The notes beneath the pieces were generated by a model. It saw only the letters and a program-made list of their open reading frames with translations. It searched no databases and was not told the origin of the DNA. DNA of 64,000 nt, from NCBI GenBank assembly GCA_944390915.1, contig CALXRS010000007.1, positions 2,214 through 66,213 on the forward strand, in the 5' to 3' direction. Below are positions 1 through 64,000 of the stretch, piece after piece (positions within the stretch are counted from its first letter, which is position 1; each line of letters begins with the position of its first letter). Source of the stretch: an uncultured Alphaproteobacteria bacterium (GTDB lineage: Bacteria; Pseudomonadota; Alphaproteobacteria; RF32; CAG-239). The translations under genes and the position numbers were made by a program.

Positions 1-1
1 C

Positions 2-400
2 GGGTTCGCTTCCGTTCTCAGCTGGTGCCTGCGCACAGGTTTCATCCGTATACGGGAATTTTTTCAAATCGCAGGTGCAGGAATATTTATTGCCGCATTT
101 ACCATCATAAATACGCGGATATGCGCAGTCGTCATACACAAATTCTGGTCCGCAGCATATAACGTACGAACTGTCATACGGACAATAACCGTTTATATGT
201 TTGCCCTCCGCACAAGGAGCTTGCGTATATCCGTCGCACAAAGTTGCTCCGTCCGGCGCCTTATAATCGCCGAAGTCCATGCTGCCGGCACAGTCTTCGT
301 CGCCCACAAAGCACACTTTAGCCTGCGATTCGGGCGTCAAAACCAGCCCAAAACACAGTGAAAACAGTGCTATACACATGTTTTTACACAATATTTTCAT
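2..400 (-). CDS. Cysteine-rich secreted protein, N-terminal part (gene runs off the left edge)
   Basis: Not in the ORF track because it is open at the window edge. My reverse-complement translation from the ATG at 400-398 gives MKILCKNMCIALFSLCFGLVLTPESQAKVCFVGDEDCAGSMDFGDYKAPDGATLCDGY..., with no stop down to position 2. An AGGGGAAAGG RBS lies just upstream (403-412). The N-terminus looks like a signal peptide, followed by 12 Cys in about 105 residues. Confidence 0.55.
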   Translation of the reverse strand, partial: MKILCKNMCIALFSLCFGLVLTPESQAKVCFVGDEDCAGSMDFGDYKAPDGATLCDGYTQAPCAEGKHINGYCPYDSSYVICCGPEFVYDDCAYPRIYDGKCGNKYSCTCDLKKFPYTDETCAQAPAENGSEP

Positions 401-543
401 AACCTTTCCCCTTTTTATCCTTTGTTACAGTTCAGGTGATGTAAAATATTGTACGTTTGATTGCGGCGCTTTTTTTCTTCTGCAGCCCTTGATTTTCCGT
501 CTTGATTTTTGTTCTTTTTTAACGTACGTTTTCGCGCCATATC

Positions 544-589
544 AAAAAAACAACCCCTGAAGCCTTGCCCGGTAAAGCCTCGGGGGTTG
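544..589 (-). terminator. Intrinsic terminator downstream of the 614-1357 gene
   Basis: Stem caacccc (551-557) pairs with ggggttg (583-589). On the minus strand it is followed by T7 (complement of A7 at 544-550). Confidence 0.6.
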
Positions 590-613
590 TCCGAAAATAC
601 GACTTTTTTCAAA

Positions 614-1357
614 TCAGCAATAATACCAGTCTTTCTTGTTTTTTTGGTTGCGGATAATCGTTTGCATTTCCGGCGGCAAACTCTTAAAAATCCGGTTGGA
701 GATCAACCGCCGCTTATGCGGAAACTCCACTTTTCCCCAATCGGTGCGCCCATAAACCGGCGCCATGGCATGCAGACATTCATACATATATTTATAGCGG
801 CTTCCGGGCGGGATATCGGTTAGCCGCGCCAGCGCCCGATCGTATGCTTTGATTTGTTTTTGATAGTTTGTTTCCTGATTTGCCTTGTCAAGCAGCGTAT
901 GAAAATCGCTCAACGCCATTTTCTGCACCTCTTTTTCGCAGCTTGCGAATATCGGCGTTTTTTTCGGTAGCAGTCGCAATGCCCGCAAACCGTAGTTAAA
1001 AGCCTCGCCGGTGGTGGCGCAGGCTTCCGGCAGATGTTTTACGGCATGGGCTACGCGGCCGGCAAGTTTCGGCTCGGCCGGGCAGTCATTGATAAATTTT
1101 TTGATATGTTTGCGCCAATCGGCCATATCTTTTTCTGTCCGCGCGTCGGGAGACATCTGCGCATAGGCAAAATGCATCGTATATTCGTCGCCGGGCGTGG
1201 CGTTTTTTGGAAAATTTTTCCTCAGCGCATCAACAATTTCGCGCAGCCTTTGCGCATCGACCAAGCGGTCGAAGCCCGCCGCCAGTTCGTCTTTTTCTCT
1301 CACCTGCCGACAAAATTCCGTTAACTCGCCTTTCAGTCGTTGAAAATCTTCGCTCAT
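614..1357 (-). CDS. Hypothetical cytoplasmic protein (247 aa), no recognisable domain
   Basis: Long ORF starting 12 nt downstream of the GNAT gene on the same strand, with a terminator after it. I recognise no motif in MSEDFQRLKGELTEFCRQ... Confidence 0.6.
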   Translation of the reverse strand: MSEDFQRLKGELTEFCRQVREKDELAAGFDRLVDAQRLREIVDALRKNFPKNATPGDEYTMHFAYAQMSPDARTEKDMADWRKHIKKFINDCPAEPKLAGRVAHAVKHLPEACATTGEAFNYGLRALRLLPKKTPIFASCEKEVQKMALSDFHTLLDKANQETNYQKQIKAYDRALARLTDIPPGSRYKYMYECLHAMAPVYGRTDWGKVEFPHKRRLISNRIFKSLPPEMQTIIRNQKNKKDWYYC

Positions 1358-1369
1358 GCCTTTATCCCG

Positions 1370-1810
1370 TTACGATAAATCTTTCACCATCCGCGCAAAG
1401 GTAATGCCGCTTTCTTCAAAAATATCCCCTTCCTGACGATAACCCAGTTTTTCGTAAAAATTGACCACCGACAGCATGGCATGCATGACAATTCGCGAAT
1501 AACCGGCCTCTTTGGCGCGTTTTTCGGCGTATTTCACCATCTCACGCCCAATACCCTCGCGTTGATATTTGGTATCCACGGCCACCTGCATCAGGCGGAT
1601 TTCCTCATCGTTGACCGGCACCAGCATCAACCCGCCGACCAGTTTGTCGTCCAGACTTTCAATGCAGCCGATGTGCAGACAGCTCATTTCGTTTTCGCGG
1701 TATTTGTCCAAAAACTTCAGCCCGAGCGGCTCCAGCAAAATTTTGTAACGCAGCTCCACCAGCTCGTCATAGCGGGAAGACCCGAAATCAATATCAATCA
1801 TTTTTTTCAT
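1370..1810 (-). CDS. GNAT-family N-acetyltransferase
   Basis: 146 aa with an acetyl-CoA binding motif region, ..LMQVAVDTKYQREGIGREMVKYAEKRAKEAGYSRIVMHA..NFYEKLGY.. (the Q/RxxGxG/A pattern). Confidence 0.8.
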   Translation of the reverse strand: MKKMIDIDFGSSRYDELVELRYKILLEPLGLKFLDKYRENEMSCLHIGCIESLDDKLVGGLMLVPVNDEEIRLMQVAVDTKYQREGIGREMVKYAEKRAKEAGYSRIVMHAMLSVVNFYEKLGYRQEGDIFEESGITFARMVKDLS

Positions 1811-1948
1811 AAAAACGGCCTCCGTTGTCGGAACATATAATTATTGTTAGCATATTTTGAGGCGACAATCAATATTATATTGCCTTGCGGCGTTTTTTGC
1901 CCTATGTATTGAAATAATTTTACAATTATAAAGAACGGGAAAAAATTC

Positions 1949-3754
1949 ATGGTTCACGACTTAAACCTCATCCGCAATTTTGCCATCATTGCCCACATCG
2001 ACCACGGAAAATCGACTTTGGCCGACCGCCTGATTGAATATTGCGGCGGATTGAGCGCGCGCGAAATGCAGGAACAGGTGCTGGACTCAATGGATATCGA
2101 ACGCGAACGGGGCATCACCATCAAGGCGCAGACCGTACGCTTAAACTATACGGCGGCCGACGGCAAAACCTATCAGCTGAACCTCATGGACACCCCTGGA
2201 CACGTCGATTTTTCCTACGAAGTCAGCCGTTCGCTTGCCTCCTGCGAAGGCTCCGTGCTGGTGGTGGACGCCACCCAGGGGGTGGAAGCGCAAACGCTTG
2301 CCAATGTCTATCTGGCCATTGACAACAACCACGAAATCATCCCCGTTCTGAACAAGGTGGATCTGCCGTCTGCCGACCCCGAAAAAGTACGCCGGCAGAT
2401 TGAAGACGTTATCGGGCTCGACGCTTCCGGCGCGGTGGAAACTTCCGGCAAAACGGGGCTCGGCGTGCAAAACCTGCTGGAAGCAATCGTTACCCGTCTG
2501 CCGGCGCCCGCGGGAGACGAAAAAGCGCCGCTTAAAGCGCTCCTAATCGACAGCTGGTACGATTCTTATCTGGGGGTTATCATTTTGCTGCGCGTCAAAG
2601 ACGGCGTTGTTCGCAAAAAGCAGCAAATCCGCATGATGTCCAACAACGCCGTTTATCAGATCGACAAAGTCGGCATCTTCACCCCGAAAATGCAGGATGT
2701 CGAAGCGCTTTACCCCGGCGAAATAGGTTTTATCACCGCCAGCATCAAAAGCGTCGGCGACTGCCGTGTGGGCGATACCATCACCGACAACCGCACCCCC
2801 TGCGACAAGCCTCTGCACGGGTTCAAACCGTCGGTTCCGGTAGTGTTCTGCTCCGTTTTTCCGGTGGACAGCAGCCAATACGAAAATCTGAAAGACGCTC
2901 TGGCCAAGCTGAAACTAAACGACGCCAGCATCGACTATCAAAACGAAAATTCCGCAGCCCTCGGGCTCGGTTTCCGCTGCGGGTTCCTCGGTCTGCTGCA
3001 CATGGAAATCGTGCAGGAGCGCCTAAGCCGCGAATTTGATCTCGACCTCATCACCACCGCGCCGTCGGTTGCCTACACGCTGCACCTGACCAACGGCGAG
3101 TCGCTGACTTTGTGCAACCCGGCCGACATGCCGGATCTTTCCACCGTGCGCTCGATAGAAGAACCTCTGGTACGCGCCACCATTCTTGTGCCCGACGAAT
3201 ATCTCGGCGCGGTTTTAAAACTGTGCAACGACCGGCGCGGCGAACAGGAAGAACTGACCTATGCCGGCAGCCGGGCAATGGTGATTTACAAAATTCCCTT
3301 AAACGAGATTGTGTTTGACTTTTACGACCGCCTGAAATCCATCACCAGCGGCTATGCCAGCTTTGACTACGAGCTTATCGACCGGCAGGAATCCGACCTT
3401 GTCAAAGTGCAGATTCTGATAAATGAAGAACCGGTGGACGCGCTGGCCTTTCTCTGCCACCGATCGGAAGCCGAAGCCCGCGGCCGGCAGATTTGCGAAC
3501 GCCTGAAAGACCTGATACCGCGGCACCTGTTCAAAATTCCGATTCAGGCGGCCATCGGCGGCCGGGTCATCGCCCGCGAAACCATTTCCGCCCTGCGCAA
3601 AGACGTTACCGCCAAATGCTACGGCGGCGACATCACCCGCAAGCGCAAACTGCTCGACAAACAGAAAAAAGGCAAACAGCGCATGCGCCAGTTCGGCAAG
3701 GTGGAGATTCCGCAATCGGCGTTTATCGAAGCCCTGCGCATCGGCGACAAATAA
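1949..3754 (+). CDS. lepA: Translation elongation factor 4 (LepA)
   Basis: 601 aa. GTPase motifs [22 protein letters not shown] and NKVDL, plus the LepA-specific C-terminus ..[37 protein letters not shown]. Confidence 0.97.
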
Positions 3755-3826
3755 TTTACCGCTTGAGAAACGTCGGATTATCGTCTATACTTGAACAAAA
3801 CAAAAATTATTCGGGAGGATATGTTG

Positions 3827-4603
3827 ATGAAATTGCAAACGATGCTGTTGGCCGGATTATGCTGCCTTTATTCAACGGCGGTTTTTGCGCAGGCGGTGGA
3901 AGGCGTGCAGTCTTTCAGCCAGCCGGAAGGCTCCTGGCGGCGCGAAGCGCAGCCCCAAAAAGAAACTCCCAAACCGCAGCAACGCTTTTATGACGAACTG
4001 GGAAAATTTGCCATCGACAATATCGTTAATTCCGAACAAGCGTTTTGTTACGAAGTTTTTCCGCAAAATGCCGAATATGAAGGCTACACGCTGAACAGTT
4101 TTCCGATTCGCGGTTTTTGCGGCGTCATCGGCGAAGAAGTCCGCAACATGATAATTCAATATTTTATGGCCACGGAAGGGAATGTTCTGTTCGATCAGGC
4201 GGAAGAATGCATTATTGAACCGAAAATCATCATCCGTTTTATCCGCGGCGTAGACTATACGGATGTTTTGCTTTCTTCTCCCTGTCACTCCTTTGCCATA
4301 TTTTACGGCGGCGGCGTGCGGCTTTACAATTTCAAACCCGGTGCGCCGATTATCGACGCCATTCTCAAAGCTCTTGCCCCCAAACATGCGGAATTTGTCT
4401 CGCCCGCGCTCTTAAACCAATTGATGCCGGTCGGCGTGGTACAAAATGAACAGCAAAGACGGATTGTCAACCGTCGCAGCGAGCCGATTCGCAAGTGGAC
4501 TCAAAAAGTGGAAGAAGAAGCCGCCAAAAAAGCCGAAGAAAACAAAAAGAACAACAGCGGCTGGAACAAGCTGAAACTGCGCGGCTTCGGCGGAAACAAT
4601 TAA
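3827..4603 (+). CDS. Secreted/periplasmic hypothetical protein with Lys/Glu-rich C-terminal tail
   Basis: The track ORF 3791-4603 starts at a TTG. I prefer the ATG at 3827, 7 nt after GGAGGA (3814-3819), which gives MKLQTMLLAGLCCLYSTAVFAQA/VEG, a signal peptide. No domain recognised. Confidence 0.6.
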   Translation: MKLQTMLLAGLCCLYSTAVFAQAVEGVQSFSQPEGSWRREAQPQKETPKPQQRFYDELGKFAIDNIVNSEQAFCYEVFPQNAEYEGYTLNSFPIRGFCGVIGEEVRNMIIQYFMATEGNVLFDQAEECIIEPKIIIRFIRGVDYTDVLLSSPCHSFAIFYGGGVRLYNFKPGAPIIDAILKALAPKHAEFVSPALLNQLMPVGVVQNEQQRRIVNRRSEPIRKWTQKVEEEAAKKAEENKKNNSGWNKLKLRGFGGNN

Positions 4604-4635
4604 GCGGAAACAATCGGCTCCGTTATCCTTTTTTC

Positions 4636-4664
4636 CTCTTCCCTCAGGGGAGAAGAGATTTTTG
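4636..4664 (+). terminator. Intrinsic terminator after the 3827-4603 gene
   Basis: ctcttcccc / ggggagaagag hairpin followed by ATTTTTG. Confidence 0.6.
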
Positions 4665-4675
4665 TTATCCCGAAT

Positions 4676-4727
4676 CCGTACGATTTTTTGTCGTGCCGCT
4701 GCCGTACGATTTTTTGTCGTGCCGCTG
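4676..4727. repeat. Perfect 26-bp tandem duplication (x2)
   Basis: ccgtacgattttttgtcgtgccgctg occurs at 4676-4701 and again at 4702-4727, in a convergent intergenic spacer. Confidence 0.9.
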
Positions 4728-4790
4728 CCGCTTTCTGCGCCTCTTTGAACTCGGAAAAAACCGCGGCCGACACGGGGTTTTCCATGTATG

Positions 4791-4821
4791 ACAAAAAGGC
4801 TCCGCCGACGTCGACAGAGCC
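4791..4821 (-). terminator. Intrinsic terminator after the giant pilin-like gene
   Basis: ggctc (4798-4802) pairs with gagcc (4817-4821). On the minus strand a T-run follows (complement of 4793-4797). It begins 15 nt past the stop codon at 4837-4839. Confidence 0.55.
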
Positions 4822-4836
4822 TTTGTTTGCAACCGA

Positions 4837-7800
4837 TTACCACGGATCGTTATATTTCAGTTTGGGATCATTCAGATTTCCAATATTCGTAGCCCCGCTC
4901 TTATCCCAAAAACTGCGCGGACTCTCTAACTGGTCATAGCCTGTATCCACATAAGTCGGTTCCCACCCTGCTTTGCGGTTAAAATAGCAATAAACGGTCA
5001 CATAGGCTTCCAACTGGCGATATTGCACCGGATACAGATTCCAATAAATGGTATTTGCCGAGACAGAGCCGTCCTCACCTACCTCCATATTTCCCGAGGA
5101 TCCGGTGTTGGCCGATCCGTGTTCTCCCGCAGCGTTCGTTGTGCCAACCATTCCGCTTATGAAATCCGCATAATAATTACGAGGATAAATAAATCCCATA
5201 ACCGTTCCCCAGCCGTTAAAGGTCGTGACTTCATCACACTTACCGTTTGTTTGAAGCCCTCCGCAGTTCGGCAATACCATGGCTCGCAGCCAGGTACTCT
5301 TTTGGAAGGTCAACGGGTTGACCGGTTCCACTTCCTCCGCCTCGGTTCTTTTTTCGCCGTTGACCGTATACCAATACAGATACGGATTGTTATGAGTGGC
5401 AATATCGATGGCGGAATTTTTAGTTACCGGCGTACCGGCCTGAGCCATCGACCAGCCGGAAGGATTGATGGTAATCACTTTCGAATACCCCTGCGGACAA
5501 ACCGGCGTCGGCACAAATCCGAGGTAGGCGGAAGTATAACTTTCGCTTGAAACGCTCTCCCCCGTCAGTTCCGTAAAGGTTGCCGGATCTTTCGTCTCAT
5601 CAGTCCACGGCGTATTATCGGGGTACGTGTTATCAACCACATAAATCCCCTTATTGATAAAGTCCGGCAAAATATCGCTCAACCGCGCGCCGCCGCGGGT
5701 GGTCAGCTTGATATCGTTCATCACCGACGTATAGGCCGGGTTAACCTCAAATTTATCATAAGGCACAATAGCTGCATTATCCGTACCTAAAATGGTCGCC
5801 CCCTCCCCCGGCGATGCGTGCGTCTTATTCAGCGCGCCGACGCTGGGCACCACCTGCGAAATAAAGCGATCCGCGGCTATGTAACCGATAGCTTCGGTTG
5901 TCGTGTCATAACCTTCCGATATCGTTTTGTTGGACAGGCGGCCGCCGCTTGCACTGTCAATATTAATTGCTCCGCGACGAATGTAAACGCTGCCGCGCTC
6001 ATCCGTTGTCGTCGTAGTGCTGTCGTCATTAGTTGTTGTAACCGCATCATGCGTTTCGTTGTTGTCCACCTGCAGGATAATATCCCCGGCGGCCAGAGTC
6101 GTCGTCGTGCTGGCCTCCGTAGCCAAAATCTGAAAATCGCCCTTGTTGACATAAAGCGAGGGGTTGCCCATACCTACACGAAGAGCATTGCCGTCGGCAT
6201 CGGTGGCATCGGCGCTGACCGACGGATTGCTCGGATATTCGTCCACAGCAGTATCGGCTGACGAAACGACGTCATAATCATAGATGGCAAAACCGCCGGC
6301 AAAGCGTGATGAAATATAACCTTCCTCCCTCTTGGCTTTAATATCCATCACCGGCCGCGCCTGATCGTCACTATCGAGCACCGGCTCGCTGATCGTCAGA
6401 TCCATGCCGCCCAACCCGAAAATACCGTTGTCGTCAACATCCCGCCGATACAAATAATCATGCGGATAATCAGCCGCGGCAGCCGTCGAGGACGTTGTTA
6501 TATTATCGGCAAAATGCTGCGAAATAAAACGGCTGTTATCCGCCACCGAATCGAGATAGGCGCCTCCTACTCCGCTATAGTCGCTGTAATAGGCGCGCAG
6601 CATGTTGTCCTGAATAGAAACCATGCCGTCGGTGATAAACGAGCCGTCGCTGAGCATTGTCGACAGGGAAATGCCCGTGGCCGCGCCTATTTTAACCTGT
6701 CCGGCAGCCGTGTTGTTGCTTATCGTCGCATAGGCTCCCATACCGGAATCGGCAACGGAGACGCCGGGCGTATATTCCAGCAAACCGACATGATTGCCGT
6801 CCGCATCGCCGACTTCGGTATCGACCAGAATATTGACCCCGCTTTCATGGTTCATCCTGATACCCGTCTGAATTTCCGTTCCGTCGTCGGAAGTATCGTC
6901 CTGTTCGGCTATCTGCAAACGATATCCTTTGTTGGAAAAGGCGTCGGTATAGGGGCCTACCAGCAAATAACCGTTTCCGGAATCCGTAACCGCGCCCGTA
7001 TCATCGGTAGCACTGGCTCTCTTTTTGGTTACCACATAAAATTCCTCGTCCTTGGTCACCTTGTCAAAATCTTCCGGCACAACACCGGCGCGCAGGGTGG
7101 CCGCATCGACGTTATAAGCCTTCAGTTTTGCCGTTTTTAAGCTGTCTTTCACAAAAGCCGGACCGTTTACCGTCAAGGCATGTTCGTTTCCGGTATCAGA
7201 ATCCGCAATATCCGTACTTTCAAATTTGCCGTTTTCGATTTTCGGCGTGCCGTCCGCGTTATAGCTGTATGTCGTATAGGAACCTTTGTGAGCATCGCCG
7301 CCGCCGACAATGACCGCCGGCGTCGCATTGGAGGTTACCCATTGATTTATGTCATTTTCATCATATTTTCCGCCGTCCGGATCGGTTTTCGGATTGCGCA
7401 CGCTCAAAGCGCCGTCAAAGATGTTGGCACGCGAGGCATTAATGGCTAACATCTTTTGCGTGCCGACAATTCCCGTTTCCGTCTCGCCTTCGGCATTGAC
7501 CGTTTCTCCTTCGGTTTTGGAGACAAATTCCATGGACGTATTATCCTTATCAACCGTCAACAGAGCGCCGGCCGTTTCTTCATCGATATTGCCATATTCC
7601 ATTTTGCCGGTGGTAACGCTGTATATGGCGTTGCCGCGAACGGTGGTGGTAACGGGATTGTTCGGATCGCTGTTATCCTCATGGGTGGCCGTTTCGTAAT
7701 ATTTGATACCGCCGTCGTTTTCGGTGGCGTCTTCTTCGCTGCGCACCGTAAACAACGAAGCCAACGCGGCAAAGTTTCCTTCCATAAAGGCACCGCCGCC

Positions 7801-8775
7801 GCTGCCGATATAAAGGGTATAGTCCAGATTCGGTTCATAGGTTTGTTCGTAGGGAATGGCTTCCAGTACGGTTGTTTCCGCCAACCTCTCGTCAACCTGG
7901 TTGGCCTCGCCGCCGACCATCCACTCCAGCTGCGGCGTCATGATAATCTGGTTCACCTGCCGAATGTTGTGAATCTTGTCGTTATAGGCCATGAACAGAT
8001 CCGTCTCCATGGAGTTCAGCAGATGGTCGTTCTGCGGCTCGTCCTTGCGGTGCAGCACGTCTTCGTTGGCCAAGCCCTGAGAGGAAATCGGCTGCAGCGA
8101 AGAAACGACGAAAGAATTTTCGGGCAGGGTGACGTCGCCCAGCTCCGCGTCGGAAGTGAGGCTCCAAATACCCTGAGCGCCCATAATCTCGCCGTTGGCA
8201 TCTTTATAGCCGCCGTTGCTGCCGACCATGGTGGCAATTCGCGCCACACGGGTCGAGGGAAAATCTTCTCCCTCGTTCGGCACCGCGGTCAAAAAGCCGG
8301 TAACCGTTTCCGCTACGATGGTTTCGTTGCCCTCTTCGTCGGTTTCGGTACCGGTTGTTTTGCGCAGCACGACCTGGAAAGAATTGTTGTCGGTTTCCGA
8401 GCTCGAAAACAGCTTGCTGTCTTGCGTTTTACCGTCTTTCAAAAAGCCGTAGGGCAAATATTCGCACAAGTGAGAAATATCAAACCTAACCGACGTGTCA
8501 TCGGTAAAACCGGCATAGTCCACGCTGTTAACGTTACATCCGTTTACCACCTTTTCGCCGTCGGTAATCCGCGTAAAGTTGTCTTTGATGTAGGCATCCA
8601 TGGCATCGGCCAGCACCCGCAACTGATTTGAGGCGTTGATATCCTGCAGTTCGGTCGTCCGTTCCGCCGCTTTTTTGTACAAAATAGGCGTAACCATTGC
8701 AATCAGCCCCAACATGGCCATTGCTTCCACCAGCATGGTGCCGGTTTCGTTTACTTTGTCAAATATCTTTTTCAT
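4837..8775 (-). CDS. Giant (1312 aa) surface protein with a prepilin/TadE-like class III signal peptide; putative pilus-associated adhesin
   Basis: N-terminus is MKKIFDKVNETG/TMLVEAMAMLGLIAMVTPILY: a short charged leader, Gly at -1, Glu at +5, then about 20 hydrophobic residues. The rest is D/T/G/N/S-rich and almost Cys-free, apart from a Cys-containing C-terminal ~250 aa. GGGGGAAAA RBS upstream. Starts 21 nt downstream of the 8797-9684 gene. Confidence 0.6.
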   Translation of the reverse strand: MKKIFDKVNETGTMLVEAMAMLGLIAMVTPILYKKAAERTTELQDINASNQLRVLADAMDAYIKDNFTRITDGEKVVNGCNVNSVDYAGFTDDTSVRFDISHLCEYLPYGFLKDGKTQDSKLFSSSETDNNSFQVVLRKTTGTETDEEGNETIVAETVTGFLTAVPNEGEDFPSTRVARIATMVGSNGGYKDANGEIMGAQGIWSLTSDAELGDVTLPENSFVVSSLQPISSQGLANEDVLHRKDEPQNDHLLNSMETDLFMAYNDKIHNIRQVNQIIMTPQLEWMVGGEANQVDERLAETTVLEAIPYEQTYEPNLDYTLYIGSGGGAFMEGNFAALASLFTVRSEEDATENDGGIKYYETATHEDNSDPNNPVTTTVRGNAIYSVTTGKMEYGNIDEETAGALLTVDKDNTSMEFVSKTEGETVNAEGETETGIVGTQKMLAINASRANIFDGALSVRNPKTDPDGGKYDENDINQWVTSNATPAVIVGGGDAHKGSYTTYSYNADGTPKIENGKFESTDIADSDTGNEHALTVNGPAFVKDSLKTAKLKAYNVDAATLRAGVVPEDFDKVTKDEEFYVVTKKRASATDDTGAVTDSGNGYLLVGPYTDAFSNKGYRLQIAEQDDTSDDGTEIQTGIRMNHESGVNILVDTEVGDADGNHVGLLEYTPGVSVADSGMGAYATISNNTAAGQVKIGAATGISLSTMLSDGSFITDGMVSIQDNMLRAYYSDYSGVGGAYLDSVADNSRFISQHFADNITTSSTAAAADYPHDYLYRRDVDDNGIFGLGGMDLTISEPVLDSDDQARPVMDIKAKREEGYISSRFAGGFAIYDYDVVSSADTAVDEYPSNPSVSADATDADGNALRVGMGNPSLYVNKGDFQILATEASTTTTLAAGDIILQVDNNETHDAVTTTNDDSTTTTTDERGSVYIRRGAINIDSASGGRLSNKTISEGYDTTTEAIGYIAADRFISQVVPSVGALNKTHASPGEGATILGTDNAAIVPYDKFEVNPAYTSVMNDIKLTTRGGARLSDILPDFINKGIYVVDNTYPDNTPWTDETKDPATFTELTGESVSSESYTSAYLGFVPTPVCPQGYSKVITINPSGWSMAQAGTPVTKNSAIDIATHNNPYLYWYTVNGEKRTEAEEVEPVNPLTFQKSTWLRAMVLPNCGGLQTNGKCDEVTTFNGWGTVMGFIYPRNYYADFISGMVGTTNAAGEHGSANTGSSGNMEVGEDGSVSANTIYWNLYPVQYRQLEAYVTVYCYFNRKAGWEPTYVDTGYDQLESPRSFWDKSGATNIGNLNDPKLKYNDPW

Positions 8776-8796
8776 GGCTTGTTTTCCCCCGTAAAA

Positions 8797-9684
8797 CTAG
8801 AACCTGGACATATAAACCAGACAATAATCGCAGCTGCTGTACATGTCGTCAAGACTCTGCGGATTGGCCGGATCATAGTCTTCGTTGTGCCGGCGCAGAC
8901 TTCCGCAAACATTGGCAAAGGACTTTTCTCCCGTTGACGTTTCCGAAATATAGCTCGGAATCGGCAGATAAAATTGTCCGCCCTGCCCGTAAACGCCCAT
9001 CGGCGTATGAATAACCTCGGTGTATTGGTTTTCGTCGGTATAGACTTCCGAATCCGTCAGTTCGTCGCGGTCAATGGCATATCCCAATCCGTGTGTAAAT
9101 CCGGTTGTCGTCCGCATGGCGCCGAGCAACATGGCATCCGGCTTGCCGGAACGCACGTCGCGCCATTTGGAGGGCACGCAGCCGTAAGTTACCAGATAAA
9201 CGGCCGTCGACAACCCGCTGCAGCAATTGGAACCGTCGCCGAGATCGGGGTTAAGCCCCGTACCATCGTCCGAGTCGCCGGTTGTTCCGTCGTCGGTCGC
9301 GCCGTCCGCATCGGACGGCGGCAAACCCGCCGTGCAGCTGGAAGGCAATGCCAACACGCCTTCTTCTTCCAGATGGTTAACATCCAGACAATACACCCAG
9401 CTCGTAAATTTCGTAAAGCCGCTGTCCTGCTGGAAACCGTAGGGCAGATCGGCTTGAAGCATGTCCGCGGTCAGCTCTCCCGGACGATAGCTCAGGTTAA
9501 GCACCGTCGAATTGCGGTTGCGCTTGGACAAATAGTTCATCGCCGCGCGGTGTTGCACGTACATTTTGGTGATAATCGTCTGTGCCTGCGGCTCGACATA
9601 CAATTCCTTGATATCGGGGCGCAGCGACGTATTCAGCGCAAACAACGCGGCAATAAAAGTTGCTATAATGACCCACAGATACAT
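8797..9684 (-). CDS. N-terminally membrane-anchored hypothetical protein (295 aa), co-operonic with the giant pilin-like gene
   Basis: MYLWVIIATFIAALFALNTSL.. is a hydrophobic anchor. There is an acidic G/D/T linker (PPSDADGATDDGTTGDSDDGTG) and several Cys pairs. An in-frame stop lies 5 codons upstream of the ATG. Confidence 0.6.
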   Translation of the reverse strand: MYLWVIIATFIAALFALNTSLRPDIKELYVEPQAQTIITKMYVQHRAAMNYLSKRNRNSTVLNLSYRPGELTADMLQADLPYGFQQDSGFTKFTSWVYCLDVNHLEEEGVLALPSSCTAGLPPSDADGATDDGTTGDSDDGTGLNPDLGDGSNCCSGLSTAVYLVTYGCVPSKWRDVRSGKPDAMLLGAMRTTTGFTHGLGYAIDRDELTDSEVYTDENQYTEVIHTPMGVYGQGGQFYLPIPSYISETSTGEKSFANVCGSLRRHNEDYDPANPQSLDDMYSSCDYCLVYMSRF

Positions 9685-9912
9685 AGGCTCATCCCATCAA
9701 TACACCAATTTCAAATGTATTCTAACATAAACAACTTTAAAAAAAAAGCAAATTAAATCTCACGCGCCCTATTTCACATATTTGTAACATCGTTTTTGCG
9801 GTTTCGAATCGCTTGGTTCTGAAAAAACGGCTCATAAAAACATCTTTTTTCTTGTCTCGCAAAAAAAATGAGCTACGATATTTAACCGTAGTTTTTACAA
9901 AGGATAACCGGA

Positions 9913-10083
9913 ATGGTTAAAGTCAATCAGATTTCCTGCCCGCGGCACGGTCGTCTTGCGCGCCGGCTGTTGCTGACTCTTGCCGTCGCCGCAATTTGCA
10001 CCGTCTTGTTGCAATGCCTCGAAACAGGTTTTCGACCGGCAGAGAAAAACACGCCGCCCGCAACGGAGGAAACAAGGTTATGA
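9913..10083 (+). CDS. Possible small membrane protein (56 aa), translationally coupled to the next gene
   Basis: Too short for the ORF track. My translation is MVKVNQISCPRHGRLARRLLLTLAVAAICTVLLQCLETGFRPAEKNTPPATEETRL. An AAGGA lies upstream, and the stop TGA overlaps the ATG at 10080 (ATGA). Confidence 0.3.
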   Translation: MVKVNQISCPRHGRLARRLLLTLAVAAICTVLLQCLETGFRPAEKNTPPATEETRL

Positions 10084-10829
10084 CAAACGAATCCGCCCCC
10101 GCGGAAAGGTTCCTTTCCGCAGAGGAAATTTCCTTTTTCTTCCGCCGGCAAAACGAAGACGATGCCGCAGAAAATGACGCCGCAAAAGAAAATACCTCTT
10201 CGGCGGAAACGGCCGCGGCAATCGTGCTGAAAAAAATCCGTCCGTTGTTCCGCCGCGCCGTCGAACTGCATGTTTTGCCCCGACAGCGGCAACAATATCG
10301 GCCGGCGGAAAATGTTTTTTCGTACCGCCGATCCAAAGACGGAAAAGAAATCTTTTGCCGTTTTTCCGAAAGTGCCGCGGCTGCGCTCGTCTGCGCCGCT
10401 TTCGGCGGCAAAAACCCGCAGCATGCCCTGCCCGTGCGGGGAATGGCCGTCTGTTTTTTGCGCCGACTGGCGGATTTGCTTGCCCAGCCGTCGCTTTTGG
10501 GCGAAGCCGAAGCCGTTGTGCTGCGGCTTGACATCGGCGATTGCCGTGCGGAAATTCTGCTGGCCGCAAACGCTTCCGAATCCGCTTCGTCCGAACGACA
10601 GCCCGCCGCCGCGCCCGAGCTCACCGTTCGCACCCGTCCGATTATTTTTGAAGCCGAACAAGTCAGGCAATGGCAGGCGGGGACATTTGTGCCCCTCTCC
10701 GCAACAGACTCGGAAACGGCGGAAATTCTTGTTTCCGGACAACCGTCCCGCCCCGCGATTATCGGCCGAAGAGGAAACAAGGTCGCGCTCAAACTTATTG
10801 AAAGGCAACAAAAAAATGATGCATATTGA
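10080..10829 (+). CDS. Flagellar switch / type III sorting-platform-like protein with a C-terminal SpoA (FliN-type) domain
   Basis: Same frame as track ORF 9996-10829. I prefer the ATG at 10080, preceded by GGAGGA. The C-terminus ..IIFEAEQVRQWQAGTFVPLSATDSETAEILVSGQPSRPAIIGRRGNKVALKLIE fits the FliN/YscQ SpoA pattern. The N-terminal RFLSAEEISFFF resembles the FliM/FliY LSQxEIDxLL peptide. Confidence 0.55.
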   Translation: MTNESAPAERFLSAEEISFFFRRQNEDDAAENDAAKENTSSAETAAAIVLKKIRPLFRRAVELHVLPRQRQQYRPAENVFSYRRSKDGKEIFCRFSESAAAALVCAAFGGKNPQHALPVRGMAVCFLRRLADLLAQPSLLGEAEAVVLRLDIGDCRAEILLAANASESASSERQPAAAPELTVRTRPIIFEAEQVRQWQAGTFVPLSATDSETAEILVSGQPSRPAIIGRRGNKVALKLIERQQKNDAY

Positions 10830-11193
10830 ATTTTGGCTGAATATCGTTACCATTATCTTGCTCGTTCCCGCCATATTTTATATGGCCAGATTCTGCCGCG
10901 GACTCGAAAAAATGCGGCAAAACCGGGAAACCTTGCTTGAACTGGCACAAACTCTTCGCCAAATGGCGCAAAAATACGAAAATAAAACTTCTCCCAAAAC
11001 CGCCGCGCAAATCGTCGAAACGGAAGGCGGCGCGCCGACCGAAGAACCGTTGCGCCGGCAGCCCCAAAAAGAGATTTCTCCGCTTCGGGAACCGCATTTC
11101 GAAACCCGCGGCGCTGTCGACAAAACCGAAGAAAACCAATATTCTTCGGAAGCGGAAAAGGAACTTTTGCAGGCTCTGCGCTCCATCAAATAA
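10816..11193 (+). CDS. Small TM + coiled-coil protein, DUF6468-like (flagellar-cluster associated in Alphaproteobacteria)
   Basis: This is the C-terminal part of track ORF 10270-11193. MMHIEFWLNIVTIILLVPAIFYMARFCRGLEKMRQNRETLLELAQTL... ends with ..SEAEKELLQALRSIK. It overlaps the previous gene by 14 nt. Confidence 0.45.
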   Translation: MMHIEFWLNIVTIILLVPAIFYMARFCRGLEKMRQNRETLLELAQTLRQMAQKYENKTSPKTAAQIVETEGGAPTEEPLRRQPQKEISPLREPHFETRGAVDKTEENQYSSEAEKELLQALRSIK

Positions 11194-11204
11194 GGGATCG
11201 GGAA

Positions 11205-11678
11205 ATGAAAAAAACATTGTTTTTTGCTTTTCTTCTCATAGTTTTGACATCGCTGCTCGGCGTGAAAATTTTTCGCCTCGGCCATATTTTTCTACCGCCG
11301 CATCACGTCTTCCGGAGCGCCGAAAACACCGCCGAAAACCGTCGGAACGACGATCGCCGGATGAATTTGCTGAAAGCGGAACACCGACAGGCCGTCGATC
11401 GGGCTATCCGTCGCCGGCTTGACGCCGACGCCGCCCTTGCCGCGGACGGCAACGGCTTTTCGACCGGCAGGCTGAGCGACATCTATGCCCGTATGGCGCC
11501 CGAAGACGCCGCCCGCCTCATCGAAACTCTGGATACGACCGACGCCGTCCGCCTCATCGAAAGCATGCGCACAAACGACGCTGCGGCAATCCTTACCCGC
11601 CTGAAACCGGAGAAGGCAAGAGAAATCACCGAAAGAATGCTGGGCGCAACCCTGCCGCCCGAAAAAGAATATAAATAA
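11205..11678 (+). CDS. MotE-like protein (MgtE-N-type repeat, flagellar motor chaperone family)
   Basis: Signal/anchor [20 protein letters not shown], then ..[50 protein letters not shown], the COG3334/MotE signature. Confidence 0.6.
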
Positions 11679-11689
11679 GGCTCGGTCGG

Positions 11690-13696
11690 ATGGATGAAAA
11701 ATTTGCTCTGGAAAGCCCCTTTGAACCGGCCGGCGACCAACCGGAAGCCATCCGCGAACTGTGCGCCGGCATCAATCGCGGCGAAAAAAATCAGGTTTTG
11801 CTCGGCGTCACCGGCTCCGGCAAAACTTTTACCATGGCCAAAATCATTGAACAATGCCGGCGCCCGGCGCTGATTATGGCGCCGAACAAAATTCTCGCCG
11901 CCCAGCTCTACAGCGAGATGAAAGAATTTTTTCCGCACAACCATGTGGAATATTTTGTTTCCTACTACGACTACTATCAGCCGGAAGCCTATATTCCGAA
12001 AACCGATACCTATATCGAAAAAGACTCCGCCATCAACGAACAGATAGACCGCATGCGCAACTCGGCCACCCGCAGCATTCTTGAGAGTCGCGATGTTATC
12101 ATCGTGGCTTCCGTTTCCTGCATATACGGTTTGGGCGACGTAGCCTCCTATTCGGCCATGACGCTCGAACTCAAAACCGGCGACACAATCGACCCGACGG
12201 AAATCTACCGCCGGCTGGCCGAACTGCAATATGAGCGCAACCAGCTGAACTTTATCCGCTGCACTTTCCGTGTACAGGGCGACATTCTCGATATTTTCCC
12301 CGCCCACCTGGAAGACCGCGCCTGGCGTATTTCCTTTTTCGGCGACGAAATCGAAAGCATCTGCGAAATCGATGCCCTGACCGGCAAAAAAACCGCCGCC
12401 CTCGACCGTGTCGTCGTCTACCCGGCCAGCCACTATGTTACTCCGCGACCGACTTTGTCGCAGGCCATCGCCCGCATCAGGGAAGATTTGCAGCCCCGGC
12501 TGGCATGGTTCCGCGAAAACAACAAACTGCTCGAAGCCCAGCGGCTGGAGCAGCGCACCCGTTTTGATCTCGAAATGCTGGAAACCACCGGCCATTGCAA
12601 GGGCATTGAAAACTATTCCCGCTACCTGACCGGTCGCGCCCCCGGCGAACCGCCGCCGACATTGTTTGAATATCTGCCGGCAGACGCCCTGCTGTTCATC
12701 GACGAAAGCCACATTTCCGTACCGCAGATCGGGGGCATGTACCGCGGCGACCGCAACCGCAAAGGCACTCTTGCGGAATATGGTTTCCGCCTGCCGTCGT
12801 GTCTTGACAACCGCCCCTTAAAGCTGGAAGAATGGGACAAAATGCGGCCGCAGACTATTTTTGTTTCCGCCACGCCGGGCGATTGGGAACTGGAACAAAG
12901 CAAAGGCGTGTTTGTTGAGCAGATTATCCGCCCGACCGGATTGGCCGACCCCGTCTGCCTGATTAGGCCGGTTGAAAACCAGATCGACGACCTGATGGAA
13001 GAATGCCGCAAAACCGCAGCCAAAGGCGAACGCGTGCTGGTGACCACCCTCACCAAGAAAATGGCGGAAGACCTCACCGAATACTTAAACGAAAACGGCG
13101 TCAAAGTCCGCTACATGCACTCCGACATTCAGACTTTGGAACGTATAGAAATTATCCGTGACCTGCGGATGGGGCTCTTTGACGTTTTGGTCGGCATCAA
13201 CCTTCTGCGCGAAGGTCTGGATATTCCGGAATGCTCGCTCGTGGCCATTCTCGACGCCGACAAGGAAGGTTTTTTGCGTTCGACCCGCTCGCTGATTCAG
13301 ACCATCGGCCGCGCTGCCCGCAACGCCGACAGCCGCGTTATTCTTTACGCCGACAAAATGACCGGTTCGATTAAGGAAGCCGTCGGCGAAACCGAACGCC
13401 GCCGCGCCAAACAGCTGCAATACAACCTCGAGCACGGCATCACCCCGCAGACGGTTAAAAAACGTATTTCCTCCACTTTGAGCGAAATGACCGCCATGGA
13501 CTACATCGACGACAAGGCGGGTGCCGCAGGCGATGCGCAGGATATCGAAAAACAGATTAAAGAGCTGACCAAACTGATGAAAGAGGCGGCGCAAAATCTG
13601 GAATTTGAACAGGCCGTCGTTTACCGCGACAAAATCAAAGCGCTGGAACTGCTGGCCATGCGCACCTATGACAACAGCATCTATGTCAACGGCTGA
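11690..13696 (+). CDS. uvrB: Excinuclease ABC subunit B
   Basis: 668 aa. Walker [13 protein letters not shown], the beta-hairpin region [10 protein letters not shown], helicase motifs, and the C-terminal UVR domain ..[17 protein letters not shown]. Confidence 0.98.
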
Positions 13697-13723
13697 TTTT
13701 CATCGCCACTTTTAAGGCCGGCC

Positions 13724-14164
13724 TTATTTCTTCGACCATAGATTTTGTTTCAGAAACTCCGCCGCCGCGGCCGGAACGGCCATCGACGGCAACCGGATTG
13801 TCCGTTTTTGCCCCGTTATTTGCAGACAATAGCAGCCAAACAGCCTGTCCAAAGGATTCGCTGACAAAGAAACAGTCGTTTCTCCCGCGGGAAATTCAAC
13901 CGCTTTGCCGGACAAGCCGCGAAAGACCAACAACCGGCGATCCGTAAGCACGACCTGACGGCGATAAATGACCACTCCGGCCGAAAGCGCCAACAGCAGC
14001 AGACACAAAAAAACATCAATCCAGGATAAAAAGTTTTTAGGACCTGCCAAAAACAGGGGAAACAGCGGCACAAACAACAAGCAGACATAGTTCAGCCAAT
14101 GGCTTCTAATCCGAACCCGGACGGCCTCACCGGAATCCAGATATTTTTGAACATTATCAATCAT
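13724..14164 (-). CDS. Membrane protein with bacterial PH (bPH_2/YdbS-like) domain
   Basis: YLDSGEAVRVRIRSHWLNY, then two TM helices, then ..VLTDRRLLVF.. This is the typical layout of the family. Confidence 0.5.
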   Translation of the reverse strand: MIDNVQKYLDSGEAVRVRIRSHWLNYVCLLFVPLFPLFLAGPKNFLSWIDVFLCLLLLALSAGVVIYRRQVVLTDRRLLVFRGLSGKAVEFPAGETTVSLSANPLDRLFGCYCLQITGQKRTIRLPSMAVPAAAAEFLKQNLWSKK

Positions 14165-14180
14165 TTGGTACCCATTTGCA

Positions 14181-14669
14181 TCAGGAAAATTTTGCCATCA
14201 CCCGGGCTTTTTCCCGATTCCAGTCACGGTTTTTGATTGTTTCCCGCTTGTCATAATTCTTTTTGCCGGTACCCAGCCCGACCTCCAGCTTGGCACGTCC
14301 TTTTTCGTTAAAAAACAGACGGATGGCCACCAGCGTCGCCCCTTTTTTGGCCAGAGCGGAAACAATGTCGCGAATTTCCTTTTTCTTCAACAGCAGCTTG
14401 CGGTCACGCTTTTCGACATGGCTCTCGTAACCTTTGTTGGCATATTCGGCAATAAACATGTTGGAAATATAAAGTTCACCGTTCTTTTCCACCCCGAAAG
14501 CATCATTGATATTGGCGTGCCCGAGCCTGAGCGATTTGACTTCCGTTCCCGTCAGCTCCAGTCCGGCGACAAATTTCTCGTTAATGAAATAATCAAAATT
14601 TGCCCGCCGGTTCTGCGCCACCAGACCGGTTGCAATAAAATCCGCTTTTCTGGTTTTGCCGGCAGCCAT
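14181..14669 (-). CDS. smpB: SsrA-binding protein SmpB
   Basis: ..IAQNRRANFDYFINEKFVAGLELTGTEVKSLR...LLLKKKEI.. is the canonical SmpB sequence. The start ATG overlaps the bactofilin stop (TAATG). Confidence 0.95.
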   Translation of the reverse strand: MAAGKTRKADFIATGLVAQNRRANFDYFINEKFVAGLELTGTEVKSLRLGHANINDAFGVEKNGELYISNMFIAEYANKGYESHVEKRDRKLLLKKKEIRDIVSALAKKGATLVAIRLFFNEKGRAKLEVGLGTGKKNYDKRETIKNRDWNREKARVMAKFS

Positions 14670-15166
14670 TATTGTTTAACCGCCCGCACTCTGGCCACCA
14701 CTTTCGGCGCGGTCACGACGGAAGCGGCCGCGGCGGCCGGCGCCGCGGAGGAGGGAGCGGCAGCCGTTTTCGGCTGAGCGTTGCGAATGCAGTGACCGTC
14801 GATATAAGCGCCCGGCTCAATGGCTATGGTGTTGTGGGTGGCATCGCCGATAAGTTTGGCCGTTTTGGCAATAAACAGACTGTCGGCAACAGCCTTGCCC
14901 TGCAACGTGCCGTAAAGATACATGCTTTGCGCCTTAACCGTGCCGAGGATATTTCCTTTCATGCCGATAACCAGCTCTTCGCAGTTGATATCGCCTTCAA
15001 TGTAGCCGTCCACATGCAAAATGCCGTTGCTGTTGATATCGCCGCTTACCTTGGTGTTTTCACCGATAATGGTCGGCACCTGGCGATCGCTGTTGCTGCG
15101 GCCGAAAGTGCGCGCCATTTTAAGATAAATCATTTTTTTCAGCTTTTTCATAGAATTATTCCTCAC
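14669..15166 (-). CDS. Bactofilin (polymer-forming cytoskeletal protein, DUF583)
   Basis: ..TIIGENTKVSGDINSNGILHVDGYIEGDINCEELVIGMKGNILGTVKAQSMYLYGTLQGK.. is the beta-helical bactofilin repeat, followed by an Ala/Pro-rich tail. Confidence 0.85.
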   Translation of the reverse strand: MRNNSMKKLKKMIYLKMARTFGRSNSDRQVPTIIGENTKVSGDINSNGILHVDGYIEGDINCEELVIGMKGNILGTVKAQSMYLYGTLQGKAVADSLFIAKTAKLIGDATHNTIAIEPGAYIDGHCIRNAQPKTAAAPSSAAPAAAAASVVTAPKVVARVRAVKQ

Positions 15167-15177
15167 GCATTATAAAA

Positions 15178-16404
15178 TCAGGATAATTTAACTTTCATAA
15201 AAGGCATGGGGTCGATGTCGTGCCCTTTGTAAAGAATCTCATAATGCAGGTGCGGCCCCGTCGAGCGCCCGGTTGAACCGACTTCGCCCAACACGTCGCC
15301 GACATTCACCCGCTGGCCTTTTTTCACATAGATTTTGTGCATATGCCCGTATTTGGTTTTAAAGCCGTTGCCGTGGTCCACCTCCACCATTTTGCCATAG
15401 CCGCCGTTGGTTCCCGCCCGGGTAACCTTGCCTTCGGCCATCACTTTTATTTTGTTGCCGGTTCTCGCGGCCATATCCACCCCTTTGTGGTAGGCTTTCG
15501 ATTTTTTGAAAGGATCCGTCCGCCGGCCGTAGGCGGAAGACACCCAAAAGCTCCATACCGGTTTGCCGAGCGGCACGGACTTCAACACTTCGCGGTAATA
15601 TTCCACATCGTCCGTATTCTTAAAAATCGCGCTCACTTTGTCGTTTACTTCCTTGTCCTGCAAAAAGGAATTGTCGGCGGGAATATACGGTCCGCCGGTG
15701 CCGGTCTGCCGTTTGTCATTTGCCAAAGGGTTAAAATAGAGGCCTTTTTTCTTAAGCGGCACATTGATATCCGCCACCGCGCTTTTTATCTTGGCGGCTT
15801 CCTTTTCGGCAATTTTGCCCACCCGTTCCAGAATTTCCGCTTCCGCCTCGCGGATATCTTCCACCGTTTCCTGCAGCTCAAGCAGTTGTTCTTTCAGCAT
15901 GTCCCGCTCGGAAATGGCAATGTCGCGCTGCAGCGAAAGTTCGTTTAAGTTGGCTTTTTCGGTAAGTTTTTCGGTATTAATCCACTGCACTTGGGTGGTA
16001 ATCTGCTTAATTTTGTCTTCGACCAACGTTGCCTGTTTCAGATATTGCCCGAGGTTTAATTCCGAAGTTTTGGCGCTGTCGAGCGTTTTTATCATGTCGG
16101 CGATATTTTTTTGCAGACTGACAAAATCGCCCATCAGTTCGACATAGGCGTCGCGGGTAGCCACCAGTTCGTTTTCTTTTTTTACGATTATCATATCCGA
16201 ACGGTGGTACATGTGATAGTAATAAAAGCTCCACACGGCGACAAATGCTGCCAGCATCAGCAAAAACACCTGCATTTTGGAAGAAATGGTAAACACCTTT
16301 GCCCGGCCGTTGCTGCGAAAAATAACTTCCTTAGGAGAAAAAAAGGGCTTTTTGGAAGCATATTGCATCGGTTCCGAAACTATTTTTGCCGTTGTTTTTT
16401 TCAT
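15178..16404 (-). CDS. M23/LytM-family peptidoglycan endopeptidase with N-terminal TM segment and coiled coil
   Basis: C-terminal ..YHKGVDMAARTGNKIKVMAEGKV..GGYGKMVEVDHGNGFKTKYGHM...GSTGRSTGPHLHYEI.. The HxxxD and HxH metal ligands are intact. Confidence 0.9.
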   Translation of the reverse strand: MKKTTAKIVSEPMQYASKKPFFSPKEVIFRSNGRAKVFTISSKMQVFLLMLAAFVAVWSFYYYHMYHRSDMIIVKKENELVATRDAYVELMGDFVSLQKNIADMIKTLDSAKTSELNLGQYLKQATLVEDKIKQITTQVQWINTEKLTEKANLNELSLQRDIAISERDMLKEQLLELQETVEDIREAEAEILERVGKIAEKEAAKIKSAVADINVPLKKKGLYFNPLANDKRQTGTGGPYIPADNSFLQDKEVNDKVSAIFKNTDDVEYYREVLKSVPLGKPVWSFWVSSAYGRRTDPFKKSKAYHKGVDMAARTGNKIKVMAEGKVTRAGTNGGYGKMVEVDHGNGFKTKYGHMHKIYVKKGQRVNVGDVLGEVGSTGRSTGPHLHYEILYKGHDIDPMPFMKVKLS

Positions 16405-16537
16405 AAAAAATCCATCACTAAAGGCTCGGAAAAAAAAATTCCGTTAATTAAAAGTTAACTATATATAGCAAAAAAAAATATAAAAATACAGATTTTTTTA
16501 AACACCTTGTTTTCAACCCGCCGAGCGGACAAAAAAA

Positions 16538-16870
16538 CTATTGTTCGTCCAAAATAACAAACTCGTCTTCGTCTACGAAATTGAGCACCGCCCGCGCCCT
16601 TTCGTCCAACAAATCCAAATCGAGGCTGTCCGGCGACAAAAGCCGGACTTCCTCGTTTAGGCGTTCTTTTTTAAGCTCATATTGTCTGGCCAACGTTCGG
16701 GCATATTCCACTTCCCGTCGCAGATAAAGATATTTGCGCACGCCGCGTTCGCCGTACAGGGCATAAAAGCCGAAATAGCATATGACCAGCATCAGCAAGA
16801 TATACACCCCCGAGCTTTTCAGCCTGTTTTTCAGATCAAACCAAAATCCCATTTCAAGACTCTGCATCAA
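16538..16870 (-). CDS. ftsB: Septum formation initiator (FtsB/DivIC family)
   Basis: 110 aa: one TM segment (VYILLMLVICYFGFYALYG), a short coiled coil, and ..FVDEDEFVI. Confidence 0.75.
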   Translation of the reverse strand: MMQSLEMGFWFDLKNRLKSSGVYILLMLVICYFGFYALYGERGVRKYLYLRREVEYARTLARQYELKKERLNEEVRLLSPDSLDLDLLDERARAVLNFVDEDEFVILDEQ

Positions 16871-16929
16871 TAACCGTAGAGTCGGATTTTAGACAAATTA
16901 TCTTAAAATTTGGTTACGCCGGACACGGA

Positions 16930-17337
16930 TTAATATGCCACGCAGTCGTTGCCTTTCCACCTCCAGGCACGGACAATGCCGTCTTCGACCAAAAACGAAG
17001 TCTGGCACACATATTCAACCGTATAACCGAAGCTTTCGGCCAGCGGCGAAAAGTCGTAATCGCCCGTAAACGGGGAATAAACAATTTCTTCGCCCGGCAC
17101 CAATACGTTGTCGTAAAGATAGTATTCCGACGGCACATAAGCGCTGTCCGCCTTGGTATAGGTAATAATCATACTGTTGTTGTCGATAATTTTTGCCGCC
17201 GACGGTTGGCCGAATTTTTCTTCCACTTTGTTCACCGGCTGATTGACAAAACCGTCAAGCTCACGATTATATTTTTGTTCGCTGGCGCAGCCGCACAAAA
17301 GAGCCGCCCCGCAAAGTCCCCAAAGCAAATTTTTCAT
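16930..17337 (-). CDS. Lipoprotein, unknown function
   Basis: I prefer the ATG at 17337 (GGGAGAAAAAGG RBS), which gives MKNLLWGLCGAALLCGC/ASEQ with a lipobox. The track ORF extends to 17388. Confidence 0.6.
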   Translation of the reverse strand: MKNLLWGLCGAALLCGCASEQKYNRELDGFVNQPVNKVEEKFGQPSAAKIIDNNSMIITYTKADSAYVPSEYYLYDNVLVPGEEIVYSPFTGDYDFSPLAESFGYTVEYVCQTSFLVEDGIVRAWRWKGNDCVAY

Positions 17338-17397
17338 CCTTTTTCTCCCAAAAGCAGATTGTTTTTCTCTGCTTAGATAATCAGACATTTTACTTTT

Positions 17398-17952
17398 TCA
17401 AGAGACCTCCCGGGATTGCGTCGCTCTTTGCGGCAACAGGCAAAATGCCGACCGGCGGCTGATTTCTTGTTTTTTTGCCGCGGCGCGGGCACGCAAAATT
17501 CCCTCTTTGTCAACCGGCGGAAACAGAGGAACCTTCAGCCGCAAAACCGTTCCGACGGGCAATTGATCCAGATTTTTCAGCTGCGGGGCAAAAATCTGTT
17601 TGTTGATGCGCACATGCGTCGTTTTGTGCAAAACGGTCAGGTTGGAAAAGGCGTTCACCTTCTCCGCATCCATTCCGGCAACGGGAACAATATGATGAAC
17701 GTCCAGATCCTGCGGCAAATGCCCTTCTTTGGCCTGCGCGATTTCTTCTTCCGACAGAACCCCGTCCAGCTGGTGCGTATAGGCCAGAAACTTAATAAAC
17801 ATTCTTTTGACCTGACGTTCGAAAAAACGGCGATTGTGTTTTTTTGTTTCGGGAGAGACCTTAACAAACAAAACTTCCTTAAATTCCATTGCCCGCATCC
17901 GCTGTTGTTGTCTTACGCCGCAAGCATACTCTGCGTTTGCCGGCGCGTCCAC
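17398..17952 (-). CDS. Small HNH-motif nuclease-like protein (start codon uncertain)
   Basis: ..LPQDLDVHHIVPVAGMDAEKVNAFSNLTVLHKTTHVRINKQ.. matches the HH...N...H pattern. The track start is a GTG; internal ATGs at 17898 and 17889 are alternatives. Confidence 0.5.
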   Translation of the reverse strand: MDAPANAEYACGVRQQQRMRAMEFKEVLFVKVSPETKKHNRRFFERQVKRMFIKFLAYTHQLDGVLSEEEIAQAKEGHLPQDLDVHHIVPVAGMDAEKVNAFSNLTVLHKTTHVRINKQIFAPQLKNLDQLPVGTVLRLKVPLFPPVDKEGILRARAAAKKQEISRRSAFCLLPQRATQSREVS

Positions 17953-17959
17953 CGCTTTG

Positions 17960-18430
17960 TTACTTTATTGACAGTTTTTGTCTTTTGCCGCGAAAAAAAT
18001 TTTTAAGCAGCGCCGACGCGTCTTCGGCCAACAGACCGCCTTCCGCCTCCGGTCGGTGGTGACAGGTGGGAGCGTCAAAAAAACGAACGCCGTTTACCAC
18101 CGCGCCGCCTTTTTTGTCTTCGGCGGCAAAAACAACTTTTCTTATCCGCATAAAAGAGGCCGCCGCCGCGCACATGGTGCAGGGTTCAAGAGTTACATAC
18201 AGGTCAAGCCCCCACAACCGGTTTTGTTTCAGTTTGCGGCAGGCCCTGCGCATGGCTTCCATCTCCGCATGGGCGGCGGCGTCCTGCCCGTGCTCCCCGA
18301 GATTGTGGGCTTTGGCGACAATCCGCCCGTCCGCGGGGTCAACCACCACCGCCCCCACCGGCACTTCGTCGGCGGCAAAGGCTTTTTCGGCCTCCTTCAG
18401 GGCCGCCCGCATATAATCTTCAGGATTCAT
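17960..18430 (-). CDS. tadA: tRNA-specific adenosine deaminase TadA
   Basis: From the ATG at 18430: MNPEDYMRAALKEAEKAFAADEVPVGAVVV..HAEMEAM..TLEPCTMCAAA.. (HAE and PCxxC zinc motifs). The 82-aa N-terminal extension in the track ORF is low-complexity and was rejected. Confidence 0.9.
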   Translation of the reverse strand: MNPEDYMRAALKEAEKAFAADEVPVGAVVVDPADGRIVAKAHNLGEHGQDAAAHAEMEAMRRACRKLKQNRLWGLDLYVTLEPCTMCAAAASFMRIRKVVFAAEDKKGGAVVNGVRFFDAPTCHHRPEAEGGLLAEDASALLKNFFRGKRQKLSIK

Positions 18431-18491
18431 CTTTATTTTTCTTTCTTTTTCGATTATGATGAGCCAAAATTTTATCAGGAAAGCATTAACA

Positions 18492-19214
18492 ATGAGTGAA
18501 AGACTGGCCAAATTCATCGCCCGTTCGGGCGTTTGTTCCCGCCGCGCGGCCGAAGAGCTGATTCTGCAAAAAAGGATAACCGTCAACGGCGAAATTGTCG
18601 ACAAACCGGCGTTTAACGTCGACGGCAGCGAAAAGATTCTGCTCGACGGCGAAAAACTGCCCGCCGTTGAAACCACCCGCCTGTGGCTTTATTACAAACC
18701 GGTCGGACTGGTTACCACGCACAAAGACACCAACGGTCGACCGACGGTTTTTGAAAATCTGCCGGAAGGTCTGCCGCGGGTTATTTCCGTCGGACGGCTC
18801 GACCTCAACTCCGAAGGGCTGCTGTTGCTGACCAACAACGGCGAACTTTCGCGCATGCTCGAACTGCCGCAAAACGGTTGGAGCCGACGCTACAAAGTTA
18901 AGGTACACGGTCTTGTCCGCCGCGATAGGCTCGATTCGCTTGCCGCCGGCGTTACCATCGACGGCGTGGCTTACGGACCGGTCAAAATCGTCATGGGCGA
19001 AAGTCAGGGCACCAACAGCTGGCTGACCGTTACCCTGCAGGAGGGCAAAAACCGCGAGATCCGCCGGCTGATGAAATTTGTCGGACTGGAGGTGGCGCGG
19101 CTGATACGCCTGTCCTACGGTCCCTTCCAGCTGGGCGCCATGAAAAAAGGCGAAGTAAAAGAAGTGCCGCTCAAAACCTTAAAAGAACAACTGGGAGAAA
19201 AGTTTCCGCTATGA
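18492..19214 (+). CDS. Pseudouridine synthase, RsuA/RluB family (S4 domain + catalytic domain)
   Basis: MSERLAKFIARSGVCSRRAAEELI is the S4 domain. ..VISVGRLDLNSEGLLLLTNNGEL.. carries the catalytic Asp motif. ..GKNREIRR.. is also present. Confidence 0.9.
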   Translation: MSERLAKFIARSGVCSRRAAEELILQKRITVNGEIVDKPAFNVDGSEKILLDGEKLPAVETTRLWLYYKPVGLVTTHKDTNGRPTVFENLPEGLPRVISVGRLDLNSEGLLLLTNNGELSRMLELPQNGWSRRYKVKVHGLVRRDRLDSLAAGVTIDGVAYGPVKIVMGESQGTNSWLTVTLQEGKNREIRRLMKFVGLEVARLIRLSYGPFQLGAMKKGEVKEVPLKTLKEQLGEKFPL

Positions 19215-19762
19215 GAATCATCGGCGGCCTCTACCGCGGCAAAAAGCTGCTCTCCCCGCGCTCGGGCAACATCCGTCCGACGGCCGACAAAGCGCGGGAA
19301 GCGGTGTTTAACATTTTATATTCCAAACTTTCCCGCCCCTGGGAAGAACTGACGCTGGCCGATATTTTTGCCGGCAGCGGCGCCTTTGCGCTGGAGGCTC
19401 TTTCCCGCGGCGCCAAACAGGTGACGATGGTCGACATCGACTTGACCGACGCCGCCCGCAACGCGGCTCTGTTTGCCGACGAAAAACACAAAATACGCCT
19501 GCTTAAGGCCGACGCAACCGGCCTGCCCGCCGCTTTGGGGCAATTTGACATTGTGTTTCTCGACGCTCCCTACAACAAAGGATTAAGCGAAAAAGCCCTG
19601 ACCTCTCTCCTGCGGCAAAACTGGCTTGCTCCCGATTCGCTGGTGGTGGTTGAGCTTGAGCGCAACGAAAAAATCGCTCTGCCGGAAGAACTGACGCCGA
19701 TCGATGAGCGCGCTTACGGCATAGCCCGTTTTTTGTTTTTGACACCGCGCAAATCCGCTTGA
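19211..19762 (+). CDS. rsmD: 16S rRNA (guanine966-N2)-methyltransferase RsmD
   Basis: MRIIGGLYRGKKLLSPRSGNIRPTADKAREAVFNIL.., ..DIFAGSGAFALEALSRGA.. and ..VFLDAPY. Overlaps the preceding gene by 4 nt. Confidence 0.9.
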   Translation: MRIIGGLYRGKKLLSPRSGNIRPTADKAREAVFNILYSKLSRPWEELTLADIFAGSGAFALEALSRGAKQVTMVDIDLTDAARNAALFADEKHKIRLLKADATGLPAALGQFDIVFLDAPYNKGLSEKALTSLLRQNWLAPDSLVVVELERNEKIALPEELTPIDERAYGIARFLFLTPRKSA

Positions 19763-19817
19763 CTTTTGTCCAATTTTTCGCTAACATGACTGGCAGGTTT
19801 TATTAATTATTTTTACT

Positions 19818-20213
19818 ATGACAATTTCTGTTTTAAGTATGGCACAGGCAGTTGTTTCTTTTGCCTGGTGGACATGTGTCGTAATCGTTGCCGTAATGAT
19901 TTTGTTAACCGTTGCCGCAAACGTTTCTCGTTGTTACGACAAAAAAGATTTCTGGCCGCGTGAAGCTCTGCGGATAACCGTTCTGGGAAAAGCCAAGCAA
20001 TGGTTCCACATGGCTCTGCTACTGACCAACATCTGCTGCGCTCTGTGGCTTGTCGGCTGTTATGGGTGGACATGGTGGACTTTTGCTCTGACGGTCATCA
20101 CTTTCCCGCTTTCGGGCATTATTCTGACCTGGTTGACGCGTTTTATGTGCGTTCTGACCTGGCTGGTTGCCAAGGGAGTGGAAAAATACCTGCGGATTTT
20201 CCGCTGGTTTTAG
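19818..20213 (+). CDS. Trp-rich integral membrane protein (4 predicted TM), unknown function
   Basis: 131 aa with hydrophobic segments throughout. Followed by the strong bidirectional terminator at 20239-20273. Confidence 0.5.
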   Translation: MTISVLSMAQAVVSFAWWTCVVIVAVMILLTVAANVSRCYDKKDFWPREALRITVLGKAKQWFHMALLLTNICCALWLVGCYGWTWWTFALTVITFPLSGIILTWLTRFMCVLTWLVAKGVEKYLRIFRWF

Positions 20214-20238
20214 TATATTTTCAGCAGCCTGAAAAATA

Positions 20239-20273
20239 CAAAAAAACCTGTTTCTCAAGAAACAGGTTTTTTT
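20239..20273. terminator. Bidirectional intrinsic terminator
   Basis: aaacctgtttc-tcaa-gaaacaggttt hairpin flanked by an A-run and a T-run, between convergent genes. Confidence 0.8.
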
Positions 20274-20295
20274 GTTGATACATACCGACCGCCGT

Positions 20296-21075
20296 TTACG
20301 CTGCCTTGTCATTTTCTTCGTTTTTGGCCAGATTAACCGCCGTATAAGGATAATGCTCGAGCGTTTCCGCATTCAGTTCGGCACATTTGGCCTCAATCTT
20401 ATTCTGCAATTCGGCCGTAAAAGCGTTTTTGTCGCCGTCGGGCATCATCGGCTCCATAAATTCGATAATCACTTTACCGGGAAAATGGTGCGTGGAATGA
20501 CGCGGCCAGAACATCCCGGTATTGTGCGCCACCGGAATAACCGGCAATTTGAGGTTTTGCGCCAAAAACAAAAAACCCGGCTTATATTTTTGAGTCGTCC
20601 CCGGTTTCATCCGGTGGCCTTCGGGGAAGATGATAATCGGCCGGTTTTGTTCCACCCGCTTTTTGGCCGCGGCCAGCATGTTTTTCATGGCTCTGGCGCC
20701 GGCCGAACGGTCGACGGGTATCAGCCCGTAAAGCCACTGAGCCCAGCCGAAAAAGGGAATATAGGTCAGCTCTTTTTTCAAAATCATCACGCCGCGGGTT
20801 ACCAAAGTGGTCATGGTGTAAGTTTCCAGCGCCGATTCGTGCTTGCAGGCATAGAGCGCGCGCTCCTGGTTGAGATATTGGCGGCCGCGCACCTCAATGC
20901 TTATGCCCCCCAGGGTTTTCAAGCCCCACAGGGCGATATGCAGCTGAAAACGGTTCCAATAGGCAACCACCCATTTTTGCGGCACAAACCAGCCGAAAAT
21001 ACAGGTCACGATTACCCCGAAAGCAATAAAGAAATAAATCCACAACGTGCCGAGCCACGAACGTATAAAAAACAT
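20296..21075 (-). CDS. plsC: 1-acyl-sn-glycerol-3-phosphate acyltransferase
   Basis: Acyltransferase motifs ..YACKHESALETYT.. (the HxxxxD/E block) and ..IIFPEGHR.. Confidence 0.85.
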   Translation of the reverse strand: MFFIRSWLGTLWIYFFIAFGVIVTCIFGWFVPQKWVVAYWNRFQLHIALWGLKTLGGISIEVRGRQYLNQERALYACKHESALETYTMTTLVTRGVMILKKELTYIPFFGWAQWLYGLIPVDRSAGARAMKNMLAAAKKRVEQNRPIIIFPEGHRMKPGTTQKYKPGFLFLAQNLKLPVIPVAHNTGMFWPRHSTHHFPGKVIIEFMEPMMPDGDKNAFTAELQNKIEAKCAELNAETLEHYPYTAVNLAKNEENDKAA

Positions 21076-21076
21076 G

Positions 21077-21664
21077 TCAGTCCTCCGTTAGTTTGCCGAT
21101 TCGGTTTTTAAGCCACACATACAGAAATTTGTTGTATTCGCCGGCAATCAGAAAAAAGCTCCGCCAGTTTTTCCACCAGCGGACAGCCACTTTTTCGGAA
21201 TAAACCGGATGCGCCAGAATAATCAGATCGCCGTTGTTGGCGCGAAACTCCGCCATGCTGCGCGGCAGGTGATAATTGGACGTTACCAACCGGATGGAGC
21301 GGATTTTGTTTTTTCTGACCCAGGCGGCGGCTTCAATGGCGTTTTCCACCGTGTTGGTGGAATTTTCTTCAAGCGTTATTTCCCGATCGGTCGTAATGTT
21401 AATGTCTTTCCTTTTTTTCAAAGTATTAAGCGATGTTCCCTTGGACACGCCGGAAATCAGCAGCTGCCGCGCCAACCCGTCGTTCAGCAGGCGCACGGCT
21501 TCGCCGATTCGGTTGCGGCCGCCGGTCAACACCACGATGGCGTCGGTTTTGACCGTTTCGTCCGCCCGCAAACGGTTGATGCAATAGCCGAAGCCCATCA
21601 GCCCGCCCAACCAGCAGCAAAAAGCGACCCCCCCGGCATAAACCAATATTTTTTTAGTCATCAC
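21077..21664 (-). CDS. DUF218 (YdcF/SanA-like) membrane-anchored protein
   Basis: N-terminal TM segment, then ..DAIVVLTGGRNRIGEAVRLL....LLISGV....NTVENA..LVTSNYHLPR.. Confidence 0.75.
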   Translation of the reverse strand: MMTKKILVYAGGVAFCCWLGGLMGFGYCINRLRADETVKTDAIVVLTGGRNRIGEAVRLLNDGLARQLLISGVSKGTSLNTLKKRKDINITTDREITLEENSTNTVENAIEAAAWVRKNKIRSIRLVTSNYHLPRSMAEFRANNGDLIILAHPVYSEKVAVRWWKNWRSFFLIAGEYNKFLYVWLKNRIGKLTED

Positions 21665-22572
21665 ATCATCTTTTCCAAAGTTCTTTTAACCGTATAATAG
21701 GCCGTCTGCATGGCCACCAGCATGGAAAACAGCGGCAGGCTGAGAATGGCGACCCACGCCCCCCAGGAAAGACGCGCCTCGTTGATGATGCCGCCTTCTA
21801 TCTGCTGCGCCAGATGGGCTATGACAAAAATGGTCGGCACGGCGCAGGCCACGCCGATAACCCCGCCGATAAAACCGAGCACGGACGTTTTGGCGGCGTA
21901 TTGCTGGGCAATATAGGTATCTTTGGCGCCCAGCAGATGGAGAATCTCGATAATGTCTTTATGCAGACCGAGGCTGGTCTGAGTAGAATAAAAAATGGCG
22001 CCCGAGGTCACCCCTATCACCAGCACCAAAACGCTCAACGCCAGCATTTTTAAGCCGTTGGCAAAATTAATCAGTTTGTTTAACCACAGTTTGTGGTTGT
22101 CAAGCGAGGCTTGCGGCGCCACGGCCGCCAGCTTTTCCGCCAGCGCCAGAAAATTGACTTCCGCTCCTTTTTTGAGTTTAACGTCTATCAGCCGCGGCAT
22201 CGGCAGGTTGCTCAAATCGACGTCATCGCCGAGCCATGGTTTCAGCAGGCGTTCCAGCTGTCCGTCGTTCAGAGGCGTAACCTTTTGCACCTCGGGCATG
22301 GCCTCGAGCATGGCCACGGCTTTTTCCTGCTGTACCAGAGTTTCGTTTTTGGCTTTCAGCTTATCGACGCCGTTAACGGGAATAATCTGCACGGTCAGCG
22401 AACCGAGAATGCTGGCGTTCCAGTTGACCAGCATGGAGTTGATGGAAAGTACGCCGGAAAGCGTAACCGCAAACAAAAACACGGCAATGGAAATCATCAC
22501 CTTGAGAAACAGGTTGGACGAGTCCTTGGAGAGCGGCAGCTCCCGATGGCGCATGTTGCTATATTTCTGCAT
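21661..22572 (-). CDS. ftsX: Cell division ABC transporter permease FtsX
   Basis: 303 aa with four-TM FtsX topology and a periplasmic loop. Overlaps ftsE by 14 nt. Confidence 0.85.
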   Translation of the reverse strand: MQKYSNMRHRELPLSKDSSNLFLKVMISIAVFLFAVTLSGVLSINSMLVNWNASILGSLTVQIIPVNGVDKLKAKNETLVQQEKAVAMLEAMPEVQKVTPLNDGQLERLLKPWLGDDVDLSNLPMPRLIDVKLKKGAEVNFLALAEKLAAVAPQASLDNHKLWLNKLINFANGLKMLALSVLVLVIGVTSGAIFYSTQTSLGLHKDIIEILHLLGAKDTYIAQQYAAKTSVLGFIGGVIGVACAVPTIFVIAHLAQQIEGGIINEARLSWGAWVAILSLPLFSMLVAMQTAYYTVKRTLEKMM

Positions 22573-23263
22573 ATTCGTCTCCGTCTTCGGGATTGATAAT
22601 CGTGACGCCGTGGTTTTTAAGGTGGATGCACGGATAGCAAAACTCTTTAATCAGGTTTTCGTTGTGAGTGGCAATCACCACGGTGGTGCCGAGCTTGTTG
22701 AGTTCGACAAACAGCTTCATCAACTTCGGAGCAATATCGTTGTCCACATTGCCGGTCGGTTCGTCGGCCAGCAACACGTCCGGCCGGTTGATAACCGCGC
22801 GGGCAATGGCCACGCGCTGCTTTTCGCCGCCGGAAAGCGTAGAGGTTATGGCTGTCGGGCTGCGGTCTATTTCCACCCATTTCAACAGTTCGTTCACTCT
22901 TTTACGGATTTCTTTTTCGTTCATCCCGCACACACGCAGCGGCAAAGCCACGTTGTCAAAAGCCGACGAATGTTCAAGCAGGCGGAAGTCCTGAAAAACA
23001 ACCCCGATTCGCCGGCGGAACATGGCCAAAGCATTGCGGTTGGCAAAGTTAACGTTGTTGCCGAACACGCTGACCGTGCCCTTGCTCGGTTTCTGCGCCA
23101 AATACATCATGCTCAACAGCGAGGTTTTGCCGGCGCCGCTTTTGCCGGTCAGGTAATGGAACGACCCTTTTTCCAGAGAAAGGTTGACATTGCTCAGAAT
23201 TTCCGGCCCGCGGCCATAGCGGATACAGACGTTTTCCATGCGGATAATCGGCGTTTTGCTCAT
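22559..23263 (-). CDS. ftsE: Cell division ABC transporter ATPase FtsE
   Basis: From the ATG at 23263 (AAGGAG RBS): MSKTPIIRMENVCIRYG.. Walker A GKSGAGKTSLL, signature LSGGEKQRVAIARA, Walker B VLLADEPTG. The longer form in the track (to 23416) was rejected. Confidence 0.92.
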   Translation of the reverse strand: MSKTPIIRMENVCIRYGRGPEILSNVNLSLEKGSFHYLTGKSGAGKTSLLSMMYLAQKPSKGTVSVFGNNVNFANRNALAMFRRRIGVVFQDFRLLEHSSAFDNVALPLRVCGMNEKEIRKRVNELLKWVEIDRSPTAITSTLSGGEKQRVAIARAVINRPDVLLADEPTGNVDNDIAPKLMKLFVELNKLGTTVVIATHNENLIKEFCYPCIHLKNHGVTIINPEDGDEYAEI

Positions 23264-23384
23264 TTGCAGCGAATACTCCTTGGTTTTTGAATAACAACAT
23301 ACTATAATAATATTCTCTTTAAGAAAATCTTTTTTTCCGGCAAAAAAAGAGATTTTTACATCAAAGCCTGTTTCGGGAGAAAAA

Positions 23385-24113
23385 ATGCTTATAAAATGTC
23401 CTTTGTGCCACACCACATATCAGCTTGAAGGCTCCGTGCCGACCGGCCGGCACCTGCGTTGCGGCAAATGCGGACATTTGTGGTCGGTTCAAAACAGCCC
23501 TGCCCCGTCCTTCGCGCCGACGCCGAAAAATCTGCTCTCGGTGGCGGCGGCCGCCCGTCTCATCGAACCGGCCCAAAAAAATCAACCGGCGGAAAAGAAG
23601 CCCGTTTCCGTTTGCCGACCGGCCGTCTTTCCAACGACAAAACCGGTTGTTGCTCGGGTAACAAAAAACAAAAAAAATCTTTTGCCGCTGCCGGCAACCC
23701 GATATTTTCTTTGCGCGACGGCCGCGGCTCTGGTAACAGGCGGGGTTTGGCTGCTGCGCGAACCGATAGCCCAAACCATGCGCCAGGGCGCGGAAATATA
23801 CCGGCAGTTTGACGCTGCCTTTCAACCTCTTTCCCCTTTGCCGAAAATCAGCAGTCTGGCGTGGAACTACGACAACGACAGCCCGCTGCCGATAATCCGC
23901 CTGCAAGGAAAAATCACCAACCCGTCGGCCGAGTTGCTGAGCATTCCGACATTAAAAATCCGCCTGCTCGGCAGTCGCGGCAGCCTGCTGAAAGAAAACA
24001 CCCTGTTGCCCGCCCGCGGCGTGCTCACGCCGTACAGCTCGGTTAATTTTGAAATCGACATCGACGCTCCGACGGAAACCGTCAAACAGGTTTACGCCTA
24101 TTTTGCCGAATAA
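23385..24113 (+). CDS. MJ0042-type zinc-ribbon protein with TM segment and DUF3426-like C-terminal domain
   Basis: MLIKCPLCHTTYQLEGSVPTGRHLRCGKCGHLWSV contains CxxC...CxxC. A central hydrophobic segment FLCATAAALVTGGVWLL follows. Confidence 0.75.
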   Translation: MLIKCPLCHTTYQLEGSVPTGRHLRCGKCGHLWSVQNSPAPSFAPTPKNLLSVAAAARLIEPAQKNQPAEKKPVSVCRPAVFPTTKPVVARVTKNKKNLLPLPATRYFLCATAAALVTGGVWLLREPIAQTMRQGAEIYRQFDAAFQPLSPLPKISSLAWNYDNDSPLPIIRLQGKITNPSAELLSIPTLKIRLLGSRGSLLKENTLLPARGVLTPYSSVNFEIDIDAPTETVKQVYAYFAE

Positions 24114-24148
24114 ATTTTTCTTTTTCCCGTTCAGGCAAATTTTTAAGC

Positions 24149-24177
24149 TTGCCAATTTCCGGCACTTTCTTTAATAT
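24149..24177 (+). promoter_or_regulatory. Sigma70-like promoter of RNA unit 1
   Basis: TTGCCA (24149-24154), 17-nt spacer, TAATAT (24172-24177). Confidence 0.6.
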
Positions 24178-24184
24178 CTGTCCT

Positions 24185-24346
24185 GCATCCGGGAGACCGG
24201 GTGCGGTGTCTAACAAACATCTTCAACGTAAAAAAACATCCTTCCTCGGAAGGAGTGCCGGTAATATATTGAATAACGGCGACTGTATACGTTGACAGTT
24301 TGTTAGCTCCTTCCGCCTGCAGGCTTTTGCCGGGCGGTTTTGTTTT
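24185..24346 (+). ncRNA. Structured RNA, tandem unit 1 (unclassified family)
   Basis: 5' hairpin gcatccgg-GAGA-ccgggtgc (24185-24204). Outer helix ctaacaaac (24210-24218) pairs with gtttgttag (24298-24306). Inner helix is tcaacg/cgttga, with hairpins tccttc-ctcg-gaagga and gccg-N16-cggc. Terminator ccgcc...ggcgg + TTTTGTTTT ends at 24346. Confidence 0.65.
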
Positions 24347-24394
24347 AACTACAGAGTAAAAAAAGAACAAAGGGAGGCGGACAACAGAAAGAGC

Positions 24395-24423
24395 TTGCCA
24401 ATTTCCGGCTCTTTCTTTAATAT
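24395..24423 (+). promoter_or_regulatory. Sigma70-like promoter of RNA unit 2
   Basis: TTGCCA (24395-24400), 17-nt spacer, TAATAT (24418-24423). Confidence 0.6.
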
Positions 24424-24430
24424 CTACCCT

Positions 24431-24587
24431 GCATCCGGGAGACCGGATGCGGTGTCTAACAAACATCTTCACTATAAAAAATCCTTCTCCGGAAGGAGTG
24501 CCGGTAATATGTTGAATAACGGCGACTGTATAGTGACAGTTTGTTAGCTCCTTCCGCCTGCAGGCTTTTGCCGGGCGGTTTTGTTTT
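24431..24587 (+). ncRNA. Structured RNA, tandem unit 2
   Basis: Same architecture as unit 1. The inner helix is tcacta/tagtga, three compensatory base-pair changes relative to unit 1. The terminator U-tract ends at 24587. Confidence 0.65.
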
Positions 24588-24637
24588 AACTACAGAGTAA
24601 AAAAACAGAATAAAGGGAGGCAGACAACAGAAAGAGC

Positions 24638-24666
24638 TTGCCAATTTCCGGCGCTTTCTTTAATAT
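24638..24666 (+). promoter_or_regulatory. Sigma70-like promoter of RNA unit 3
   Basis: TTGCCA (24638-24643), 17-nt spacer, TAATAT (24661-24666). Confidence 0.6.
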
Positions 24667-24673
24667 CTACCCT

Positions 24674-24829
24674 GCATCCGGGAGACCGGGTGCGGTGTCT
24701 AACAAACATCTCTCAAGAAAATAATCCTCTTTTGGGAGGAGTGCCGGTAATATGTTGAATAACGGCGACTGTTCTTGAGCAGTTTGTTAGCTCCTCCGCC
24801 TGCAGGCTTTTGCCGGGCGGTTTTGTTTT
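24674..24829 (+). ncRNA. Structured RNA, tandem unit 3
   Basis: Same architecture. The inner helix is ctcaagaa/ttcttgag (compensatory) and the hairpin is tcctc-ttttgg-gagga. The terminator U-tract ends at 24829. Confidence 0.65.
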
Positions 24830-24879
24830 AACTACAGCGTAAAAAAACAGAACAAAGGGAGACAGACAACAGAAAGAGC

Positions 24880-24908
24880 TTGCCAATTTCCGGCTCTTTC
24901 TTTAATAT
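24880..24908 (+). promoter_or_regulatory. Sigma70-like promoter of RNA unit 4
   Basis: TTGCCA (24880-24885), 17-nt spacer, TAATAT (24903-24908). Confidence 0.6.
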
Positions 24909-24915
24909 CTACCCT

Positions 24916-25097
24916 GCATCCGGGAGATCGGATGCGGAGTGTAGCAACTCCTTTCGAAGAATTTAATAAACAACTCCTTTCAGGGGAGCTGTTGATATAA
25001 GCATATTTTGAAAGAATATGACGAATAAAACAGACTGTTCTTCGACAGTTGCTAACTCCCCGCCTCGGAACCCTTTTCGGGCGGTTTTGTTTTTTTT
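24916..25097 (+). ncRNA. Structured RNA, divergent unit 4; may double as a 5' leader of the HTH gene
   Basis: Same 5' hairpin (gcatccgg-GAGA-tcggatgc). Outer helix tagcaac/gttgcta and inner helix tcgaagaa/ttcttcga both covary with units 1-3, but the interior differs. The terminator is ccgcc (25060-25064) / ggcgg (25080-25084) + TTTTGTTTTTTT, ending 35 nt before the HTH start codon. Confidence 0.55.
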
Positions 25098-25131
25098 GAA
25101 GACAAACAAAATAACAGGGGAGTTTCAAACT

Positions 25132-25356
25132 ATGTTTAACGATAAAATCAAAAGAATGATCGGCGAAGAGCTGCAAAAATACCGCAGCAGCCGCTTTTGG
25201 CAGCTGAAAACTCTGGCTGCCAGAACCGGCATCCCGTGGTATATTATCGACAATATGGAAATCGGCAGTGTGCGCCGATGGGAATATTACCGCCGCTTGC
25301 TCGATTTTTATGGCAAGGAAATCAAAATCGTGCTGGTTGACAGCAAAAAAGAATGA
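25132..25356 (+). CDS. Small XRE-family helix-turn-helix protein (74 aa)
   Basis: I prefer the ATG at 25132, 9 nt after GGGGAG (25117-25122). The track start at 25018 would read through the unit 4 terminator. MFNDKIKRMIGEELQKYRSSRFWQLKTLAARTGIPWYIIDNMEIGSVRRWEYYRRLL.. has HTH_XRE-like spacing. A terminator follows. Confidence 0.7.
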   Translation: MFNDKIKRMIGEELQKYRSSRFWQLKTLAARTGIPWYIIDNMEIGSVRRWEYYRRLLDFYGKEIKIVLVDSKKE

Positions 25357-25370
25357 CCAAAACGGAGAAA

Positions 25371-25393
25371 GGCGGCCTCAAACCGCCTTTTTT
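25371..25393 (+). terminator. Intrinsic terminator of the HTH gene
   Basis: ggcgg (25371-25375), loop cctcaaa, ccgcc (25383-25387), then T6. Confidence 0.7.
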
Positions 25394-25418
25394 ATATTCT
25401 GTACGCAAACACCGATCA

Positions 25419-25843
25419 GAATTTTGCGAGCCTGCACCAAACCGCTCCAGCCGCCCGTAAACCTCCCCTCTTAAAAGCGCGTTATATGAGGCGGATAATA
25501 AGAAATCAGGGGATTGGCAAGGGCGCGTACAAAACAGTACGTAACCGCCGCCAAGCCCCGCAATTTCTGTATTAGCCGCCCGTAAACCTCCCCCTCTTAA
25601 AAGCGCGTTATATGAGGCGGATAAAGTGGTTTGGAAAGCGAGCAAAATTTTAGTGTACAAAGAAGTACATGAATTTTGCGAGCCTGCACCAAACCGCTCT
25701 AGCCGCCCGTAAACCTCCCCTCTTAAAAGCGCGTTATATGAGGCGGATAATAAGAAATCAGGGGATTGGCAAGGGCGCGTACAAAACAGTACGTAACCGC
25801 CGCCGAGCCCCGCAATTTCTGTATTAGCCGCCCATAGAACCGC
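25419..25843. repeat. Second tandem array: about 1.7 copies of a 252-bp unit (layout A-R-B-R-C-A-R-B-R')
   Basis: The ~170-bp block at 25419-25590 recurs at 25671-25842. The 50-bp R element agccgcccgtaaacctcccctcttaaaagcgcgttatatgaggcggataa is at 25449, 25574 and 25701, with a partial copy at 25826. Extended 24-bp imperfect hairpins lie at 25501-25568 and 25753-25820, and another hairpin at 25642-25679. Confidence 0.85.
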
Positions 25844-25845
25844 TT

Positions 25846-27576
25846 TTAAGCTTTGAGCATGATTTCAGGCGCCTCAACCCCCAACAACTCCAGCAGCTTG
25901 ACAAGGACATCGCGGGTGAGTTTGGCAAGCGTGAGACGGGAGGCGGCAATCTCCGCGCCGGCGGCGCCCATTATCGGCGAAGCGTTGTAAAAACTGCTGA
26001 AGAGCTGCGCCAGAGTGTAGGTGTAATCGGAGATGATGCTCGGTTCGAGTTCGGCCGCGGCGCGAAAAACGACGTTGTTCAGCTGCGAAAGCCTGAGCAC
26101 GAGCGCGCGCTCTTCCGCGTTGGTAATGGTAACTTTGCCGGGGGTTATGTTTTTGTTTTTGCGCATGATGGAGTTGATGCGCGCAATTGCATATTGGATA
26201 TAGGGACCGGTTTTGCCGTCAAAATTGGCAAAGTCGTCCAGTTCAAAGACGTAGCCTGAGGCAATGTTGTTTTTCAGATCCTGGAATTTTATCGCGCCGA
26301 CGGCTACCTGCTCCACCAGATGGTCGATATATTCCTGCGTAAGGCCGTTGGCGGGATCGGCGGCCGGCATGGATTCGGATACTTTGTCCTTGGACATTTT
26401 TATCAGGTCGGCAAGGTTCATCACGCCGCCGTCGCGGGTTTTGAAAGGCTTGCCGTCCGCGCCGTTGACGGTGCCGAAACCGATGTGCAAAAGCTTAACG
26501 TTCGGAGCAATGCCAAGTTTTTCGGCGGCCTCAAACACCTGTTCAAAATGCAGCGACTGCCGTTTATCGACAAAATAGATAATTTCATCGGCGTGCAGAT
26601 CGTCCACCCGCATTTTGATGGTGGCAAGATCGGTTGCCTGATAGGTAAAACCGCCGTCCGATTTTTCGAGAATAACCGGCGGCTTGGGCTTGTTGCTCTC
26701 GTCCAGACGGATAATCCAGGCACCGTCGGAATATTCCAGCAGGCCTTTTTCTTCGGCAATTCGTTTGATTTCAAAACAGGTTTCGTGGGCGTCGCTTTCT
26801 CCGAGCCAGAGGTCAAAATGCACGCCGAGCTCACGGTAATTTTCTTTTACCGCCTCGACGGACACCCGGCGGATATGCTGCCAGGCTTTGCGATAAACGG
26901 GGTCGCCGTCCTGAAATCTGGCGGTAATCTGCCGCGCCGTTTCTTTGGCGGCGGGATCTTCTTTGCAGCGGCTGTTGGCCTGTTTGTAAAAGCGCGTAAT
27001 TTCCGCAATGTCGTATGTTTCCATTTTGTCCAGATTGCCGTCGGCGGCAATGACTTCCGCCAGAATCATACCGATGGGCGTTCCCCAGTCGCCGAAATGA
27101 ACATCGGCTATCGGCCGGTTGCCGACAAATTTTTCGATTCGCCGCATCGATTCGCCGATAACGCCGGAGCGCAGATGGCCGACATGCATTTCTTTGGCCA
27201 CGTTCGGCCCGCCGTAATCCATCACCACGGTTTTCGGGGTTGCAACCACGGCGCAGCCGAAGCGCTCATCACCGGCCATTCTATCGGCAACGTCGGCCAA
27301 AAAGGAATCCGTCAGCGTCAGATTCAAAAACCCCGGTCCGTCAACCGACACTTTGGCAAAATCTTTGTCTTCGCGCAGGCGGGCGGCGATTTCCTCGCCG
27401 ATGGCGCGGGGATTTTTCTTTTCGATTTTTGCCAGCGCCAGCGCGCCGTTGCATTGAAAATCGCTCAGATCCGGGCGGTCGGAGGGACGGGCAGCGGCAT
27501 ATTTTTCATCGAGTCCCAAAGCGGCAAAAGCCGATTGCAGTTTACCGTTGATAATTTCATCCAACACATAAGTCAT
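25846..27576 (-). CDS. argS: Arginine--tRNA ligase
   Basis: 576 aa. Class I HIGH-type motif ..KEMHVGHLRSGVIG.. and a DALR anticodon-binding C-terminus. Confidence 0.95.
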   Translation of the reverse strand: MTYVLDEIINGKLQSAFAALGLDEKYAAARPSDRPDLSDFQCNGALALAKIEKKNPRAIGEEIAARLREDKDFAKVSVDGPGFLNLTLTDSFLADVADRMAGDERFGCAVVATPKTVVMDYGGPNVAKEMHVGHLRSGVIGESMRRIEKFVGNRPIADVHFGDWGTPIGMILAEVIAADGNLDKMETYDIAEITRFYKQANSRCKEDPAAKETARQITARFQDGDPVYRKAWQHIRRVSVEAVKENYRELGVHFDLWLGESDAHETCFEIKRIAEEKGLLEYSDGAWIIRLDESNKPKPPVILEKSDGGFTYQATDLATIKMRVDDLHADEIIYFVDKRQSLHFEQVFEAAEKLGIAPNVKLLHIGFGTVNGADGKPFKTRDGGVMNLADLIKMSKDKVSESMPAADPANGLTQEYIDHLVEQVAVGAIKFQDLKNNIASGYVFELDDFANFDGKTGPYIQYAIARINSIMRKNKNITPGKVTITNAEERALVLRLSQLNNVVFRAAAELEPSIISDYTYTLAQLFSSFYNASPIMGAAGAEIAASRLTLAKLTRDVLVKLLELLGVEAPEIMLKA

Positions 27577-27600
27577 AATTTTGTTCTTTCCGTTTAGTGG

Positions 27601-27915
27601 TTATTTAACACATCTGAATTTCCAAATTGCCGGCGTCAGCAGGCGGCAGACAAAAAACTCCTGCCCTTCCGGCTCGGCGCGAAAACCCGTCCCCTGACGG
27701 ATGCATTCCTCGTCGGCCATTTGTTGCAGCTCGGCAAACTCGGTTGTCCAGCCGTTGTAGCAGATGACCGGGGCATCGGGGCGGGAACGGCCGACATAAA
27801 GCCTTTCCGGCTCCGCGCCGGCCTCGCGGCGGCGGTCGATAAAAGGATCCGTCCACGAACAGCCGGCCACGGCCAGCAGCAACAGAGCCCAACCGGACAA
27901 TTTTATCCTAGACAA
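27601..27915 (-). CDS. Small lipoprotein, unknown function
   Basis: MSRIKLSGWALLLLAVAGC/SWTD carries a lipobox. 104 aa with 4 further Cys. Confidence 0.6.
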   Translation of the reverse strand: MSRIKLSGWALLLLAVAGCSWTDPFIDRRREAGAEPERLYVGRSRPDAPVICYNGWTTEFAELQQMADEECIRQGTGFRAEPEGQEFFVCRLLTPAIWKFRCVK

Positions 27916-27958
27916 TTTTTAATTCTCCATTAAATTAGCGCTTAGGTAAAAGTTATAT

Positions 27959-28576
27959 ATGAAGAAGTCAAAAATGCAAAGCCAAAATAAATATATCGGC
28001 GACGACAAAATGGAAAAGCTGCTGGCTCACTACCAATGCCCGATGCCGCTTAACGTGGTGAAGATGCGTTTTGCCGGCGCCGTTTGCAGTCCGAACATGG
28101 AGCTGCGGCCGACGGACGTTATTTCTTCCCTGTGGGAGCAAAACCGCGAGCCGCGTTTGCAAACAAAGGAAGAAGCGGAACTGTTTTTCAAATTTTTTAT
28201 GGGATTGTGGGACGAAATTTTTGCACAGGTCAAAAACAACGCTCTCACTTTGCCGCCCTACCGACCGCAAACCGCGCGGGAATATTGGTTTTTGCTTTGC
28301 CGGCAACGCGCCGAAGAGCTGGCGGAAGGCTGGGTTGAAGGCTTTTGGGGCGGAAGAGAAGATTTGCAAATTCCCGCCTTCGTGGCCGAACTGGTCGATT
28401 CGCTGACCGAACTGGCCGGCGTTTACCGCAAGCTCGGCGAACGTCTCGAAAGCGGCGAAAAGGCCGACGGTCTCATCGAGGCGGTCAAAAACACCGACAA
28501 AACGGTCAACCGCGCCTTTGCCTTTATTATTGAAAATTCGTTTTTGCCGCGAATGGCAAAATTGCAACAGCAGTAA
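27959..28576 (+). CDS. UPF0149/YecA-like protein (weak call; start may be 28010)
   Basis: ..PLNVVKMRFAGAVCSPNMELRPTDVISSLWEQ....EEAELFFKFFMGLWDEI.. resembles the UPF0149 N-terminal pattern. Confidence 0.4.
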   Translation: MKKSKMQSQNKYIGDDKMEKLLAHYQCPMPLNVVKMRFAGAVCSPNMELRPTDVISSLWEQNREPRLQTKEEAELFFKFFMGLWDEIFAQVKNNALTLPPYRPQTAREYWFLLCRQRAEELAEGWVEGFWGGREDLQIPAFVAELVDSLTELAGVYRKLGERLESGEKADGLIEAVKNTDKTVNRAFAFIIENSFLPRMAKLQQQ

Positions 28577-28596
28577 TTTTTTTTGGAGAATATGAC

Positions 28597-29130
28597 ATGG
28601 AACTGATGGAAGGCCTGTTAACCCGTCGCTCGGTGCGCAAATATCAGGACAAGCCGATTGCGCGGGAAACCATTGAGGAAATCATCAGGGCGGCGCAGTT
28701 TGCCCCCACCGCCCACAACCGCCAGCCGTGGGAATTTCTGGTTATCGACGATCGGGAATTTCTGGCCGATTTGCGGCACATCCAGCGCTGGACGTCTTTT
28801 GCCAAAGACGCCGCCTGCGTGGTCATTGTCTGCGGCGATATCGAAAAATCGTTCAACCGCAACAAAGAAGACGAAAAATGGAGCTTTATCGACGTCGACT
28901 GCGCCATTGCCACCGAAAACCTTCTGCTTGCCGCCTGGGCCAGAGGCATCGGCACCTGCTACTGCGGCGCCGCGCCGATGCAAAGAGTGGTCGACGCCTT
29001 AAAAGAACGCCTCCATCTTCCCGACAACATCCGCCCCTTTGCCATTGTGCCGATGGGCTATCCGGCGGAAACGCCGAAACAGCCGGAAGAACGCTACCAC
29101 CCCGAAAAAATCCATTGGGGCAAATGGTAA
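28597..29130 (+). CDS. Nitroreductase-family oxidoreductase
   Basis: ..LLTRRSVRKYQDKPI..IIRAAQFAPTAHNRQPWEFLVI.. is the FMN-binding nitroreductase signature. Confidence 0.85.
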   Translation: MELMEGLLTRRSVRKYQDKPIARETIEEIIRAAQFAPTAHNRQPWEFLVIDDREFLADLRHIQRWTSFAKDAACVVIVCGDIEKSFNRNKEDEKWSFIDVDCAIATENLLLAAWARGIGTCYCGAAPMQRVVDALKERLHLPDNIRPFAIVPMGYPAETPKQPEERYHPEKIHWGKW

Positions 29131-29164
29131 TCCGGTAAAAAATAAAATTAACGAACAAACCGAC

Positions 29165-29199
29165 AAAAAAAAGCTCTGACGAAAAAATCAGAGCTTTTT
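29165..29199. terminator. Bidirectional intrinsic terminator
   Basis: agctctga-N8-tcagagct hairpin flanked by an A-run and a T-run, between convergent genes. Confidence 0.8.
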
Positions 29200-29224
29200 A
29201 GCGAATAAAAAACATGCCCGAGTT

Positions 29225-30307
29225 TTATTCTTCTTCGCCGACATACATGCCGATGGCGCGGGCAGCCTTGACATAGTCGCTGTGAACGTCGAGCAGGGTC
29301 GTGCCTTCCTTGACGACTTCGTCAATGTCAAAGTCGCTGATTTTGCTGTTTTTCCACACCACCATCCGGTTGGTTTTGCCTTCTTCCAGCAGTTGGACGG
29401 CGCGGGCGCCGAACATGGTGGCGAGGATACGGTCGGTTGCCGCCGGATCGCCGGAGCGCTGGGTGTGGCCGAGCGTAGTAACGCGGGTCTGAAATTCTTT
29501 GCAGCGCTTGTTGATTTCGGCGCTCAGATATTGACCGATGCCGCCGTAAACAGTTTCGCCGATTTTGTTGGTGGCGGCGGCGACATGTTGTCCGTCTTCG
29601 CGTTTAACACCTTCGGAAACGACAATCAGCGCGTGGTTGCGGCCGCCGGCTTTGATGGCCTGCAAACGGGCGACAATCGAATCGATTTTATAGGGAATTT
29701 CCGGCACCAGACAAACGTCGGCAAAACCGGCCAAAGCCGCATGCATGGCCAGATGTCCGGCATCGCGACCCATCACTTCCAAAATCAGCGCGCGGTTGTG
29801 TGAACGCGCCGTCAGCAACAGCGAATCGAGTGCGCTGGTGCAAACCTGGCAGGCGGTGGCAAAACCGACGGAAGCGTCGGTAATCGGCGTGTCGTTGTCA
29901 ATGGTTTTGGGAATGCCGACCATTTTGATGCCGGCTTTGTGGCAGTAGTTGCTGACAATGTTCATGCTGCCGTCGCCGCCGACCACGACCAGAGCGTCGA
30001 GCCCCAACTCGCGCGCGCCTTCGCCGAACTTTTGCGACAAAGTTTCCATCGATTCCAGCTTAACGCCGCTGTTGAGCGAACCGAGATAAGAACCGGAAAG
30101 CCGGGGCCACGGAGAATCGGAAAATCCGTCAACGGTCAAAATTTCGTATTCCAGCGGGCGGTTGGTCAGCCCGTCGGTGCCGAATTTTATGCCGTACACT
30201 TCCCAGCCTTTGAGCGAAGCCGCGTTGACCACCGAGCGGATAACCGCGTTTAAGCCGGCACAGTCGCCGCCGCTTGTCAAAATGCCGATTCTCTTAATGT
30301 TGCTCAT
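29225..30307 (-). CDS. pfkA: 6-phosphofructokinase (PfkA family)
   Basis: MSNIKRIGILTSGGDCAGLNAVIR.., ..VVVGGDGSMN.. and ..GIPKTIDND.. The phosphoryl donor is not certain (see findings). Confidence 0.9.
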   Translation of the reverse strand: MSNIKRIGILTSGGDCAGLNAVIRSVVNAASLKGWEVYGIKFGTDGLTNRPLEYEILTVDGFSDSPWPRLSGSYLGSLNSGVKLESMETLSQKFGEGARELGLDALVVVGGDGSMNIVSNYCHKAGIKMVGIPKTIDNDTPITDASVGFATACQVCTSALDSLLLTARSHNRALILEVMGRDAGHLAMHAALAGFADVCLVPEIPYKIDSIVARLQAIKAGGRNHALIVVSEGVKREDGQHVAAATNKIGETVYGGIGQYLSAEINKRCKEFQTRVTTLGHTQRSGDPAATDRILATMFGARAVQLLEEGKTNRMVVWKNSKISDFDIDEVVKEGTTLLDVHSDYVKAARAIGMYVGEEE

Positions 30308-30357
30308 CTGAAAACTCCTTATATTTTAGAAATATTGGTTGCTTTTTTAGCATAAAT

Positions 30358-30660
30358 ATGTTACATTTCAATACAAATTTTATAAAATGTTGCCGGAACC
30401 CTTGTTCGGGCAAATTTATGTATGAAAATCAGAGGTTAATCTTAAACATGGTTAAAAATGACAATTTGAGCAAACTGACCCATCAGCTGTGTGAGCTGCG
30501 GCTGGAGGAACGCCGCGTATGCACGGATATCCGCCACCTGGTTGCCCGCAATTCGACGATTGATTTTGCCAAAGCCAAACAGCTGAATAATCTGCGCTCC
30601 GGCGTTAAGAAAAAAATTGCCTCCGTGGAGGCAAAAATTATGCCCAATATCATAGCTTAA
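30358..30660 (+). CDS. Small coiled-coil protein, possibly DUF465/YdcH-like (start uncertain: 30358, 30418 or 30448)
   Basis: ..FAKAKQLNNLRSGVKKKIASVEAKI.. weakly resembles the DUF465 C-terminal LKKxKLxLKDEI pattern. No convincing RBS at any of the three starts. Confidence 0.35.
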   Translation: MLHFNTNFIKCCRNPCSGKFMYENQRLILNMVKNDNLSKLTHQLCELRLEERRVCTDIRHLVARNSTIDFAKAKQLNNLRSGVKKKIASVEAKIMPNIIA

Positions 30661-30791
30661 AATGTATGTGGCGCGCCGGGCGGGCGGAGCCGTCCGGCCG
30701 GCAAAACAAAAAAATGGTTGCAAACCTTTTTTTTATATGTTACCAAACAACAAAATTTTAACAGTTTTAGTATGAAATGAGGTGAGTTAGA

Positions 30792-30998
30792 GTGGTTCAG
30801 GTTACGGTTATCGGCAATGATGTTGGACAGTCTTTGAAAGTGCTGAAAAAGAAAATGCAGCGCGAAGGCATTTTCCGCGAAATGAAGCTGCGTCGTCATC
30901 ACGAAAAGAACTCTGAGAAAAAAGCCCGCCGTCAGGCGGAAGCCATCAGACGTTCCCGCAAGCAGCTGCGCAAGCGCCTCGATACGGAAGGATTCTAG
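30792..30998 (+). CDS. rpsU: 30S ribosomal protein S21
   Basis: GTG start. ..[44 protein letters not shown].. is canonical bS21. Confidence 0.92.
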
Positions 30999-31021
30999 CA
31001 TTTTTTAGAAAATGTTCCGTT

Positions 31022-31049
31022 GCCGCCCGCCAACAGGGCGGCTTTTTTT
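31022..31049 (+). terminator. Intrinsic terminator after rpsU
   Basis: gccgccc-N7-gggcggc followed by T7. Confidence 0.8.
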
Positions 31050-31074
31050 GTCTGCACAGCATTTCCGGCTTGCG

Positions 31075-31533
31075 CTAAACATATGTCAAAGCGTCAAGAA
31101 AACCCTGCAGAATGTAGGCGGCGGCAGAAGCGTCGAGCACTTTTTTGCGCTTTTTGCGTGACAGATCCGCCTCCCGAATTAAGAAATTTTCCGCCGCCGA
31201 CGAGGAAAGGCGCTCGTCCCAGAAAGCAACCGGCAGCGAAAATTTTTTAGCCAGCACGCCGGCAAAAGTGCGAACTTCGGCAGCCGTTGCGCCTTCCGTT
31301 CCGTCCATTTGCAGCGGCAGACCGAAAACCATGCCGCCGATTTCTTTTTCTTCAATAATCCGGCGAACGGCGTCCGTATCCTTTTCCATGTTCTGCCGCA
31401 GGATAATCGTATGAGAGGAAGCAATGGTTCGCGACAAATCGGAAACGGCCACGCCCAACCGGCGGCTGCCGTAGTCAAAACCGATAAGCGCCTTTTTTTC
31501 CGGCAAGGCGGCCTTAAATTCTCTGATATTCAT
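31075..31533 (-). CDS. ruvX: Putative pre-16S rRNA nuclease / Holliday-junction resolvase-like YqgF (RuvX)
   Basis: ..ALIGFDYGSRRLGVAVSD...GGMVFGLPLQMDGTEG..FWDERLSS.. is the RuvX pattern. Confidence 0.88.
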   Translation of the reverse strand: MNIREFKAALPEKKALIGFDYGSRRLGVAVSDLSRTIASSHTIILRQNMEKDTDAVRRIIEEKEIGGMVFGLPLQMDGTEGATAAEVRTFAGVLAKKFSLPVAFWDERLSSSAAENFLIREADLSRKKRKKVLDASAAAYILQGFLDALTYV

Positions 31534-31629
31534 TTTCCTGTCGTCGATGATGATGTTGCTAATGAAATTTTAAGAATGTTAGCATATATTGCGGTATAAG
31601 TAAAATTTTAATTTTCAGGGTATTTCAGC

Positions 31630-32940
31630 ATGAAAATCTTATATTATGCCGCGGTGGTGCTGGGGCTGCTGGCAACACCGGCCAAAGCCGAATTAAAAAT
31701 TGACGTCAACGGCGCCATGCGCGAGCCGATGCCGATTGCCTTTCCGCAAATGGCCGGCAGCGGCGAAGCTGCGGATTTCGGCGAGAGAATCCGCGAAGTG
31801 ACGGTTGCCGATCTTGAGCGTTCGGGTTTGTTTCGGCTGATTGACGAAGACAGCTATATTCAGAGTTTTGACTCGATAGACGATTTGCCGCGCTTTTCCG
31901 ACTGGAAGATTCTGAACGCCGCGGCGTTGGTGCAAAGCGCCGTAACGGAAGTTGACGACGCCAATTTGCGGGTGGAGTTTCGCTTGTGGGATGTCTATGC
32001 CGAAGAGCAGATGAAAGGCCAGTCGTTTACCACCACCAAAGACAACTGGCGGCGGGTGGCGCATGTGATTGCCGATGCCATCTACGAACGTCTGACCGGC
32101 GAAAAAGGCTATTTTGACACCCGTATCGTTTATATTTCCGAAAGCGGACCCGCCACCCGGCGTATCAAACGCCTGGCGATTATGGATCAGGACGGCGAAA
32201 ACCACAAATTTTTGACCAACGGCGCCTCCATGGCTCTAACGCCGCGTTTTTCGCCGAATCTGCAAAAAATCACCTATCTGTCTTATGCCGGCAGCGTGCC
32301 GAAGGTGTATATGCTCGATATTGAAACCGGCGAACAAAAGCTGGTCGGCGAGTTTGAGGGCATGACCTTTGCCCCCGTGTTTTCGCCCGACAGCAGCAGG
32401 CTTTTGCTGAGCTATGCCAAAGGCGGCACCACCGATATTTATGAGCTGGATATGAAAACCGGCAAAACCAAACAGCTTACTTCGGGCACGTCGATTAACA
32501 CCTCGCCGAGCTATTCGCCGGACGGCAAACAGATTGTGTTCAATTCCGACCGCGGCGGCAATCAGCAGCTGTATGTCATGAACGCCGACGGCAGCGATGT
32601 CCGGCGCATCAGTTACGGCCGCGGACGCTACGCCACGCCGGTGTGGTCGCCGCGCGGCGACTATATTGCCTTTACCAAAATGGCGGACGGGCAATTTTAT
32701 ATCGGCGTGATGTATCCCGACGGCAGCGGCGAACGTCTGATAACCAGCGGCTATCTGGTAGAGGCTCCGGTCTGGGCGCCGAACGGACGGGTGCTGATGT
32801 ATTTTCGTCAGGATCAGGGCACGGCGCGCAGCAACGCCCCCGTACGGCTTTATACCATCGATCTGACGGGGTATAACGAACGAATGATCGTGACCCCGGC
32901 GGATGCTTCCGATCCGGCGTGGTCGCCGCTTTTGCCGTAG
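31630..32940 (+). CDS. tolB: Tol-Pal system beta-propeller protein TolB
   Basis: Signal peptide [20 protein letters not shown], an N-terminal TolB domain, and repeated ..P.FSPDG..I.F.S.R.G...LY.. propeller blades. Confidence 0.93.
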
Positions 32941-33026
32941 CTTTGCAAACCGGCGCAAAGGCTGTTTTCGCAAACAGATTTGCGGGCGCAAAAACAAAAT
33001 TTGCTTGAAAAAAACTCAATCGGTGA

Positions 33027-34106
<1,080 letters not shown>

Positions 34107-34216
34107 TTTGTTTTTGAACGAATTCCCCGCGCCCGCCCGGGCAGCAATTTTCGGCTGCGGGCAACCGGCGCGGGGATTCTTTTTTATTTGCAATATCTAA
34201 CAAACAGGAAAAAGAA

Positions 34217-35428
34217 ATGACCGAATATAAAACAATGGACGATCTGGGCGACCTTAACGGCAAAGTCGTTATGCTGCGCGCCGACTTAAACGTCCCGATG
34301 GACGAAAATTTCCATGTAACCAATACCGCCCGCATCGACCGCACGGTGCCGACCATTAAAGAACTGATGCAAAAAGGCGCCAAAGTCGTCGTTATCAGCC
34401 ACTTCGGCCGCCCCGAAGGCAAAGGCGACATGAAAAACTCGCTTTCGCACATTGTCGGCGATCTGGAAAAAGCACTCGGCAAAAAAGTTGTTTTTGTTGA
34501 CGACTGCATCGGCGAAAAAGTCGCCGACGCCATCAAAAACATGAGCAATGACGAAATTCTGCTTTTGGAAAACCTGCGCTTCTATAATGAGGAGAAAAAA
34601 GGCGACGAAGCTTTTGCCAAACAGCTGGTCGCACCGGCTGACGTCTATGTTTCCGACGCTTTTTCCACCGCCCACCGCGCCCACGCTTCAATGGTTGCCG
34701 CAGCAAAAGAAAAACCGGCAGCCATGGGACGACTGATGGAAGAAGAAGTCAAGGCTCTGGAAAACGCTCTTTCCAACCCTGTCCGCCCGTTGATTGCCAT
34801 TGTCGGCGGCTCCAAAGTTTCCACCAAACTCGACCTCTTGAACAATCTGGTTAAAAAAGTCGATAAACTGGTTATTTCCGGCGGTATGGCGCATACTTTT
34901 ATGAAAGCAAACGGTATTGATACCGTCAACGAAGCCAATTCGCTGGTACAGATGGATATGCTTGATACCGCACGGGAAATTATGGCTACGGCCAAAGCCA
35001 ACAACTGCGAAATCGTCCTGCCGCTTGACGTGGTTGTTGCCAAAGAGTTCAAACCCCATGCCGAACATAAGACGGTAGACCTTGAACATATTCCGGCCGA
35101 AGGCTGGAGCCTGCTCGACGTTGGCGAAAAAACCATTGCCGCCATCAACGCCAAGCTGGACGAATGCAAAACTCTGGTTTGGAACGGTCCTCTCGGCGTG
35201 TTTGAAATGAAACCGTTTGACAACGCCACCAACAAAGTTGCCGAGCACGCGGCCGAGCTGACTTCTGAGGGCAAACTGATGAGCGTGGCCGGCGGCGGCG
35301 ACACCGTTTCCGCGCTGGAAAACGCCGGCGTGGCCGGAAAATTCACTTATATTTCAACCGCCGGCGGCGCCTTCCTGGAATGGATGGAAGGAAAAGTCCT
35401 GCCCGGTGTGGACGTATTGAAAAAATAA
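34217..35428 (+). CDS. pgk: Phosphoglycerate kinase
   Basis: ..VMLRADLNVPMD.., ..SHFGRPEG.. and ..GGGDT.. motifs; 403 aa. Confidence 0.97.
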   Translation: MTEYKTMDDLGDLNGKVVMLRADLNVPMDENFHVTNTARIDRTVPTIKELMQKGAKVVVISHFGRPEGKGDMKNSLSHIVGDLEKALGKKVVFVDDCIGEKVADAIKNMSNDEILLLENLRFYNEEKKGDEAFAKQLVAPADVYVSDAFSTAHRAHASMVAAAKEKPAAMGRLMEEEVKALENALSNPVRPLIAIVGGSKVSTKLDLLNNLVKKVDKLVISGGMAHTFMKANGIDTVNEANSLVQMDMLDTAREIMATAKANNCEIVLPLDVVVAKEFKPHAEHKTVDLEHIPAEGWSLLDVGEKTIAAINAKLDECKTLVWNGPLGVFEMKPFDNATNKVAEHAAELTSEGKLMSVAGGGDTVSALENAGVAGKFTYISTAGGAFLEWMEGKVLPGVDVLKK

Positions 35429-35446
35429 AGGAGCTTCCTTGTTGCA

Positions 35447-35478
35447 GACCCCCGCGTAAAACGCGGGGGTCTTTATTA
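35447..35478 (+). terminator. Intrinsic terminator after pgk
   Basis: agacccccgcg-taaaa-cgcgggggtct followed by TTATT. Confidence 0.75.
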
Positions 35479-36007
35479 TATTCCTCACAGAAATCCTGAG
35501 TTTATCAGGGCATCACCAGACACCGCACCACGCCGACAAGCATTCAAACACCAGTTTACAACCGCGTGATCTAAAAACCACCACAGCCCGAAACATCTGT
35601 GATTAAACGCCTGCATCGACAGACAGATATAGCCGGTTTTCCCATTGGGCAGAACGGCACAACCTTTGAACAGGAAGAGCATGGTTCTTATTTTCCGATA
35701 AATTGCCTCTCTTTCCAAATTTGCACAGCTTTCGGGGTAGACAAATTCAGTAATTAGTCAACGGAAACTTATGTGCCCCAATACCGGAACAATACCCTGA
35801 CGGGAGGATATCCTCCGTCCGTGCTTCAAAACAAATGCAATGCGGCTCCGTCCTCCTTTAGTTTACGCATATTATCAAAAAACGCGCCGCTTTTGCCCAA
35901 CCGCCTCTCTCACGGCAGCAAAAAAATTTTGATCCGCAAAGCCCTAACCTCACCTCCTGCTGCCGATTTTCTACTATGCTCTCGTCTCGATCGGCTGATT
36001 TTTGCTT

Positions 36008-36460
36008 TTATAACCCTTCATCGAACAGCAAACCGAAGCGCGCATCTTCCGTCAGCCGCTCCCGCATTCTTGCCATTTTTTTGCAGGCATCGGATTCGCG
36101 TCCAAAGCGCTCACCGACCTCCTGCAGACGTTCTTCCATAGTCATCATCTCTCCCTTCGGACCGACGGTCATATCGGCGCAGTTCAGCAAAAACAGCTCG
36201 TCCGACATCTCACTGACATCCGGATTGCCGTGTTCATAAACCTCCCGCCAACAGCCATAGCCCGTCCGTCTCAAAAGCTCGCCGCCAAGCGCCGCATGCT
36301 GCCGTTTTTCTACCGCAAACTCATAACCGACATCGTGCAGCATCCCCAGCAAAAACATCTCCTGTTTTTTGTTTGCATCTGCCGAAAAAAACTTTTCCGC
36401 CAACCGCGCTGCCTGCCTTGCCACGCCCAGAATATGGTTCCATCTGTCCTCGGTAATCAT
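36008..36460 (-). CDS. HD-domain phosphohydrolase-like protein
   Basis: ..WNHILGVARQAARLAE...LLGMLHDVGY.. carries the H..HD signature; 150 aa. Confidence 0.7.
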   Translation of the reverse strand: MITEDRWNHILGVARQAARLAEKFFSADANKKQEMFLLGMLHDVGYEFAVEKRQHAALGGELLRRTGYGCWREVYEHGNPDVSEMSDELFLLNCADMTVGPKGEMMTMEERLQEVGERFGRESDACKKMARMRERLTEDARFGLLFDEGL

Positions 36461-36543
36461 TTATTGTTTTCCCGGATTATATACAAAAACACCGCCTGAA
36501 AACAGCGGTGTTTTTGTTTTGGTTTTATTGTTCTGACAAAGCC

Positions 36544-37002
36544 CTAGGCTTCGACAATATTGACTTTGCCGCCGGCTTTTTCGATTGCGGCAACAGCAGC
36601 TTTGGAAGCCGAGTTAACCGAAATCGTAACCGCCGTCGTTACCGCACCGCGGGCAAGCAAACGCACGCCGTCGTAAGTTTTGGTAACAATTCCGGCTGCC
36701 GACAGAGCTGCCAAATCAACGGCGTCTGCCTTCAGTTTGCCGGCGTCAATGGCCGTTTGCAGGGTATCCAGATTAACCACCGCAAAGGTTTTGGCAAACG
36801 GGTTCTTAAAACCGCGTTTCGGCAAACGACGGTAAATCGGCATCTGACCGCCTTCAAAGCCGTTGATGGCAACGCCGCTGCGAGCTTTCTGGCCTTTCTG
36901 TCCGTGACCGGAAGTTTTGCCCTTGCCGCTGCCGATGCCGCGTCCGACTCTGATACGGTCTTTGGTCGCCCCGCGATTGTCTTTCAATTCATTCAGTTTC
37001 AT
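36544..37002 (-). CDS. rplO: 50S ribosomal protein L15
   Basis: [43 protein letters not shown].. I prefer the ATG at 37002 (AGGTGAG RBS) over the track's GTG at 37011. Confidence 0.95.
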
Positions 37003-37059
37003 TTTTCTCACCTGATTTGATAACTCGGAGGCAGTTGTTCTTGCCCTGCCCCCGGTTGA

Positions 37060-37242
37060 TTAATCCACAATTTTGACAAGATGCGGAATTTTGTTAATCA
37101 TTCCGCGGATCGACGGGGTATCTTCCAGTTCGACCACTTTGTTCATCTTGTTCAAGCCAAGTCCGATCAAAACGGCTTTCTGTTTTTCCGGACGCCCGAT
37201 CGAGCTGGCTACCTGCTTAACTTTTATTGTTTTGTTAGCCAT
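37060..37242 (-). CDS. rpmD: 50S ribosomal protein L30
   Basis: 60 aa, [30 protein letters not shown].., lying between rpsE and rplO. Confidence 0.95.
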
Positions 37243-37245
37243 GGG

Positions 37246-37809
37246 TTAAGCCTCCTCTTTTTCAGCTTTGGCAGCGCCGGAAGTTTCCCGACGGCTGACA
37301 ATATCGCCTACTTTTTTGCCTCTTTTGGCAGCAACCATCCGCGGCGAGCAAATCGACTGCAGGGCATTAAAAGTGGCTTTAATCATGTTGTACGGGTTGT
37401 TGGAGCCGAGCGATTTGGCAACCACATCCTGCACACCGAGAACTTCAAACACGGCGCGCATCGGGCCGCCGGCGATAACGCCGGTACCGGCGGGAGCCGT
37501 TCTCAGCACCACTTTGCCCGCGCCGAAATGACCGGCAACATCGTGATGCAGGGTTCTGCCTTCACGCAGGGGAATGCGAACCATATTTTTTCTGGCTTCG
37601 TTGGTGGCTTTGGTAATGGCTTCCGGAACTTCGGCAGCCTTGCCCGAACCGTAACCGACGCGGCCTTTCTGGTCGCCGACGACGACAACCGCAGCAAAGG
37701 ACATGTTGCGGCCGCCTTTAACCGTTTTGGCGACGCGGTTGATGTGAACCAGTTTTTCAACCAGTTCTTCTTTTTTCTCTGTTTTACGACGATCTACAGC
37801 TTGTGCCAT
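37246..37809 (-). CDS. rpsE: 30S ribosomal protein S5
   Basis: ..[46 protein letters not shown].. Confidence 0.96.
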
Positions 37810-37821
37810 TTCTCTAATCTC

Positions 37822-38184
37822 CTAAAATTTCAAACCGGCTTCGCGGGCAGCGTCGGCCAAAGCCTTTACGCGGCCATGGAAAATGTAACCGCCGCGGTCA
37901 AAAACCACTTCGTTTACACCCGATTTCATCGCCCTTTCGGCAACGGTTTTACCAATAACACCGGCTGCTTCGACGGTTGACGTTTTTTTCAGGTTTTCCC
38001 GAACTTCCTTATCCAGCGTGGAGGCAGAAGCAACGGTTATGCCTTTAACATCGTCAATGATTTGCGCATAGATATGCTTACCGCTGCGGAAAACGGAAAG
38101 TCTCAACTTGCCGTTGGCAGCGTTTTTCAAAGCTGTTCTTACGCGAGCCTGTCTTTTCTTAAACAATTTTCTTGGCGTATTCAT
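37822..38184 (-). CDS. rplR: 50S ribosomal protein L18
   Basis: ..[18 protein letters not shown]...[25 protein letters not shown]. Confidence 0.96.
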
Positions 38185-38195
38185 TAAACTATTCC

Positions 38196-38735
38196 TTATT
38201 TCTTCTTGCCTTCTTTGCGGCGGACATATTCACCCGTGTATCTCACGCCCTTGCCCTTATAGGGTTCGGGTTTTCTGTATTCACGGATCTTGTCGGCAAC
38301 CTGACCGACCAACTGTTTGTCGGCACCGAAGACAGTCAGCTGGGTCGGCGAAACACAGGTAATTTTAATGCCTTCCGGGGCATCAAAAATAATATCGTGC
38401 GAAAAACCGAGCGACAAAACCAGCTTTTTTGTGCCTTCCATTCTTGCCTTATAACCGACGCCGATTAATTCCAGCTGCTTGGTAAAACCTTCGCTGACGC
38501 CTTTGACGATGGAATTAATCTGGGCACGGGTCGTACCCCACAAAGCACGGGCTTGTTGTGATTGATGCAAAGGAGCAACCACAACTTTGTTTTCTTCCAG
38601 TTTGGCGCTGACCATACCGTCGTCAAAAGCAAACGTCAGCTCGCCGTTTTTGCCTTTGGCGGTGACGACGTTGCCGTCAACGGTAACCGTTACGCCTTCA
38701 GGGATGATAACCGGGTATTTTCCAACTCTAGACAT
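38196..38735 (-). CDS. rplF: 50S ribosomal protein L6
   Basis: [33 protein letters not shown].. Confidence 0.96.
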
Positions 38736-38750
38736 ACCATTCCTCCCTAA

Positions 38751-39149
38751 TTAAAATACCTGACACAGAATTTCACCGCCGACATTGGCCTTTCTGGCTT
38801 CGTTGTCGCTCATCACGCCCTGCGGAGTCGAAATAATCGAAATTCCCAGACCGTTGTACACTCTCGGCAAGTCCTTCACGCTCGAATACACACGGCGGCC
38901 GGGCTTGGAGACGCGGTAAATTTCATTAATAACCGAAGCACCTTCAAAGTACTTCAACTGAATGCGAAGTTCGTCAACGCCGGCACGAACGTTATACTTT
39001 TCGTAGCCGAGGATATATCCTTCCTTTTTCAGAACTTCCAACACATTTTCGCGCAGGCGGGAAGCAGGAGAGATGACTTCCTTTTTCTTCGCGCTTTGCG
39101 CGTTTCTAATACGAGTGAGCATATCGCCCAAAGGATCAGACATAGACAT
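38751..39149 (-). CDS. rpsH: 30S ribosomal protein S8
   Basis: [25 protein letters not shown].. Confidence 0.96.
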
Positions 39150-39163
39150 TTCTCAAAACCTCC

Positions 39164-39469
39164 TTACCAGCTGGATTTTACTAAACCGGGGATTTCACCG
39201 AAGCTGGCCATTCTTCTCAATTCGTTGCGGCACAGCTTGAATTTGCGGTAAACACCACGGGAACGACCCGTATTTTCGCAGCGGTTTTTAATCCGCACGC
39301 GCGAAGAATTGCGGGGCAGTTCGGCCAATTTCAAAACTTTTTTGAATCTTTCTTCCGGAGAAGTGTTCTTGTCCTTGATTTCCGCAATCAGTTTGTTGCG
39401 GGTGTTGGCAAACTTCTCGGCTTTCTGGATTCTTTTAAGGTTTCTGTAAATAGAACTCTTTTTTGCCAT
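39164..39469 (-). CDS. rpsN: 30S ribosomal protein S14 (long, 101 aa form)
   Basis: [13 protein letters not shown]...[41 protein letters not shown]. Confidence 0.96.
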
Positions 39470-39483
39470 GGTAAAATCTCCGC

Positions 39484-40026
39484 TTAATTCTTAATCGGTA
39501 AGTTAAACCCTACGAGGAGAGCCTTGGCTTCTTCGTCGGTTTTGGCAGAAGTGCAGATAACAATGTCCATTCCGCGGACGGCGTCAACTTTTTCATAGTT
39601 GATTTCAGGGAAAATGATCTGCTCTTTGATGCCGAAGGCAAAATTGCCACGACCGTCAAAGTTTTTGCCCTGAATGCCGTGGAAGTCCCGGATACGCGGC
39701 AAAGCCATGTTAACCAGTCTTTCCAGAAATTCGTACATTCTCTCTCTTCTCAGAGTAACCTTGCAACCGATGGGCATTTCTTCTCTGACCTTAAAGGTCG
39801 CGATGGATTTGCGCGCTTTGGTGATAACCGCCTTCTGGCCGGCTATCAATCCCATTTCTTCGGCTGCGTTGGTCAGTTTTTTCTTGTCCGTCACGGCGTC
39901 GCCGACACCCATGTTCAGGACAATTTTGGTCAGCTTCGGAATCTCGTGGCTGTTGGTGTAACCGAATTTGTCCACGAGAGATTTCTTAATGACCTCATTA
40001 TACAATTTTTCAAAATTTGTCATCAA
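39484..40026 (-). CDS. rplE: 50S ribosomal protein L5
   Basis: ..[20 protein letters not shown]...[20 protein letters not shown].. Confidence 0.96.
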
Positions 40027-40035
40027 TATAATCCC

Positions 40036-40353
40036 TTATTTATCGATTACTTCACCGGATTTGCGGGCAAAACGAACCTTGCGGCCGTTTTCTTCCTTGT
40101 AGCCGACCTTGGTTGCTTTCCCTTCGGAATTGACCAAAGCAACGTTGGAAACGTGAATCGGTGCTTCTTTGGTGATAATGCCGCCGGCCGATGTCTGACT
40201 CGGTTTGGTATGTCTCTTGACCAGATTGATACCTTGGACAACGACCTTGCCTTCTTTGGGCATGGCTTTTACGACTTCGCCGGTTTTGCCTTTGTCATCG
40301 CCGGACAAAACAACAACTTTGTCGCCTTTTTTAATTTTCAATTTCAGGTTCAT
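40036..40353 (-). CDS. rplX: 50S ribosomal protein L24
   Basis: ..[25 protein letters not shown].. Confidence 0.95.
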
Positions 40354-40721
40354 TATAATACCTCCGGTGCGAGTGAAATTATCTTCATAAATTTCTTTGC
40401 ACGCAATTCTCTGGTTACGGGCCCGAAAATACGGGTACCGATCGGTTCTCCGTCTTTGTTAATCAAAACGGCAGCGTTGCTGTCGAAACGGATAACCGAA
40501 CCGTCTTTGCGGCGGATGTCGCTGGCGGTGCGGACGATGACGGCTTTGCAGACATCGCCTTTTTTGACACGCCCTTTCGGCAATGCATCTTTAATCGACA
40601 CGACAATGACGTCGCCGACGGTTGCGTGCATTCTCTTGGAACCGCCCAGAACCTTTATGCACTGCACCTGACGTGCGCCCGAGTTATCTGCAACATCCAG
40701 GTTGGTTTGCATTTGTATCAT
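40353..40721 (-). CDS. rplN: 50S ribosomal protein L14
   Basis: [30 protein letters not shown].. Confidence 0.97.
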
Positions 40722-40736
40722 TTTTTTATTCCTTCT

Positions 40737-40976
40737 CTATTCGGCGTTATCAACTAACACTGTCCAAGTCTTGGTTTTAGAATAAGGCTTGGCCTCGATG
40801 ATTCTAACTTCGTCACCAATTTTGAACTGGTTGTTTTCATCATGAGCGGCATATTTTTTGCTTTTCTTGATGAACTTTTTATAAACCGGATGCATAACCT
40901 GACGTTCAACCTTAACGACCACGGTTTTATCCTGTTTATCACTGACAACAACACCCTGAAGAATTCTTTTAGGCAT
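40737..40976 (-). CDS. rpsQ: 30S ribosomal protein S17
   Basis: [35 protein letters not shown].. Confidence 0.96.
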
Positions 40977-40987
40977 AGCTTTTTCTC

Positions 40988-41185
40988 CTAACTATTCTTC
41001 TTACGCTCGGTTAAAAGCGTGTTGATTTTTGCAATATCGCGGCGGACTTTGCGGACATTTGCAGTGTTCTGCAACTGACCGGTAGACTGCTGAATGCGAA
41101 GATTAAACTGCTCTTTTTTAAGCTCCAGCAATTTAGCCTCTAATTCGTCAGCAGTCAAGCTGCGAAGATCTTTTATTTTTGCCAT
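40988..41185 (-). CDS. rpmC: 50S ribosomal protein L29
   Basis: 65 aa, ..[26 protein letters not shown].., in the expected position between rplP and rpsQ. Confidence 0.93.
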
Positions 41186-41186
41186 T

Positions 41187-41615
41187 TTATGCTACTCCTT
41201 GGTCAGAATTCAGACGTTTGACGAATTTTGTTTTAATCGGCAGCTTGGCGGCGCCCAGGGCGAAAGCCGTGCGGGCGGTTTCTTCGCTCACGCCGTCGAT
41301 TTCGAACATAATCCGACCGGGGTGCACTCTGGCGCACCAATATTCGATGGAACCTTTACCTTTACCCATACGGACTTCGGCAGGTTTATCGGATACCGGC
41401 ACATCAGGGAAAATTCGGATCCATACTCTTCCGGCTCTTTTCATTTCACGGGTAATCGCGCGACGGGCCGCTTCAATCTGGCGGGCCGTAATACGATCCG
41501 GGGTCAGAGCTTTCAATCCATATGTACCGAAACTCAGTTCCGCGCCGCCTTTGGTCAGGCCGTGAATACGACCTTTGTGCTGCTTGCGGAATTTCATTTT
41601 TTTAGGACTTAACAT
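41187..41615 (-). CDS. rplP: 50S ribosomal protein L16
   Basis: [24 protein letters not shown].. Confidence 0.97.
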
Positions 41616-41633
41616 CTTACTTTAACCTCATCA

Positions 41634-42302
41634 TTACTTCTGTTCGGCCAGTTTTTTGTCCTGGGCCATCGGATCGTGAGCCATAATCTCGCCTTTATAG
41701 ATCCAGACTTTTACGCCGCAGGCGCCGTATGTGGTATGAGCCGTTGCCGTTGCGTAATCAATATCGGCACGCAGGGTGTGCAAAGGAACACGACCTTCGC
41801 GGTAGTGTTCGGTTCTGGCGATTTCCGCCCCGCCCAAACGACCGGAACAGCAAACTTTGATTCCTTCGGCGCCGAGCCGCAGAGCCGACTGCATCACGCG
41901 CTTCATCGCACGACGGAAGGCAACGCGCCGTTCCAGCTGCTGAGCAACGCTTTCCGCAACCAGCTGGGCATCAAGTTCGGGTTTTCTCACCTCAAGAATG
42001 TTCAGCTGAACTTCCGAAGAAGTCATGGCCTGAATTTCTTTTCTCAAGGCTTCGATATCCTGACCTTTTTTGCCGATAACCACACCGGGTCTTGCCGAGT
42101 GGATGGTAACTCTGGCCTTTTTCGCAGGACGTTCGATAACGATTCTGCTGATGCCGGCCTGAGCCAGTTTCTTTTTCAAGAATTCTTTAATTTGTACGTC
42201 TTCATGCAGGTATTTGGCATAGTTGTCATCCGCATACCAACGGGAATCCCAGGTACGGTTAACTCCCAGACGAAGACTTGTAGGATTTGCTTTCTGTCCC
42301 AT
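41634..42302 (-). CDS. rpsC: 30S ribosomal protein S3
   Basis: I prefer the ATG at 42302 ([13 protein letters not shown].., GGGGAG RBS) over the track start at 42317. Confidence 0.96.
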
Positions 42303-42306
42303 AAAC

Positions 42307-42684
42307 TTACTCCCCACGCTCGGTTACAACGATAGTAATATTGGAGAAGGGTTTTAAAACTCTTGCTCCTCTGCCGCGACCTCTTGCGTGCATGCGTTTC
42401 ATTACCAAACCTTTTCCGCAATAAGCTTCACTTACATAAAGCTTATCAATGTTTAACTGATGGTTGTTTTCGGCGTTTGCAATAGCGGATTGCAAAACTT
42501 TCAGCACCGATTTGGCGATTCTCTTCTTGGAGAAAGTCAGCTCGGCAACAGCCTTTTCAACAGCCAGTCCGCGGATCGATTCGGCCACCAGATTAAGCTT
42601 GCGGGGGCTTGTGCGCAGCGAGTTGCAAACGGCTTGCGCCTGGTTTGCCTGCAGTCTTCTTACATCTTTAGACTTTCCCATCAC
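42307..42684 (-). CDS. rplV: 50S ribosomal protein L22
   Basis: ..[22 protein letters not shown]...[19 protein letters not shown].. Confidence 0.96.
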
Positions 42685-42962
42685 TAACTCCTTTTAGCTT
42701 TCTTATCGGCAGCGTGACCGTAGAACACACGGGTCGGAGCAAATTCGCCGAACTTGTGGCCGACCATATCTTCGGTAACGAGAACCGGGATAAACTTATG
42801 ACCATTGTGCACACCAAATGTCAGGCCGACAAACTGCGGCAACATGGTGGATCTGCGCGACCAGATTTTAATAACTTCGTTTCTGCCCGAAGCTCTGGCT
42901 GCCTCTGCTTTCTTCAAGAGATATCCATCAACAAACGGTCCTTTCCATACTGAACGTGTCAT
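42684..42962 (-). CDS. rpsS: 30S ribosomal protein S19
   Basis: [18 protein letters not shown]...[21 protein letters not shown].. Confidence 0.97.
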
Positions 42963-42979
42963 TAGCTTATCTCCTTAGA

Positions 42980-43813
42980 TTATTTCTTATTATCGTGACG
43001 GGATCTCATGATATAGCGATCCGTCTTCTTGTTGGAACGAGTCTTGCCGCCCTTGGTCGGTTTGCCCCACGGAGTCGTCGGATGACGTCCGCCGGAGGTA
43101 CGGCCTTCGCCGCCGCCCATCGGGTGATCGACAGGGTTCATGGCCACGCCGCGGGAAACCGGACGCAGTCCGAGCCAACGGGCACGACCGGCCTTGCCGA
43201 GCGATCTGTTCTGGTTGTCGGGGTTGGAAACCGCACCGACGGTTGCCAGACATTCTTCACGAACCATACGCAGCTCGCCGGAGCTGAGTTTCAGCTGGGC
43301 ATAACCGGCATCCTTACCGACCAGCTGAGCGAAACAACCGGCCGAACGAACCAGTTGACCGCCCTTACCCGCACGCAGTTCAACGTTGTGGATAATCGTG
43401 CCGACCGGCATGTTTTTCAGAGGCATGGTGTTGCCCGGCTTAATATCGGCCTTGGCTGCCGAAATGACCTTGTCGCCGGCTTTTAATCTCTGCGGAGCGA
43501 GAATGTACGATTTTTCGCCGTCTTCATAGCAAATCAACGCAATGAAAGCCGAGCGGTTCGGATCGTATTCGATTCTCTCAACCGTTGCCTCAACATCAAA
43601 TTTGTTACGTCTGAAGTCGATAATTCTGAGCTTGCGTTTATGTCCGCCGCCCTTTCTCCGACTTGTTACATGTCCGAAATTGTCACGGCCGCCGGTCTTG
43701 GTCAGACCAATTGTCAGCGACTTTTCCGGAGCTCCCTTGTACAGTTCCGAGCGGTCAACAATAACCAGCTGACGCATGCCCGGAGACGTGGGCTTATATG
43801 TTTTTAACACCAT
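42980..43813 (-). CDS. rplB: 50S ribosomal protein L2
   Basis: ..[19 protein letters not shown]...[23 protein letters not shown].. Confidence 0.97.
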
Positions 43814-43815
43814 TT

Positions 43816-44133
43816 TTAGATTCCTGTTGTAACATCAATATTTTGACCTTCGGCAAGGGTAACCAGAGCCTTTTTGTAATCGGAACGGCGTCCCGGATTA
43901 TTTCTGAATCTCTTAACCTTGCCCGCCTGACGAATTGTATTCACCTTGGTAACCTTAACGTTGAAAATGGATTCAACGGCGGCTTTAACCTCGTCTTTGC
44001 TTGCTTCCAGAGGAACGCGGAAAACAATTTTGCCCGCTTCGCTCGAAAGCATCGACTTTTCGGTGATTACCGGACGCACCAGCGTGTCGTACATTGCTGC
44101 TGTCACATTGACGGTTTTTTCGTTTTTACTCAT
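43816..44133 (-). CDS. rplW: 50S ribosomal protein L23
   Basis: I prefer the ATG at 44133, which forms an ATGA overlap with the rplD stop. ..[13 protein letters not shown]...KVNTI.. Confidence 0.92.
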
Positions 44134-44753
44134 TTCAATCTTTCCTCCAGGCAAGTGACGGCATCTTTAGTCAGCACCAGTTTGTCCTTTCTCAAGATGT
44201 CATATACATTGGCGCCGATTGTGGGCAAAACGTCTACGCCGACAATGTTGCGGGACGCCAGTGCAAAATTAATATCAACCTCTTGTCCGTCGATGAACAG
44301 GCAGTTGTTCAGACCGCAGAGCTCAAGCTTTGCTTTCAGCTCTTTTGTCTTCGGACTGGACAGTTTGGCTTCATCAACGATAACGAGGCTGCCCTCTTTG
44401 GCCTTGGCCGAGAGAGCTGTTTTCAGACCAAGCTTTCTGAACTTCTTGGTCAGTTCGTGTGCATGATCGCGAACAACCGGACCAAACACGACGCCACCCT
44501 TTCTGAATTGGGTGCCCTTGCGCGAACCCTGACGGGCATTACCGCTGCCTTTCTGCTTGAAAGGTTTGGCAGGAGTCAGAGCAACCTCGGAGCGCCCTTT
44601 CGTCTTGTGGGTGCCGGCTTGCATTTTGGCGAGCTGCCATCTTACAACCCGTTGTAAAATATCCGCACGAACTTCCAACCCGAAAATGGAGTCGTTCAAT
44701 TCGATTGTGCCGACATTTTTATTTTCTAAATTTAAGATGTCCTGTTTCATCAT
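44130..44753 (-). CDS. rplD: 50S ribosomal protein L4
   Basis: ..[43 protein letters not shown].. Confidence 0.96.
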
Positions 44754-44768
44754 TTCTATCCTTTAACT

Positions 44769-45488
44769 TTATGCATTATCAGCTGCTTCAGCTTTAACTG
44801 CAACAGGTTCATCAACTTTTTTCAGACCGGCGGGCAGAGGCAGTTCCACATTGCCGCATTTTTTAACGGCATCGGTGATACGCACCCAGGCGTTGGCACA
44901 ACCCGGCACGCCGCCTTTAACCATAATCAGCCCTTTGGCAGCGTCAACGGCAACAACCTTCAGGTTTTGCACGGTAACGCGTTCGTTGCCCATATGGCCG
45001 GCCATTTTCTTACCCTTAAACACTTTGCCGGGATCCTGTCTCTGCCCCGTGGAGCCGTGAGAACGGTGTGAGATCGACACGCCGTGAGTGGCTTCCAGAC
45101 CGGCAAAATTGTGACGCTTCATGGCACCGGCAAAACCTTTACCGATGGAAGTGGCACAGACATCGACATACTGACCGGGAACAAAATGTTCAACCGACAG
45201 TTCGTCGCCGACATTAAGCAGGCAGTCTTCAGACACTCTGAACTCACCAAGCTTTTTCTTCGGCTCTACTTTCGCTTTGGCAAAATGCCCTTTCAAGGCT
45301 TTCGACACGTTTTTGACCTTAACGGCGCCGGTACCGAGCTGCACGGCCGTATAACCGTCGCGCTCCATGGTTCTGACGTCAACAACCTGCAGGCCGTCAA
45401 CGGCAAGAACGGTCACCGGAACATGAACCCCGTTTGCCTCAAAAATGCGGGACATTCCCAGTTTTTTTGCGATTAATCCAGTACGCAT
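44769..45488 (-). CDS. rplC: 50S ribosomal protein L3
   Basis: [16 protein letters not shown]....[15 protein letters not shown]...[28 protein letters not shown].. Confidence 0.97.
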
Positions 45489-45581
45489 TATTTGTTTTTC
45501 CTTTTCAATAGGTTGACTTCCCCTGTTTCATGAAAGCCAACATTGCTTGTTTTTTACGGGTAATTATTCTTTATAAAACAA

Positions 45582-45893
45582 TTACAGTTTGATTTCTACG
45601 TTAACGCCGGCTGCGAGATCAAGCTTCATCAAAGCATCTACGGTTTGCGGCGTCGGATCGACGATGTCAAGAAGTCTCTTATGGGTTCTGATTTCAAACT
45701 GTTCGCGCGATTTCTTGTCGACGTGCGGCGAACGGTTGACCGTGAACTTCTCGATTCTTGTCGGCAGAGGGATCGGCCCTCTTACGTTTGCCCCGGTTCT
45801 TTTGGCCGTGTGAACAATCTCTTTGGTCGACTGGTCAAGCAAACGGTGGTCAAAAGCCTTCAGGCGGATTCTTATATTTTGTGTATCCATCAT
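45582..45893 (-). CDS. rpsJ: 30S ribosomal protein S10
   Basis: ..[39 protein letters not shown].. Confidence 0.97.
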
Positions 45894-46256
45894 TTTAATT
45901 TTTTTCCTATAACTAGACGGCGCGATTCGCCAAATGCCAAACCTGCCGCCTACCGGTTGAACTTATGCAAAACCTTGAAATACAAGGGATGCAAAATATT
46001 TTATATGACAACCGGAGGGCAGATTCCGCCGCCTTCTCCGGTTAGCGTGAGCGTTTTGTAACACAAGCGCCGTCACTTTGCAAGCAAAAAATCATCTTTT
46101 TTTCAATTTTTTACTAAAACAAAATCCTTTTGGCGGACTCCTCTTTTACCTTCGAAAAAGTCCTTTGCGATTAACAAAAACACCCTTCGTTTTTATCCGT
46201 TTCGGCGTTTCTTGTTCGCGGTATTAACATACATTTTCCTCGCAGTTTTAACATGC

Positions 46257-46287
46257 AAAAAAGAGGAGCGGTCGCTCCTCTTTTTTT
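46257..46287. terminator. Bidirectional intrinsic terminator after the autotransporter gene
   Basis: agaggagcg-gt-cgctcctct hairpin flanked by A6 and T7, 19 nt beyond the stop at 46306. Confidence 0.8.
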
Positions 46288-46305
46288 CGCCTCTTCCGTT
46301 GCCGA

Positions 46306-48690
46306 TCAATACCAACGGTAACTGAACCCGAGGCCGGCGGCAATGTCGTCATAATCACTGCCGGTCGTATAGTTAACATAGCCGTACATATTCATCTTGG
46401 CATCCAGAGCATAACGGCCGCCCAGCTCTATCCGACCGAGCGTCTGGTCGTCAAGCGTGTCCGCCTCGCCGAGGGTAGAAATTTTCACTTCGTTGCCGAA
46501 GTTAACCGTCTGTATCACGCTCGGTTTGATATAAAATTTGCTGTAACCGTATTCGTGATCAATTGTCTTTTCCAGCTTCAGGCCGAACTCGCCTTCAATC
46601 TGATGCAACATGGAATAATCGGCCGTTTTGCCGTATTTGTCGTCCATATCGTCATAGTCTATGCCGGTATAAAAGACTCCCAAACTCGGTTCCAATGTCC
46701 AATTATATCCGGGGATAAAGGCATAACCCATTTCTACTCCGGCGCCATACTGCGTGCCGTCCGCATCCGCTCTTATGCCGTCGTCCGTCTCTATCTCCGC
46801 ATGCTGGTTGCCGACATAGGCGGAAGCGAAGCTCCAAAAGCGATCATAATCGTAACGATAATACAAACCGAACAGCGTGCTCGATATTTCTATCTGGCTG
46901 TCAAGATCGGCCGTAAAATAGCCTTTTTTGCCGATGTCGTAAGTACCGTACCGGTAAGCGGCAAAAACACCGAATTTGTTGGACGCATCCGACTGCAAAT
47001 CAAGCCCGGCATCAAAACCGGCAATACTGGCCTCCCATTCCTGCGGCGCATTTACCTGCACATAGCGGTAAACCGGATTAACCCACAGATTGGAAACGGC
47101 TTTTCCTTTATAGTCATCCTCATAAAGCAGATTAAAGCGTTTAAGCATAAACTTATTGTTGGCTACCGAACGGCGAACATTGCTCACAATGTCCCGATTC
47201 TGTTCCACGGCAGCACTGTGCAAAGCCATATAAGCGGCAATTTCCGGCGCCATCGGACGATAGTCGGGATTAGCCTCGCCGGTCATCGACAAATACCAAC
47301 CGCTGCTGCCGTACGTCGGCTCAAGGATTTCGCCTTCGCCGCCGGCATTATCTTCCGTACCGTCTGCGCTTGATGTGGATTCGTGATAGGTGGAAGACCA
47401 CATATACGGACTGCCGAACACACGGTAAACAACAAAGTCGCCGGCTGTTTCCTTATCGTCGTTTGCCGCCTCGACGAACAATATCGACTGGTTGGCGTCA
47501 AGCACCTTTTCGGAAGTGGCGTGGACGACCACCCGCGTGGTGCCGATCACATCCGAGTCGACGCGTATCTGACCGGCCGACAAAGTATCGGGATCAACCG
47601 TCACATTCAATATCGGCGAACCGCTGGCCTGAAAATTGCCTACGTTCAGCGCCGCTTCCACATTGCCGAGCGTGATGGTCGAATTATCGAAAATAAAATT
47701 TTCTATTCCCGAAACCGTGCTGTTGAAAATAACTTCGCCTTCGCCGCGAACACTCAGATTGCCGTATGTTTCGCCGACCGACTCGATGGAATCGTCAAAT
47801 ATAATCCGCCCGTCGGCATCGGTAGTCAAATTCAGCGAACTCCCTTCCAAAACAATGGCAACATTATCCACCATACTGCTTGTCGACGTATCTTCGCTGC
47901 CGGTATCTTCACCGCCGGCATCTCCTCCTTCCTCGGCACTTTCGCCGTCCGGCGCATAAACTTTGTTGCCGGAAAAGACAACGTCTTGTCCCTGAGCGGT
48001 AATATTGACGTCGCCTTTAGAATAGATGGCGCCGCCGTAAGCAAAACTCGTGGGCGAGGTTTCTTCCGTACCGACGGCACTTTCGCCGGTTACTTCGACA
48101 TAGTTATCGTAAAAGCTTGTATTCACCAGATTCAGCGCATTGGTAGTCATATTGGCGATTGCCCCGCCGTAAGCGCTGCCGTCCTGCCCCAAAGCCCAGT
48201 TTCCGCGAAATTCGGAATTGGAAATTTCGCCGATGGTACCATGGTTGCCGATGGCACCGCCGGCAGCCGTTTCGCCGTTGGTAATCGCGGCGTTGCCCTC
48301 AAACACGGAATTGCTTATACTGTTGATGGTTCCGTTGTTAACGACGGCCTGCTTCAGGTTAGAGACATTCAGGTTTTCAATGTTCGCCGTTACGTCCGCG
48401 CCGAAAACAAACCCGCCGGCCGACGGGTCTTCCGTTTCCGAATCCGGATTAAGCACCAGCGGCCCCGACAAACTGTGCGAATTGCCGTTGATGGTAAAAG
48501 TTCCGGCCGTCGCTTCCGGCAAATTGCCGGTCAGCGAGACATCGCCGATAAACGTAATATCGGTTCCCGTCTGCAACGCTCCGGAAAGTTCGCTTTCGCT
48601 TGCGACGTTGGCGGCCGTTGCCGACCCCGCCAGACAAGTCAGCGTAAACGCCGAAACGCCGGCATACAGCAAAGAACTGAATTTAGTCAT
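46306..48690 (-). CDS. Autotransporter with polymorphic-membrane-protein (Pmp-type GGAI / FxxN) passenger repeats
   Basis: Signal peptide MTKFSSLLYAGVSAFTLTCLAGSATA. Alternating motifs FEGN..GGAIGN, FRGN..GGAIAN, FYDN..GGAIYS and FSGN. The C-terminal ~280 aa has alternating aromatic beta-strands ending ..GLGFSYRWY, consistent with an autotransporter barrel. Confidence 0.8.
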   Translation of the reverse strand: MTKFSSLLYAGVSAFTLTCLAGSATAANVASESELSGALQTGTDITFIGDVSLTGNLPEATAGTFTINGNSHSLSGPLVLNPDSETEDPSAGGFVFGADVTANIENLNVSNLKQAVVNNGTINSISNSVFEGNAAITNGETAAGGAIGNHGTIGEISNSEFRGNWALGQDGSAYGGAIANMTTNALNLVNTSFYDNYVEVTGESAVGTEETSPTSFAYGGAIYSKGDVNITAQGQDVVFSGNKVYAPDGESAEEGGDAGGEDTGSEDTSTSSMVDNVAIVLEGSSLNLTTDADGRIIFDDSIESVGETYGNLSVRGEGEVIFNSTVSGIENFIFDNSTITLGNVEAALNVGNFQASGSPILNVTVDPDTLSAGQIRVDSDVIGTTRVVVHATSEKVLDANQSILFVEAANDDKETAGDFVVYRVFGSPYMWSSTYHESTSSADGTEDNAGGEGEILEPTYGSSGWYLSMTGEANPDYRPMAPEIAAYMALHSAAVEQNRDIVSNVRRSVANNKFMLKRFNLLYEDDYKGKAVSNLWVNPVYRYVQVNAPQEWEASIAGFDAGLDLQSDASNKFGVFAAYRYGTYDIGKKGYFTADLDSQIEISSTLFGLYYRYDYDRFWSFASAYVGNQHAEIETDDGIRADADGTQYGAGVEMGYAFIPGYNWTLEPSLGVFYTGIDYDDMDDKYGKTADYSMLHQIEGEFGLKLEKTIDHEYGYSKFYIKPSVIQTVNFGNEVKISTLGEADTLDDQTLGRIELGGRYALDAKMNMYGYVNYTTGSDYDDIAAGLGFSYRWY

Positions 48691-48791
48691 CTGTAATTTC
48701 CCCCAATCAATTAATTCTTAAATAATGGTAAATTCTAACATCTTTTTTTTAAAATGCTACAGAAAAATTATCGTCCGTAAGACCTTTGATC

Positions 48792-48830
48792 AAAATAAAA
48801 GAGCGGGAACAAATCCGTTTCCGCTCTTTT
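48792..48830 (-). terminator. Intrinsic terminator after ychF
   Basis: 10-bp stem gagcgggaac (48801-48810) pairs with gtttccgctc (48817-48826), with T/A runs on both sides. Confidence 0.65.
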
Positions 48831-48859
48831 GCCGTAATAAAAAATAAACAGACAAAGGG

Positions 48860-49969
48860 TTACACGTTAAACAAAAAGTTCAGCAAATCGCCGTCCTGCA
48901 CGACATAATCCTTGCCTTCGGAGCGCATTTTGCCCGCTTCTTTGCACCCCTGTTCACCGCCGTATTTCACAAAATCATCATAAGCAATCGTTTCCGCCCG
49001 AATGAACCCGCGTTCAAAGTCGGAATGGATAATTCCCGCGCACTGCGGCGCTTTGGAGCCCTTAACAAACGTCCAGGCGCGTACTTCTTTCGGCCCAGCG
49101 GTAAAATAGGTTTCGAGCCCGAGCAGTTTATATCCCGCGCGGATAATTTTTGCCAGTCCGGTTTCCGCAAGTCCGAGAGAAGCCAGAAACTCCTTCTTTT
49201 CGTCCGCCGATTCGAGCTGAGCGACCTCCGATTCTATTTCCGCCGAGATAATCACCGCCGGCGCGTTTTCGGTTTTGGCTTTTTCCTCCACGCGGCGGGA
49301 AAATTCGTTGCCGGAAGCGGCCGATTCTTCGTCCACGTTGCACACGTAGAGCACCGGTTTGGCCGTCAGCAGCTGCAACATACGATATTCCCGGCAAGCC
49401 TCTCTGTCGCTTTCCGCCGGCGCCGCCGAACGTGCCGGCCGGCCGGCTTTGAGCGCGGACATTACCGGTTCCATGACCGCCAGTCTGGTTTTAGCTTCCT
49501 TATCGCCGCCGCGCGCTTTTTTAACCGTCTGATCAAGGCGTTTTTCCAGCGATTCGAGATCGGCCAGCATCAATTCCGTTTCCACGATTTCGGCATCGCG
49601 GACGGGGTCGACCGAGCCTTCGACATGGGTAATGTTGTCATTTTCAAAACAGCGCAGCACATGGATAACGGCGTCCACTTCGCGGATATTGGCCAAAAAC
49701 TGGTTGCCCAGCCCCTCGCCTTTGGACGCGCCTTTAACCAGCCCGGCAATATCGACAAACTCCAACTGCGACGGCACCACGTTTTTCGGGTGCACCATCT
49801 CCACCAGTTTGTCGAGTCTTTCATCGGGCACTGCCACCCGGCCGGTATTCGGCTCTATCGTGCAAAACGGAAAATTGGCCGCCTGCGCCGCAATCGTCTG
49901 CGTCAGCGCGTTGAACAAGGTCGATTTGCCGACATTCGGCAACCCGACGATTCCGCAATTAAATCCCAT
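48860..49969 (-). CDS. ychF: Ribosome-binding ATPase YchF
   Basis: MGFNCGIVGLPNVGKSTLFNALT.. and ..FVDIAGLVKGASKGEGLGNQFL.., plus a C-terminal TGS-like ..IHSDFERGFIRAE.. Confidence 0.96.
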   Translation of the reverse strand: MGFNCGIVGLPNVGKSTLFNALTQTIAAQAANFPFCTIEPNTGRVAVPDERLDKLVEMVHPKNVVPSQLEFVDIAGLVKGASKGEGLGNQFLANIREVDAVIHVLRCFENDNITHVEGSVDPVRDAEIVETELMLADLESLEKRLDQTVKKARGGDKEAKTRLAVMEPVMSALKAGRPARSAAPAESDREACREYRMLQLLTAKPVLYVCNVDEESAASGNEFSRRVEEKAKTENAPAVIISAEIESEVAQLESADEKKEFLASLGLAETGLAKIIRAGYKLLGLETYFTAGPKEVRAWTFVKGSKAPQCAGIIHSDFERGFIRAETIAYDDFVKYGGEQGCKEAGKMRSEGKDYVVQDGDLLNFLFNV

Positions 49970-50039
49970 CTTTTGAAAACTCCCTGATAATTTAACTTAC
50001 CCGCAAATTTTTTAGCCCATAAATCCGCCGGCGGCAACC

Positions 50040-50615
50040 TCATTTTTTGGCTGCCGTTTTCATGCCGAGCAAATTGGCGCAGGCCGGCATACCCTCGGTC
50101 AGCAGCAGCGGCAACGCCTCTTCCGCTACCAGAGCTATAGCCTCATCCACCTGTTCCTGCTCGCTTTTGGAAAAATGCCCTAGCACATAATTTACCGTAT
50201 CCCCCGCCGCCGGATGACCGACGCCGATGCGGATGCGATGATATCCGGGCGTTACGGCCGCGTCAATCGACTTCAACCCGTTGTGTCCGCCCGCGCCGCC
50301 GCCGGTTTTGGCTTTCAGGCGACCGGCCGGCAAATCCATGTCATCATGAATAACGACGATGTTTTCCGGCAGAATCTTATAAAAAGCCGCGGCCTTAACC
50401 ACCGAATTGCCGGAAAGGTTCATATAAGTCTGCGGTTTTAAGAGATATACCTTTTCGCCGCCGATTTTGCCTTCGGCAATCAGCCCGTCGAACTTGCTCC
50501 TGAAAGGCGCAAAAGCATATTTTGCGGCAACCGCGTCCACCGCGGCAAAACCTGTGTTGTGGCGGGTTCCGACATATTCCGCCCCGGGGTTGCCCAAACC
50601 GACGACCAAAAACAT
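50040..50615 (-). CDS. pth: Peptidyl-tRNA hydrolase
   Basis: I prefer the ATG at 50615 (GGGAGAAAAA RBS). MFLVVGLGNPGAEYVGTRHNTGF.. and ..GGHNGLKS.. Confidence 0.95.
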   Translation of the reverse strand: MFLVVGLGNPGAEYVGTRHNTGFAAVDAVAAKYAFAPFRSKFDGLIAEGKIGGEKVYLLKPQTYMNLSGNSVVKAAAFYKILPENIVVIHDDMDLPAGRLKAKTGGGAGGHNGLKSIDAAVTPGYHRIRIGVGHPAAGDTVNYVLGHFSKSEQEQVDEAIALVAEEALPLLLTEGMPACANLLGMKTAAKK

Positions 50616-50693
50616 TTTTTCTCCCGTAAACATAAAAAACGCTCCGGCGCGGCCTCATTCCAAAACCGTCGCCGGAGCAAACATCCCGTAATC

Positions 50694-50984
50694 TTATTTT
50701 CTCAAGAAATCAACATGAATCGGGCGGTCGCTGACCGGATGGAACTGCACGTCCTGACAGACAACCTTATATTTTTTGCCGTCAACGACAATTTCGATAT
50801 CGGCGTCGTAAAAACCGACCATATCCAGAGCCTTCTCCAGTTCAACCGGGTGCAGACTAATCATCACCGGCTCCTGTTTGCCGCCATAGATAACGGCGGG
50901 AACGCGGCCTTCGCGACGACATGCCCGAGCTGCCCCCTTACCTGCTTTCTCGCGCTTTTCAGCGTTAAATGTAATATCAGCCAT
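50694..50984 (-). CDS. rplY: 50S ribosomal protein L25, short (single-domain, 96 aa) form
   Basis: ..AEKREKAGKGAARACRREGRVPAVIYGGKQEP....VQFHPVSDRPIHVDFLR. Lies upstream of pth as usual. Confidence 0.85.
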   Translation of the reverse strand: MADITFNAEKREKAGKGAARACRREGRVPAVIYGGKQEPVMISLHPVELEKALDMVGFYDADIEIVVDGKKYKVVCQDVQFHPVSDRPIHVDFLRK

Positions 50985-51170
50985 TTCAAAAATCCTTAAA
51001 TATTAATATTGATAACAAGTCGCCCGGCCTCCAGGGGTGCCGCAGACGACTGGTTTCAGCTAATACAACTTTATTTTTGTTTTTTCAAGCCTTTTTTTTC
51101 ACCCCTTTCTTTTCGCAAAACAAAAAATCCCCGAAAAAGCTTTCGGGGAAAAAACAATATCGGACAGCGC

Positions 51171-51380
51171 CTATATCAGGAAAAGGCACAGCCAGAACAA
51201 AAGAAACACGGCGAGTGTCCACACATAAACCTGACGGATTTTCAGAAATCGCAGATACTCCCTGTTGTCCATCAGACCGTTGTTTATACGCATGTTGCCT
51301 CTCGCTTCGAAAGCAATTGCACAAACAACAAACACGATAAAGAACGGCAATGTTTTAAGAAAAATGTCAACTTCGTTCAT
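51171..51380 (-). CDS. Small two-TM membrane protein (69 aa)
   Basis: Hydrophobic segments LPFFIVFVVCAIAF and VYVWTLAVFLLFWLCLFLI. A strand-specific terminator (tccccgaaa-aagc-tttcgggga + T6 on the minus strand, 51121-51149) follows the stop. Confidence 0.5.
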   Translation of the reverse strand: MNEVDIFLKTLPFFIVFVVCAIAFEARGNMRINNGLMDNREYLRFLKIRQVYVWTLAVFLLFWLCLFLI

Positions 51381-51577
51381 ATACGAAAATTTTAAGGGTT
51401 ACACAAAAATTTGTTCATAATCGGATGTCGGTGCCATTATAACACATTTTTTTCTTCCCGCAAATTTTTTTAATCATCGCCCGCGGCGCGAAAACTTTTT
51501 TTATTTTGCAAAACCAAAAGCCTTCGTCGAACGGCGAAGGCTTTTTTTTCGGATTTTAAGCGAAAAATTTCCGCAAA

Positions 51578-52483
51578 CTAAACCATCATGGTATCAAGCA
51601 GCTCTTTGCAATAAGCGCGAAGCTCCGGATTTTCCATCAGCGACAGTTTAAGGTTGGCTTTAGCCAGATCGGCGTTGGTGCCGCAGTCAAAACGCATGGC
51701 ATCGCACAACACGCCGGTCAGTTTCATACCGCGTTCGGCCGCCAAACCCGCGGCATCGGCCAAATTGATTTCGCCATTGGTGCCCTTCTTAACTTCCGGC
51801 AAAATGTCCATAATTTCGTTGGGCAAAATATACGGTCCCATGCTGGCGTAGTTGGAAGGAACTTTGTCCAAAGGCGGTTTTTCGATTTTGCCTTTGGCGC
51901 GGACAATCCGTCCGTCGCGAACGGCGCCTATCAGTGCGCCGTAGCGCACCATCTGCTCGCGCGGAAACTCCATAATATTTTCCACCATGCCGCCTTCTTC
52001 TTCATAAACGTCGAGCAGCTGGCGGAGGATTCCCTTGCCGCCGTGGAGGCTGATATACACGTCATCCGGCCACATCACCACAAAATCGCGCTTGCCGACA
52101 ATGTCTTTGGCCATCAGCACGGCATGACCGTTGCCTTTGGGCTCGCTTTGCTCGGCAAAATGAAAGTTCATCCCTTCGGGAATTATTTTTTTCACCGCCG
52201 CCAGCAGGTCAAGTTTTCCTTTTTCCTGCAGATGATTTTCCAACCACGGATTCGGCGAAAAATACTTTTCAAAAAGGTGCTTGCAGGACTGGTCGCTATA
52301 GATAAAGACCACGTCCTTAATGCCGATTTCCGCGCAGGCGTCGACCGCATATTGAATAATCGGCAGATTGTTCAGCGTTAAAAATCCCTTGTGCAAAACT
52401 TTGGTGGCCGGCAGGTTGCGTGTGGACAACCCGGCCACCGGCAAAATACAAACCTCTGGTTTTCTATGCATTAATCTCTCCAA
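51578..52483 (-). CDS. galU: Nucleotidyltransferase, UTP--glucose-1-phosphate uridylyltransferase (GalU)-like
   Basis: ..ILPVAGLSTRNLPATKVLHKGFLTLNNLPIIQYAV.. is a divergent version of the AGxGTRxLPxTK motif; size and layout fit GalU. Confidence 0.7.
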   Translation of the reverse strand: MERLMHRKPEVCILPVAGLSTRNLPATKVLHKGFLTLNNLPIIQYAVDACAEIGIKDVVFIYSDQSCKHLFEKYFSPNPWLENHLQEKGKLDLLAAVKKIIPEGMNFHFAEQSEPKGNGHAVLMAKDIVGKRDFVVMWPDDVYISLHGGKGILRQLLDVYEEEGGMVENIMEFPREQMVRYGALIGAVRDGRIVRAKGKIEKPPLDKVPSNYASMGPYILPNEIMDILPEVKKGTNGEINLADAAGLAAERGMKLTGVLCDAMRFDCGTNADLAKANLKLSLMENPELRAYCKELLDTMMV

Positions 52484-52547
52484 ATAACAATTGTAATGTT
52501 AATGAGATTAATATAACACAAAAAACCTTTTCCACAAGCTCTATCTG

Positions 52548-55500
52548 TTACTGTTTCACAATTATTCCGCCGTCGCGGGAATTGTCGGATCGCCTGCGGG
52601 CATTGCCGCTTCCGGCATCGCCCGACTCCGAAAAGTCGAGCACTCGGATTTTTTGATCTTTAACGGCGGCTTCCGACCGCTCTATGTCGTCCAGATCGCG
52701 CCCGACCGTCACCGTTTTGCCGCCGGCCGTCAACTGCCCTTTGTTTTCTTCCATTTTACGGCGGATTTCTTGTTCCTGTTGCCATTTTTTATAGGCTTCT
52801 TCTTCGGCCACAACTCTTTGCTCCGTATAAGCCAGCATTTCGTCCACCGCTTTTTCCATGGTCGACAATATTTTTCTGGTTTCCTGTCCGGCTCGTTCAA
52901 ACTTCTGAGCATAAATTTCCAGCCGATCGGCGTCTTTCAGGCTTTGTGCGGTAACGTTGTCTTTGGAGATATCGCCGTTTATCTCGTCGATTTTCGCCAG
53001 ACCTTCCTCCGCCTTCTTCTGCCAGGAAATAACTTTCTTGTCCTGCCGCGGATAAAAATCGGTATTGATTGCCGCAAGTCTTCTTTCCAACGCGCCGAGC
53101 TGATCTATGTAGCCAATGGGTATTTTTTTGGCGCGGGCGTAGTTGTCGGTTACGCTTTTGTAACTGCCGTCGATTCTCAACCGCACATCTTTCAGATGCA
53201 AATAGTGCAGTTCCTCGTTGATAAGCGCGGTATTTTCTTCCGCCTCCTTATTTTGTTCGGCCAACCGCGCAATGACGGCATCGTCGGCATTCACCATATT
53301 TTCCTTAACGAAGATCTCTCGCAAAACGGCGCGAACCTTATCCATTTTTTCGCCCAACTGCCGATAGCTTTCGCGCAGACCTTCGTCCCGCGCCAGCTTT
53401 CGGAACACTTCGTAATCAGGCGCAATTTTTTCCTCCAGCACGGTTTCCGTGGCTCGCGCCTTATCCTGTTGCTGGCGCATCAGCCTGCGGTATTTTTCAA
53501 CCCGCTGTTGTTCGGCGGCCTGCGCATCGGCTTCGACCTTGGCCCAATGAGCGTCGTATATGCTCGTTACGTCGGAAACATCAACGTTGAGTATCGGCGT
53601 ATTGAGCGATCCTTCGTACGAAAAATCAAACCCCGGAACCCGTCCTTCGTTGAAAACAACCTGCAACAGGGCGTTGGTGGTCCAGTTTTTGAAATCTCCC
53701 TGCGCCTCTGCGTTAATCGTCATATCGCTGTTGACCAACGCCGTTTCGGCAAAAACATAAGAGCCTTTGTTTAAGCGTATTTCCCCGCTGAGCGAATCAA
53801 AAATCGTTTCTCCCTGTCCCAAGGCGTCCCGCACCAGCACGACAAAACCGTCGGCCACTTCTCGGGTTTCCAGATCTTTTTCGATGCGGCCGAAATCCCA
53901 TCCTTTAACAATCGGATTGTCAATATTGAATTTAATCGTTCCCGAGATGTCGTTCAACAGACTTTCGATCGACACGGCCGAAGTGTCAAAGACAACGTCT
54001 GCCGCAAGCGTACCGCGGATAAGCCCGTAGACATTGCCGCTCCAGTCGTCTTTGGAAACGTTGATTCCTTTAAGATTAAGCTTGCCGTTCAACCGGGCTC
54101 CCTGAGTGGCAAGCGTTGCCTCGCCCGTTATGCTTCCTTTGCCCGTCGACCCTGAAAATTCGGAAATTTTTAATATGCCGTTGTTCAGCTGCACCTTACC
54201 GGAAGCCTGCTCCAAAGCCCGATTGTTAAGCGAAAGGGTGTCCGCCGCAAAGGTAATGTTGGCATCCCAATTTTTCAGCCAGTCATAATTTATCTGCAGC
54301 TGGCTTAAACGCGGACGGATAAGGAAGGTCGCGTTTTCCGCCGAATTGCGGAAATTATTATTGTTTTTGCCATCGCCGCCGCTGATGTTGTAAAAGAATT
54401 TTTCCAGTTCAAAACGGTTGACTTTCAAATTGCTTTTTACCTGCCGGCGGTCATTTTTCAGTTGATATATCAGATTTCCCTGAAAATTATTAACCCCGAT
54501 GTTGGCATTAAGATTATTCAGCATCGTCAGTTTGCCGTTGGTGCGCAAATCGGCCGACAAACGGAACAGCCCGAGCGGATAATCCGGCGAATAATCGACG
54601 GCAAAATTGTTCAGCATCCGCACAAAATCCGGCGTTTTTATCTCCGTTTTGCCGCTCAGGGAATAGGTATCATTGTCATATGCCGCTTCACCGTGAAAGG
54701 CGGCGTCTATATTGCCCAACCGCAAAACGCTCTTGGTTGCGAAACGATCAAGTCCGCCGGTCACAACACCGGAAGCGGAAAAGCGATTCAGCTCGCGGAA
54801 ATTAACGTCGGCAATGTTTATGCCGAATTTTTCGACAAAGGACGGAACATCCCTTATTTCCGCCTGATACTGCATATTTTTTGCCTGCGGCGTTTGCCCG
54901 AAACCGCTCAATTCTCCTTTCAGCGAAAAATCTCCGGTAGCTACGCTGCCGACGGAAAAATCCTGAATTTTCATAACGCCGTTTTTAACGACGGCTTCCA
55001 TTTCCAGATTTTCGAAAGGAATCTTTTCATAAATTCCCATATTAAGAGAGATACGATACTGCAAATCCAAATTTTTCATAAACGCCAGCCGGCCGAAACG
55101 GTACAACAGTCTGCCGCGCCAGTCGCGACCGGCGGCATCGGCCGGAAGCGGCGCCACATAATTGTCAAAATTAACGCTGTCGCCGTTGGCAATCAGGAAC
55201 CAGCGAACATTGTCGCCGCGGACAATTCCCAATTTTCCGTTAATCACGCTCTTGTCCATAATCAGATCAAACGGAGCGATTTTTATTGTTTCCGTATTAC
55301 CTTCGATCGTGGCCGAAAAGCTGGCTTTTTTATACACTCCCTGAGCCGTCGGCCGAACGTCGAGCTTCAGCCACTGGGAAAATTTTGCAAAGTCGCTCAT
55401 GCTTGACGTCAAATTGAAATTATAGGTCATTTTTTTCTCAACCGCGAACACTTCGCCGGTCAGTTTGGCGGCGGCCTCGCCCGGCATGGTCGCGCTCAGG

Positions 55501-56687
55501 TTCTGAATTTTCAGCACATTGTCCATAAAATCGACGCTTAAGTCAAAATCGCGGATAACCTGTCCGTTATAAGTTGCCTTCAAAGCCTTAAGGTCGGCAA
55601 TGACGTCAAAATCATATTCGGGATAATAGTTTTCCTTGCGGTCGTGGCGGGCAACAAAATCTTTAACCAGCCTGATGACTGGATCAAGCTCCAAATCCGT
55701 CATGTTAAACACCGCGTCAACCCGCCGGCGCTCCGCATTTTCTTCGCCGATTTTTTCCTCCTGCCGCGGGATAAGAATGTTGCCGGCGCCGGCCGAACCG
55801 CCGTATTTAACCACAATGTTGCCGAAGCTCACCTGACTTTTATCGGTTTTCAATTCCATCGACAAAGCCAAAGGATGCTCATAGTCTTCGGAAATTTTTA
55901 TATTTTGGAAATTGGTGTTAAAAAAGTTGACGGGATTTTGCGATTCGAAAATCAGATTGCCGTTGACGGCGTCGTTATTCAACAACACCGTTCCGTCAAA
56001 ACGGATATAGCTTTCCGACTGCGGATGACTGATAACGGCGTTGACCGAGGTGGCAAAGCTGTCGGAAAACTGCCCTAGCGAGATGGCAAAACCGCCGGGA
56101 TTTCCGTTTTTGACATAACTTCCCTCAATGCGGTAGGGGCCGAACAGGCTTTCGGCAATAATTTCCGCGTTCATGTCGTCTAATACGGAATTGATGTTAT
56201 GAACCGAGCTGATAAAGTGCATTTTTGCCTTTTCCACGGTCACGCTGGCCAAGGATATACGGACATTGTCGATTTGAAAATCCTGTTGATTTCCGCCGGC
56301 CGAATGCCAGTTTAGCCCGCCTTCGGGAAGTGCCTCCACGAAAATTTCGGGCTCCATAATGTTCATTCGTTCAACGTCAAAATGGCCGCCGATAAGCGAA
56401 CGGACGGACAAGGTGGAAACAAGCCGCGGAATTTTGGCCAGCAAAACCTTCTCGCCTTTTTCTTTCCGGTTATAAACGCTGATATCCGCAGCTTCCAGAT
56501 AAGGCGACGGAAACAGGCTGAAGCGCACGGGGCCTTCAAAGACCACTTCTTTGCCCGTTGCCTGCGAAAACTGCCGGGATATTTCATCCTTATGCCGGTT
56601 CCAGTCGATATTGTTGAGATAAACCGTTACCCCGCCGACGGCCGCAAGAACCAACAAGATAACCAGCAGTAAAATTTTTTTCCACAT
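52548..56687 (-). CDS. AsmA-family outer-membrane biogenesis protein (1379 aa) with a long charged helical C-terminal extension
   Basis: N-terminus is MWKKILLLVILLVLAAVGGVTVYLNNIDWNRHKDEISRQFSQATGKEVVFEGPVRFSLFPSPYLEAADISV, the canonical AsmA start. The body is beta-rich. The last ~330 aa are E/K/R/Q-rich. Confidence 0.8.
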   Translation of the reverse strand: MWKKILLLVILLVLAAVGGVTVYLNNIDWNRHKDEISRQFSQATGKEVVFEGPVRFSLFPSPYLEAADISVYNRKEKGEKVLLAKIPRLVSTLSVRSLIGGHFDVERMNIMEPEIFVEALPEGGLNWHSAGGNQQDFQIDNVRISLASVTVEKAKMHFISSVHNINSVLDDMNAEIIAESLFGPYRIEGSYVKNGNPGGFAISLGQFSDSFATSVNAVISHPQSESYIRFDGTVLLNNDAVNGNLIFESQNPVNFFNTNFQNIKISEDYEHPLALSMELKTDKSQVSFGNIVVKYGGSAGAGNILIPRQEEKIGEENAERRRVDAVFNMTDLELDPVIRLVKDFVARHDRKENYYPEYDFDVIADLKALKATYNGQVIRDFDLSVDFMDNVLKIQNLSATMPGEAAAKLTGEVFAVEKKMTYNFNLTSSMSDFAKFSQWLKLDVRPTAQGVYKKASFSATIEGNTETIKIAPFDLIMDKSVINGKLGIVRGDNVRWFLIANGDSVNFDNYVAPLPADAAGRDWRGRLLYRFGRLAFMKNLDLQYRISLNMGIYEKIPFENLEMEAVVKNGVMKIQDFSVGSVATGDFSLKGELSGFGQTPQAKNMQYQAEIRDVPSFVEKFGINIADVNFRELNRFSASGVVTGGLDRFATKSVLRLGNIDAAFHGEAAYDNDTYSLSGKTEIKTPDFVRMLNNFAVDYSPDYPLGLFRLSADLRTNGKLTMLNNLNANIGVNNFQGNLIYQLKNDRRQVKSNLKVNRFELEKFFYNISGGDGKNNNNFRNSAENATFLIRPRLSQLQINYDWLKNWDANITFAADTLSLNNRALEQASGKVQLNNGILKISEFSGSTGKGSITGEATLATQGARLNGKLNLKGINVSKDDWSGNVYGLIRGTLAADVVFDTSAVSIESLLNDISGTIKFNIDNPIVKGWDFGRIEKDLETREVADGFVVLVRDALGQGETIFDSLSGEIRLNKGSYVFAETALVNSDMTINAEAQGDFKNWTTNALLQVVFNEGRVPGFDFSYEGSLNTPILNVDVSDVTSIYDAHWAKVEADAQAAEQQRVEKYRRLMRQQQDKARATETVLEEKIAPDYEVFRKLARDEGLRESYRQLGEKMDKVRAVLREIFVKENMVNADDAVIARLAEQNKEAEENTALINEELHYLHLKDVRLRIDGSYKSVTDNYARAKKIPIGYIDQLGALERRLAAINTDFYPRQDKKVISWQKKAEEGLAKIDEINGDISKDNVTAQSLKDADRLEIYAQKFERAGQETRKILSTMEKAVDEMLAYTEQRVVAEEEAYKKWQQEQEIRRKMEENKGQLTAGGKTVTVGRDLDDIERSEAAVKDQKIRVLDFSESGDAGSGNARRRSDNSRDGGIIVKQ

Positions 56688-56800
56688 AGACGCGTCCTTT
56701 GTTCAAAATGCACAAAGCAAAAATAATCTTTGCTAAAACCATATTCCTGACATAATATATTCTATATTGATGAATAAAATATTTAAGGTCAAGCCCGAAC

Positions 56801-57199
56801 ATGAAAAATTATCATCAACTTTTCACTTTTGCGGCCAAAGCGCGGGGCAACGCCCATGTTCCCTATTCTCATTTTGCGGTCGGCGCGGCGATTGAAGACG
56901 AAAACGGCAATTTTCATGCCGGCTGCAACGTTGAAAACGTTTCTTTTCCCTGCGGCACCTGCGCGGAAACCGGCGCAATAGCGGCCATGACGGCGGCCGG
57001 CGGCAAAAAAATCCGCCGGATACTGATTGTGGCCGGCGGCGACCGGCTGATTTCCCCCTGCGGCGCCTGTCGCCAGCGGATTTTGGAATTTTCGCTTCCG
57101 GAAACGGAAGTTTTGCTGGCCGACACCGAAGGCGTTAAAAAAGTTTTATCCGTCGGCGAACTTTTGCCCGGCGCTTTTAAGGAGTTTTCCCATGATTGA
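56801..57199 (+). CDS. cdd: Cytidine deaminase
   Basis: ..HVPYSHFAVGAAIEDENGNFHAGCNVENVSFPCGTCAETGAI...SPCGACRQ.. (CAE and PCGACRQ zinc motifs). Confidence 0.93.
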   Translation: MKNYHQLFTFAAKARGNAHVPYSHFAVGAAIEDENGNFHAGCNVENVSFPCGTCAETGAIAAMTAAGGKKIRRILIVAGGDRLISPCGACRQRILEFSLPETEVLLADTEGVKKVLSVGELLPGAFKEFSHD

Positions 57200-58001
57200 C
57201 ATTGACGATCTCCGTCGCCTGCTTGCCGAACGAAAACCAGCCACCGCCGTCATTCTCGGTTCCGGTCTCGGCGCCGTCGCCGACGCGCTTGAGGATCCGC
57301 TTGTCGTTAACTATGCCGACATCAACGGTTTTCCGCAGACAACCGTTACCGGTCACGCCGGACAAATGATTGCCGGCCGTCTGGGGGCAAGCGAAGTTTT
57401 GTGCCTGAAAGGGCGTTTTCATCTTTACGAAGGCCACCGCCCGCAAACCATTGCCGAAGTCGTCAACGCCCTAAAAGACATCGGCATCCGTCGGCTTATC
57501 GTCACCAACGCCGCCGGTTCGCTCAATCCGGATTTTGCTCCCGGCAGCCTGATGCTGATAAAAGACCACATCAATTTTTGCGGACAAAATCCGCTTGTCG
57601 GCGCCAATGACGACCGTGTCGGCCCGCGTTTTCCCGATATGAGCAACGCCTATAACGCCGATTTGCGCCGGCGGATGCTCGCCGTCGCCGACAAAGCCGG
57701 CATTGCGCTCAAAGAAGGCGTGTATCTGATGGTTCTCGGTCCGAATTTTGAAACCGCGGCGGAAATCAAAGCCTTCCGCCTGCTCGGAGCGGACGCCGTC
57801 GGCATGTCGACGGTGCCGGAAGTCATTGCCGCCGTCCATGCCGGTCTTAACGTACTCGGGCTTTCGGCCATCACCAATTTCGGCACCGGCATGCAAAAAA
57901 CGCCGCTGTCGCACGAAGAAACCATTGCCAACGCAAAAAAAGCGAGCGACAACCTCGCCCGGCTGATTATCAATTTTATAAAGGAGAACCCCGATGGATG
58001 A
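57192..58001 (+). CDS. Purine nucleoside phosphorylase (trimeric PunA/XapA type)
   Basis: ..AVILGSGLG...GHAGQMIAG...LKGRFHLYEGH...GPRFPDMSNAY...GPNFETAAE...GADAVGMSTVPE.. Confidence 0.92.
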   Translation: MIDIDDLRRLLAERKPATAVILGSGLGAVADALEDPLVVNYADINGFPQTTVTGHAGQMIAGRLGASEVLCLKGRFHLYEGHRPQTIAEVVNALKDIGIRRLIVTNAAGSLNPDFAPGSLMLIKDHINFCGQNPLVGANDDRVGPRFPDMSNAYNADLRRRMLAVADKAGIALKEGVYLMVLGPNFETAAEIKAFRLLGADAVGMSTVPEVIAAVHAGLNVLGLSAITNFGTGMQKTPLSHEETIANAKKASDNLARLIINFIKENPDG

Positions 58002-58728
58002 TTGTTACACCGCACGCCGGCTTATCGGCTGCCTTGATTTAACTTCGCTGAACCCCGACGACACGGAAGAAACCATTGTCCGCCTGTGCGCAAAAGCCTG
58101 CACCCCGTACGGCCATACGGCCGCCGTATGCGTCTATCCCCAATGGGCGAGCGTGGCCAAAAAACATTTGAAAAAAACACCGGTCAAAATTGCTTCGGTC
58201 GTTAATTTTCCCGACGGCAGCAGCGACATAAAAAGGGTGAAGGAAGAAATAAAAAAAGCTTTCGGCAACGGGGCGGACGAAATCGACGCCGTTTTCCCCT
58301 ATCGCGACTTTTTGGCCGGCAACCTCGACGAATGCCGCCGGTTCATGGAAATCGTCAGCCGCGAATGCAGCAAACACACGGTCAAGATTATTCTTGAAAC
58401 CGGCGAGCTGAAACATGTTTCGACCATTGCCGCCGCCACCCGTTTTTGCCTGGAATATAATGTCGGATTCATCAAAACCTCTACCGGCAAAACCCCCGTT
58501 TCCGCCACCATCGGCGCCGCCAACATCATTTTGGAAACCATCCGCGACAGCGGCAAAAACGCCGGTTTTAAGGCCAGCGGCGGAATCAGAGATTATGAGG
58601 AGGCACGCAAATATCTGATATTATCCGAAGTTATCCTTGGCAAAGACTGGCCGGATGCCGATCATTTCCGCCTCGGCGCCAGCTCGCTGCTTGACGATCT
58701 GTTAAAAATTGCCGGTGAAGGAGAATAA
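57994..58728 (+). CDS. deoC: Deoxyribose-phosphate aldolase
   Basis: ..VASVVNFPDGSSD...GADEIDAVFPY...FIKTSTGK.. contains the Schiff-base lysine motif. Confidence 0.9.
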   Translation: MDDCYTARRLIGCLDLTSLNPDDTEETIVRLCAKACTPYGHTAAVCVYPQWASVAKKHLKKTPVKIASVVNFPDGSSDIKRVKEEIKKAFGNGADEIDAVFPYRDFLAGNLDECRRFMEIVSRECSKHTVKIILETGELKHVSTIAAATRFCLEYNVGFIKTSTGKTPVSATIGAANIILETIRDSGKNAGFKASGGIRDYEEARKYLILSEVILGKDWPDADHFRLGASSLLDDLLKIAGEGE

Positions 58729-58730
58729 TC

Positions 58731-60041
58731 ATGTTGCCGCAGGAAATTATTCGCAAAAAACGCGATTGCCGCGCTCTGACCGCGGAAGATATTGACTTTT
58801 TTATAAAAGGCGTAACCGACGGCACAATTGCCGACTGCCAGATTGCCGCTTTGACGATGGCCGCTTTCATCAACGGCCTGTCCGCAGAAGAAACCGCCCT
58901 GCTGACCAAAGCCATGCGCGATTCGGGCGATGTTCTCGCCTGGCCGGAACTCGATGCGCCGGTGGTGGACAAACATTCCTCGGGCGGCGTCGGCGACAAA
59001 ATCAGCCTGATGCTGGCTCCGCTGCTGGCCGCCGCCGGCGTCTATGTGCCGATGATTTCCGGCCGCGGCCTGGGGCATACCGGCGGCACGCTTGACAAAC
59101 TCGATTCCATTCCGGGTTATCAGACGCAGCCCGACAATGCTTTGTTCCGCAAAACGGTGAAAGAAGCCGGTTGCGCCATTATCGGCCAAACCGCCAGGCT
59201 GGCGCCGGCCGACAAAAAAATCTATGCCGTCCGCGACGTTTGCGCCACGGTGGAATCCGTTCCGCTGATTACCGCTTCGATTCTTTCCAAAAAGCTTGCG
59301 GCCGGGCTCGATTATCTGATTATGGACTTAAAATTCGGCAACGGCGCTTTTATGGAAAACATTGACGACGGCCGCAAACTGGCGCGCTCCATCGTCGACA
59401 CGGCCGCCCGCGCCGGCACCAAAACCGCCGCCCTGCTGACCGACATGAATCAGGTTCTGGGATCTGCCGCCGGCAACGCGGTGGAAGTAAAAGAAGCCGT
59501 CGATTATCTGAAAGGCGCAACCCGCGACCCCCGCGTGCACGAACTGACCATAAGCCTTGCGGCCAAACTGCTGGTTACGGCCGACATTTTTGCCGACATC
59601 GGCACGGCGCGGACAAAGCTGAAGGAATATCTCGATTCCGGCAAAGCTCTGGAAATTTTCGCACGGATGGTCACCCTGCTCGGCGGTCCCGCGGACTTTA
59701 CCGACCGACCGGAAAAATATCTGCCCTCTGCCGCCGTTGTCAAACCCGTCTTTCCGCTTGCCGCCGGCTATGTCGAAAGCATGAACACCCGCAACATCGG
59801 GCTTGGCATCATCGGTTTGAAAGGCGGCCGCACCACGCCCGAACAAAAACTCGACTATGCCACCGGCTACACCGGTTTTTGCCAGATAGGCGACTATGTG
59901 GACGAACAGACGCCGCTGGCCTTTGTCCATGCGGCATCGGAAGAAGACTACAATTTTGCCGCCGACGTTTTGCAGCGCAACATTGTCACCTCGTTCGACA
60001 AACCCGCGCTGCCGCCGCTTATTGCGGAAGTGGTGGAATAA
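58731..60041 (+). CDS. deoA: Thymidine (pyrimidine-nucleoside) phosphorylase
   Basis: MLPQEIIRKKRD...VDKHSSGGVGDKISL...SGRGLGHTGGTLDKL.. Confidence 0.95.
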   Translation: MLPQEIIRKKRDCRALTAEDIDFFIKGVTDGTIADCQIAALTMAAFINGLSAEETALLTKAMRDSGDVLAWPELDAPVVDKHSSGGVGDKISLMLAPLLAAAGVYVPMISGRGLGHTGGTLDKLDSIPGYQTQPDNALFRKTVKEAGCAIIGQTARLAPADKKIYAVRDVCATVESVPLITASILSKKLAAGLDYLIMDLKFGNGAFMENIDDGRKLARSIVDTAARAGTKTAALLTDMNQVLGSAAGNAVEVKEAVDYLKGATRDPRVHELTISLAAKLLVTADIFADIGTARTKLKEYLDSGKALEIFARMVTLLGGPADFTDRPEKYLPSAAVVKPVFPLAAGYVESMNTRNIGLGIIGLKGGRTTPEQKLDYATGYTGFCQIGDYVDEQTPLAFVHAASEEDYNFAADVLQRNIVTSFDKPALPPLIAEVVE

Positions 60042-60056
60042 ACAGAGGAACAAAAA

Positions 60057-60833
60057 ATGCCCCTGGGAACCGTCAATTTTTATCTTGCGCCCAACCTGCC
60101 ACCCGCGCGTCATGCCTTTTTCGGCCGTTGCGGCGGCGCTTCGACGGACAAGTACGATTCTTTCAACTTCAATTACCGCAGCAAGGACAAGCCCGAAAAC
60201 ATTGAGCGCAATCTGGAACTTGTCGGCAAATTTTACGGTTTGACGGGAGCGTCCGTTATGCGCCCGCGGCAGGCGCATACCGCAACAAGCGTTTATGTCG
60301 ACCGCCCTTCCCGCTACGAAATTGACGCCGACGGCGTGGTTACCGACAAACCGGACATTATTCTCGGCATCACCACAGCCGACTGCATGCCCGTGTTGCT
60401 TGCCGACGACAGGCACGGCGTTGTCGGCGCGGCGCACGCAGGCTGGCGCGGCGCGCTTGCCGGTGTGGTGGAAAACACCATCGCTCTGATGATAAAAAAA
60501 GGCGCGCGGCGGGAAGATATTGCCGCCGCCGCAGGCCCCTGTCTGCAAAAACAGTCTTTTGAAGTTCGTCGGGATATGCTTTCGCTGTTTCTTGCGCAAG
60601 ACGAAGCCAATGCCGAATTTTTTACGCCTTTTGCCGCCGACGGCTGGCTGTTTGATTTGGAAGGCTACATGCGCCGCCGTCTTAATCTCGCCGGCATCGA
60701 AAACGTTTCTTTTTCCGGCATCAACACTTTTGCCGAAGAAGAGCTTTATTTCAGCTACCGCCGCGCTTGTCGGCAGGGGCTGGTAACGGAACCGGCCGAT
60801 TTTCCGGTGGAGTTGTCAACCATAAAATTGTAG
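60057..60833 (+). CDS. pgeF: YfiH/PgeF-family (laccase-domain) purine nucleoside enzyme
   Basis: ..ILGITTADCMPVLLAD....GAAHAGWRG...GPCLQKQSFEV.. Confidence 0.88.
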   Translation: MPLGTVNFYLAPNLPPARHAFFGRCGGASTDKYDSFNFNYRSKDKPENIERNLELVGKFYGLTGASVMRPRQAHTATSVYVDRPSRYEIDADGVVTDKPDIILGITTADCMPVLLADDRHGVVGAAHAGWRGALAGVVENTIALMIKKGARREDIAAAAGPCLQKQSFEVRRDMLSLFLAQDEANAEFFTPFAADGWLFDLEGYMRRRLNLAGIENVSFSGINTFAEEELYFSYRRACRQGLVTEPADFPVELSTIKL

Positions 60834-60842
60834 AGGCCGACC

Positions 60843-61571
60843 ATGATTACGCTTCATCCGCTGCCTTTTTTCAACGAACGCAAACTGCCGATAAGCATGC
60901 TTGTCATTCATGCCATGGCGCACAATGCGACGGACGGCATCCGCCAGCTGGAAGCGCTTGAGCTCAGCAGCCACTATGTGGTGGACCATGACGGCAGCGT
61001 CTATCAATGTGTGAGCGAAGACAAGCGCGCCTGGCATGCCGGCGTCAGCTTCTGGCGTGGCGAAACGGACATCAATTCCTGCTCTGTCGGCATTGAAGTC
61101 TGTCACCGGTCGCTCGGGCAAAGCCGTTTCAACCGCAGACAAATTGCCTCTCTGACAGAGTTGTGTAAAGACATCATCCGCCGCCACCGGATTGCCCCGA
61201 CCATGATTGTCGGCCATTCGGACATTGCGCCGGAGCGCAAGCCCGATCCGGGGATGTGTTTTCCGTGGCGCGAACTGGCGGCCGACAACATCGGCATCTG
61301 GTACGGCAGCCGCTTTTCGGCGGAAACGGACGCTGTCAAAATGCTTGCCGAAATCGGCTACAATACGGAAAACGACCTTGCCGCCCAAGCCGCGGCCTAT
61401 GCTTTTTGCCGTCGGTTTTTGCCCAAAAAGGTAAAAAAACTGCCGGTAAAAAAACTGCTGGAAACGCCCTTTCCCAAAGATTGCCGCAGCCTGTTCGAGG
61501 ATGAGGAATTTCTCAATATTCTGCAAAACATCCATTATCAATATCAGATTTACGGCAAAAACGGGCTGTAA
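60843..61571 (+). CDS. ampD: N-acetylmuramoyl-L-alanine amidase (Amidase_2, AmpD-like)
   Basis: ..LVIHAMA....SSHYVVDHDGSVYQCVSEDKRAWHAGVSFWRGETDINSCSVGIEV...VGHSDIAPERKPDPG.. Confidence 0.88.
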   Translation: MITLHPLPFFNERKLPISMLVIHAMAHNATDGIRQLEALELSSHYVVDHDGSVYQCVSEDKRAWHAGVSFWRGETDINSCSVGIEVCHRSLGQSRFNRRQIASLTELCKDIIRRHRIAPTMIVGHSDIAPERKPDPGMCFPWRELAADNIGIWYGSRFSAETDAVKMLAEIGYNTENDLAAQAAAYAFCRRFLPKKVKKLPVKKLLETPFPKDCRSLFEDEEFLNILQNIHYQYQIYGKNGL

Positions 61572-61618
61572 AAGCCCGTTTGAACCAAACCGTTTTTATA
61601 TTTGCGCAAACATCGTTT

Positions 61619-62122
61619 TCAGGCGGGACTGGCCGCCGCTTTGGCAAACGCGCCGCCGCCTCGGCCGGCTTCGGCAGCGCGAAATTCCTCAAAACGGGAC
61701 GCAAACAAATATTTATCCACCCCGTTAATCGTGGTGATTTTCGGGTTTTTCAAAATATCCGGCAGTTCCTCGCTCCTGAACACGCTGCGCGGATCGGCGT
61801 TGTCGATAAAGGCGGTTATGTTCCCCGCCGCGCTTTCGATAAAACGACGGGACGCCAGCCGCCAGATGTCGGCGATTTTTTCGCGGTCGCCCTCGTTCTC
61901 CGCGTCCGCGGCCAACCCTAAATCCGCCAGCTTCCGACCGCACAAAGTGCAGTCGATGGTCATGGCTTCCGGATGCTTTGCCATATAGGCCTCGGCCGCC
62001 TCCTTGTTGGCCTTGGTCGGCTGGTAGCTTATCGAATATACCACCGCGGCATCGGGCGCTGTCCGCACGTCGGCCGTTCCGGCAATTTCCACCGCTATCC
62101 TCAACAAACTTGTATCTATCAC
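61619..62122 (-). CDS. Hypothetical protein (167 aa), possibly translationally coupled to clpB
   Basis: The GTG start overlaps the clpB stop (cGTGAt at 62119-62122). No recognisable motif. Ala/Gly-rich tail. Confidence 0.45.
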
Positions 62123-63999
62123 GATTTTTCTATCTCTAATTCATTGTTGCGAACCACGATATCGGCAGTGTCGTTTTCGCCGATTCTGCCATCCAATATC
62201 GCTAACGCCAGTTTATTCTCAATTTGGTTTTTAAGCAAGCGTTTTAACGGGCGGGCGCCATAAATTTCGTCATACCCGTTGTCGGCAATCCATTTTGCCG
62301 CCTCATCGCTGACATGCAGTTTGATGTTGCGCTCGCTCAACCGCTCCTCGATGTTGTGCAGCTGGATTTTGGCGATTTGCTTAATATTTTCCCTGTTCAG
62401 ACGGTGGAAAATGCTTATCTCGTCAATCCGGTTGATAAACTCGGGACGGAAAGAGGACTTGACGACTTCCATCACCGCCGCGGTCACGGCCTTCGGGTCG
62501 CTTTGTTCGTCGGCGCGCGCCAGAATATCCGAACCGAGGTTGGACGTCATGATGATAATCGTGTTCTTAAAGTCGACCGTGCGGCCTTTGCCGTCGGTCA
62601 GACGTCCGTCGTCCAGCACCTGCAGCAAAACATTGAAAATATCCGGATGCGCTTTTTCCACCTCGTCAAACAAAACCACCTGATACGGACGGCGACGAAC
62701 GGATTCGGTCAGAATGCCGCCCTCCTCATAGCCGACATACCCCGGAGGCGAGCCAATAAGCCGCGCCACCGCATGTTTTTCCATATATTCGGACATATCA
62801 ATCCGCAGCATGGCCGTTTCGTCGTTAAACAGAAATTCGGCCAGCGCCTTGCTCAGTTCGGTTTTGCCCACGCCTGTCGGGCCCAAGAACAAAAACGACC
62901 CTATCGGCTGGCGATGGTCGCCGATGCCCGCGCGCGAACGGCGAACGGCGTTGGCCACGGCGCGGATGGCTTCTTTTTGTCCGACCACGCGGCGACCGAG
63001 ATAATCTTCCATATGCAAAAGTTTTTCTTTTTCGCCGGCAAGCATTTTATCAACCGGAATCCCCGTCCATTTGGACACAACCTCGGCAATCGATTCGTCG
63101 GTCACCACCTGAATGGTGCGCCCTTTTTTCTCTTTGGCCAGATTTTCGAGCTCGCGCATCTGTTTTTCCAACCCCGGGATAACGCCGTATTGCAGCTCGC
63201 CGGCTTTTTCAAACTGTCCGTTGCGCTGGGCGATGGCAACCTCTATCCGTGCCTTGTCGAGCTTGTCTTTCACTTCCGTCAGATCGGCCAGACTTTGTTT
63301 TTCGGCCTTCCATTTTTCGTTCAGAGCGCGGGCGGTTTCCTCAAGATCGGCGGTTTCCTTTTCAATTTCTTCCAAACGTTTTTTCGACTGTTCGTCATGC
63401 TCTTTTTTCAGCGCCTCGCGTTCAATTTTCAGCTGCATGATTTTGCGGTCGAGGTTGTCCAGCTCTTCCGGCTTTGAATCGATGGCCATTCTGAGTGCGC
63501 TGGCCGCCTCGTCCATCAGGTCGATGGCCTTGTCGGGCAAAAAGCGGTCGGTAATATAGCGGTTGGAAAGCGTGGCCGCGGCAATCAGCGCAGAGTCGGA
63601 AATACGCACCCCGTGGTGCAGCTCAAATTTTTCCTTAATGCCGCGCAAAATGGATATTGTTTCCTCAACCGTCGGTTCGCCGACAAACACCGGTTGGAAA
63701 CGACGGGCAAGAGCGGCGTCTTTTTCCACATATTTTTTATATTCGGCAAGGGTGGTTGCCCCCAGACAATGCAGCTCACCGCGGGCAAGCGCCGGTTTCA
63801 GGAGATTGGAAGCGTCCATCGAACCTTCCGACGCGCCGGCGCCGACAATGGTGTGCATCTCGTCAATAAACAGAATGATGCCGCCGTTTGCCGCTTCCAC
63901 GTCTTTCAACACGGCTTTCAGACGTTCCTCAAACTCGCCGCGGAATTTCGCGCCGGCAATCAGCGCCCCCATGTCGAGCGCCAGCAGACGCTTGCCGCG
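62119..63999 (-). CDS. clpB: Chaperone ClpB, C-terminal ~625 aa (5' end beyond the right edge)
   Basis: The frame stays open upstream of the track's Met (..[31 protein letters not shown]..). It contains the M-domain coiled coil, NBD2 Walker [18 protein letters not shown], and ..[12 protein letters not shown].. Confidence 0.95.
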
Positions 64000-64000
64000 C

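Follow-up and report, generated by a model that had tools for sequence, protein, structure and literature searches.

Minor pilins at the tip of a type IV pilus decide what the pilus binds and whether it assembles at all, and PilV, which is encoded by the IncI1/IncI2 plasmids R64 and TP114, has a length of 430–470 aa. In type IVb thin pili, PilV serves as an adhesin as well as a minor pilin (PMC9045228, PMC5430464). Its gene belongs to the pilL-pilV operon, and its alternative C-terminal segments are switched by a shufflon with inverted sfx repeats and the Rci recombinase. TcpB of the Vibrio cholerae TCP and CofB of the ETEC CFA/III pilus form the pilus tip and prime its assembly (PMC5207764, PMC6048534), and secreted proteins, TcpF and CofJ, are encoded beside these pilin systems (PMC9565799, PMC6048534). 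Modular pilins such as PilB and PilC of Streptococcus sanguinis, in which a functional module is grafted on a pilin module, are widespread according to the survey of Raynaud et al. 2021, which required an InterPro prepilin signature together with a known extra domain and whose most extreme multi-domain case is a protein of 860 residues (PMC8179133).

We analysed a window of 64,000 nucleotides on contig 7 of the 1.54-Mb genome of an uncultured chicken-gut alphaproteobacterium. An open reading frame on its minus strand (4837–8775, checked in the window sequence) encodes a giant protein of 1312 aa. It starts at an ATG with a GGGGG ribosome-binding site ~10 nt 5' of it, and the N-terminus, MKKIFDKVNETG/TMLVEAMAMLGLIAMVTPILY, agrees exactly with its earlier quotation. 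The evidence makes it likely, in our judgement, that this gene encodes a modular minor pilin which takes the place of PilV in a type IVb pilus of the R64 type encoded on the chromosome. The locus comprises the following features.

3791..4603, plus strand: syntenic neighbour gene; 270 aa, secreted, Cys-containing, of no known family
4761..4775, minus strand: terminator-like hairpin and T-run, ~60 nt past the giant gene's stop codon
4840..6000, minus strand: conserved C-terminal module of the giant protein, residues 926–1312 (from conservation profile and Cys pattern)
5626..5760, minus strand: nearly invariant motif of ~40 residues (residues 1006–1050, YDKFEVNPAYTSVMNDIKLTTRGGARLSDILPDFINKGIYVVDNTY), the most conserved stretch of the giant protein
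6001..7950, minus strand: variable, β-rich middle or "stalk", residues 276–925 (~650 residues), weakly conserved
7951..8739, minus strand: pilin-like N-module, mature residues 13–275 (from AlphaFold, Shufflon_N in relatives, Cys co-occurrence and conservation profile)
8740..8775, minus strand: leader peptide, residues 1–12 (MKKIFDKVNETG), basic, of varying sequence, ending at the invariant Gly12
8797..9684, minus strand: partner gene, 295 aa, in the same operon as the giant gene
9685..9920, minus strand: AT-rich spacer 5' of the two-gene operon; the ribosome-binding site GGGATGAG precedes the partner's ATG

The original prediction had recognised in the N-terminus the features read by prepilin peptidases, i.e. 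a short basic leader, Gly at −1 and Glu at +5 at the head of a hydrophobic helix of ~20 residues. This part holds well. G12 and E17, the latter at +5 after Gly12, are invariant in giant-family alignments of 38 and 55 sequences and were found by eye in all homologues with an untruncated N-terminus among the 121 listed, while the leader before G12 varies. Furthermore, the pattern G/xxxxE (slash, cleavage point) is kept in orthologues from four other alphaproteobacterial families, and the ~35 residues that follow the cleavage-site motif are nearly invariant at an overall identity of 35–45%. Gly12 is the predicted prepilin-peptidase cleavage site.

The N-module behind this signal consists of the hydrophobic α1-N and a long helix reaching to residue 65, followed by a β-sheet, and carries the motifs LPYGF and MVGSNGGY...GAQGIW. 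Its cysteines C80 and C104 form a pair, occurring together in 57 sequences and singly in none. In the AlphaFold model (pLDDT 76), the helix spans residues 2–65 and strands lie at residues 95–99, 133–145, 151–164 and onwards; in secondary structure, the helix and the four to five strands after it would fit a pilin fold. Foldseek found no significant pilin match for a 700-residue model of the giant protein and no significant structural match for either of its halves. The N-module is homologous to that of PilV in members of the giant family: six of 38 members and the orthologue in genome G168 match Shufflon_N (PF04917) above the cut-off (best E 4e-11; 27–38 bits in the members inspected individually), with matches at residues 122–306. 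For the giant protein itself, a search of the genome with this model at a threshold of E <= 10 gave no match, and no other Pfam or NCBIfam model matches it, N_methyl and TadE included. Since the matching members are 43% identical to it over residues 10–280 while it remains below threshold, it is a divergent relative of PilV beneath the Pfam gathering score of Shufflon_N, rather than a scoring member.

The rest of the protein was described at first as a D/T/G/N-rich, non-repetitive middle followed by a Cys-bearing C-terminal module, and both descriptions are borne out: the gene contains no internal DNA repeats of note, and the C-module carries the invariant cysteines C1093 and C1263 together with C1171/C1180, which are found as a pair. 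Altogether, three cysteine pairs that co-occur or are invariant indicate disulfides and therefore an extracytoplasmic protein. The stalk shows many insertions and deletions between species, and some relatives have bactofilin-like or left-handed β-helix repeats in its place. The C-module, which ends in a conserved ...RLNDPxLKYxDPW, is confined to the C-terminus of giant-family proteins; a set of 1.84 billion representative proteins contains 353 clusters with this unannotated domain. Within it, the motif at residues 1006–1050 (top-residue frequency 0.96 at residues 1026–1050) is the only part of the giant protein that genome searches recovered from other alphaproteobacterial families, and at the DNA level contigs of other species match just two places, this motif and the N-terminal helix. 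AlphaFold gives this motif a pLDDT below 50. It is one of two segments, the other being residues 226–280, that are unusually conserved yet poorly modelled.

With its pilin module, linker and β-rich C-terminal domains the giant protein appears to share the layout of TcpB and CofB. The best four PDB matches of its C-terminal half are all TcpB, although not significant (E 0.18–0.98, TM 0.1–0.35, probability <= 0.28). As in those systems, TcpQ-family and Bundlin/PilS-type parts occur in the pilus cluster of the genome, and a gene for a secreted protein adjoins the giant gene, as with TcpF and CofJ. Unlike TcpB and CofB, to which it has no sequence similarity, the giant protein is ~2.5–3x larger and is encoded outside the pilus operon. 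The design is also that of the modular type IV pilins, by analogy to which the grafted module would probably be tip-exposed, but at 1312 aa the giant protein is longer than the 860-residue protein given in the survey as its most extreme multi-domain case. The family would have escaped that survey, because it has neither the InterPro prepilin signature nor a known extra domain.

No pilus assembly genes lie in the window, as had been noted; the genome carries them on separate contigs. A cluster on contig 19, which follows the R64 order, encodes a TcpQ/PilL-like lipoprotein, a PilN-family type IVb secretin (265 bits), PAP_PilO, a PilP-family protein, a T2SSE ATPase, T2SSF and PilS-type pilins, and a PilV gene is absent from it. 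An A24 prepilin peptidase with both catalytic Asp motifs (EIDRR...LLPD and GGGDIKL) is encoded on contig 35, apart from the pilins and beside groESL. The genome thus has a peptidase and one complete type IVb cluster, whose absence would have counted as a refutation of the original prediction. Since its sole secretin and sole T2SSF platform gene both lie in the R64-type cluster, there is no Tad system. The affinity to Tad pseudopilins (TadE/TadG) first suggested by the spacing of the motif is rejected, as PF07811 (TadE) does not match the giant protein and Tad machinery is missing from the genome; what the giant protein has in common with TadE/TadF/TadG is the Gly ahead of a hydrophobic stretch that carries Glu at +5. 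Hence, of the proposal of a giant pilin-like adhesin on a Tad or type IV filament encoded elsewhere, the pilin-like character and the remote type IVb machinery stand and the Tad filament falls, the affinity being to PilV of R64-type pili.

With PilV the giant protein shares a prepilin-type N-terminus, like machinery (PilL/N/O/P/Q/R, a PilS-type major pilin and a short A24 peptidase) and, by analogy, the expected role of an adhesive minor subunit. The two also differ. The giant protein is ~3x longer; PilV is plasmid-borne, whereas the giant gene lies on the chromosome and is part of the core gene set of an entire order; and it is encoded apart from the pil cluster, not in a pilL-pilV operon, lying on a different contig or far away in the relatives checked and next to the cluster in none of the genomes in which positions were compared. 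Neither sfx-like inverted repeats nor alternative C-terminal segments were found in or after the gene, and, in contrast to PilV, the C-module is conserved and the middle varies. Lastly, the giant gene is paired with a leaderless partner, which PilV is not.

The distribution of the gene agrees with such a replacement. Within the order, whose genomes measure 1.3–2.0 Mb, the giant is a single-copy core gene: the C-module is present in 150 of 151 genomes, and the peptidase and T2SSF are each present in 149/151, so that co-occurrence is uninformative there, because everything is core. In a class-wide sample of 199 genomes, 26 have a strong PilN-type secretin, and all five genomes with a giant-like gene are among these 26 (hypergeometric P = 2.7e-5). 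Of 21 genomes that have the secretin and lack the giant, 12 carry Shufflon_N as a gene of its own, often no more than ~8 kb from the secretin; among nine giant-bearing genomes tested, none has such a gene besides the giant itself.

The partner gene adjoins the giant gene in every locus inspected, distant families included. Its product opens directly with a hydrophobic helix (MYLWVIIATF...), with no leader and no Glu at the equivalent of +5, and an upstream extension of the reading frame is not possible. Aligned homologues that keep the N-terminus begin with MY[LI]W, apart from a distant orthologue that begins with MFYW; the LPYGF motif and the cysteines are conserved, and a Pfam domain is found in 0 of 41 homologues. 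hhalign aligns partner residues 6–92 with giant residues 16–118 (E 1.3e-4 to 1.6e-4, probability 51–54%), and a pairwise BLASTP comparison of the two proteins was not significant. We tentatively regard the partner as pilin-like but leaderless, and as related to the N-domain of the giant.

We thus propose that the giant protein is most likely an oversized modular minor pilin and probably the tip adhesin of the type IVb pilus. As a prepilin, it would enter the inner membrane through its N-terminal hydrophobic helix, and the separately encoded A24 peptidase would cut off the 12-residue leader after Gly12. The mature helix with Glu at +5 would then dock in the core of a filament of the PilS-type major pilin, assembled by the PilQ-like ATPase, PilR-like platform and PilN-like secretin from the other contig. 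Like the large type IVb minor pilins PilV, TcpB and CofB, the giant protein would probably sit at the tip and prime assembly, with the ~650-residue stalk and the disulfide-bonded C-terminal domain projecting outward as an adhesive or receptor-binding end, and the co-transcribed 295-aa partner would probably join it in a tip or priming complex. Its size counts against a pilin, since ~1300 residues are ~3x those of characterised type IVb minor pilins, and to our knowledge nobody has shown the passage of such a subunit through a secretin.

A bolder version, to which we give only limited credence, is that the operon constitutes a new tip or priming module made of a fibre-like pilin of ~1300 residues and a pilin-like partner which, having neither leader nor Glu at +5, would need no prepilin peptidase and would sit only at the top of the filament; residues 226–280 and 1006–1050 might then mediate oligomerisation or the binding of partner or cargo. 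If so, the system would show the threading of very large cargo through a type IVb secretin and would reveal that a whole order of gut Alphaproteobacteria has an organelle for host attachment that has gone unrecognised.

The minor-pilin reading has to be weighed against a protein that is a substrate of the prepilin peptidase without being a pilus subunit. Archaeal "bindosome" proteins carry class III signals, and here the signal could likewise serve membrane targeting and processing of what stays an envelope or surface fibre or a short pseudopilus-like stub. Such a protein would account for the distance of both the giant gene and the solitary peptidase gene from the pilins, for a size far above that of known pilins, and for an N-domain whose globular part has no similarity to the genome's PilS-type pilins, resemblance being confined to the N-terminal helix. 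We nevertheless consider it improbable: filament packing demands a near-invariant Glu at +5 and the whole of α1-N, both superfluous for mere processing, the N-module is homologous to that of PilV, a proven pilus component, and among the genomes sampled the giant is restricted to those that have PilN-type machinery, where it replaces the stand-alone PilV gene.

Still less probable is an ordinary, uncleaved type II signal anchor of an inner-membrane protein with a large periplasmic domain, in which Gly and Glu would be coincidental or otherwise used; the original prediction had likewise allowed for an anchor that simply mimics the motif. The check by prepilin HMM, which speaks for an anchor, was indeed negative, PF07963 (N_methyl) and TIGR02532 giving no match at E <= 0.1. 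However, N_methyl is insensitive in this case, as even the bona fide PilS-type pilin of the same genome scores no better than E = 0.04 on it. A charged Glu within a membrane helix is normally selected against, yet here this buried residue and the Gly persist across deep divergence while the leader drifts, which excludes chance. So does the specificity of the motif: a scan of all 36,912 candidate starts of the genome found it at true first ATGs only in the giant gene and three PilS/Bundlin-type pilins, all Pfam-recognised as type IVb. The four leaders are alike (TQSG/R, EQSG/R, NENG/Y and NETG/T), and hhalign sets the giant's signal in register with those of the pilins (E 0.008). Judged by its residues, the N-terminus is a genuine prepilin-type (class III) signal.

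The spacer 9685..9920 is common to the giant operon and a divergent, small flagellar gene group, and fliL, fliM/fliN-like, DUF6468 and MotE-like genes adjoin the operon. A flagellum-associated envelope protein is nonetheless very improbable, for although the divergent layout persists in relatives of only 39–44% identity, uvrB, lepA and smpB are kept in the same neighbourhood, which makes the adjacency one of general gene-order conservation, the operon lies beside groEL in genome G050 and beside unrelated genes in G188, its distribution tracks type IVb secretins, and we know of no flagellar component with a class III signal.

Read as a minor pilin, the giant protein widens the known size range of pilins and is not a new principle. 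A whole order of uncultured, small-genome gut Alphaproteobacteria would keep a pilin 3x the size of any characterised type IVb minor pilin, in a family that current pilin signatures fail to detect. This lends support to the suspicion, already in print, that counts of modular pilins are too low. Two mechanistic questions follow, namely how so large a subunit passes a secretin and what role a leaderless pilin-like partner plays, and the finding suggests a likely factor for attachment to host or mucus in organisms known from metagenomes alone.

Traces of expression of the giant gene consist of a few small metatranscriptome contigs, which DNA carry-over could explain. The 270-aa neighbour gene, convergent with the giant gene here, lies directly downstream on the same strand in relatives. 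Between strains, the giant gene differs by a patch replacement at 7621–7688 and a 3-nt insertion at 8132.

The 1312-aa open reading frame of the original prediction exists at 4837-8775, and it lies on the minus strand, starting with ATG behind a GGGGG ribosome-binding site. It is flanked by lepA, a small flagellar gene group and uvrB, and searches with Pfam and NCBIfam gave no match for the giant pilin-like protein or for either of its neighbours. The locus comprises:

3791-4603, plus strand, 270-aa protein, secreted and Cys-containing, without a known family, conserved beside the giant gene
4761-4775, terminator-like hairpin 3' of the giant gene
4837-8775, minus strand, giant pilin-like protein, 1312 aa
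8797-9684, minus strand, partner ORF of 295 aa, upstream of the giant gene with a gap of 21 nt
9913-11678, plus strand, small flagellar gene group (FliN-like, DUF6468, MotE-like), divergent from the pilin operon

The N-terminus had been predicted to carry a prepilin-type signal, and the comparative data bear this out. Clustered at 90% identity, the giant has more than 1000 homologues, and practically every one of them stems from uncultured Alphaproteobacteria or Rhodospirillales MAGs. Across 121 retrieved homologues the leader is variable yet basic. Alignments of 55 and 38 sequences show Gly12 and Glu17 without exception, and the ~35 residues after the predicted cleavage site (TLLVEAMAMLGLIAMVTPILYKKAAERTxELQDINA) are almost invariant at an overall identity down to 35-40%. 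The pattern G/xxxxE (slash, predicted cleavage site) is also conserved in orthologues from four further families of Alphaproteobacteria, with N-termini such as EQKG/ALMLEAIAVLGL, SQRG/ALMVEAIALLGL and NELG/SIMVEVIAVLGL. When every possible start of the 1.54-Mb genome was scanned (36,912 sites), the motif selected, at true first start codons, only the giant and three Pfam-recognised PilS/Bundlin-type (type IVb) pilins, whose leaders are alike (TQSG/R, EQSG/R and NENG/Y versus NETG/T in the giant). Furthermore, profile-profile alignment (hhalign) placed the signals of the giant and the PilS-type pilins in register (E 0.008), the alignment of the N-module with these pilins being limited to the N-terminal helix. 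Judged by its conservation and its specificity for pilins, the motif is more than chance.

The original prediction had left the pilus machinery to be sought elsewhere in the genome; both this machinery and a prepilin peptidase, whose absence was to refute the prediction, are there. The source genome, complete by marker genes in 45 contigs, encodes a single A24 prepilin peptidase (225 aa), in which both catalytic Asp motifs are present and whose gene adjoins groES/groEL. An apparent physical linkage of peptidase and giant in genus g13 proved to be the peptidase-groESL linkage, with the giant operon merely adjoining. The genome's only type IVb pilus cluster lies on contig 19; it follows the gene order of R64 pilL-pilS and lacks genes for PilU (the peptidase) and PilV:

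Gene 1, TcpQ-family lipoprotein
Gene 2, PilN-family type IVb secretin (TIGR02520, 265 bits)
Gene 3, PAP_PilO
Gene 4, PilP-family protein
Gene 5, GspE/PilB-type ATPase
Gene 6, T2SSF
End of cluster, two PilS-type pilins, then a phosphoglycerol-transferase-like gene and a third pilin (positions of the last two below)
C19:10919-12706 (L007, the cluster locus, 4920-6707), minus strand, 595-aa phosphoglycerol-transferase/LTA-synthase-like membrane enzyme, between pilin genes
C19:13575-14123 (L007 7576-8124), minus strand, third pilin-like gene, scored by the Bundlin and PilS Pfam models

The placement of the 595-aa enzyme would be consistent with the pilins being modified after translation. The third pilin-like protein begins MSMRKAEKQIYTLIAIM..., lacking both the Gly at -1 and the Glu at +5, and is by its sequence a second non-canonical pilin-like protein of the system, besides the leaderless partner. 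For two orphan ATPases of ~320 aa (C10:49633-50589 and C23:2657-3631), both encoded a long way from the pilus cluster, the top-scoring model is that of the PilT/PilU family, with scores under its cut-off; these ATPases may serve as retraction motors.

An affinity to Tad-type pseudopilins, as first suggested from the spacing of the motif, has to be given up: the TadE Pfam model does not match the giant, and the genome's only secretin and only platform gene belong to the type IVb cluster, which leaves the genome without a Tad or a type II system. Our data point instead to PilV. The Pfam family Shufflon_N (PF04917) covers the constant N-terminal part of PilV from the R64-type thin pilus; 6 of 38 members of the giant's family match it (best E 4e-11) over a span equivalent to giant residues 122-306. 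The giant itself stays below the threshold of this model, and is 43% identical to the matching members over residues 10-280. A repeat search of the gene led us to reject a shufflon.

Within the order the C-module (residues 926-1312) is present in 150 of 151 genomes, the peptidase and T2SSF in 149 each, and PAP_PilO was seen in 112, its model being weak here. As all components are core, this co-occurrence fits the model without discriminating. More telling is a class-wide sample of 199 genomes outside the family: a giant-like gene is carried by five, all of which fall among the 26 with a strong PilN-type secretin (hypergeometric P = 2.7e-5; ~3e-4 counting families). A giant is lacking in 21 secretin-positive genomes, and 12 of these carry Shufflon_N as a stand-alone gene (ORF lengths 343-911 aa and above), in several cases within ~8 kb of the secretin, whereas in nine giant-bearing genomes tested the sole Shufflon_N match is the giant itself, in one of them (G168). 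Hence, the giant looks like the PilV equivalent of the systems that bear it. Shufflon_N also occurs in very long frames of other Alphaproteobacteria, none with the giant-family C-module:

G152:C153:19869-20720, frame of 863 aa
G334:C44:15837-16364, frame of 911 aa
G293:C1:678958-679392, frame of 1164 aa, weak match below cut-off (16 bits, E 0.008)
G267:C34:142029-142199, frame of 3296 aa

As such, oversized PilV-type pilins may be a wider, undescribed phenomenon.

Family comparison divides the giant into a conserved N-module (1-275), a variable, indel-prone middle (276-925) and a conserved C-module (926-1312), with top conservation at residues 1026-1050 inside the motif NPAYTSVMxDIKLTTRGGARLSDILPDFINKGIYVVDNTY. 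An AlphaFold2 model of residues 1-700 (alignment of 55 sequences, mean pLDDT 76) shows a single helix at residues 2-65, then a β-sheet and a β-rich region, a predicted arrangement that is the 'lollipop' layout of pilins. The C-terminal motif and the conserved segment 234-328 were modelled by AlphaFold with pLDDT below 50, one possible reason being that their folding requires oligomerisation or a binding partner. C80 and C104 occur together in 57 sequences and singly in none, C1171 and C1180 together in 74 and singly in two, and C1093 and C1263 are invariant. The cysteines thus behave as disulfide pairs, which places the bulk of the giant outside the cytoplasm, as prepilin topology predicts. 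Foldseek gave no significant match for either half, including the N-half against the PDB; the best four PDB matches of the C-half were all the C-terminal half of TcpB, a type IVb minor pilin, at non-significant E-values of 0.18-0.98. Profile searches of PDB sequences with whole-family and N-domain alignments returned nothing below E = 0.5. Since the C-half also had no significant match among viral structures, a phage tail-fibre-like reading is unsupported. The C-module is found in 353 of 1.84 billion representative clusters, always C-terminal, in proteins of 900-1470 aa or fragments of such. In relatives the stalk (the variable middle) bears bactofilin-like or left-handed β-helix repeats, which suggests a thin fibre that might thread through a secretin.

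In contigs of other species from the same metagenomes, DNA matches to the window were confined to 5626-5760 (C-terminal motif) and 8634-8697 (N-terminal helix), so that these two elements are conserved even at the nucleotide level.

The partner adjoins the giant at every locus examined, including the distant G188. It opens directly with a hydrophobic helix (MYLWVIIATF...) and the ORF cannot be extended upstream; aligned homologues with an intact N-terminus begin MY[LI]W, and one distant orthologue MFYW. In a profile-profile comparison, residues 6-92 of the partner were matched to residues 16-118 of the giant, reaching as far as an LPYGF motif present in both (E 1.3e-4 to 1.6e-4, probability 51-54%); pairwise BLASTP against the giant N-domain was not significant, and the residue equivalent to Glu+5 is Ile. 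With the signal moderate and confined to the profile-profile comparison, we put a leaderless pilin-like partner at about an even chance. One metatranscriptome contig covers the partner-giant junction (8730-8923), weak evidence of co-transcription. A second paralogous pair in locus L013 was rejected because the gene of 1033 aa encodes an unrelated TPR-like protein and that of 220 aa is MotE-like.

We propose a mechanism in which the separately encoded A24 peptidase would cut the leader after Gly12 and the giant would join the filament via alpha1-N. By analogy with TcpB, CofB and PilV (PMC5207764, PMC6048534, PMC9045228), the giant, perhaps with its partner, may prime assembly of the PilS-type pilus and form its tip, with the variable stalk and conserved C-domain as the putative binding end. 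The principle of modular minor pilins is already published (PMC8179133), and PilV, TcpB and CofB are the closest systems. Unlike these, the giant is a chromosomal, order-wide core gene apart from the pil cluster, with a family-specific C-terminal domain of almost invariant motif and a leaderless partner; it is ~3 times their size and, unlike PilV, has no shufflon.

Relatives share the divergence of the operon from fliL, fliM/fliN-like, DUF6468 and MotE-like genes, their flagellar group also having fliL and a full fliM. Judged from this arrangement, divergent promoters might link motility inversely to attachment. Since uvrB, smpB and lepA are likewise conserved around the operon, and its neighbourhood differs in genomes G050 and G188, we read the synteny as general gene-order conservation. 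The gene of the 270-aa secreted protein is convergent here, on the same strand as the giant in relatives and duplicated in one; that its product is secreted as a cargo of the pilus, in the manner of TcpF or CofJ, is no more than a guess.

A 26-bp tandem duplication in the convergent spacer (4659-4727) is polymorphic, one copy being missing at 4676 in contigs of three other chicken/bird-gut sequencing runs (X4, X7 and X13), with run X2 agreeing with the window. At 7621-7688, inside the variable middle, a 66-nt patch is swapped for 72 other letters in two runs, and at 8132 one run has an in-frame 3-nt insertion (residue ~215, in an N-module loop of lower conservation). The remainder of the locus is ~99% identical between strains.

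Follow-up and report, generated by a model that had tools for sequence, protein, structure and literature searches.

The DNA analysed here, a 64,000-nt stretch of contig CALXRS010000007.1 (assembly GCA_944390915.1) from an uncultured Alphaproteobacteria bacterium (RF32; CAG-239) that we call the window, carries a short tandem array and raises the question whether this array encodes a family of free-standing small RNAs, as the original prediction had proposed, or serves the gene that follows it. Tandem Repeats Finder reported a single array (24146–24937, period 243, 3.3 copies, 91% matches), and the motif TTGCCA-17 nt-TAATAT starts once in every unit (Table 1), with eight promoter-like sites between 23500 and 25800 compared to 1.6 ± 1.4 in shuffled sequences; promoters and terminators of the units are consensus-based calls. 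Each unit contains, starting 7–8 nt past the −10 box, the 8-bp hairpin P1 (GCAUCCGG-GAGA-YCGGRUGC), then a long helix made of P2 and P3 that encloses the hairpins P4 and P5, and finally the terminator CCGCC...GGCGG with UUUUGUUUU after it. The minimum free energies lie between −65 and −67 kcal/mol with z-scores of −4.9 to −6.8 (unit 1: −66.6 and −5.8; unit 3: −64.8 and −4.9; unit 4: −67.2 and −6.8) and none of 200 shuffles folded as well as the real units. Against the covariance model R1 units 1 to 4 scored 199.9, 174.5, 158.7 and 56.6 bits, the latter with an E-value of 9e-12, and a covariance-model search with filters off detected no copies beyond these four in the window. Repeat finding, promoters and folding thus bore out the proposed succession of four promoter, structured RNA and terminator units, and all compensatory changes listed for P3 (Table 1) and for the outer helix of unit 4 (GUAGCAAC/GUUGCUA) were present.

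Table 1. Features of the array and of the adjacent gene (positions count from the first letter of the window).
Feature	Position	Strand	Remarks
Unit 1 promoter	24149..24177	+	−35 TTGCCA 24149-24154, 17-nt spacer, −10 TAATAT 24172-24177
Unit 1 RNA	24184..24346	+	~160 nt, gene-less
Unit 1 RNA, 5' parts	P1 24185-24204; P2/P3 5' strands 24205-24230; P4 24239-24254; P5 24257-24280	+
Unit 1 RNA, 3' parts	GACUGU 24281-24286; P3/P2 3' strands 24288-24310	+
Unit 1 RNA, end	pre-terminator 24307-24314; terminator 24313-24337; U tract to 24346	+	pre-terminator CUCCUUCC
Unit 1 P3 pairing			UCAACGU/ACGUUGA
Unit 2 promoter	24395..24423	+	TTGCCA-17-TAATAT within inverted repeat AGAAAGAGC 24386-24394 / GCTCTTTCT 24408-24416
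Unit 2 RNA	24430..24587	+	~158 nt, gene-less; P1 24431-24450
Unit 2 switch segments	P4b 24491-24498; pre-terminator 24548-24555	+	P4b GGAAGGAG; pre-terminator CUCCUUCC
Unit 2 P3 pairing			UCACUAU/AUAGUGA
Unit 3 promoter	24638..24666	+	flanked by inverted repeat 24629-24637 / 24651-24659, one mismatch
Unit 3 RNA	24673..24829	+	~157 nt, gene-less
Unit 3 switch segments	P4a 24725-24729; P4b 24735-24741; pre-terminator 24791-24797	+	P4a UCCUC; P4b GGAGGAG; pre-terminator CUCCUCC
Unit 3 P3 pairing			CUCAAGAA/UUCUUGAG
Unit 4 promoter	24880..24908	+	perfect inverted repeat AGAAAGAGC 24871-24879 / GCTCTTTCT 24893-24901
Unit 4 RNA	24915..25097	+	~180 nt, canonical leader with extra P5b hairpin
Unit 4 RNA, 5' parts	P1 24916-24935; P4a 24974-24979; P4b 24983-24988	+	P4b GGGGAG
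Unit 4 RNA, 3' parts	CGAAUAA around 25022-25028; GACUGU 25033-25038; pre-terminator 25054-25061	+	pre-terminator (AA)CUCCCC
Unit 4 terminator 3' arm and U tract	25079-25097	+
Unit 4 P3 pairing			UCGAAGAA/UUCUUCGA
Post-terminator segment of predicted read-through mRNA	25085..25124	+	U tract pairs with AAACAAAA 25104-25111
Putative XRE-family helix-turn-helix gene	25132..25356	+	74 aa, predicted regulated ORF, after unit 4
Hairpin with T/A runs on both sides	25365..25393	.	terminator-like on both strands, ends XRE gene

Unit 1 with its centroid fold served as the seed of the covariance model; an RNAalifold structure calculated from a MAFFT alignment of 14 units was discarded as wrong and partial, because MAFFT had misaligned the hypervariable helices. 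The search yielded 118 further full-length copies (96 + 22, E 1e-25 to 2e-4) spread over about 54 species-level genomes of gut Alphaproteobacteria, and with six to seven copies in several of these genomes the RNA is indeed multicopy. In the 96-copy set 42 of the 47 base pairs show compensatory double changes and 96.1% of the cells are paired, compared to 42–50% when the partners are slid against each other; the covariation values were reached by none of 500 shuffles, and the 22 column pairs of highest mutual information are all base pairs of the model. The proposed selection on RNA structure therefore holds in homologous loci of other genomes, where the helix substitutions are compensatory as well, and the fold is established by massive covariation. 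As the family alignment had been fitted to the model and a motif pattern had been used to collect its members, part of the invariance of GAAUAA, ACUGU, CAGUU and CCGCC is forced; five unascertained copies do, however, show these motifs approximately. Further conserved features are an 8x8 internal loop in P5, the junction GACUGU and the P1 loop, and the P5b insert of unit 4 is present in 69 of the 96 relatives. Although the 8-bp hairpin with its GNRA-like GAGA loop is found here as described, the family consensus of this loop is G-A-G-N with A, U or G at the last place, and thus a GNRA fold is not the conserved feature.

One might ask whether there is an RNA element at all, as the tandem arrangement, the minus-strand ORFs of 57–114 aa and an unrelated DNA repeat family that adjoins could also suggest a tandem repeat at the level of DNA, a MITE or a short repeat that codes for protein. 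This reading is effectively refuted by the compensatory changes, the mutual information and the frame analysis, and we assign it next to no probability: compensation is specific to the helices at the 42 pairs and across the 54 or so species, promoter and terminator are bound to one strand, and the lengths of the RNA are spread uniformly modulo 3 rather than being multiples of 3. The minus-strand ORFs have no Pfam match and no frame is conserved in the 96 relatives, in agreement with their earlier dismissal as artefacts. A known family was not found either, as had been anticipated. At gathering thresholds none of the 4227 models of Rfam 15 matched anywhere in the window, in E-value mode the region 24050–25200 gave only noise (best E 0.38), and a scan of 18 other loci carrying the RNA matched two tRNAs only. 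Pattern matches in two viral contigs and seven more outside the Alphaproteobacteria had no covariance-model match and were rejected as chance. HTH-XRE genes have been described as frequent neighbours of 3161 candidate RNAs (Fremin & Bhatt 2021, PMC8040213), and among the approximately 194 alignments of that collection that were compared none matched our RNA; other literature searching found nothing relevant to it. The units are confirmed as true copies of a strongly structured RNA of about 150 nt that appears not to have been catalogued before, although it may be listed among the other candidates of that collection.

What the RNA might do becomes clearer from its position. More than 90% of the evaluable copies lie 28–45 nt 5' of a same-strand ORF with a Shine-Dalgarno sequence (SD), a small gene of the XRE helix-turn-helix (HTH) type, and in about 75 evaluable copies this ORF encodes 71–115 aa. 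Most copies that appeared to be orphans are gene-linked after all, with inserted repeats or frameshifts, and the gene-less ones are units 1–3 of the window and a few upstream tandem copies elsewhere. The linkage is near-obligate, and as the gap of 28–45 nt offers no room for a separate promoter, the RNA is the 5' leader of the gene. In 52 of 62 modules the XRE gene is followed by a convergent gene, showing that it is monocistronic, and no partner gene was found 3' of it across the modules checked. In the window the order of promoter, structured leader, intrinsic terminator and co-oriented ORF is represented by unit 4 and the ORF at 25132, and the family HMM detected no other XRE-family gene there. 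Its 74-aa product scored 86 bits against the HMM of protein family A5 (40 aligned members, namely 39 relatives and the window protein), a value inflated because this HMM includes the window protein itself. Alone it reached HTH_31 below threshold (E 0.019, 15.7 bits, cut-off 27), a homologue search retrieved three close relatives only and its AlphaFold model from a shallow alignment was poor (pLDDT 54.6). For the family as a whole, Pfam HTH_31, HTH_3 or HTH_25 are matched by 22–28 of the 40 members, and the profile matches DdrOC, HipB, C.BclI and SinR in the PDB with a best E-value of 6e-10. Mean column identity of the downstream proteins is 20%, the RNA being far more conserved, and a few of the downstream genes encode Cys-rich secreted proteins.

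The promoter belongs to this conserved layout as well. Nearly all of 116 copies keep an A/T-rich upstream stretch, a TTGCAA-like −35 box, 17 nt and a TAATAT-like −10 box, and the distance to the RNA is fixed, the −10 box ending 6–7 nt ahead of RNA position 1. Family members commonly have an inverted repeat centred on the −35 region; these repeats are copy-specific and often straddle the promoter, the enrichment being modest (mean best arm 5.7 nt compared to 5.0 nt in shuffles), and we infer that the perfect repeat at the unit 4 promoter is a candidate operator.

The covariation also revealed a second set of pairings. One variable position covaries among three segments, namely P4a (the 5' arm of P4), P4b (its G-rich 3' arm) and the CU-rich pre-terminator. 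P4b has two possible partners, P4a and the pre-terminator, the latter overlapping the terminator's 5' arm; for the pre-terminator, the 5' GGNGU of the closing helix and the SD of the gene are further possible partners. Cognate P4b and pre-terminator segments score 18.8 compared to 16.4 ± 0.25 for non-cognate ones, the variable position is pairable in 92 of 94 copies with all four Watson-Crick types in use, and it changed at least 18–24 times on a tree calculated with those columns left out. Within the window, units 1/2, 3 and 4 differ in step at all three segments; unit 3 departs from units 1 and 2 in P4a, P4b and pre-terminator at once. This three-way covariation indicates two mutually exclusive folds, a terminating one (S1) and an antiterminator-like one (S2). 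When constrained, the alternative fold is coherent and 10–11 kcal/mol less stable than S1, and it needs open P2 and P3, to which none of the elements found here would lead. The alternative pairing does touch the 5' arm of the terminator, but in the window units it overlaps the stem by 2–3 nt only, and hence the antitermination effect could be small; the overlap is larger in CUCCGCC subtypes. Furthermore, the SD region GGGGAGUU (25117–25124) is perfectly complementary to the pre-terminator AACUCCCC (25054–25061), and in the minimum free energy structure of the predicted read-through transcript both the U tract:A tract and the SD:pre-terminator helices are formed. The interrupting base is G in the U tract facing C in the A tract in 40 copies and C facing G in seven, and family-wide the A-C combination never occurs between the pre-terminator A[G/A]CUCC and GGAG[C/U].

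These pairings bear directly on the originally predicted sRNA function, in which a free-standing multicopy RNA would act in trans with its CU-rich segments on the SDs of mRNAs, the linkage to XRE genes then reflecting a dedicated regulator located nearby. A strong conserved promoter and a terminator in every copy, a 5' hairpin and a 3' terminator as expected from a stable RNA and a default fold that terminates would all fit, as would the RNA being so much better conserved than the protein; also units 1–3 retain all helices through compensatory changes in spite of lacking a gene, and upstream copies without a gene are seen again in other species (L108, L038, L130). Nevertheless we regard it as unlikely, since so few copies stand apart from a same-strand ORF and since the CU-rich segments, UCCNCC in P4a and CUCCNCC in the pre-terminator, lie within helices of the covariation-supported fold. 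The claim that they are anti-SD seeds was not upheld: they are base-paired and covary with G-rich partners inside the RNA and with the SD in cis, which argues for a switch in cis rather than for seed pairing in trans. An exposed conserved seed was not found, and the unpaired conserved GAAUAA and GACUGU do not resemble an anti-SD. Multicopy anti-SD sRNAs include αr14/NfeR1 and the 'cuckoo' RNAs CcsR1-4 in alphaproteobacteria and LhrC1-5 in Listeria, and they share with our RNA the near-identical and often tandem copies, the CCUCC-like CU-rich motifs and the Rho-independent terminators. However, they act in trans with these motifs exposed in loops or single strands, while here the motifs are buried in stems and covary with partners in cis. 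They are also stand-alone units, which among our copies applies only to units 1–3 and few tandem copies, and the CcsR RNAs are found downstream of a DUF1127 gene whereas our RNA is found upstream of an XRE gene. Of the original sRNA family, the real, structured, multicopy RNA remains and the free-standing nature does not, and the RNA looks more like a new gene-control switch, tandemly amplified here, than like a free-standing sRNA family.

From the sequence comparisons we consider it probable that the RNA is a new attenuator-type leader of the small XRE gene that terminates by default and thereby releases a stable short RNA. The cassette would comprise a strong sigma-70-type promoter, P1 at the start, the three-way-junction fold S1 (the P2-P3 closing helix with P4 and P5), the terminator, the U-tract/A-tract hairpin, the SD and the ORF. 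By default S1 and the terminator would form and transcription would stop, leaving an RNA of 155–180 nt that may be stable as 5' hairpin and 3' terminator protect it. The 5' hairpin and the strong promoter suit a stable and abundant product, a point that weighs against the leader reading. An effector, which might be a protein, a metabolite or an RNA, would shift the RNA to S2 by acting at the conserved junction and the loops, or else at the 5' strands. S2, made up of P5, the helix between P4b and pre-terminator and a GACUGU/ACAGUU hairpin, would weaken the terminator and let transcription run on into the XRE gene. In the mRNA that results the SD:pre-terminator pairing might further gate translation, and the XRE protein probably represses its own promoter via the inverted repeat.

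Such a leader would resemble trp-type, PyrR- or T-box-type attenuators and terminator-type riboswitches in being structured and promoter-proximal, in having an intrinsic terminator immediately 5' of the regulated ORF and in its G-rich strand with two CU-rich partners, one of them overlapping the terminator, with SD gating in addition. Unlike these it has no leader peptide, no tRNA-binding or known protein-binding motif and no match in sequence or structure to any Rfam 15 family, its alternative fold requires the long closing helix to open, and the regulated genes are paralogous XRE regulators, six to seven or more per genome. The proteins themselves, with an XRE-type HTH in 71–115 aa and inverted repeats over the −35 box that suggest self-repression, recall small autoregulated XRE, Cro and C-protein regulators, none of which to our knowledge carries a conserved structured leader of 150 nt with a terminator.

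A more specific version of the attenuator-type leader would be a true riboswitch, with junction and internal loop binding a small molecule and setting terminator or antiterminator for the XRE set. Size and complexity of the RNA (three-way junction, 8x8 internal loop of P5, GACUGU junction, GAGN loop of P1) and the two covariation-backed folds are in line with this, and a conserved RNA core in front of divergent proteins suggests a common effector rather than each cognate protein. However, a protein or RNA effector is equally compatible, the switching strand lies inside the aptamer while classical riboswitches use the 3' strand of the closing helix, and the downstream genes do not form a consistent set for metabolism or transport but encode regulators, which being transcription factors give no clue to a ligand. 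Therefore we see the riboswitch as possible yet doubtful. Rather unlikely, in our opinion, is a reading in which the RNA is a new sensor class, for a ligand or a protein, that simultaneously gates a whole paralogous bank of XRE repressors (six to seven or more cassettes per genome) in this uncultured clade, its default-terminated form serving as an abundant sRNA and P3 as the address of each copy; the hypervariable but strictly complementary P3 would then keep the cassettes orthogonal, and the array in the window would be a dosage amplifier or an ultrasensitive device with four promoter-attenuator stages in series.

The order of promoter, sometimes repeated RNA, terminator and small protein gene also recalls the type III toxin-antitoxin system ToxIN, in which read-through sets the protein level, and a selfish or defensive cassette, for example a toxin-antitoxin or phage-immunity module with an abundant RNA neutralising or controlling the protein, could account for copies that are numerous and variable between strains (one copy 3' of pgk is found in L001 and L002 only), for the MITE-like repeats that often adjoin and for the weak similarity of the protein to HTH_VI, CapH and control proteins in PADLOC. 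But ToxI repeats are 36 nt long, lack individual promoters and are processed by the endoribonuclease ToxN, while here repeats of about 245 bp each have a promoter, are no short toxin-processed units and precede a plain XRE HTH protein without nuclease or toxin domain. As the gene is also monocistronic without a partner, and as the pattern-matching viral contigs hold no covariance-model match, we consider such a cassette very improbable.

If the attenuator-type reading is true, these results describe a well-supported orphan regulatory RNA family with more than 110 examples, in which nearly all base pairs covary and three-way covariation backs two alternative folds, from a gut clade without a cultured model in which regulation is essentially uncharted. 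The architecture, a conserved sensor-like leader on many divergent small transcription factors, is unusual and suggests that one signal might be fanned out to many DNA-binding specificities, and the short, defined switch segments make the model directly testable. The locus also holds a lesson, as an apparent array of sRNA genes turned out to resemble amplified leaders of the adjacent gene once relatives were compared.

Within the attenuator model, unit 4 would be the working leader of the 74-aa gene, and units 1–3 would be tandem duplicates that comprise promoter, leader, terminator and a remnant of the SD but lack the ORF. Recombination within the terminator and T tract that the units share may have produced these duplicates. 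They would add three promoters in series, each followed by an attenuator, and they must also add terminated RNA, which perhaps acts in trans or perhaps does not. That they keep their fold without an ORF fits a purely cis role only if read-through from the upstream promoters matters, and this leaves room for a role in trans. A similar arrangement is the NsiR1 array of Nostoc, where tandem repeats, each with promoter, short structured RNA and terminator, precede a protein gene; it differs from ours in organism, fold and regulator and in the shorter RNA of about 60 nt, and NsiR1 is not a family-wide leader of one gene family. Likewise, SreA and SreB of Listeria are SAM riboswitches with a known ligand that give rise to trans-acting RNAs, and similarly our default-terminating leader would release a stable short RNA with maybe a second job in trans. 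The comparison of strains showed that the number of units varies from two to four, and in strain L002 a unit of the unit-3 type sits immediately 5' of the XRE gene, indicating that the units are interchangeable.

The four tandem units of promoter, structured RNA and terminator described in the original prediction are indeed present in the window, as seen by Tandem Repeats Finder, a consensus scan for promoters and folding (Table). Tandem Repeats Finder returned a single array at 24146-24937 with a period of 243, 3.3 copies and 91% matches, and the array region contains 8 promoter-like sites compared to 1.6 +/- 1.4 in shuffles. The predicted fold architecture was found in every unit, with minimum free energies of -65 to -67 kcal/mol and z-scores of -4.9 to -6.8, and none of the shuffles folded as well. 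The reverse complement likewise folds well (z -5.0), so that the strand was assigned from the promoter, the U tract and the G-U pairs.

Table: Features of the tandem units, the RNA family and the downstream gene (window positions; P1-P5, helices; P4b, 3' arm of P4; SD, Shine-Dalgarno sequence)
Feature	Position	Description
Promoters of units 1-4 (consensus scan)	24149, 24395, 24638, 24880	TTGCCA-17 nt-TAATAT
P1	each unit	8-bp 5' hairpin, GAGA loop, 7-8 nt past the -10 box
P2 + P3	each unit	long closing helix around hairpins P4 and P5
Terminator	each unit	CCGCC...GGCGG then UUUUGUUUU
P4b / pre-terminator	units 1 and 2	GGAAGGAG / CUCCUUCC
P4b / pre-terminator	unit 3	GGAGGAG / CUCCUCC
P4b / pre-terminator	unit 4	GGGGAG / CUCCCC
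Alignment column 39	24207 (unit 1)	third base of 5' GGNGU
Alignment column 51	~24219 (unit 1)	base directly past the P2 5' strand
SD remnants	24372-24377, 24615-24620	GGGAGG
SD remnant	24857-24862	GGGAGA
XRE gene of the window	25132-25356	74-aa ORF directly after unit 4
Inverted repeat of the window		AGAAAGAGC-N13-GCTCTTTCT
Conserved promoter	nearly every copy	A/T-rich upstream stretch; (C/A)TTGCAA -35; 17-nt spacer; TAATAT-like -10

Within the 64-kb window, no Rfam 15 family reached its gathering score. Scanning the array region by E-value gave chance-level matches only (best E 0.38), and 18 RNA-carrying loci of other genomes yielded two tRNAs and nothing else. The RNA thus belongs to no catalogued family. 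We also found no description of it in the literature, with an earlier listing possible in the gut candidate-RNA catalogue of Fremin and Bhatt (2021, PMC8040213), which was covered in part. For the search across species, with one genome per GTDB species, we used a pattern of motifs common to all five paralogue types. At least 120 stretches matched, and among the matches listed about 113 lie in uncultured gut Alphaproteobacteria; the matched genomes come from human, mouse, deer and chicken gut and carry NCBI labels such as 'Azospirillum sp.', Rhodospirillales and Candidatus Scatocola. Seeded with unit 1 and its centroid structure, a covariance model identified at least 96 + 22 full-length copies among the genome loci retrieved. 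These span at least about 54 species-level genomes, several of which have 6-7 loci. Within the window, the model matched the four units and nothing else, also when filters were switched off. Seven pattern matches outside Alphaproteobacteria and two viral contigs gave no covariance-model match.

Fitting 96 sequences to this model resulted in an alignment with standard pairs in 96.1% of cells, compared to 42–50% with the partners slid by 1–3 columns, and with double (compensatory) changes at 42 of 47 pairs. None of 500 shuffles reached any observed covariation measure, and the top 22 column pairs of an independent mutual-information scan are 22 base pairs of the model. Helix substitutions in homologous loci of other genomes are therefore compensatory like those between the paralogues, where every change listed previously for P3 and for the unit-4 outer helix was confirmed. 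The invariance of GAAUAA, ACUGU, CAGUU and CCGCC is forced by the search pattern; CGAAUAA, RRCUGW and CAGUY are kept in five copies ascertained without it. These patterns argue overwhelmingly for selection on RNA structure, and that the family is real and structured seems virtually certain. Neither strand has a conserved reading frame in the relatives' alignment, RNA lengths are spread evenly modulo 3, and the minus-strand ORFs of the window lack Pfam matches, so that their dismissal as artefacts was correct. A 50-codon TTG-start ORF at 24395-24547 (+), which begins within the unit-2 -35 box and crosses the RNA, has neither a counterpart in the other units nor a Pfam match and looks like chance. 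Columns 39 and 51 of the family alignment, both unpaired, covary as well (U-A n=67, A-U n=14, 92% pairable) and may represent a tertiary or alternative pair, or a mere marker of the main subfamilies GGUGU and GGAGU.

Most of 118 oriented copies are followed on the same strand by an SD and an ORF of 71–115 aa, 28–45 nt past the terminator. Exceptions without an ORF are mostly contig ends, and most remaining apparent orphans are gene-linked, the ORF being frameshifted or the terminator loop or spacer interrupted by a MITE-like element. Pfam HTH_31, HTH_3 or HTH_25 matched 22–28 of 40 aligned proteins (39 relatives and the window's own, which alone stays under the threshold) and the family profile matches DdrOC, HipB, C.BclI and SinR (best E 6e-10). 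Judged by sequence, the downstream proteins are XRE-type helix-turn-helix proteins, sharing a C-terminal '...Y-G-K-K-I/L-x-I-x-L-x-D' motif and otherwise very divergent, with a mean column identity of 20%. Their gene is monocistronic, with a convergently oriented neighbour beyond it in 52 of 62 cases. The -10 box of the conserved promoter ends 6–7 nt before RNA position 1, a distance fixed in nearly every copy, and as the interval between terminator and ORF is too short for a second promoter, the RNA is very probably the cis-acting 5' leader of the XRE gene. Of the proposed new multicopy sRNA family, the uncatalogued, structured and multicopy nature thus holds, with the RNA very probably being a leader instead of a free-standing sRNA. 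Inverted repeats of at least 6 nt concentrate over the -35 region (32 of 53) with a modest enrichment over shuffles, which suggests copy-specific operators. At three loci (L035:3857-4019, L094:4606-4806, L126:6492-6642) what follows the leader is not an XRE gene but one for a large Cys-rich protein whose N terminus resembles a signal or lipoprotein sequence (MKIKFLLLGTSLSLI...), and at a fourth (L120) an IS200-like transposase ORF; the leader is thus recruitable to other genes.

P4b (GG-N'-GGAG) is complementary to P4a (UCC-N-CC), the 5' arm of P4, and also to a pre-terminator segment CUCC-N''-CC directly before and overlapping the terminator. The variable position covaries across all three segments; P4b and pre-terminator are pairable there in 92 of 94 copies, all four Watson-Crick types occur, and at least 18–24 changes are required on a tree built without the switch columns. 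The units of the window repeat this covariation in miniature. The CU-rich stretches, previously taken for anti-Shine-Dalgarno seeds, are by this three-way covariation parts of a switch. When the P4b:pre-terminator helix is imposed, the RNA folds into a coherent alternative structure that retains P5, pairs the invariant GACUGU with ACAGUU and erodes the terminator. As it is 10–11 kcal/mol costlier than the junction fold, the latter with termination would be the default. In addition, the U tract pairs with an A tract 3' of it (interrupting base G with C in the A tract, n=40; C with G, n=7), and the pre-terminator pairs with the SD (A[G/A]CUCC and GGAG[C/U], without any A-C combination). In the window, AACUCCCC (25054-25061) exactly complements GGGGAGUU (25117-25124), and the minimum-energy fold of the read-through transcript includes this pairing.

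Fold, promoter geometry, gene linkage and alternative pairings are established, and on this basis we can propose a model in which the leader would terminate by default and free a stable RNA of 155–180 nt. Some effector would act at the conserved junction, the P5 internal loop or the 5' strands and tip the RNA to the alternative fold, leading to read-through, release of the SD and translation of the XRE protein, which probably represses its own promoter. Conservation of the RNA core despite protein divergence makes a common factor a more likely effector than each cognate protein. We slightly favour this detailed mechanism, and hold with reasonable confidence that an attenuator-type leader of a small XRE gene, terminating by default and releasing a stable RNA, is the best explanation overall. 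The RNA would work like a terminator-type attenuator or riboswitch-like leader. Its likeness to multicopy anti-SD sRNAs (alpha-r14/NfeR1, cuckoo/CcsR, LhrC) is superficial, as here the CU motifs are paired and an ORF is attached, and so is that to NsiR1-type tandem self-promoted arrays and, in gene order, to ToxIN, since the present protein is an XRE HTH. The deployment of this new leader family is unusual, with many cassettes of leader and gene per genome, each with a different small XRE regulator; its window instance is amplified in tandem.

In units 1–3, promoter, leader and terminator are duplicated together with an SD remnant, but without the ORF. Collecting same-species contigs via the flanking proteins gave 13 metagenome contigs with the identical order ftsEX, Zn-ribbon gene, array, 74-aa ORF and convergent argS, in which the array has 2, 3 or 4 units depending on the sample (L001-L012 compared to the window). 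The gene-proximal unit is of the unit-3 type, not the unit-4 type, in L002-L005 and L009. In L002, the one locus inspected, it lies immediately before the gene, joined to the spacer of unit 4 in the shared terminator/T tract, showing the units to be interchangeable leaders with a copy number altered by recombination. As this junction shares only about 16 nt, assembly collapse is unlikely in L002, and also appears an unlikely source of the differing array lengths. The kept fold and triple-matched switch segments of units 1–3 fit serial promoter-attenuator stages onto one gene; the kept fold is also compatible with the terminated RNA, presumably abundant, acting in trans. Downstream of pgk, two strains carry a fifth copy that is unlinked to the array and more diverged (P1 loop GAAA; P3 CACAAGAA/UUCUUGUG; L001:16459-16609, L002:16333-16489), followed by a 55-aa, apparently truncated or degenerate XRE ORF. 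It is missing from the other strains and the window, and cassettes are therefore strain-variable.

Between the XRE gene and argS, a spacer of 238 to 767 bp across strains, lies a second, unrelated tandem repeat (25419-25836) with two 166-nt copies 252 bp apart (98% identical), a 34-nt core CCCCTCTTAAAAGCGCGTTATATGAGGCGGATAA every 126 bp in three copies, and short palindromes such as CGTACAAAACAGTACG. In cassettes of other species, repeats are inserted in the terminator loop (L101, L020), the XRE ORF start (L117, L121) or the spacer (L059, L081, L129). The MITE-like inserts of the first four loci share '...CAAGGGCGAG-AAAATTTTAG-CGTACAAAACAGTACG-TGAATTTTT...' with the second repeat of the window, and those of the last three may be different elements. 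Such repeats seem to target, or build up at, hairpins of the cassette. Upstream of the array, the longest ORF for FtsE (22559-23416 (-), 285 aa from a GTG start) runs into the beginning of the divergent Zn-ribbon gene (23385-24113 (+)); as gene calls on related contigs give 234 aa, translation probably starts further inside this ORF, leaving about 120 bp between the two genes.

What the first reader, a model, noticed from the sequence alone, without database searches (positions are those of the whole stretch)
25419..25843. Second, unrelated ~252-bp tandem array packed with hairpins and CU-rich CCTCCCCTC motifs, immediately after the HTH gene
The layout is A-R-B-R-C-A-R-B-R'. The 50-bp R element occurs at 25449, 25574 and 25701, with a truncated copy at 25826 that abuts the argS stop. 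R carries CCTCCCCTC(TT) between a short ccgcc/ggcgg inverted repeat. That motif is the complement of an AGGGGAGG-type Shine-Dalgarno sequence, and 7 nt (CTCCCCT) are complementary to the RBS of the adjacent HTH gene (AGGGGAG, 25116-25122). Segment B folds into a 24-bp, 68-nt extended hairpin (25501-25568 and again 25753-25820). Segment C folds into a 13-bp hairpin (25642-25679). I could find no convincing promoter or terminator on either strand, so the transcribed strand is unknown. The region could be another sRNA array, a large structured RNA, a REP/MITE-like element or a protein-binding scaffold. Its unit length is nearly the same as that of array 1.
Basis: seen in the sequence. Interest (0 to 1): 0.6.

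Follow-up and report, generated by a model that had tools for sequence, protein, structure and literature searches.

The report
Cluster of stop-codon-anchored palindromic repeats
The flagged "array" is three and a half copies of a roughly 130-base hairpin-forming DNA repeat that relatives of this uncultured gut bacterium carry by the dozen, each lodged against the stop codon of a gene; it is a new family of a familiar kind of bacterial repeat, not a small-RNA array tied to the neighbouring regulator.

Summary
In detail: 25419-25584 recurs at 25671-25836 (98%). The true period is 126 nt, not 252. The natural units are three rod-like palindromes that run from TTAA to TTAA: B 25471-25600, C 25597-25726 and B 25723-25849. 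A half C unit lies at 25419-25448. The last rod overlaps the argS stop codon. "R" is the junction of two neighbouring rods.

This genome has no other copy. A covariance model of unit C finds full-length copies in 113 of 121 genomes of the same family, up to the scoring cap (27-33) per genome. The argS site is filled, differently filled or empty in congeners, and strains of this species differ by whole units.

In 17 of 21 loci from different genomes, the unit's 3' end overlaps the stop codon of a gene on the opposite strand. None of the 21 abutted a gene in the other orientation.

The CCTCCCCTC motif is not part of the family consensus. AGGGGAG occurs 101 times in the genome. Rfam finds nothing.

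Verdict: a local cluster of an undescribed ERIC/MITE-like repeat family. It lies in the argS 3' region and is not linked to the HTH gene. How it spreads is unknown; Y1 transposase and Ssn-type nucleases do not track it.

The parts
25419..25448 (+). Segment A: the 3' arm of a truncated C-type unit. It is the unit furthest from argS.
   Evidence: It matches 25671-25700 within the 166-nt repeat. The 5' arm and apex are missing.
25471..25600 (+). Unit B1. A B-subfamily palindromic rod running TTAA to TTAA, with apex GTACAAAACAGTAC at 25527-25540.
   Evidence: MFE rod of -49.8 kcal/mol, z -4.6. B-type copies are dispersed in relatives G005, G029 and G033.
25597..25726 (+). Unit C. A C-subfamily rod with apex core AAAATTTTAGTGTACAAAGAAGTACATGAATTTT at 25644-25677.
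   Evidence: It scores 126 bits against model R1 and is full length. The core is 85-100% identical across genera. 31 of 42 pairs show compensatory change.
25723..25849 (+). Unit B2. A complete rod, TTAAAAGCG...CGCTTTTAA, whose last bases include the complement of the argS stop codon.
   Evidence: -62.4 kcal/mol, z -8.1. The argS ORF ends at 25846. The same junction is seen after grpE and argS in G005.
25449..25498 (+). Junction 'R', also at 25575-25624 and 25701-25750. It consists of the right end of one rod, the CU-rich linker (CCTCCCCTC at 25462-25470, 25587-25596 and 25714-25722), TTAA, and the left end of the next rod.
   Evidence: In strain variant X4 the left end has the canonical form CTTAAAAGTCGGAGAAC.
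25846..27576 (-). argS, the gene whose stop codon anchors the cluster.
   Evidence: Pfam tRNA-synt_1d, DALR_1 and Arg_tRNA_synt_N.
25365..25393 (.). Bidirectional terminator-like hairpin between the HTH gene and the cluster.
   Evidence: Terminator scan hits on both strands.
25132..25356 (+). It is a neighbour, not part of the element.
   Evidence: ORF. No Pfam hit at E<=0.01. It is absent from the argS-downstream region of G020, G022, G001 and G010.

Best explanation
The region is a local cluster of a non-coding, hairpin-forming repeat family. It is made of B-C-B units plus a distal half C. The family is specific to this family of uncultured gut Alphaproteobacteria and is of the ERIC/MITE kind.

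Shown:
- Each unit is a rod-like imperfect palindrome of about 126-134 bp. Its ends read TAAAAG...CTTTTA. Its apex is strongly conserved: TGTAC-N6-GTACA above a TA bulge and a G.T wobble.
- Units are polar.
- Across relatives they sit with one fixed end on the stop codon of a gene on the opposite strand. They are usually on the C-rich (lagging) strand, so the anchoring gene lies on the leading strand.
- They are often in tandem runs of two or three.
- Unit number varies between species and between strains.

Inferred:
- Units were installed at the argS stop codon in an ancestor.
- The present 3.4-unit array arose by unequal recombination or tandem duplication between the near-identical junctions.
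- The cluster lies in the argS 3' untranslated region, between the stop codon and a shared bidirectional terminator. There the rods (A-run, long stem, T-run) may act as 3'-end structures or partial terminators.
- The family spreads through an unidentified, probably strand-specific, trans-acting activity.
- The CU-rich motif is junction filler in this lineage, not a regulatory anti-SD site.
For: - Repeat anatomy and folding.
- No other copy in this genome.
- Dispersed homologues in relatives, by BLAST.
- Alignments and covariation: 26 of 40 pairs compensatory; in 44 copies, 97.2% of cells paired, 31 of 42 pairs with double changes, 0 of 500 shuffles reaching this.
- Model R1 hits 113 of 121 family genomes in 22 of 23 genera, with counts up to the cap. 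In the order sample it hits 95 of 101.
- Polarity: forward hits score 92-145 bits (most 113-145), against 34-65 bits for the reverse-strand hits on the same copies.
- Stop-codon anchoring: 17 of 21 loci, with none anchored the other way.
- The orthologous argS site is filled by C (G020, G022, G015, G023), by B-type units (G005, G001, G010), by a truncated B-type unit (G025), or is empty (G011, G027, G013).
- Strain variants lack exactly one unit.
- Units on one contig are co-oriented, and GC skew agrees in 10 of 12 regions, including this window.
- A one-base indel between R copies shifts the reading frame, which argues against coding.
Against: - No transposase or other mobilising enzyme was found. 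Y1_Tnp is absent from the high-copy genomes, and small GIY-YIG genes do not track copy number.
- A target-site duplication could not be separated from the terminal TTAA/TA of the inverted repeat.
- The centre of the unit, not its ends, is the most conserved part. This is atypical for a transposase-driven MITE.
- In this genome the family is confined to one locus, so it is not currently active here.
- In G031 most copies sit inside a larger shared mosaic and break the skew rule.
- Transcription data are only sparse, undirected contigs.
Confidence: 0.8

Rival explanations
1. The array is a set of trans-acting small RNAs, or one structured RNA. Its single-stranded CCUCCCCUC linkers would pair with Shine-Dalgarno sequences, for example that of the adjacent HTH gene.
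For: - The folds are strong and covary.
- On the + strand the conserved non-Watson-Crick positions are G.U wobbles: 156 G.T cells against 26 A.C cells.
- There is a weak promoter-like match at 25471 and 25723.
- One contig from a run labelled RNA-Seq runs from the HTH gene to 25446.
Against: - The CU motif is not in the family consensus and is missing from the homologous junctions in G005.
- AGGGGAG/CTCCCCT occurs 101 times in the genome.
- There is no Rfam match and no terminator per unit.
- A bidirectional terminator separates the HTH gene from the array.
- Unit placement and orientation follow the stop codon of an upstream gene in 17 of 21 loci. That is a property of an inserted repeat, not of free-standing sRNA genes.
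Confidence: 0.05
2. The GTAC-N6-GTAC apexes are operator sites, making the array a protein-binding scaffold for the neighbouring 74-aa regulator or another dimeric DNA-binding protein.
For: - The apex is a 16-bp inverted repeat. It is the most conserved part of the unit in 44 copies.
- Three apexes lie 126 bp apart, next to a small ORF.
Against: - The same apex occurs in dozens of copies per genome at gene ends that have no such neighbour.
- The arms covary to keep a roughly 60-bp rod. A duplex operator does not need that.
- The conserved TA bulge and G.T wobble are features of a folded single strand.
- The ORF has no detectable HTH domain in Pfam.
Confidence: 0.05
3. The units are mainly functional 3'-end modules kept by selection, either bidirectional terminators or mRNA stabilisers. 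Their repetition would reflect recruitment rather than selfish spread.
For: - In the gene sense each rod starts at TAA plus an A-run and ends in a T-run.
- Placement is at stop codons, often between convergent genes.
- The units are conserved across 22 genera.
- In G002 the apex hairpin is followed directly by TTTTT.
- ERIC elements affect mRNA stability in an orientation-dependent way (PMC2229807).
Against: - The terminator scan does not call the rods.
- The stems next to the T-run are AU-rich.
- Many orthologous genes, including argS in G011, G027 and G013, lack a unit.
- Eight of 121 family genomes have none.
- A separate canonical terminator follows the cluster here and in G020, G022 and G001.
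Confidence: 0.2

Closest known systems
ERIC / IRU (enterobacterial repetitive intergenic consensus), as reviewed in PMC2229807
   Same: - An imperfect palindrome of about 127 bp.
- Non-coding, with dispersed copies in transcribed intergenic regions.
- Conserved across several genera.
- The transcript folds into a long stem-loop.
- Orientation matters.
- No known cognate transposase.
   Different: - Different host clade: uncultured gut Alphaproteobacteria.
- Sequence was not compared here.
- These units are anchored on stop codons in one fixed polarity (17 of 21 loci, none the other way).
- The apex rather than the ends is the conserved part.
- Tandem runs are common.
Classical bacterial MITEs (Correia/NEMIS, RUP, RPE, and the alphaproteobacterial CIR); PMC2229807
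   Same: - Under 200 bp.
- Terminal inverted repeats with TA at the tips.
- Long stem-loop transcripts.
- Presence/absence polymorphism between strains and species.
   Different: - No partner IS was found.
- A target-site duplication is not demonstrable.
- Orientation is strongly strand-biased (co-oriented on contigs and tracking GC skew), which a TA-targeting cut-and-paste transposase would not predict.
- Unlike RPE, the units are not found in frame within genes.
REP/BIME with RAYT (Y1 HUH transposase), and NTS/SRM hairpins with Ssn GIY-YIG nucleases (PMC11893778)
   Same: - Hairpin repeats clustered in mosaics at gene ends.
- Conserved bulge and mismatch features suggest recognition of a folded single strand.
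- Strand polarity.
   Different: - The units are 3-4 times longer than REP or SRM.
- The SRM pattern has no match in the array.
- Y1_Tnp is absent from the high-copy genomes.
- Small GIY-YIG genes do not track copy number.

Membership tests
Bacterial MITE (criteria of PMC2229807) | Small (<200 bp) and non-coding | tested here: met
   Units are 126-134 bp. A one-base indel between R copies puts repeated copies in different frames, and ORFs across the array have no Pfam support.
Bacterial MITE (criteria of PMC2229807) | Terminal inverted repeats with TA at the termini | tested here: met
   TTAAAAGCG...CGCTTTTAA in unit B2. The ends read (T)AAAAG...CTTTT(A) in many of the 44 copies.
Bacterial MITE (criteria of PMC2229807) | Target-site duplication | tested here: inconclusive
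   TTAA/TA flanks both ends but cannot be told apart from the inverted repeat. The filled and empty argS sites are in different species with diverged flanks.
Bacterial MITE (criteria of PMC2229807) | Many dispersed copies and filled/empty site polymorphism | tested here: met
   There are no other copies in this genome. The argS site is filled or empty among congeners.
Bacterial MITE (criteria of PMC2229807) | A cognate autonomous IS or transposase sharing the ends | tested here: inconclusive
   Only two candidates were tested, Y1_Tnp and GIY-YIG, and neither correlates. Other transposase families were not screened.
ERIC/IRU | Sequence similarity to the ERIC consensus; hosts in Enterobacteriaceae or Vibrio | not tested
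   No ERIC reference sequence was compared. The host is an uncultured gut alphaproteobacterium according to earlier scan notes, so this is an analogue, not a member.
REP/RAYT | A 20-40 bp palindrome with a RAYT (Y1 transposase) gene in the genome | tested here: not met
   The units are about 130 bp. PF01797 is absent from G029, G031, G032 and G033, which have 16-32 copies.
Ssn-related motifs (NTS/SRM) | Match to the SRM pattern and association with a small GIY-YIG Ssn gene | tested here: not met
   The SRM regular expression has no match in 25301-25900 on either strand. Small GIY-YIG genes are absent from G031, G079, G109 and G131 and present in G100, which has no unit.
Anti-SD small RNAs (C/U-rich motif sRNAs) or any Rfam family | Own promoter and terminator, a conserved CU-rich seed, and an Rfam model match | tested here: not met
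   No Rfam hit reaches even half of any family's gathering score. There is no per-unit terminator. The CU motif is not conserved in homologues.
Intrinsic (Rho-independent) terminator | A GC-rich stem directly followed by a U-run on the transcribed strand | tested here: inconclusive
   In the argS sense each rod ends in TTTT, but the basal stem is AU-rich and the scan did not call it. No 3'-end mapping is available.

The most novel reading that the evidence does not exclude
The rods may not be ordinary cut-and-paste MITEs. They may be substrates of an unrecognised strand-specific machinery, acting on single-stranded DNA or coupled to transcription. That machinery would read the conserved apex (TGTAC-N6-GTACA with its TA bulge and G.T wobble). 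It would install units right after the TAA stop codon of leading-strand genes in one polarity, with repeated visits building tandem runs such as this one.
Probability: 0.2. Interest if true: 0.75.

Novelty: new member of a known kind. Interest (0 to 1): 0.35.

Why it matters
For this window, the result removes a candidate regulatory RNA. The array is repeat DNA in the argS 3' region, and genome annotators should mask it rather than call sRNAs or ORFs there.

More broadly, the family is an apparently undescribed and very widespread repeat. It occurs in over 90% of genomes of a gut alphaproteobacterial family and breaks MAG assemblies. Its fixed stop-codon anchoring, strand polarity and deeply conserved apex are not explained by known transposases. 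The family could therefore serve three purposes:
- a strain-typing marker;
- a natural test bed for how long hairpins at gene ends affect termination and mRNA decay;
- a lead to a new hairpin-recognising enzyme.

Tried and rejected
- **Rfam.** cmscan at E<=10 gave only weak chance hits.
- **Coding repeat.** The 126/252 period is a multiple of 3, and a 112-aa minus-strand ORF spans the array. This was rejected: a one-base indel between R copies shifts the frame, the ORF runs through the HTH terminator, and there is no Pfam hit.
- **CRISPR-like array.** Rejected because the 'spacers' B and C are themselves conserved repeats, and the spacing varies from 119 to 226 in relatives.
- **RAYT/REP link.** PF01797 is absent from the high-copy genomes.
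- **Ssn/SRM link.** There is no SRM match and no correlation with small GIY-YIG genes.
- **Relics in this genome.** The ten other CTTAAAAGCG sites look like ordinary, mostly coding, sequence and none shows element arms (by eye). Only 9 GTAC-N5-8-GTAC sites exist, and none outside the array forms a rod.
- **RNA evidence.** Only Logan contigs were available, without direction and at low depth. They are compatible with argS 3'-UTR coverage but not decisive.
- **Python access to loci.** Loci from other genomes were not available in the Python box. The ORF-adjacency test was therefore done locus by locus on 21 loci.

Full report
**1. Observation**

The repeat is real. The repeat finder gives 25419-25584 and 25671-25836 at 98% identity, spacing 252. 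A 34-nt core of R is 100% identical at 25465, 25591 and 25717, spacing 126.

Minimum-free-energy folds extend each B or C hairpin into the flanking R sequences (GGCGGATAA...TTAGCCGCC). The region is therefore three long rods joined by linkers of about 30 nt. Taken from TTAA to TTAA, the units fold as follows:

| Unit | Coordinates | MFE (kcal/mol) | z-score |
|---|---|---|---|
| B1 | 25471-25604 | -49.8 | -4.6 |
| C | 25597-25730 | -47.8 | -6.1 |
| B2 | 25723-25852 | -62.4 | -8.1 |

DNA energy parameters give the same rods. Unit B2 is a complete palindrome, TTAAAAGCG...CGCTTTTAA. Its last bases are the complement of the argS stop codon at 25846-25848. B and C share both ends and the apex (GTAC-N6-GTAC above a G.T pair). 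They are two subfamilies of one design.

**2. Not an Rfam family, not coding**

cmscan at E<=10 finds no match that reaches even half of a family's gathering score. A 112-aa minus-strand ORF crosses the array. The extra C in R2 puts repeated copies in different frames, the ORF runs through the HTH terminator, and Pfam finds nothing.

The only promoter-like match is weak: TTAAAA-17-GATAAT, 9 of 12. A bidirectional terminator-like hairpin at 25365-25393 separates the 74-aa ORF from the array.

**3. Distribution**

The 1.54-Mb assembly holds no other copy. Only 9 GTAC-N5-8-GTAC sites exist genome-wide, and only the three in this array form rods.

In relatives the picture reverses. BLAST of the array hits 27 of the 60 related genomes searched, all in the same family or order. 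There are several non-syntenic places per genome, and the 34-nt apex of C is 85-100% identical. Aligning 17 copies from 17 genomes shows a full-length palindrome of about 134 nt, and 26 of 40 predicted pairs carry compensatory changes.

A covariance model (R1) finds full-length copies in 113 of 121 genomes of the family, covering 22 of 23 genera.

In 44 copies, 97.2% of pair cells are standard pairs and 31 of 42 pairs show changes on both sides. None of 500 shuffles reaches this, and slid controls drop to 29-51%. That alignment was fitted to the model, so it leans towards the model's structure. The independent MAFFT/RNAalifold result agrees.

**4. Polarity and anchoring**

Each copy gives a forward hit of 92-145 bits (most 113-145). 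The reverse-strand hits on the same copies score only 34-65 bits, so the near-palindrome has a direction.

I examined ORFs around the best copy in 21 different genomes.
- In 17, a long ORF on the strand opposite the model ends inside the last 3-19 nt of the model's 3' end.
- In 2, such an ORF ends 24 nt away.
- In 2, no ORF abuts the unit.
- None of the 21 showed a gene abutting the unit in the other orientation.

The 3' ends read CGnnnTTT(T)nA, a T-run plus A. This is the complement of a TAA stop followed by an A-run. The window obeys the rule at argS. So do G005 (at grpE and argS) and G020/G022 (at argS).

Copies on the same contig are almost always co-oriented. In 10 of 12 sampled regions, including this window (contig GC skew -0.07), the model strand lies on the C-rich strand, so the anchoring gene lies on the G-rich, presumably leading, strand. 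The two exceptions are on G031:C14. In that genome 15 of 18 copies are embedded in a larger shared mosaic of other hairpin modules.

**5. Which strand folds better**

Over 1837 pair cells there are 156 G.T cells and 26 A.C cells on the model (+ window) strand. This gives 97.2% paired on that strand and 90.1% on its complement. Most of the excess comes from four positions. Three of them interchange U.G, C-G and U-A, which is the pattern expected of a wobble-tolerant single strand. Excluding those four positions, the counts are 36 and 25.

The better-folding strand is antisense to the anchoring gene. This is suggestive of single-strand recognition but is not proof.

**6. Dynamics at this locus**

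The sequence downstream of argS differs among congeners:
- a single C unit in G020, G022, G015 and G023;
- B-type units in G005, G001 and G010;
- a truncated unit in G025;
- no unit in G011, G027 and G013.

Several relatives' contigs end inside these repeats.

Within the species, metagenome contigs show two variants. One lacks the first B unit (joint 25470 to 25614) and has the canonical left end CTTAAAAGTCGGAGAAC. The other lacks the last B unit (joint 25699 to 25825). The second variant also appears in a metatranscriptome contig that continues into argS.

Together with the 98-100% identity of the internal junctions, this points to expansion and contraction by recombination between junctions. 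That step is inference.

**7. The CU-rich motif**

CCTCCCCTC lies at the rod-rod junctions. It is absent from the family consensus and from the homologous junctions in G005. Some relatives do have CCCTC-like bases just outside the 5' end.

The 7-mer CTCCCCT and its complement AGGGGAG together occur 101 times in the genome, so complementarity to the HTH ribosome-binding site is not specific. The HTH gene is not found next to the units at argS in G020, G022, G001 or G010.

**8. Who moves it?**

The Y1 transposase (PF01797) is absent from G029, G031, G032 and G033, which hold 16-32 copies. Small Ssn-like GIY-YIG genes show no consistent relation to copy number:

| Genomes | Unit copies | Small GIY-YIG genes |
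|---|---|---|
| G031, G079, G109, G131 | high | none |
| G100 | none | present |
| G035 | one | five |

The published SRM pattern (PMC11893778) has no match in the array. The agent of spread is unknown.

**9. Comparison with known elements**

The closest analogues are ERIC/IRU and the MITE group reviewed in PMC2229807. They share several features with these units:
- size under 200 bp;
- terminal inverted repeats with TA tips;
- transcripts that fold into long stem-loops;
- effects that depend on orientation.

Three features depart from the usual MITE picture: stop-codon anchoring in one polarity, strand bias, and an apex more conserved than the ends. I file it as a new member of a known kind. 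The array itself is an ordinary cluster of that family, which lowers the interest of this particular finding. The family's placement rule is the part worth following.

Earlier notes from this scan describe the same kind of element in other genomes. I treated them as leads and re-tested anchoring, polarity and apex conservation here.

Noticed in passing
L120 (G031:C23) 3694-3800 and 3995-4100: Next to the C-type unit lie three tandem 36-nt hairpin repeats (GTCATGCTGAACTTGTTTCAGCATCCCCT), which look like NTS/SRM-type CGTCAT hairpins. There is also a separate palindromic element of about 106 nt (CAAAAAAAGGTACGTTTAAATGCGC...). Together they form a mosaic that recurs in 15 of 18 sampled copies in that genome.
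   Followed up: partly
L014 (G005:C88) about 1680-1800: A C-type unit after grpE has its apex replaced by an insert of about 125 nt. The insert carries two other hairpins, one of them terminator-like (AAAAAGGCAACGTTGAGTTGCCTTTTT). The rods can therefore host nested insertions.
   Followed up: no
G097 (many contigs); G000:C13:262-420: G097 has 16 Y1_Tnp (IS200/IS605-type) matches, many with internal stops, yet no copy of the palindromic unit. The window's own genome has only a Y1_Tnp fragment.
   Followed up: no
G035 (C1, C4, C5, C7): There are five small (95-177 aa) GIY-YIG ORFs in a genome with a single copy of the unit. This may be an Ssn-type system with its own, different repeats.
   Followed up: no
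window 25132-25356: The 74-aa ORF called an HTH gene gives no Pfam hit at E<=0.01. Its HTH assignment was not confirmed here.
   Followed up: partly
L034, L039, L040, L054 (contig ends in G005, G023, G015, G026): Contigs of several related MAGs end within or just after the repeat units downstream of argS. The family fragments short-read assemblies.
   Followed up: no
G031:C14 about 5000-10000: GC skew switches from negative to positive here, which is an origin-like skew minimum. The two units on this contig are oriented against the usual skew rule.
   Followed up: no
L137 (G138:C1:156000-175999): This 20-kb stretch has 34-36% GC against about 44% elsewhere in that genome, and almost no GC skew. 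It may be an island.
   Followed up: no
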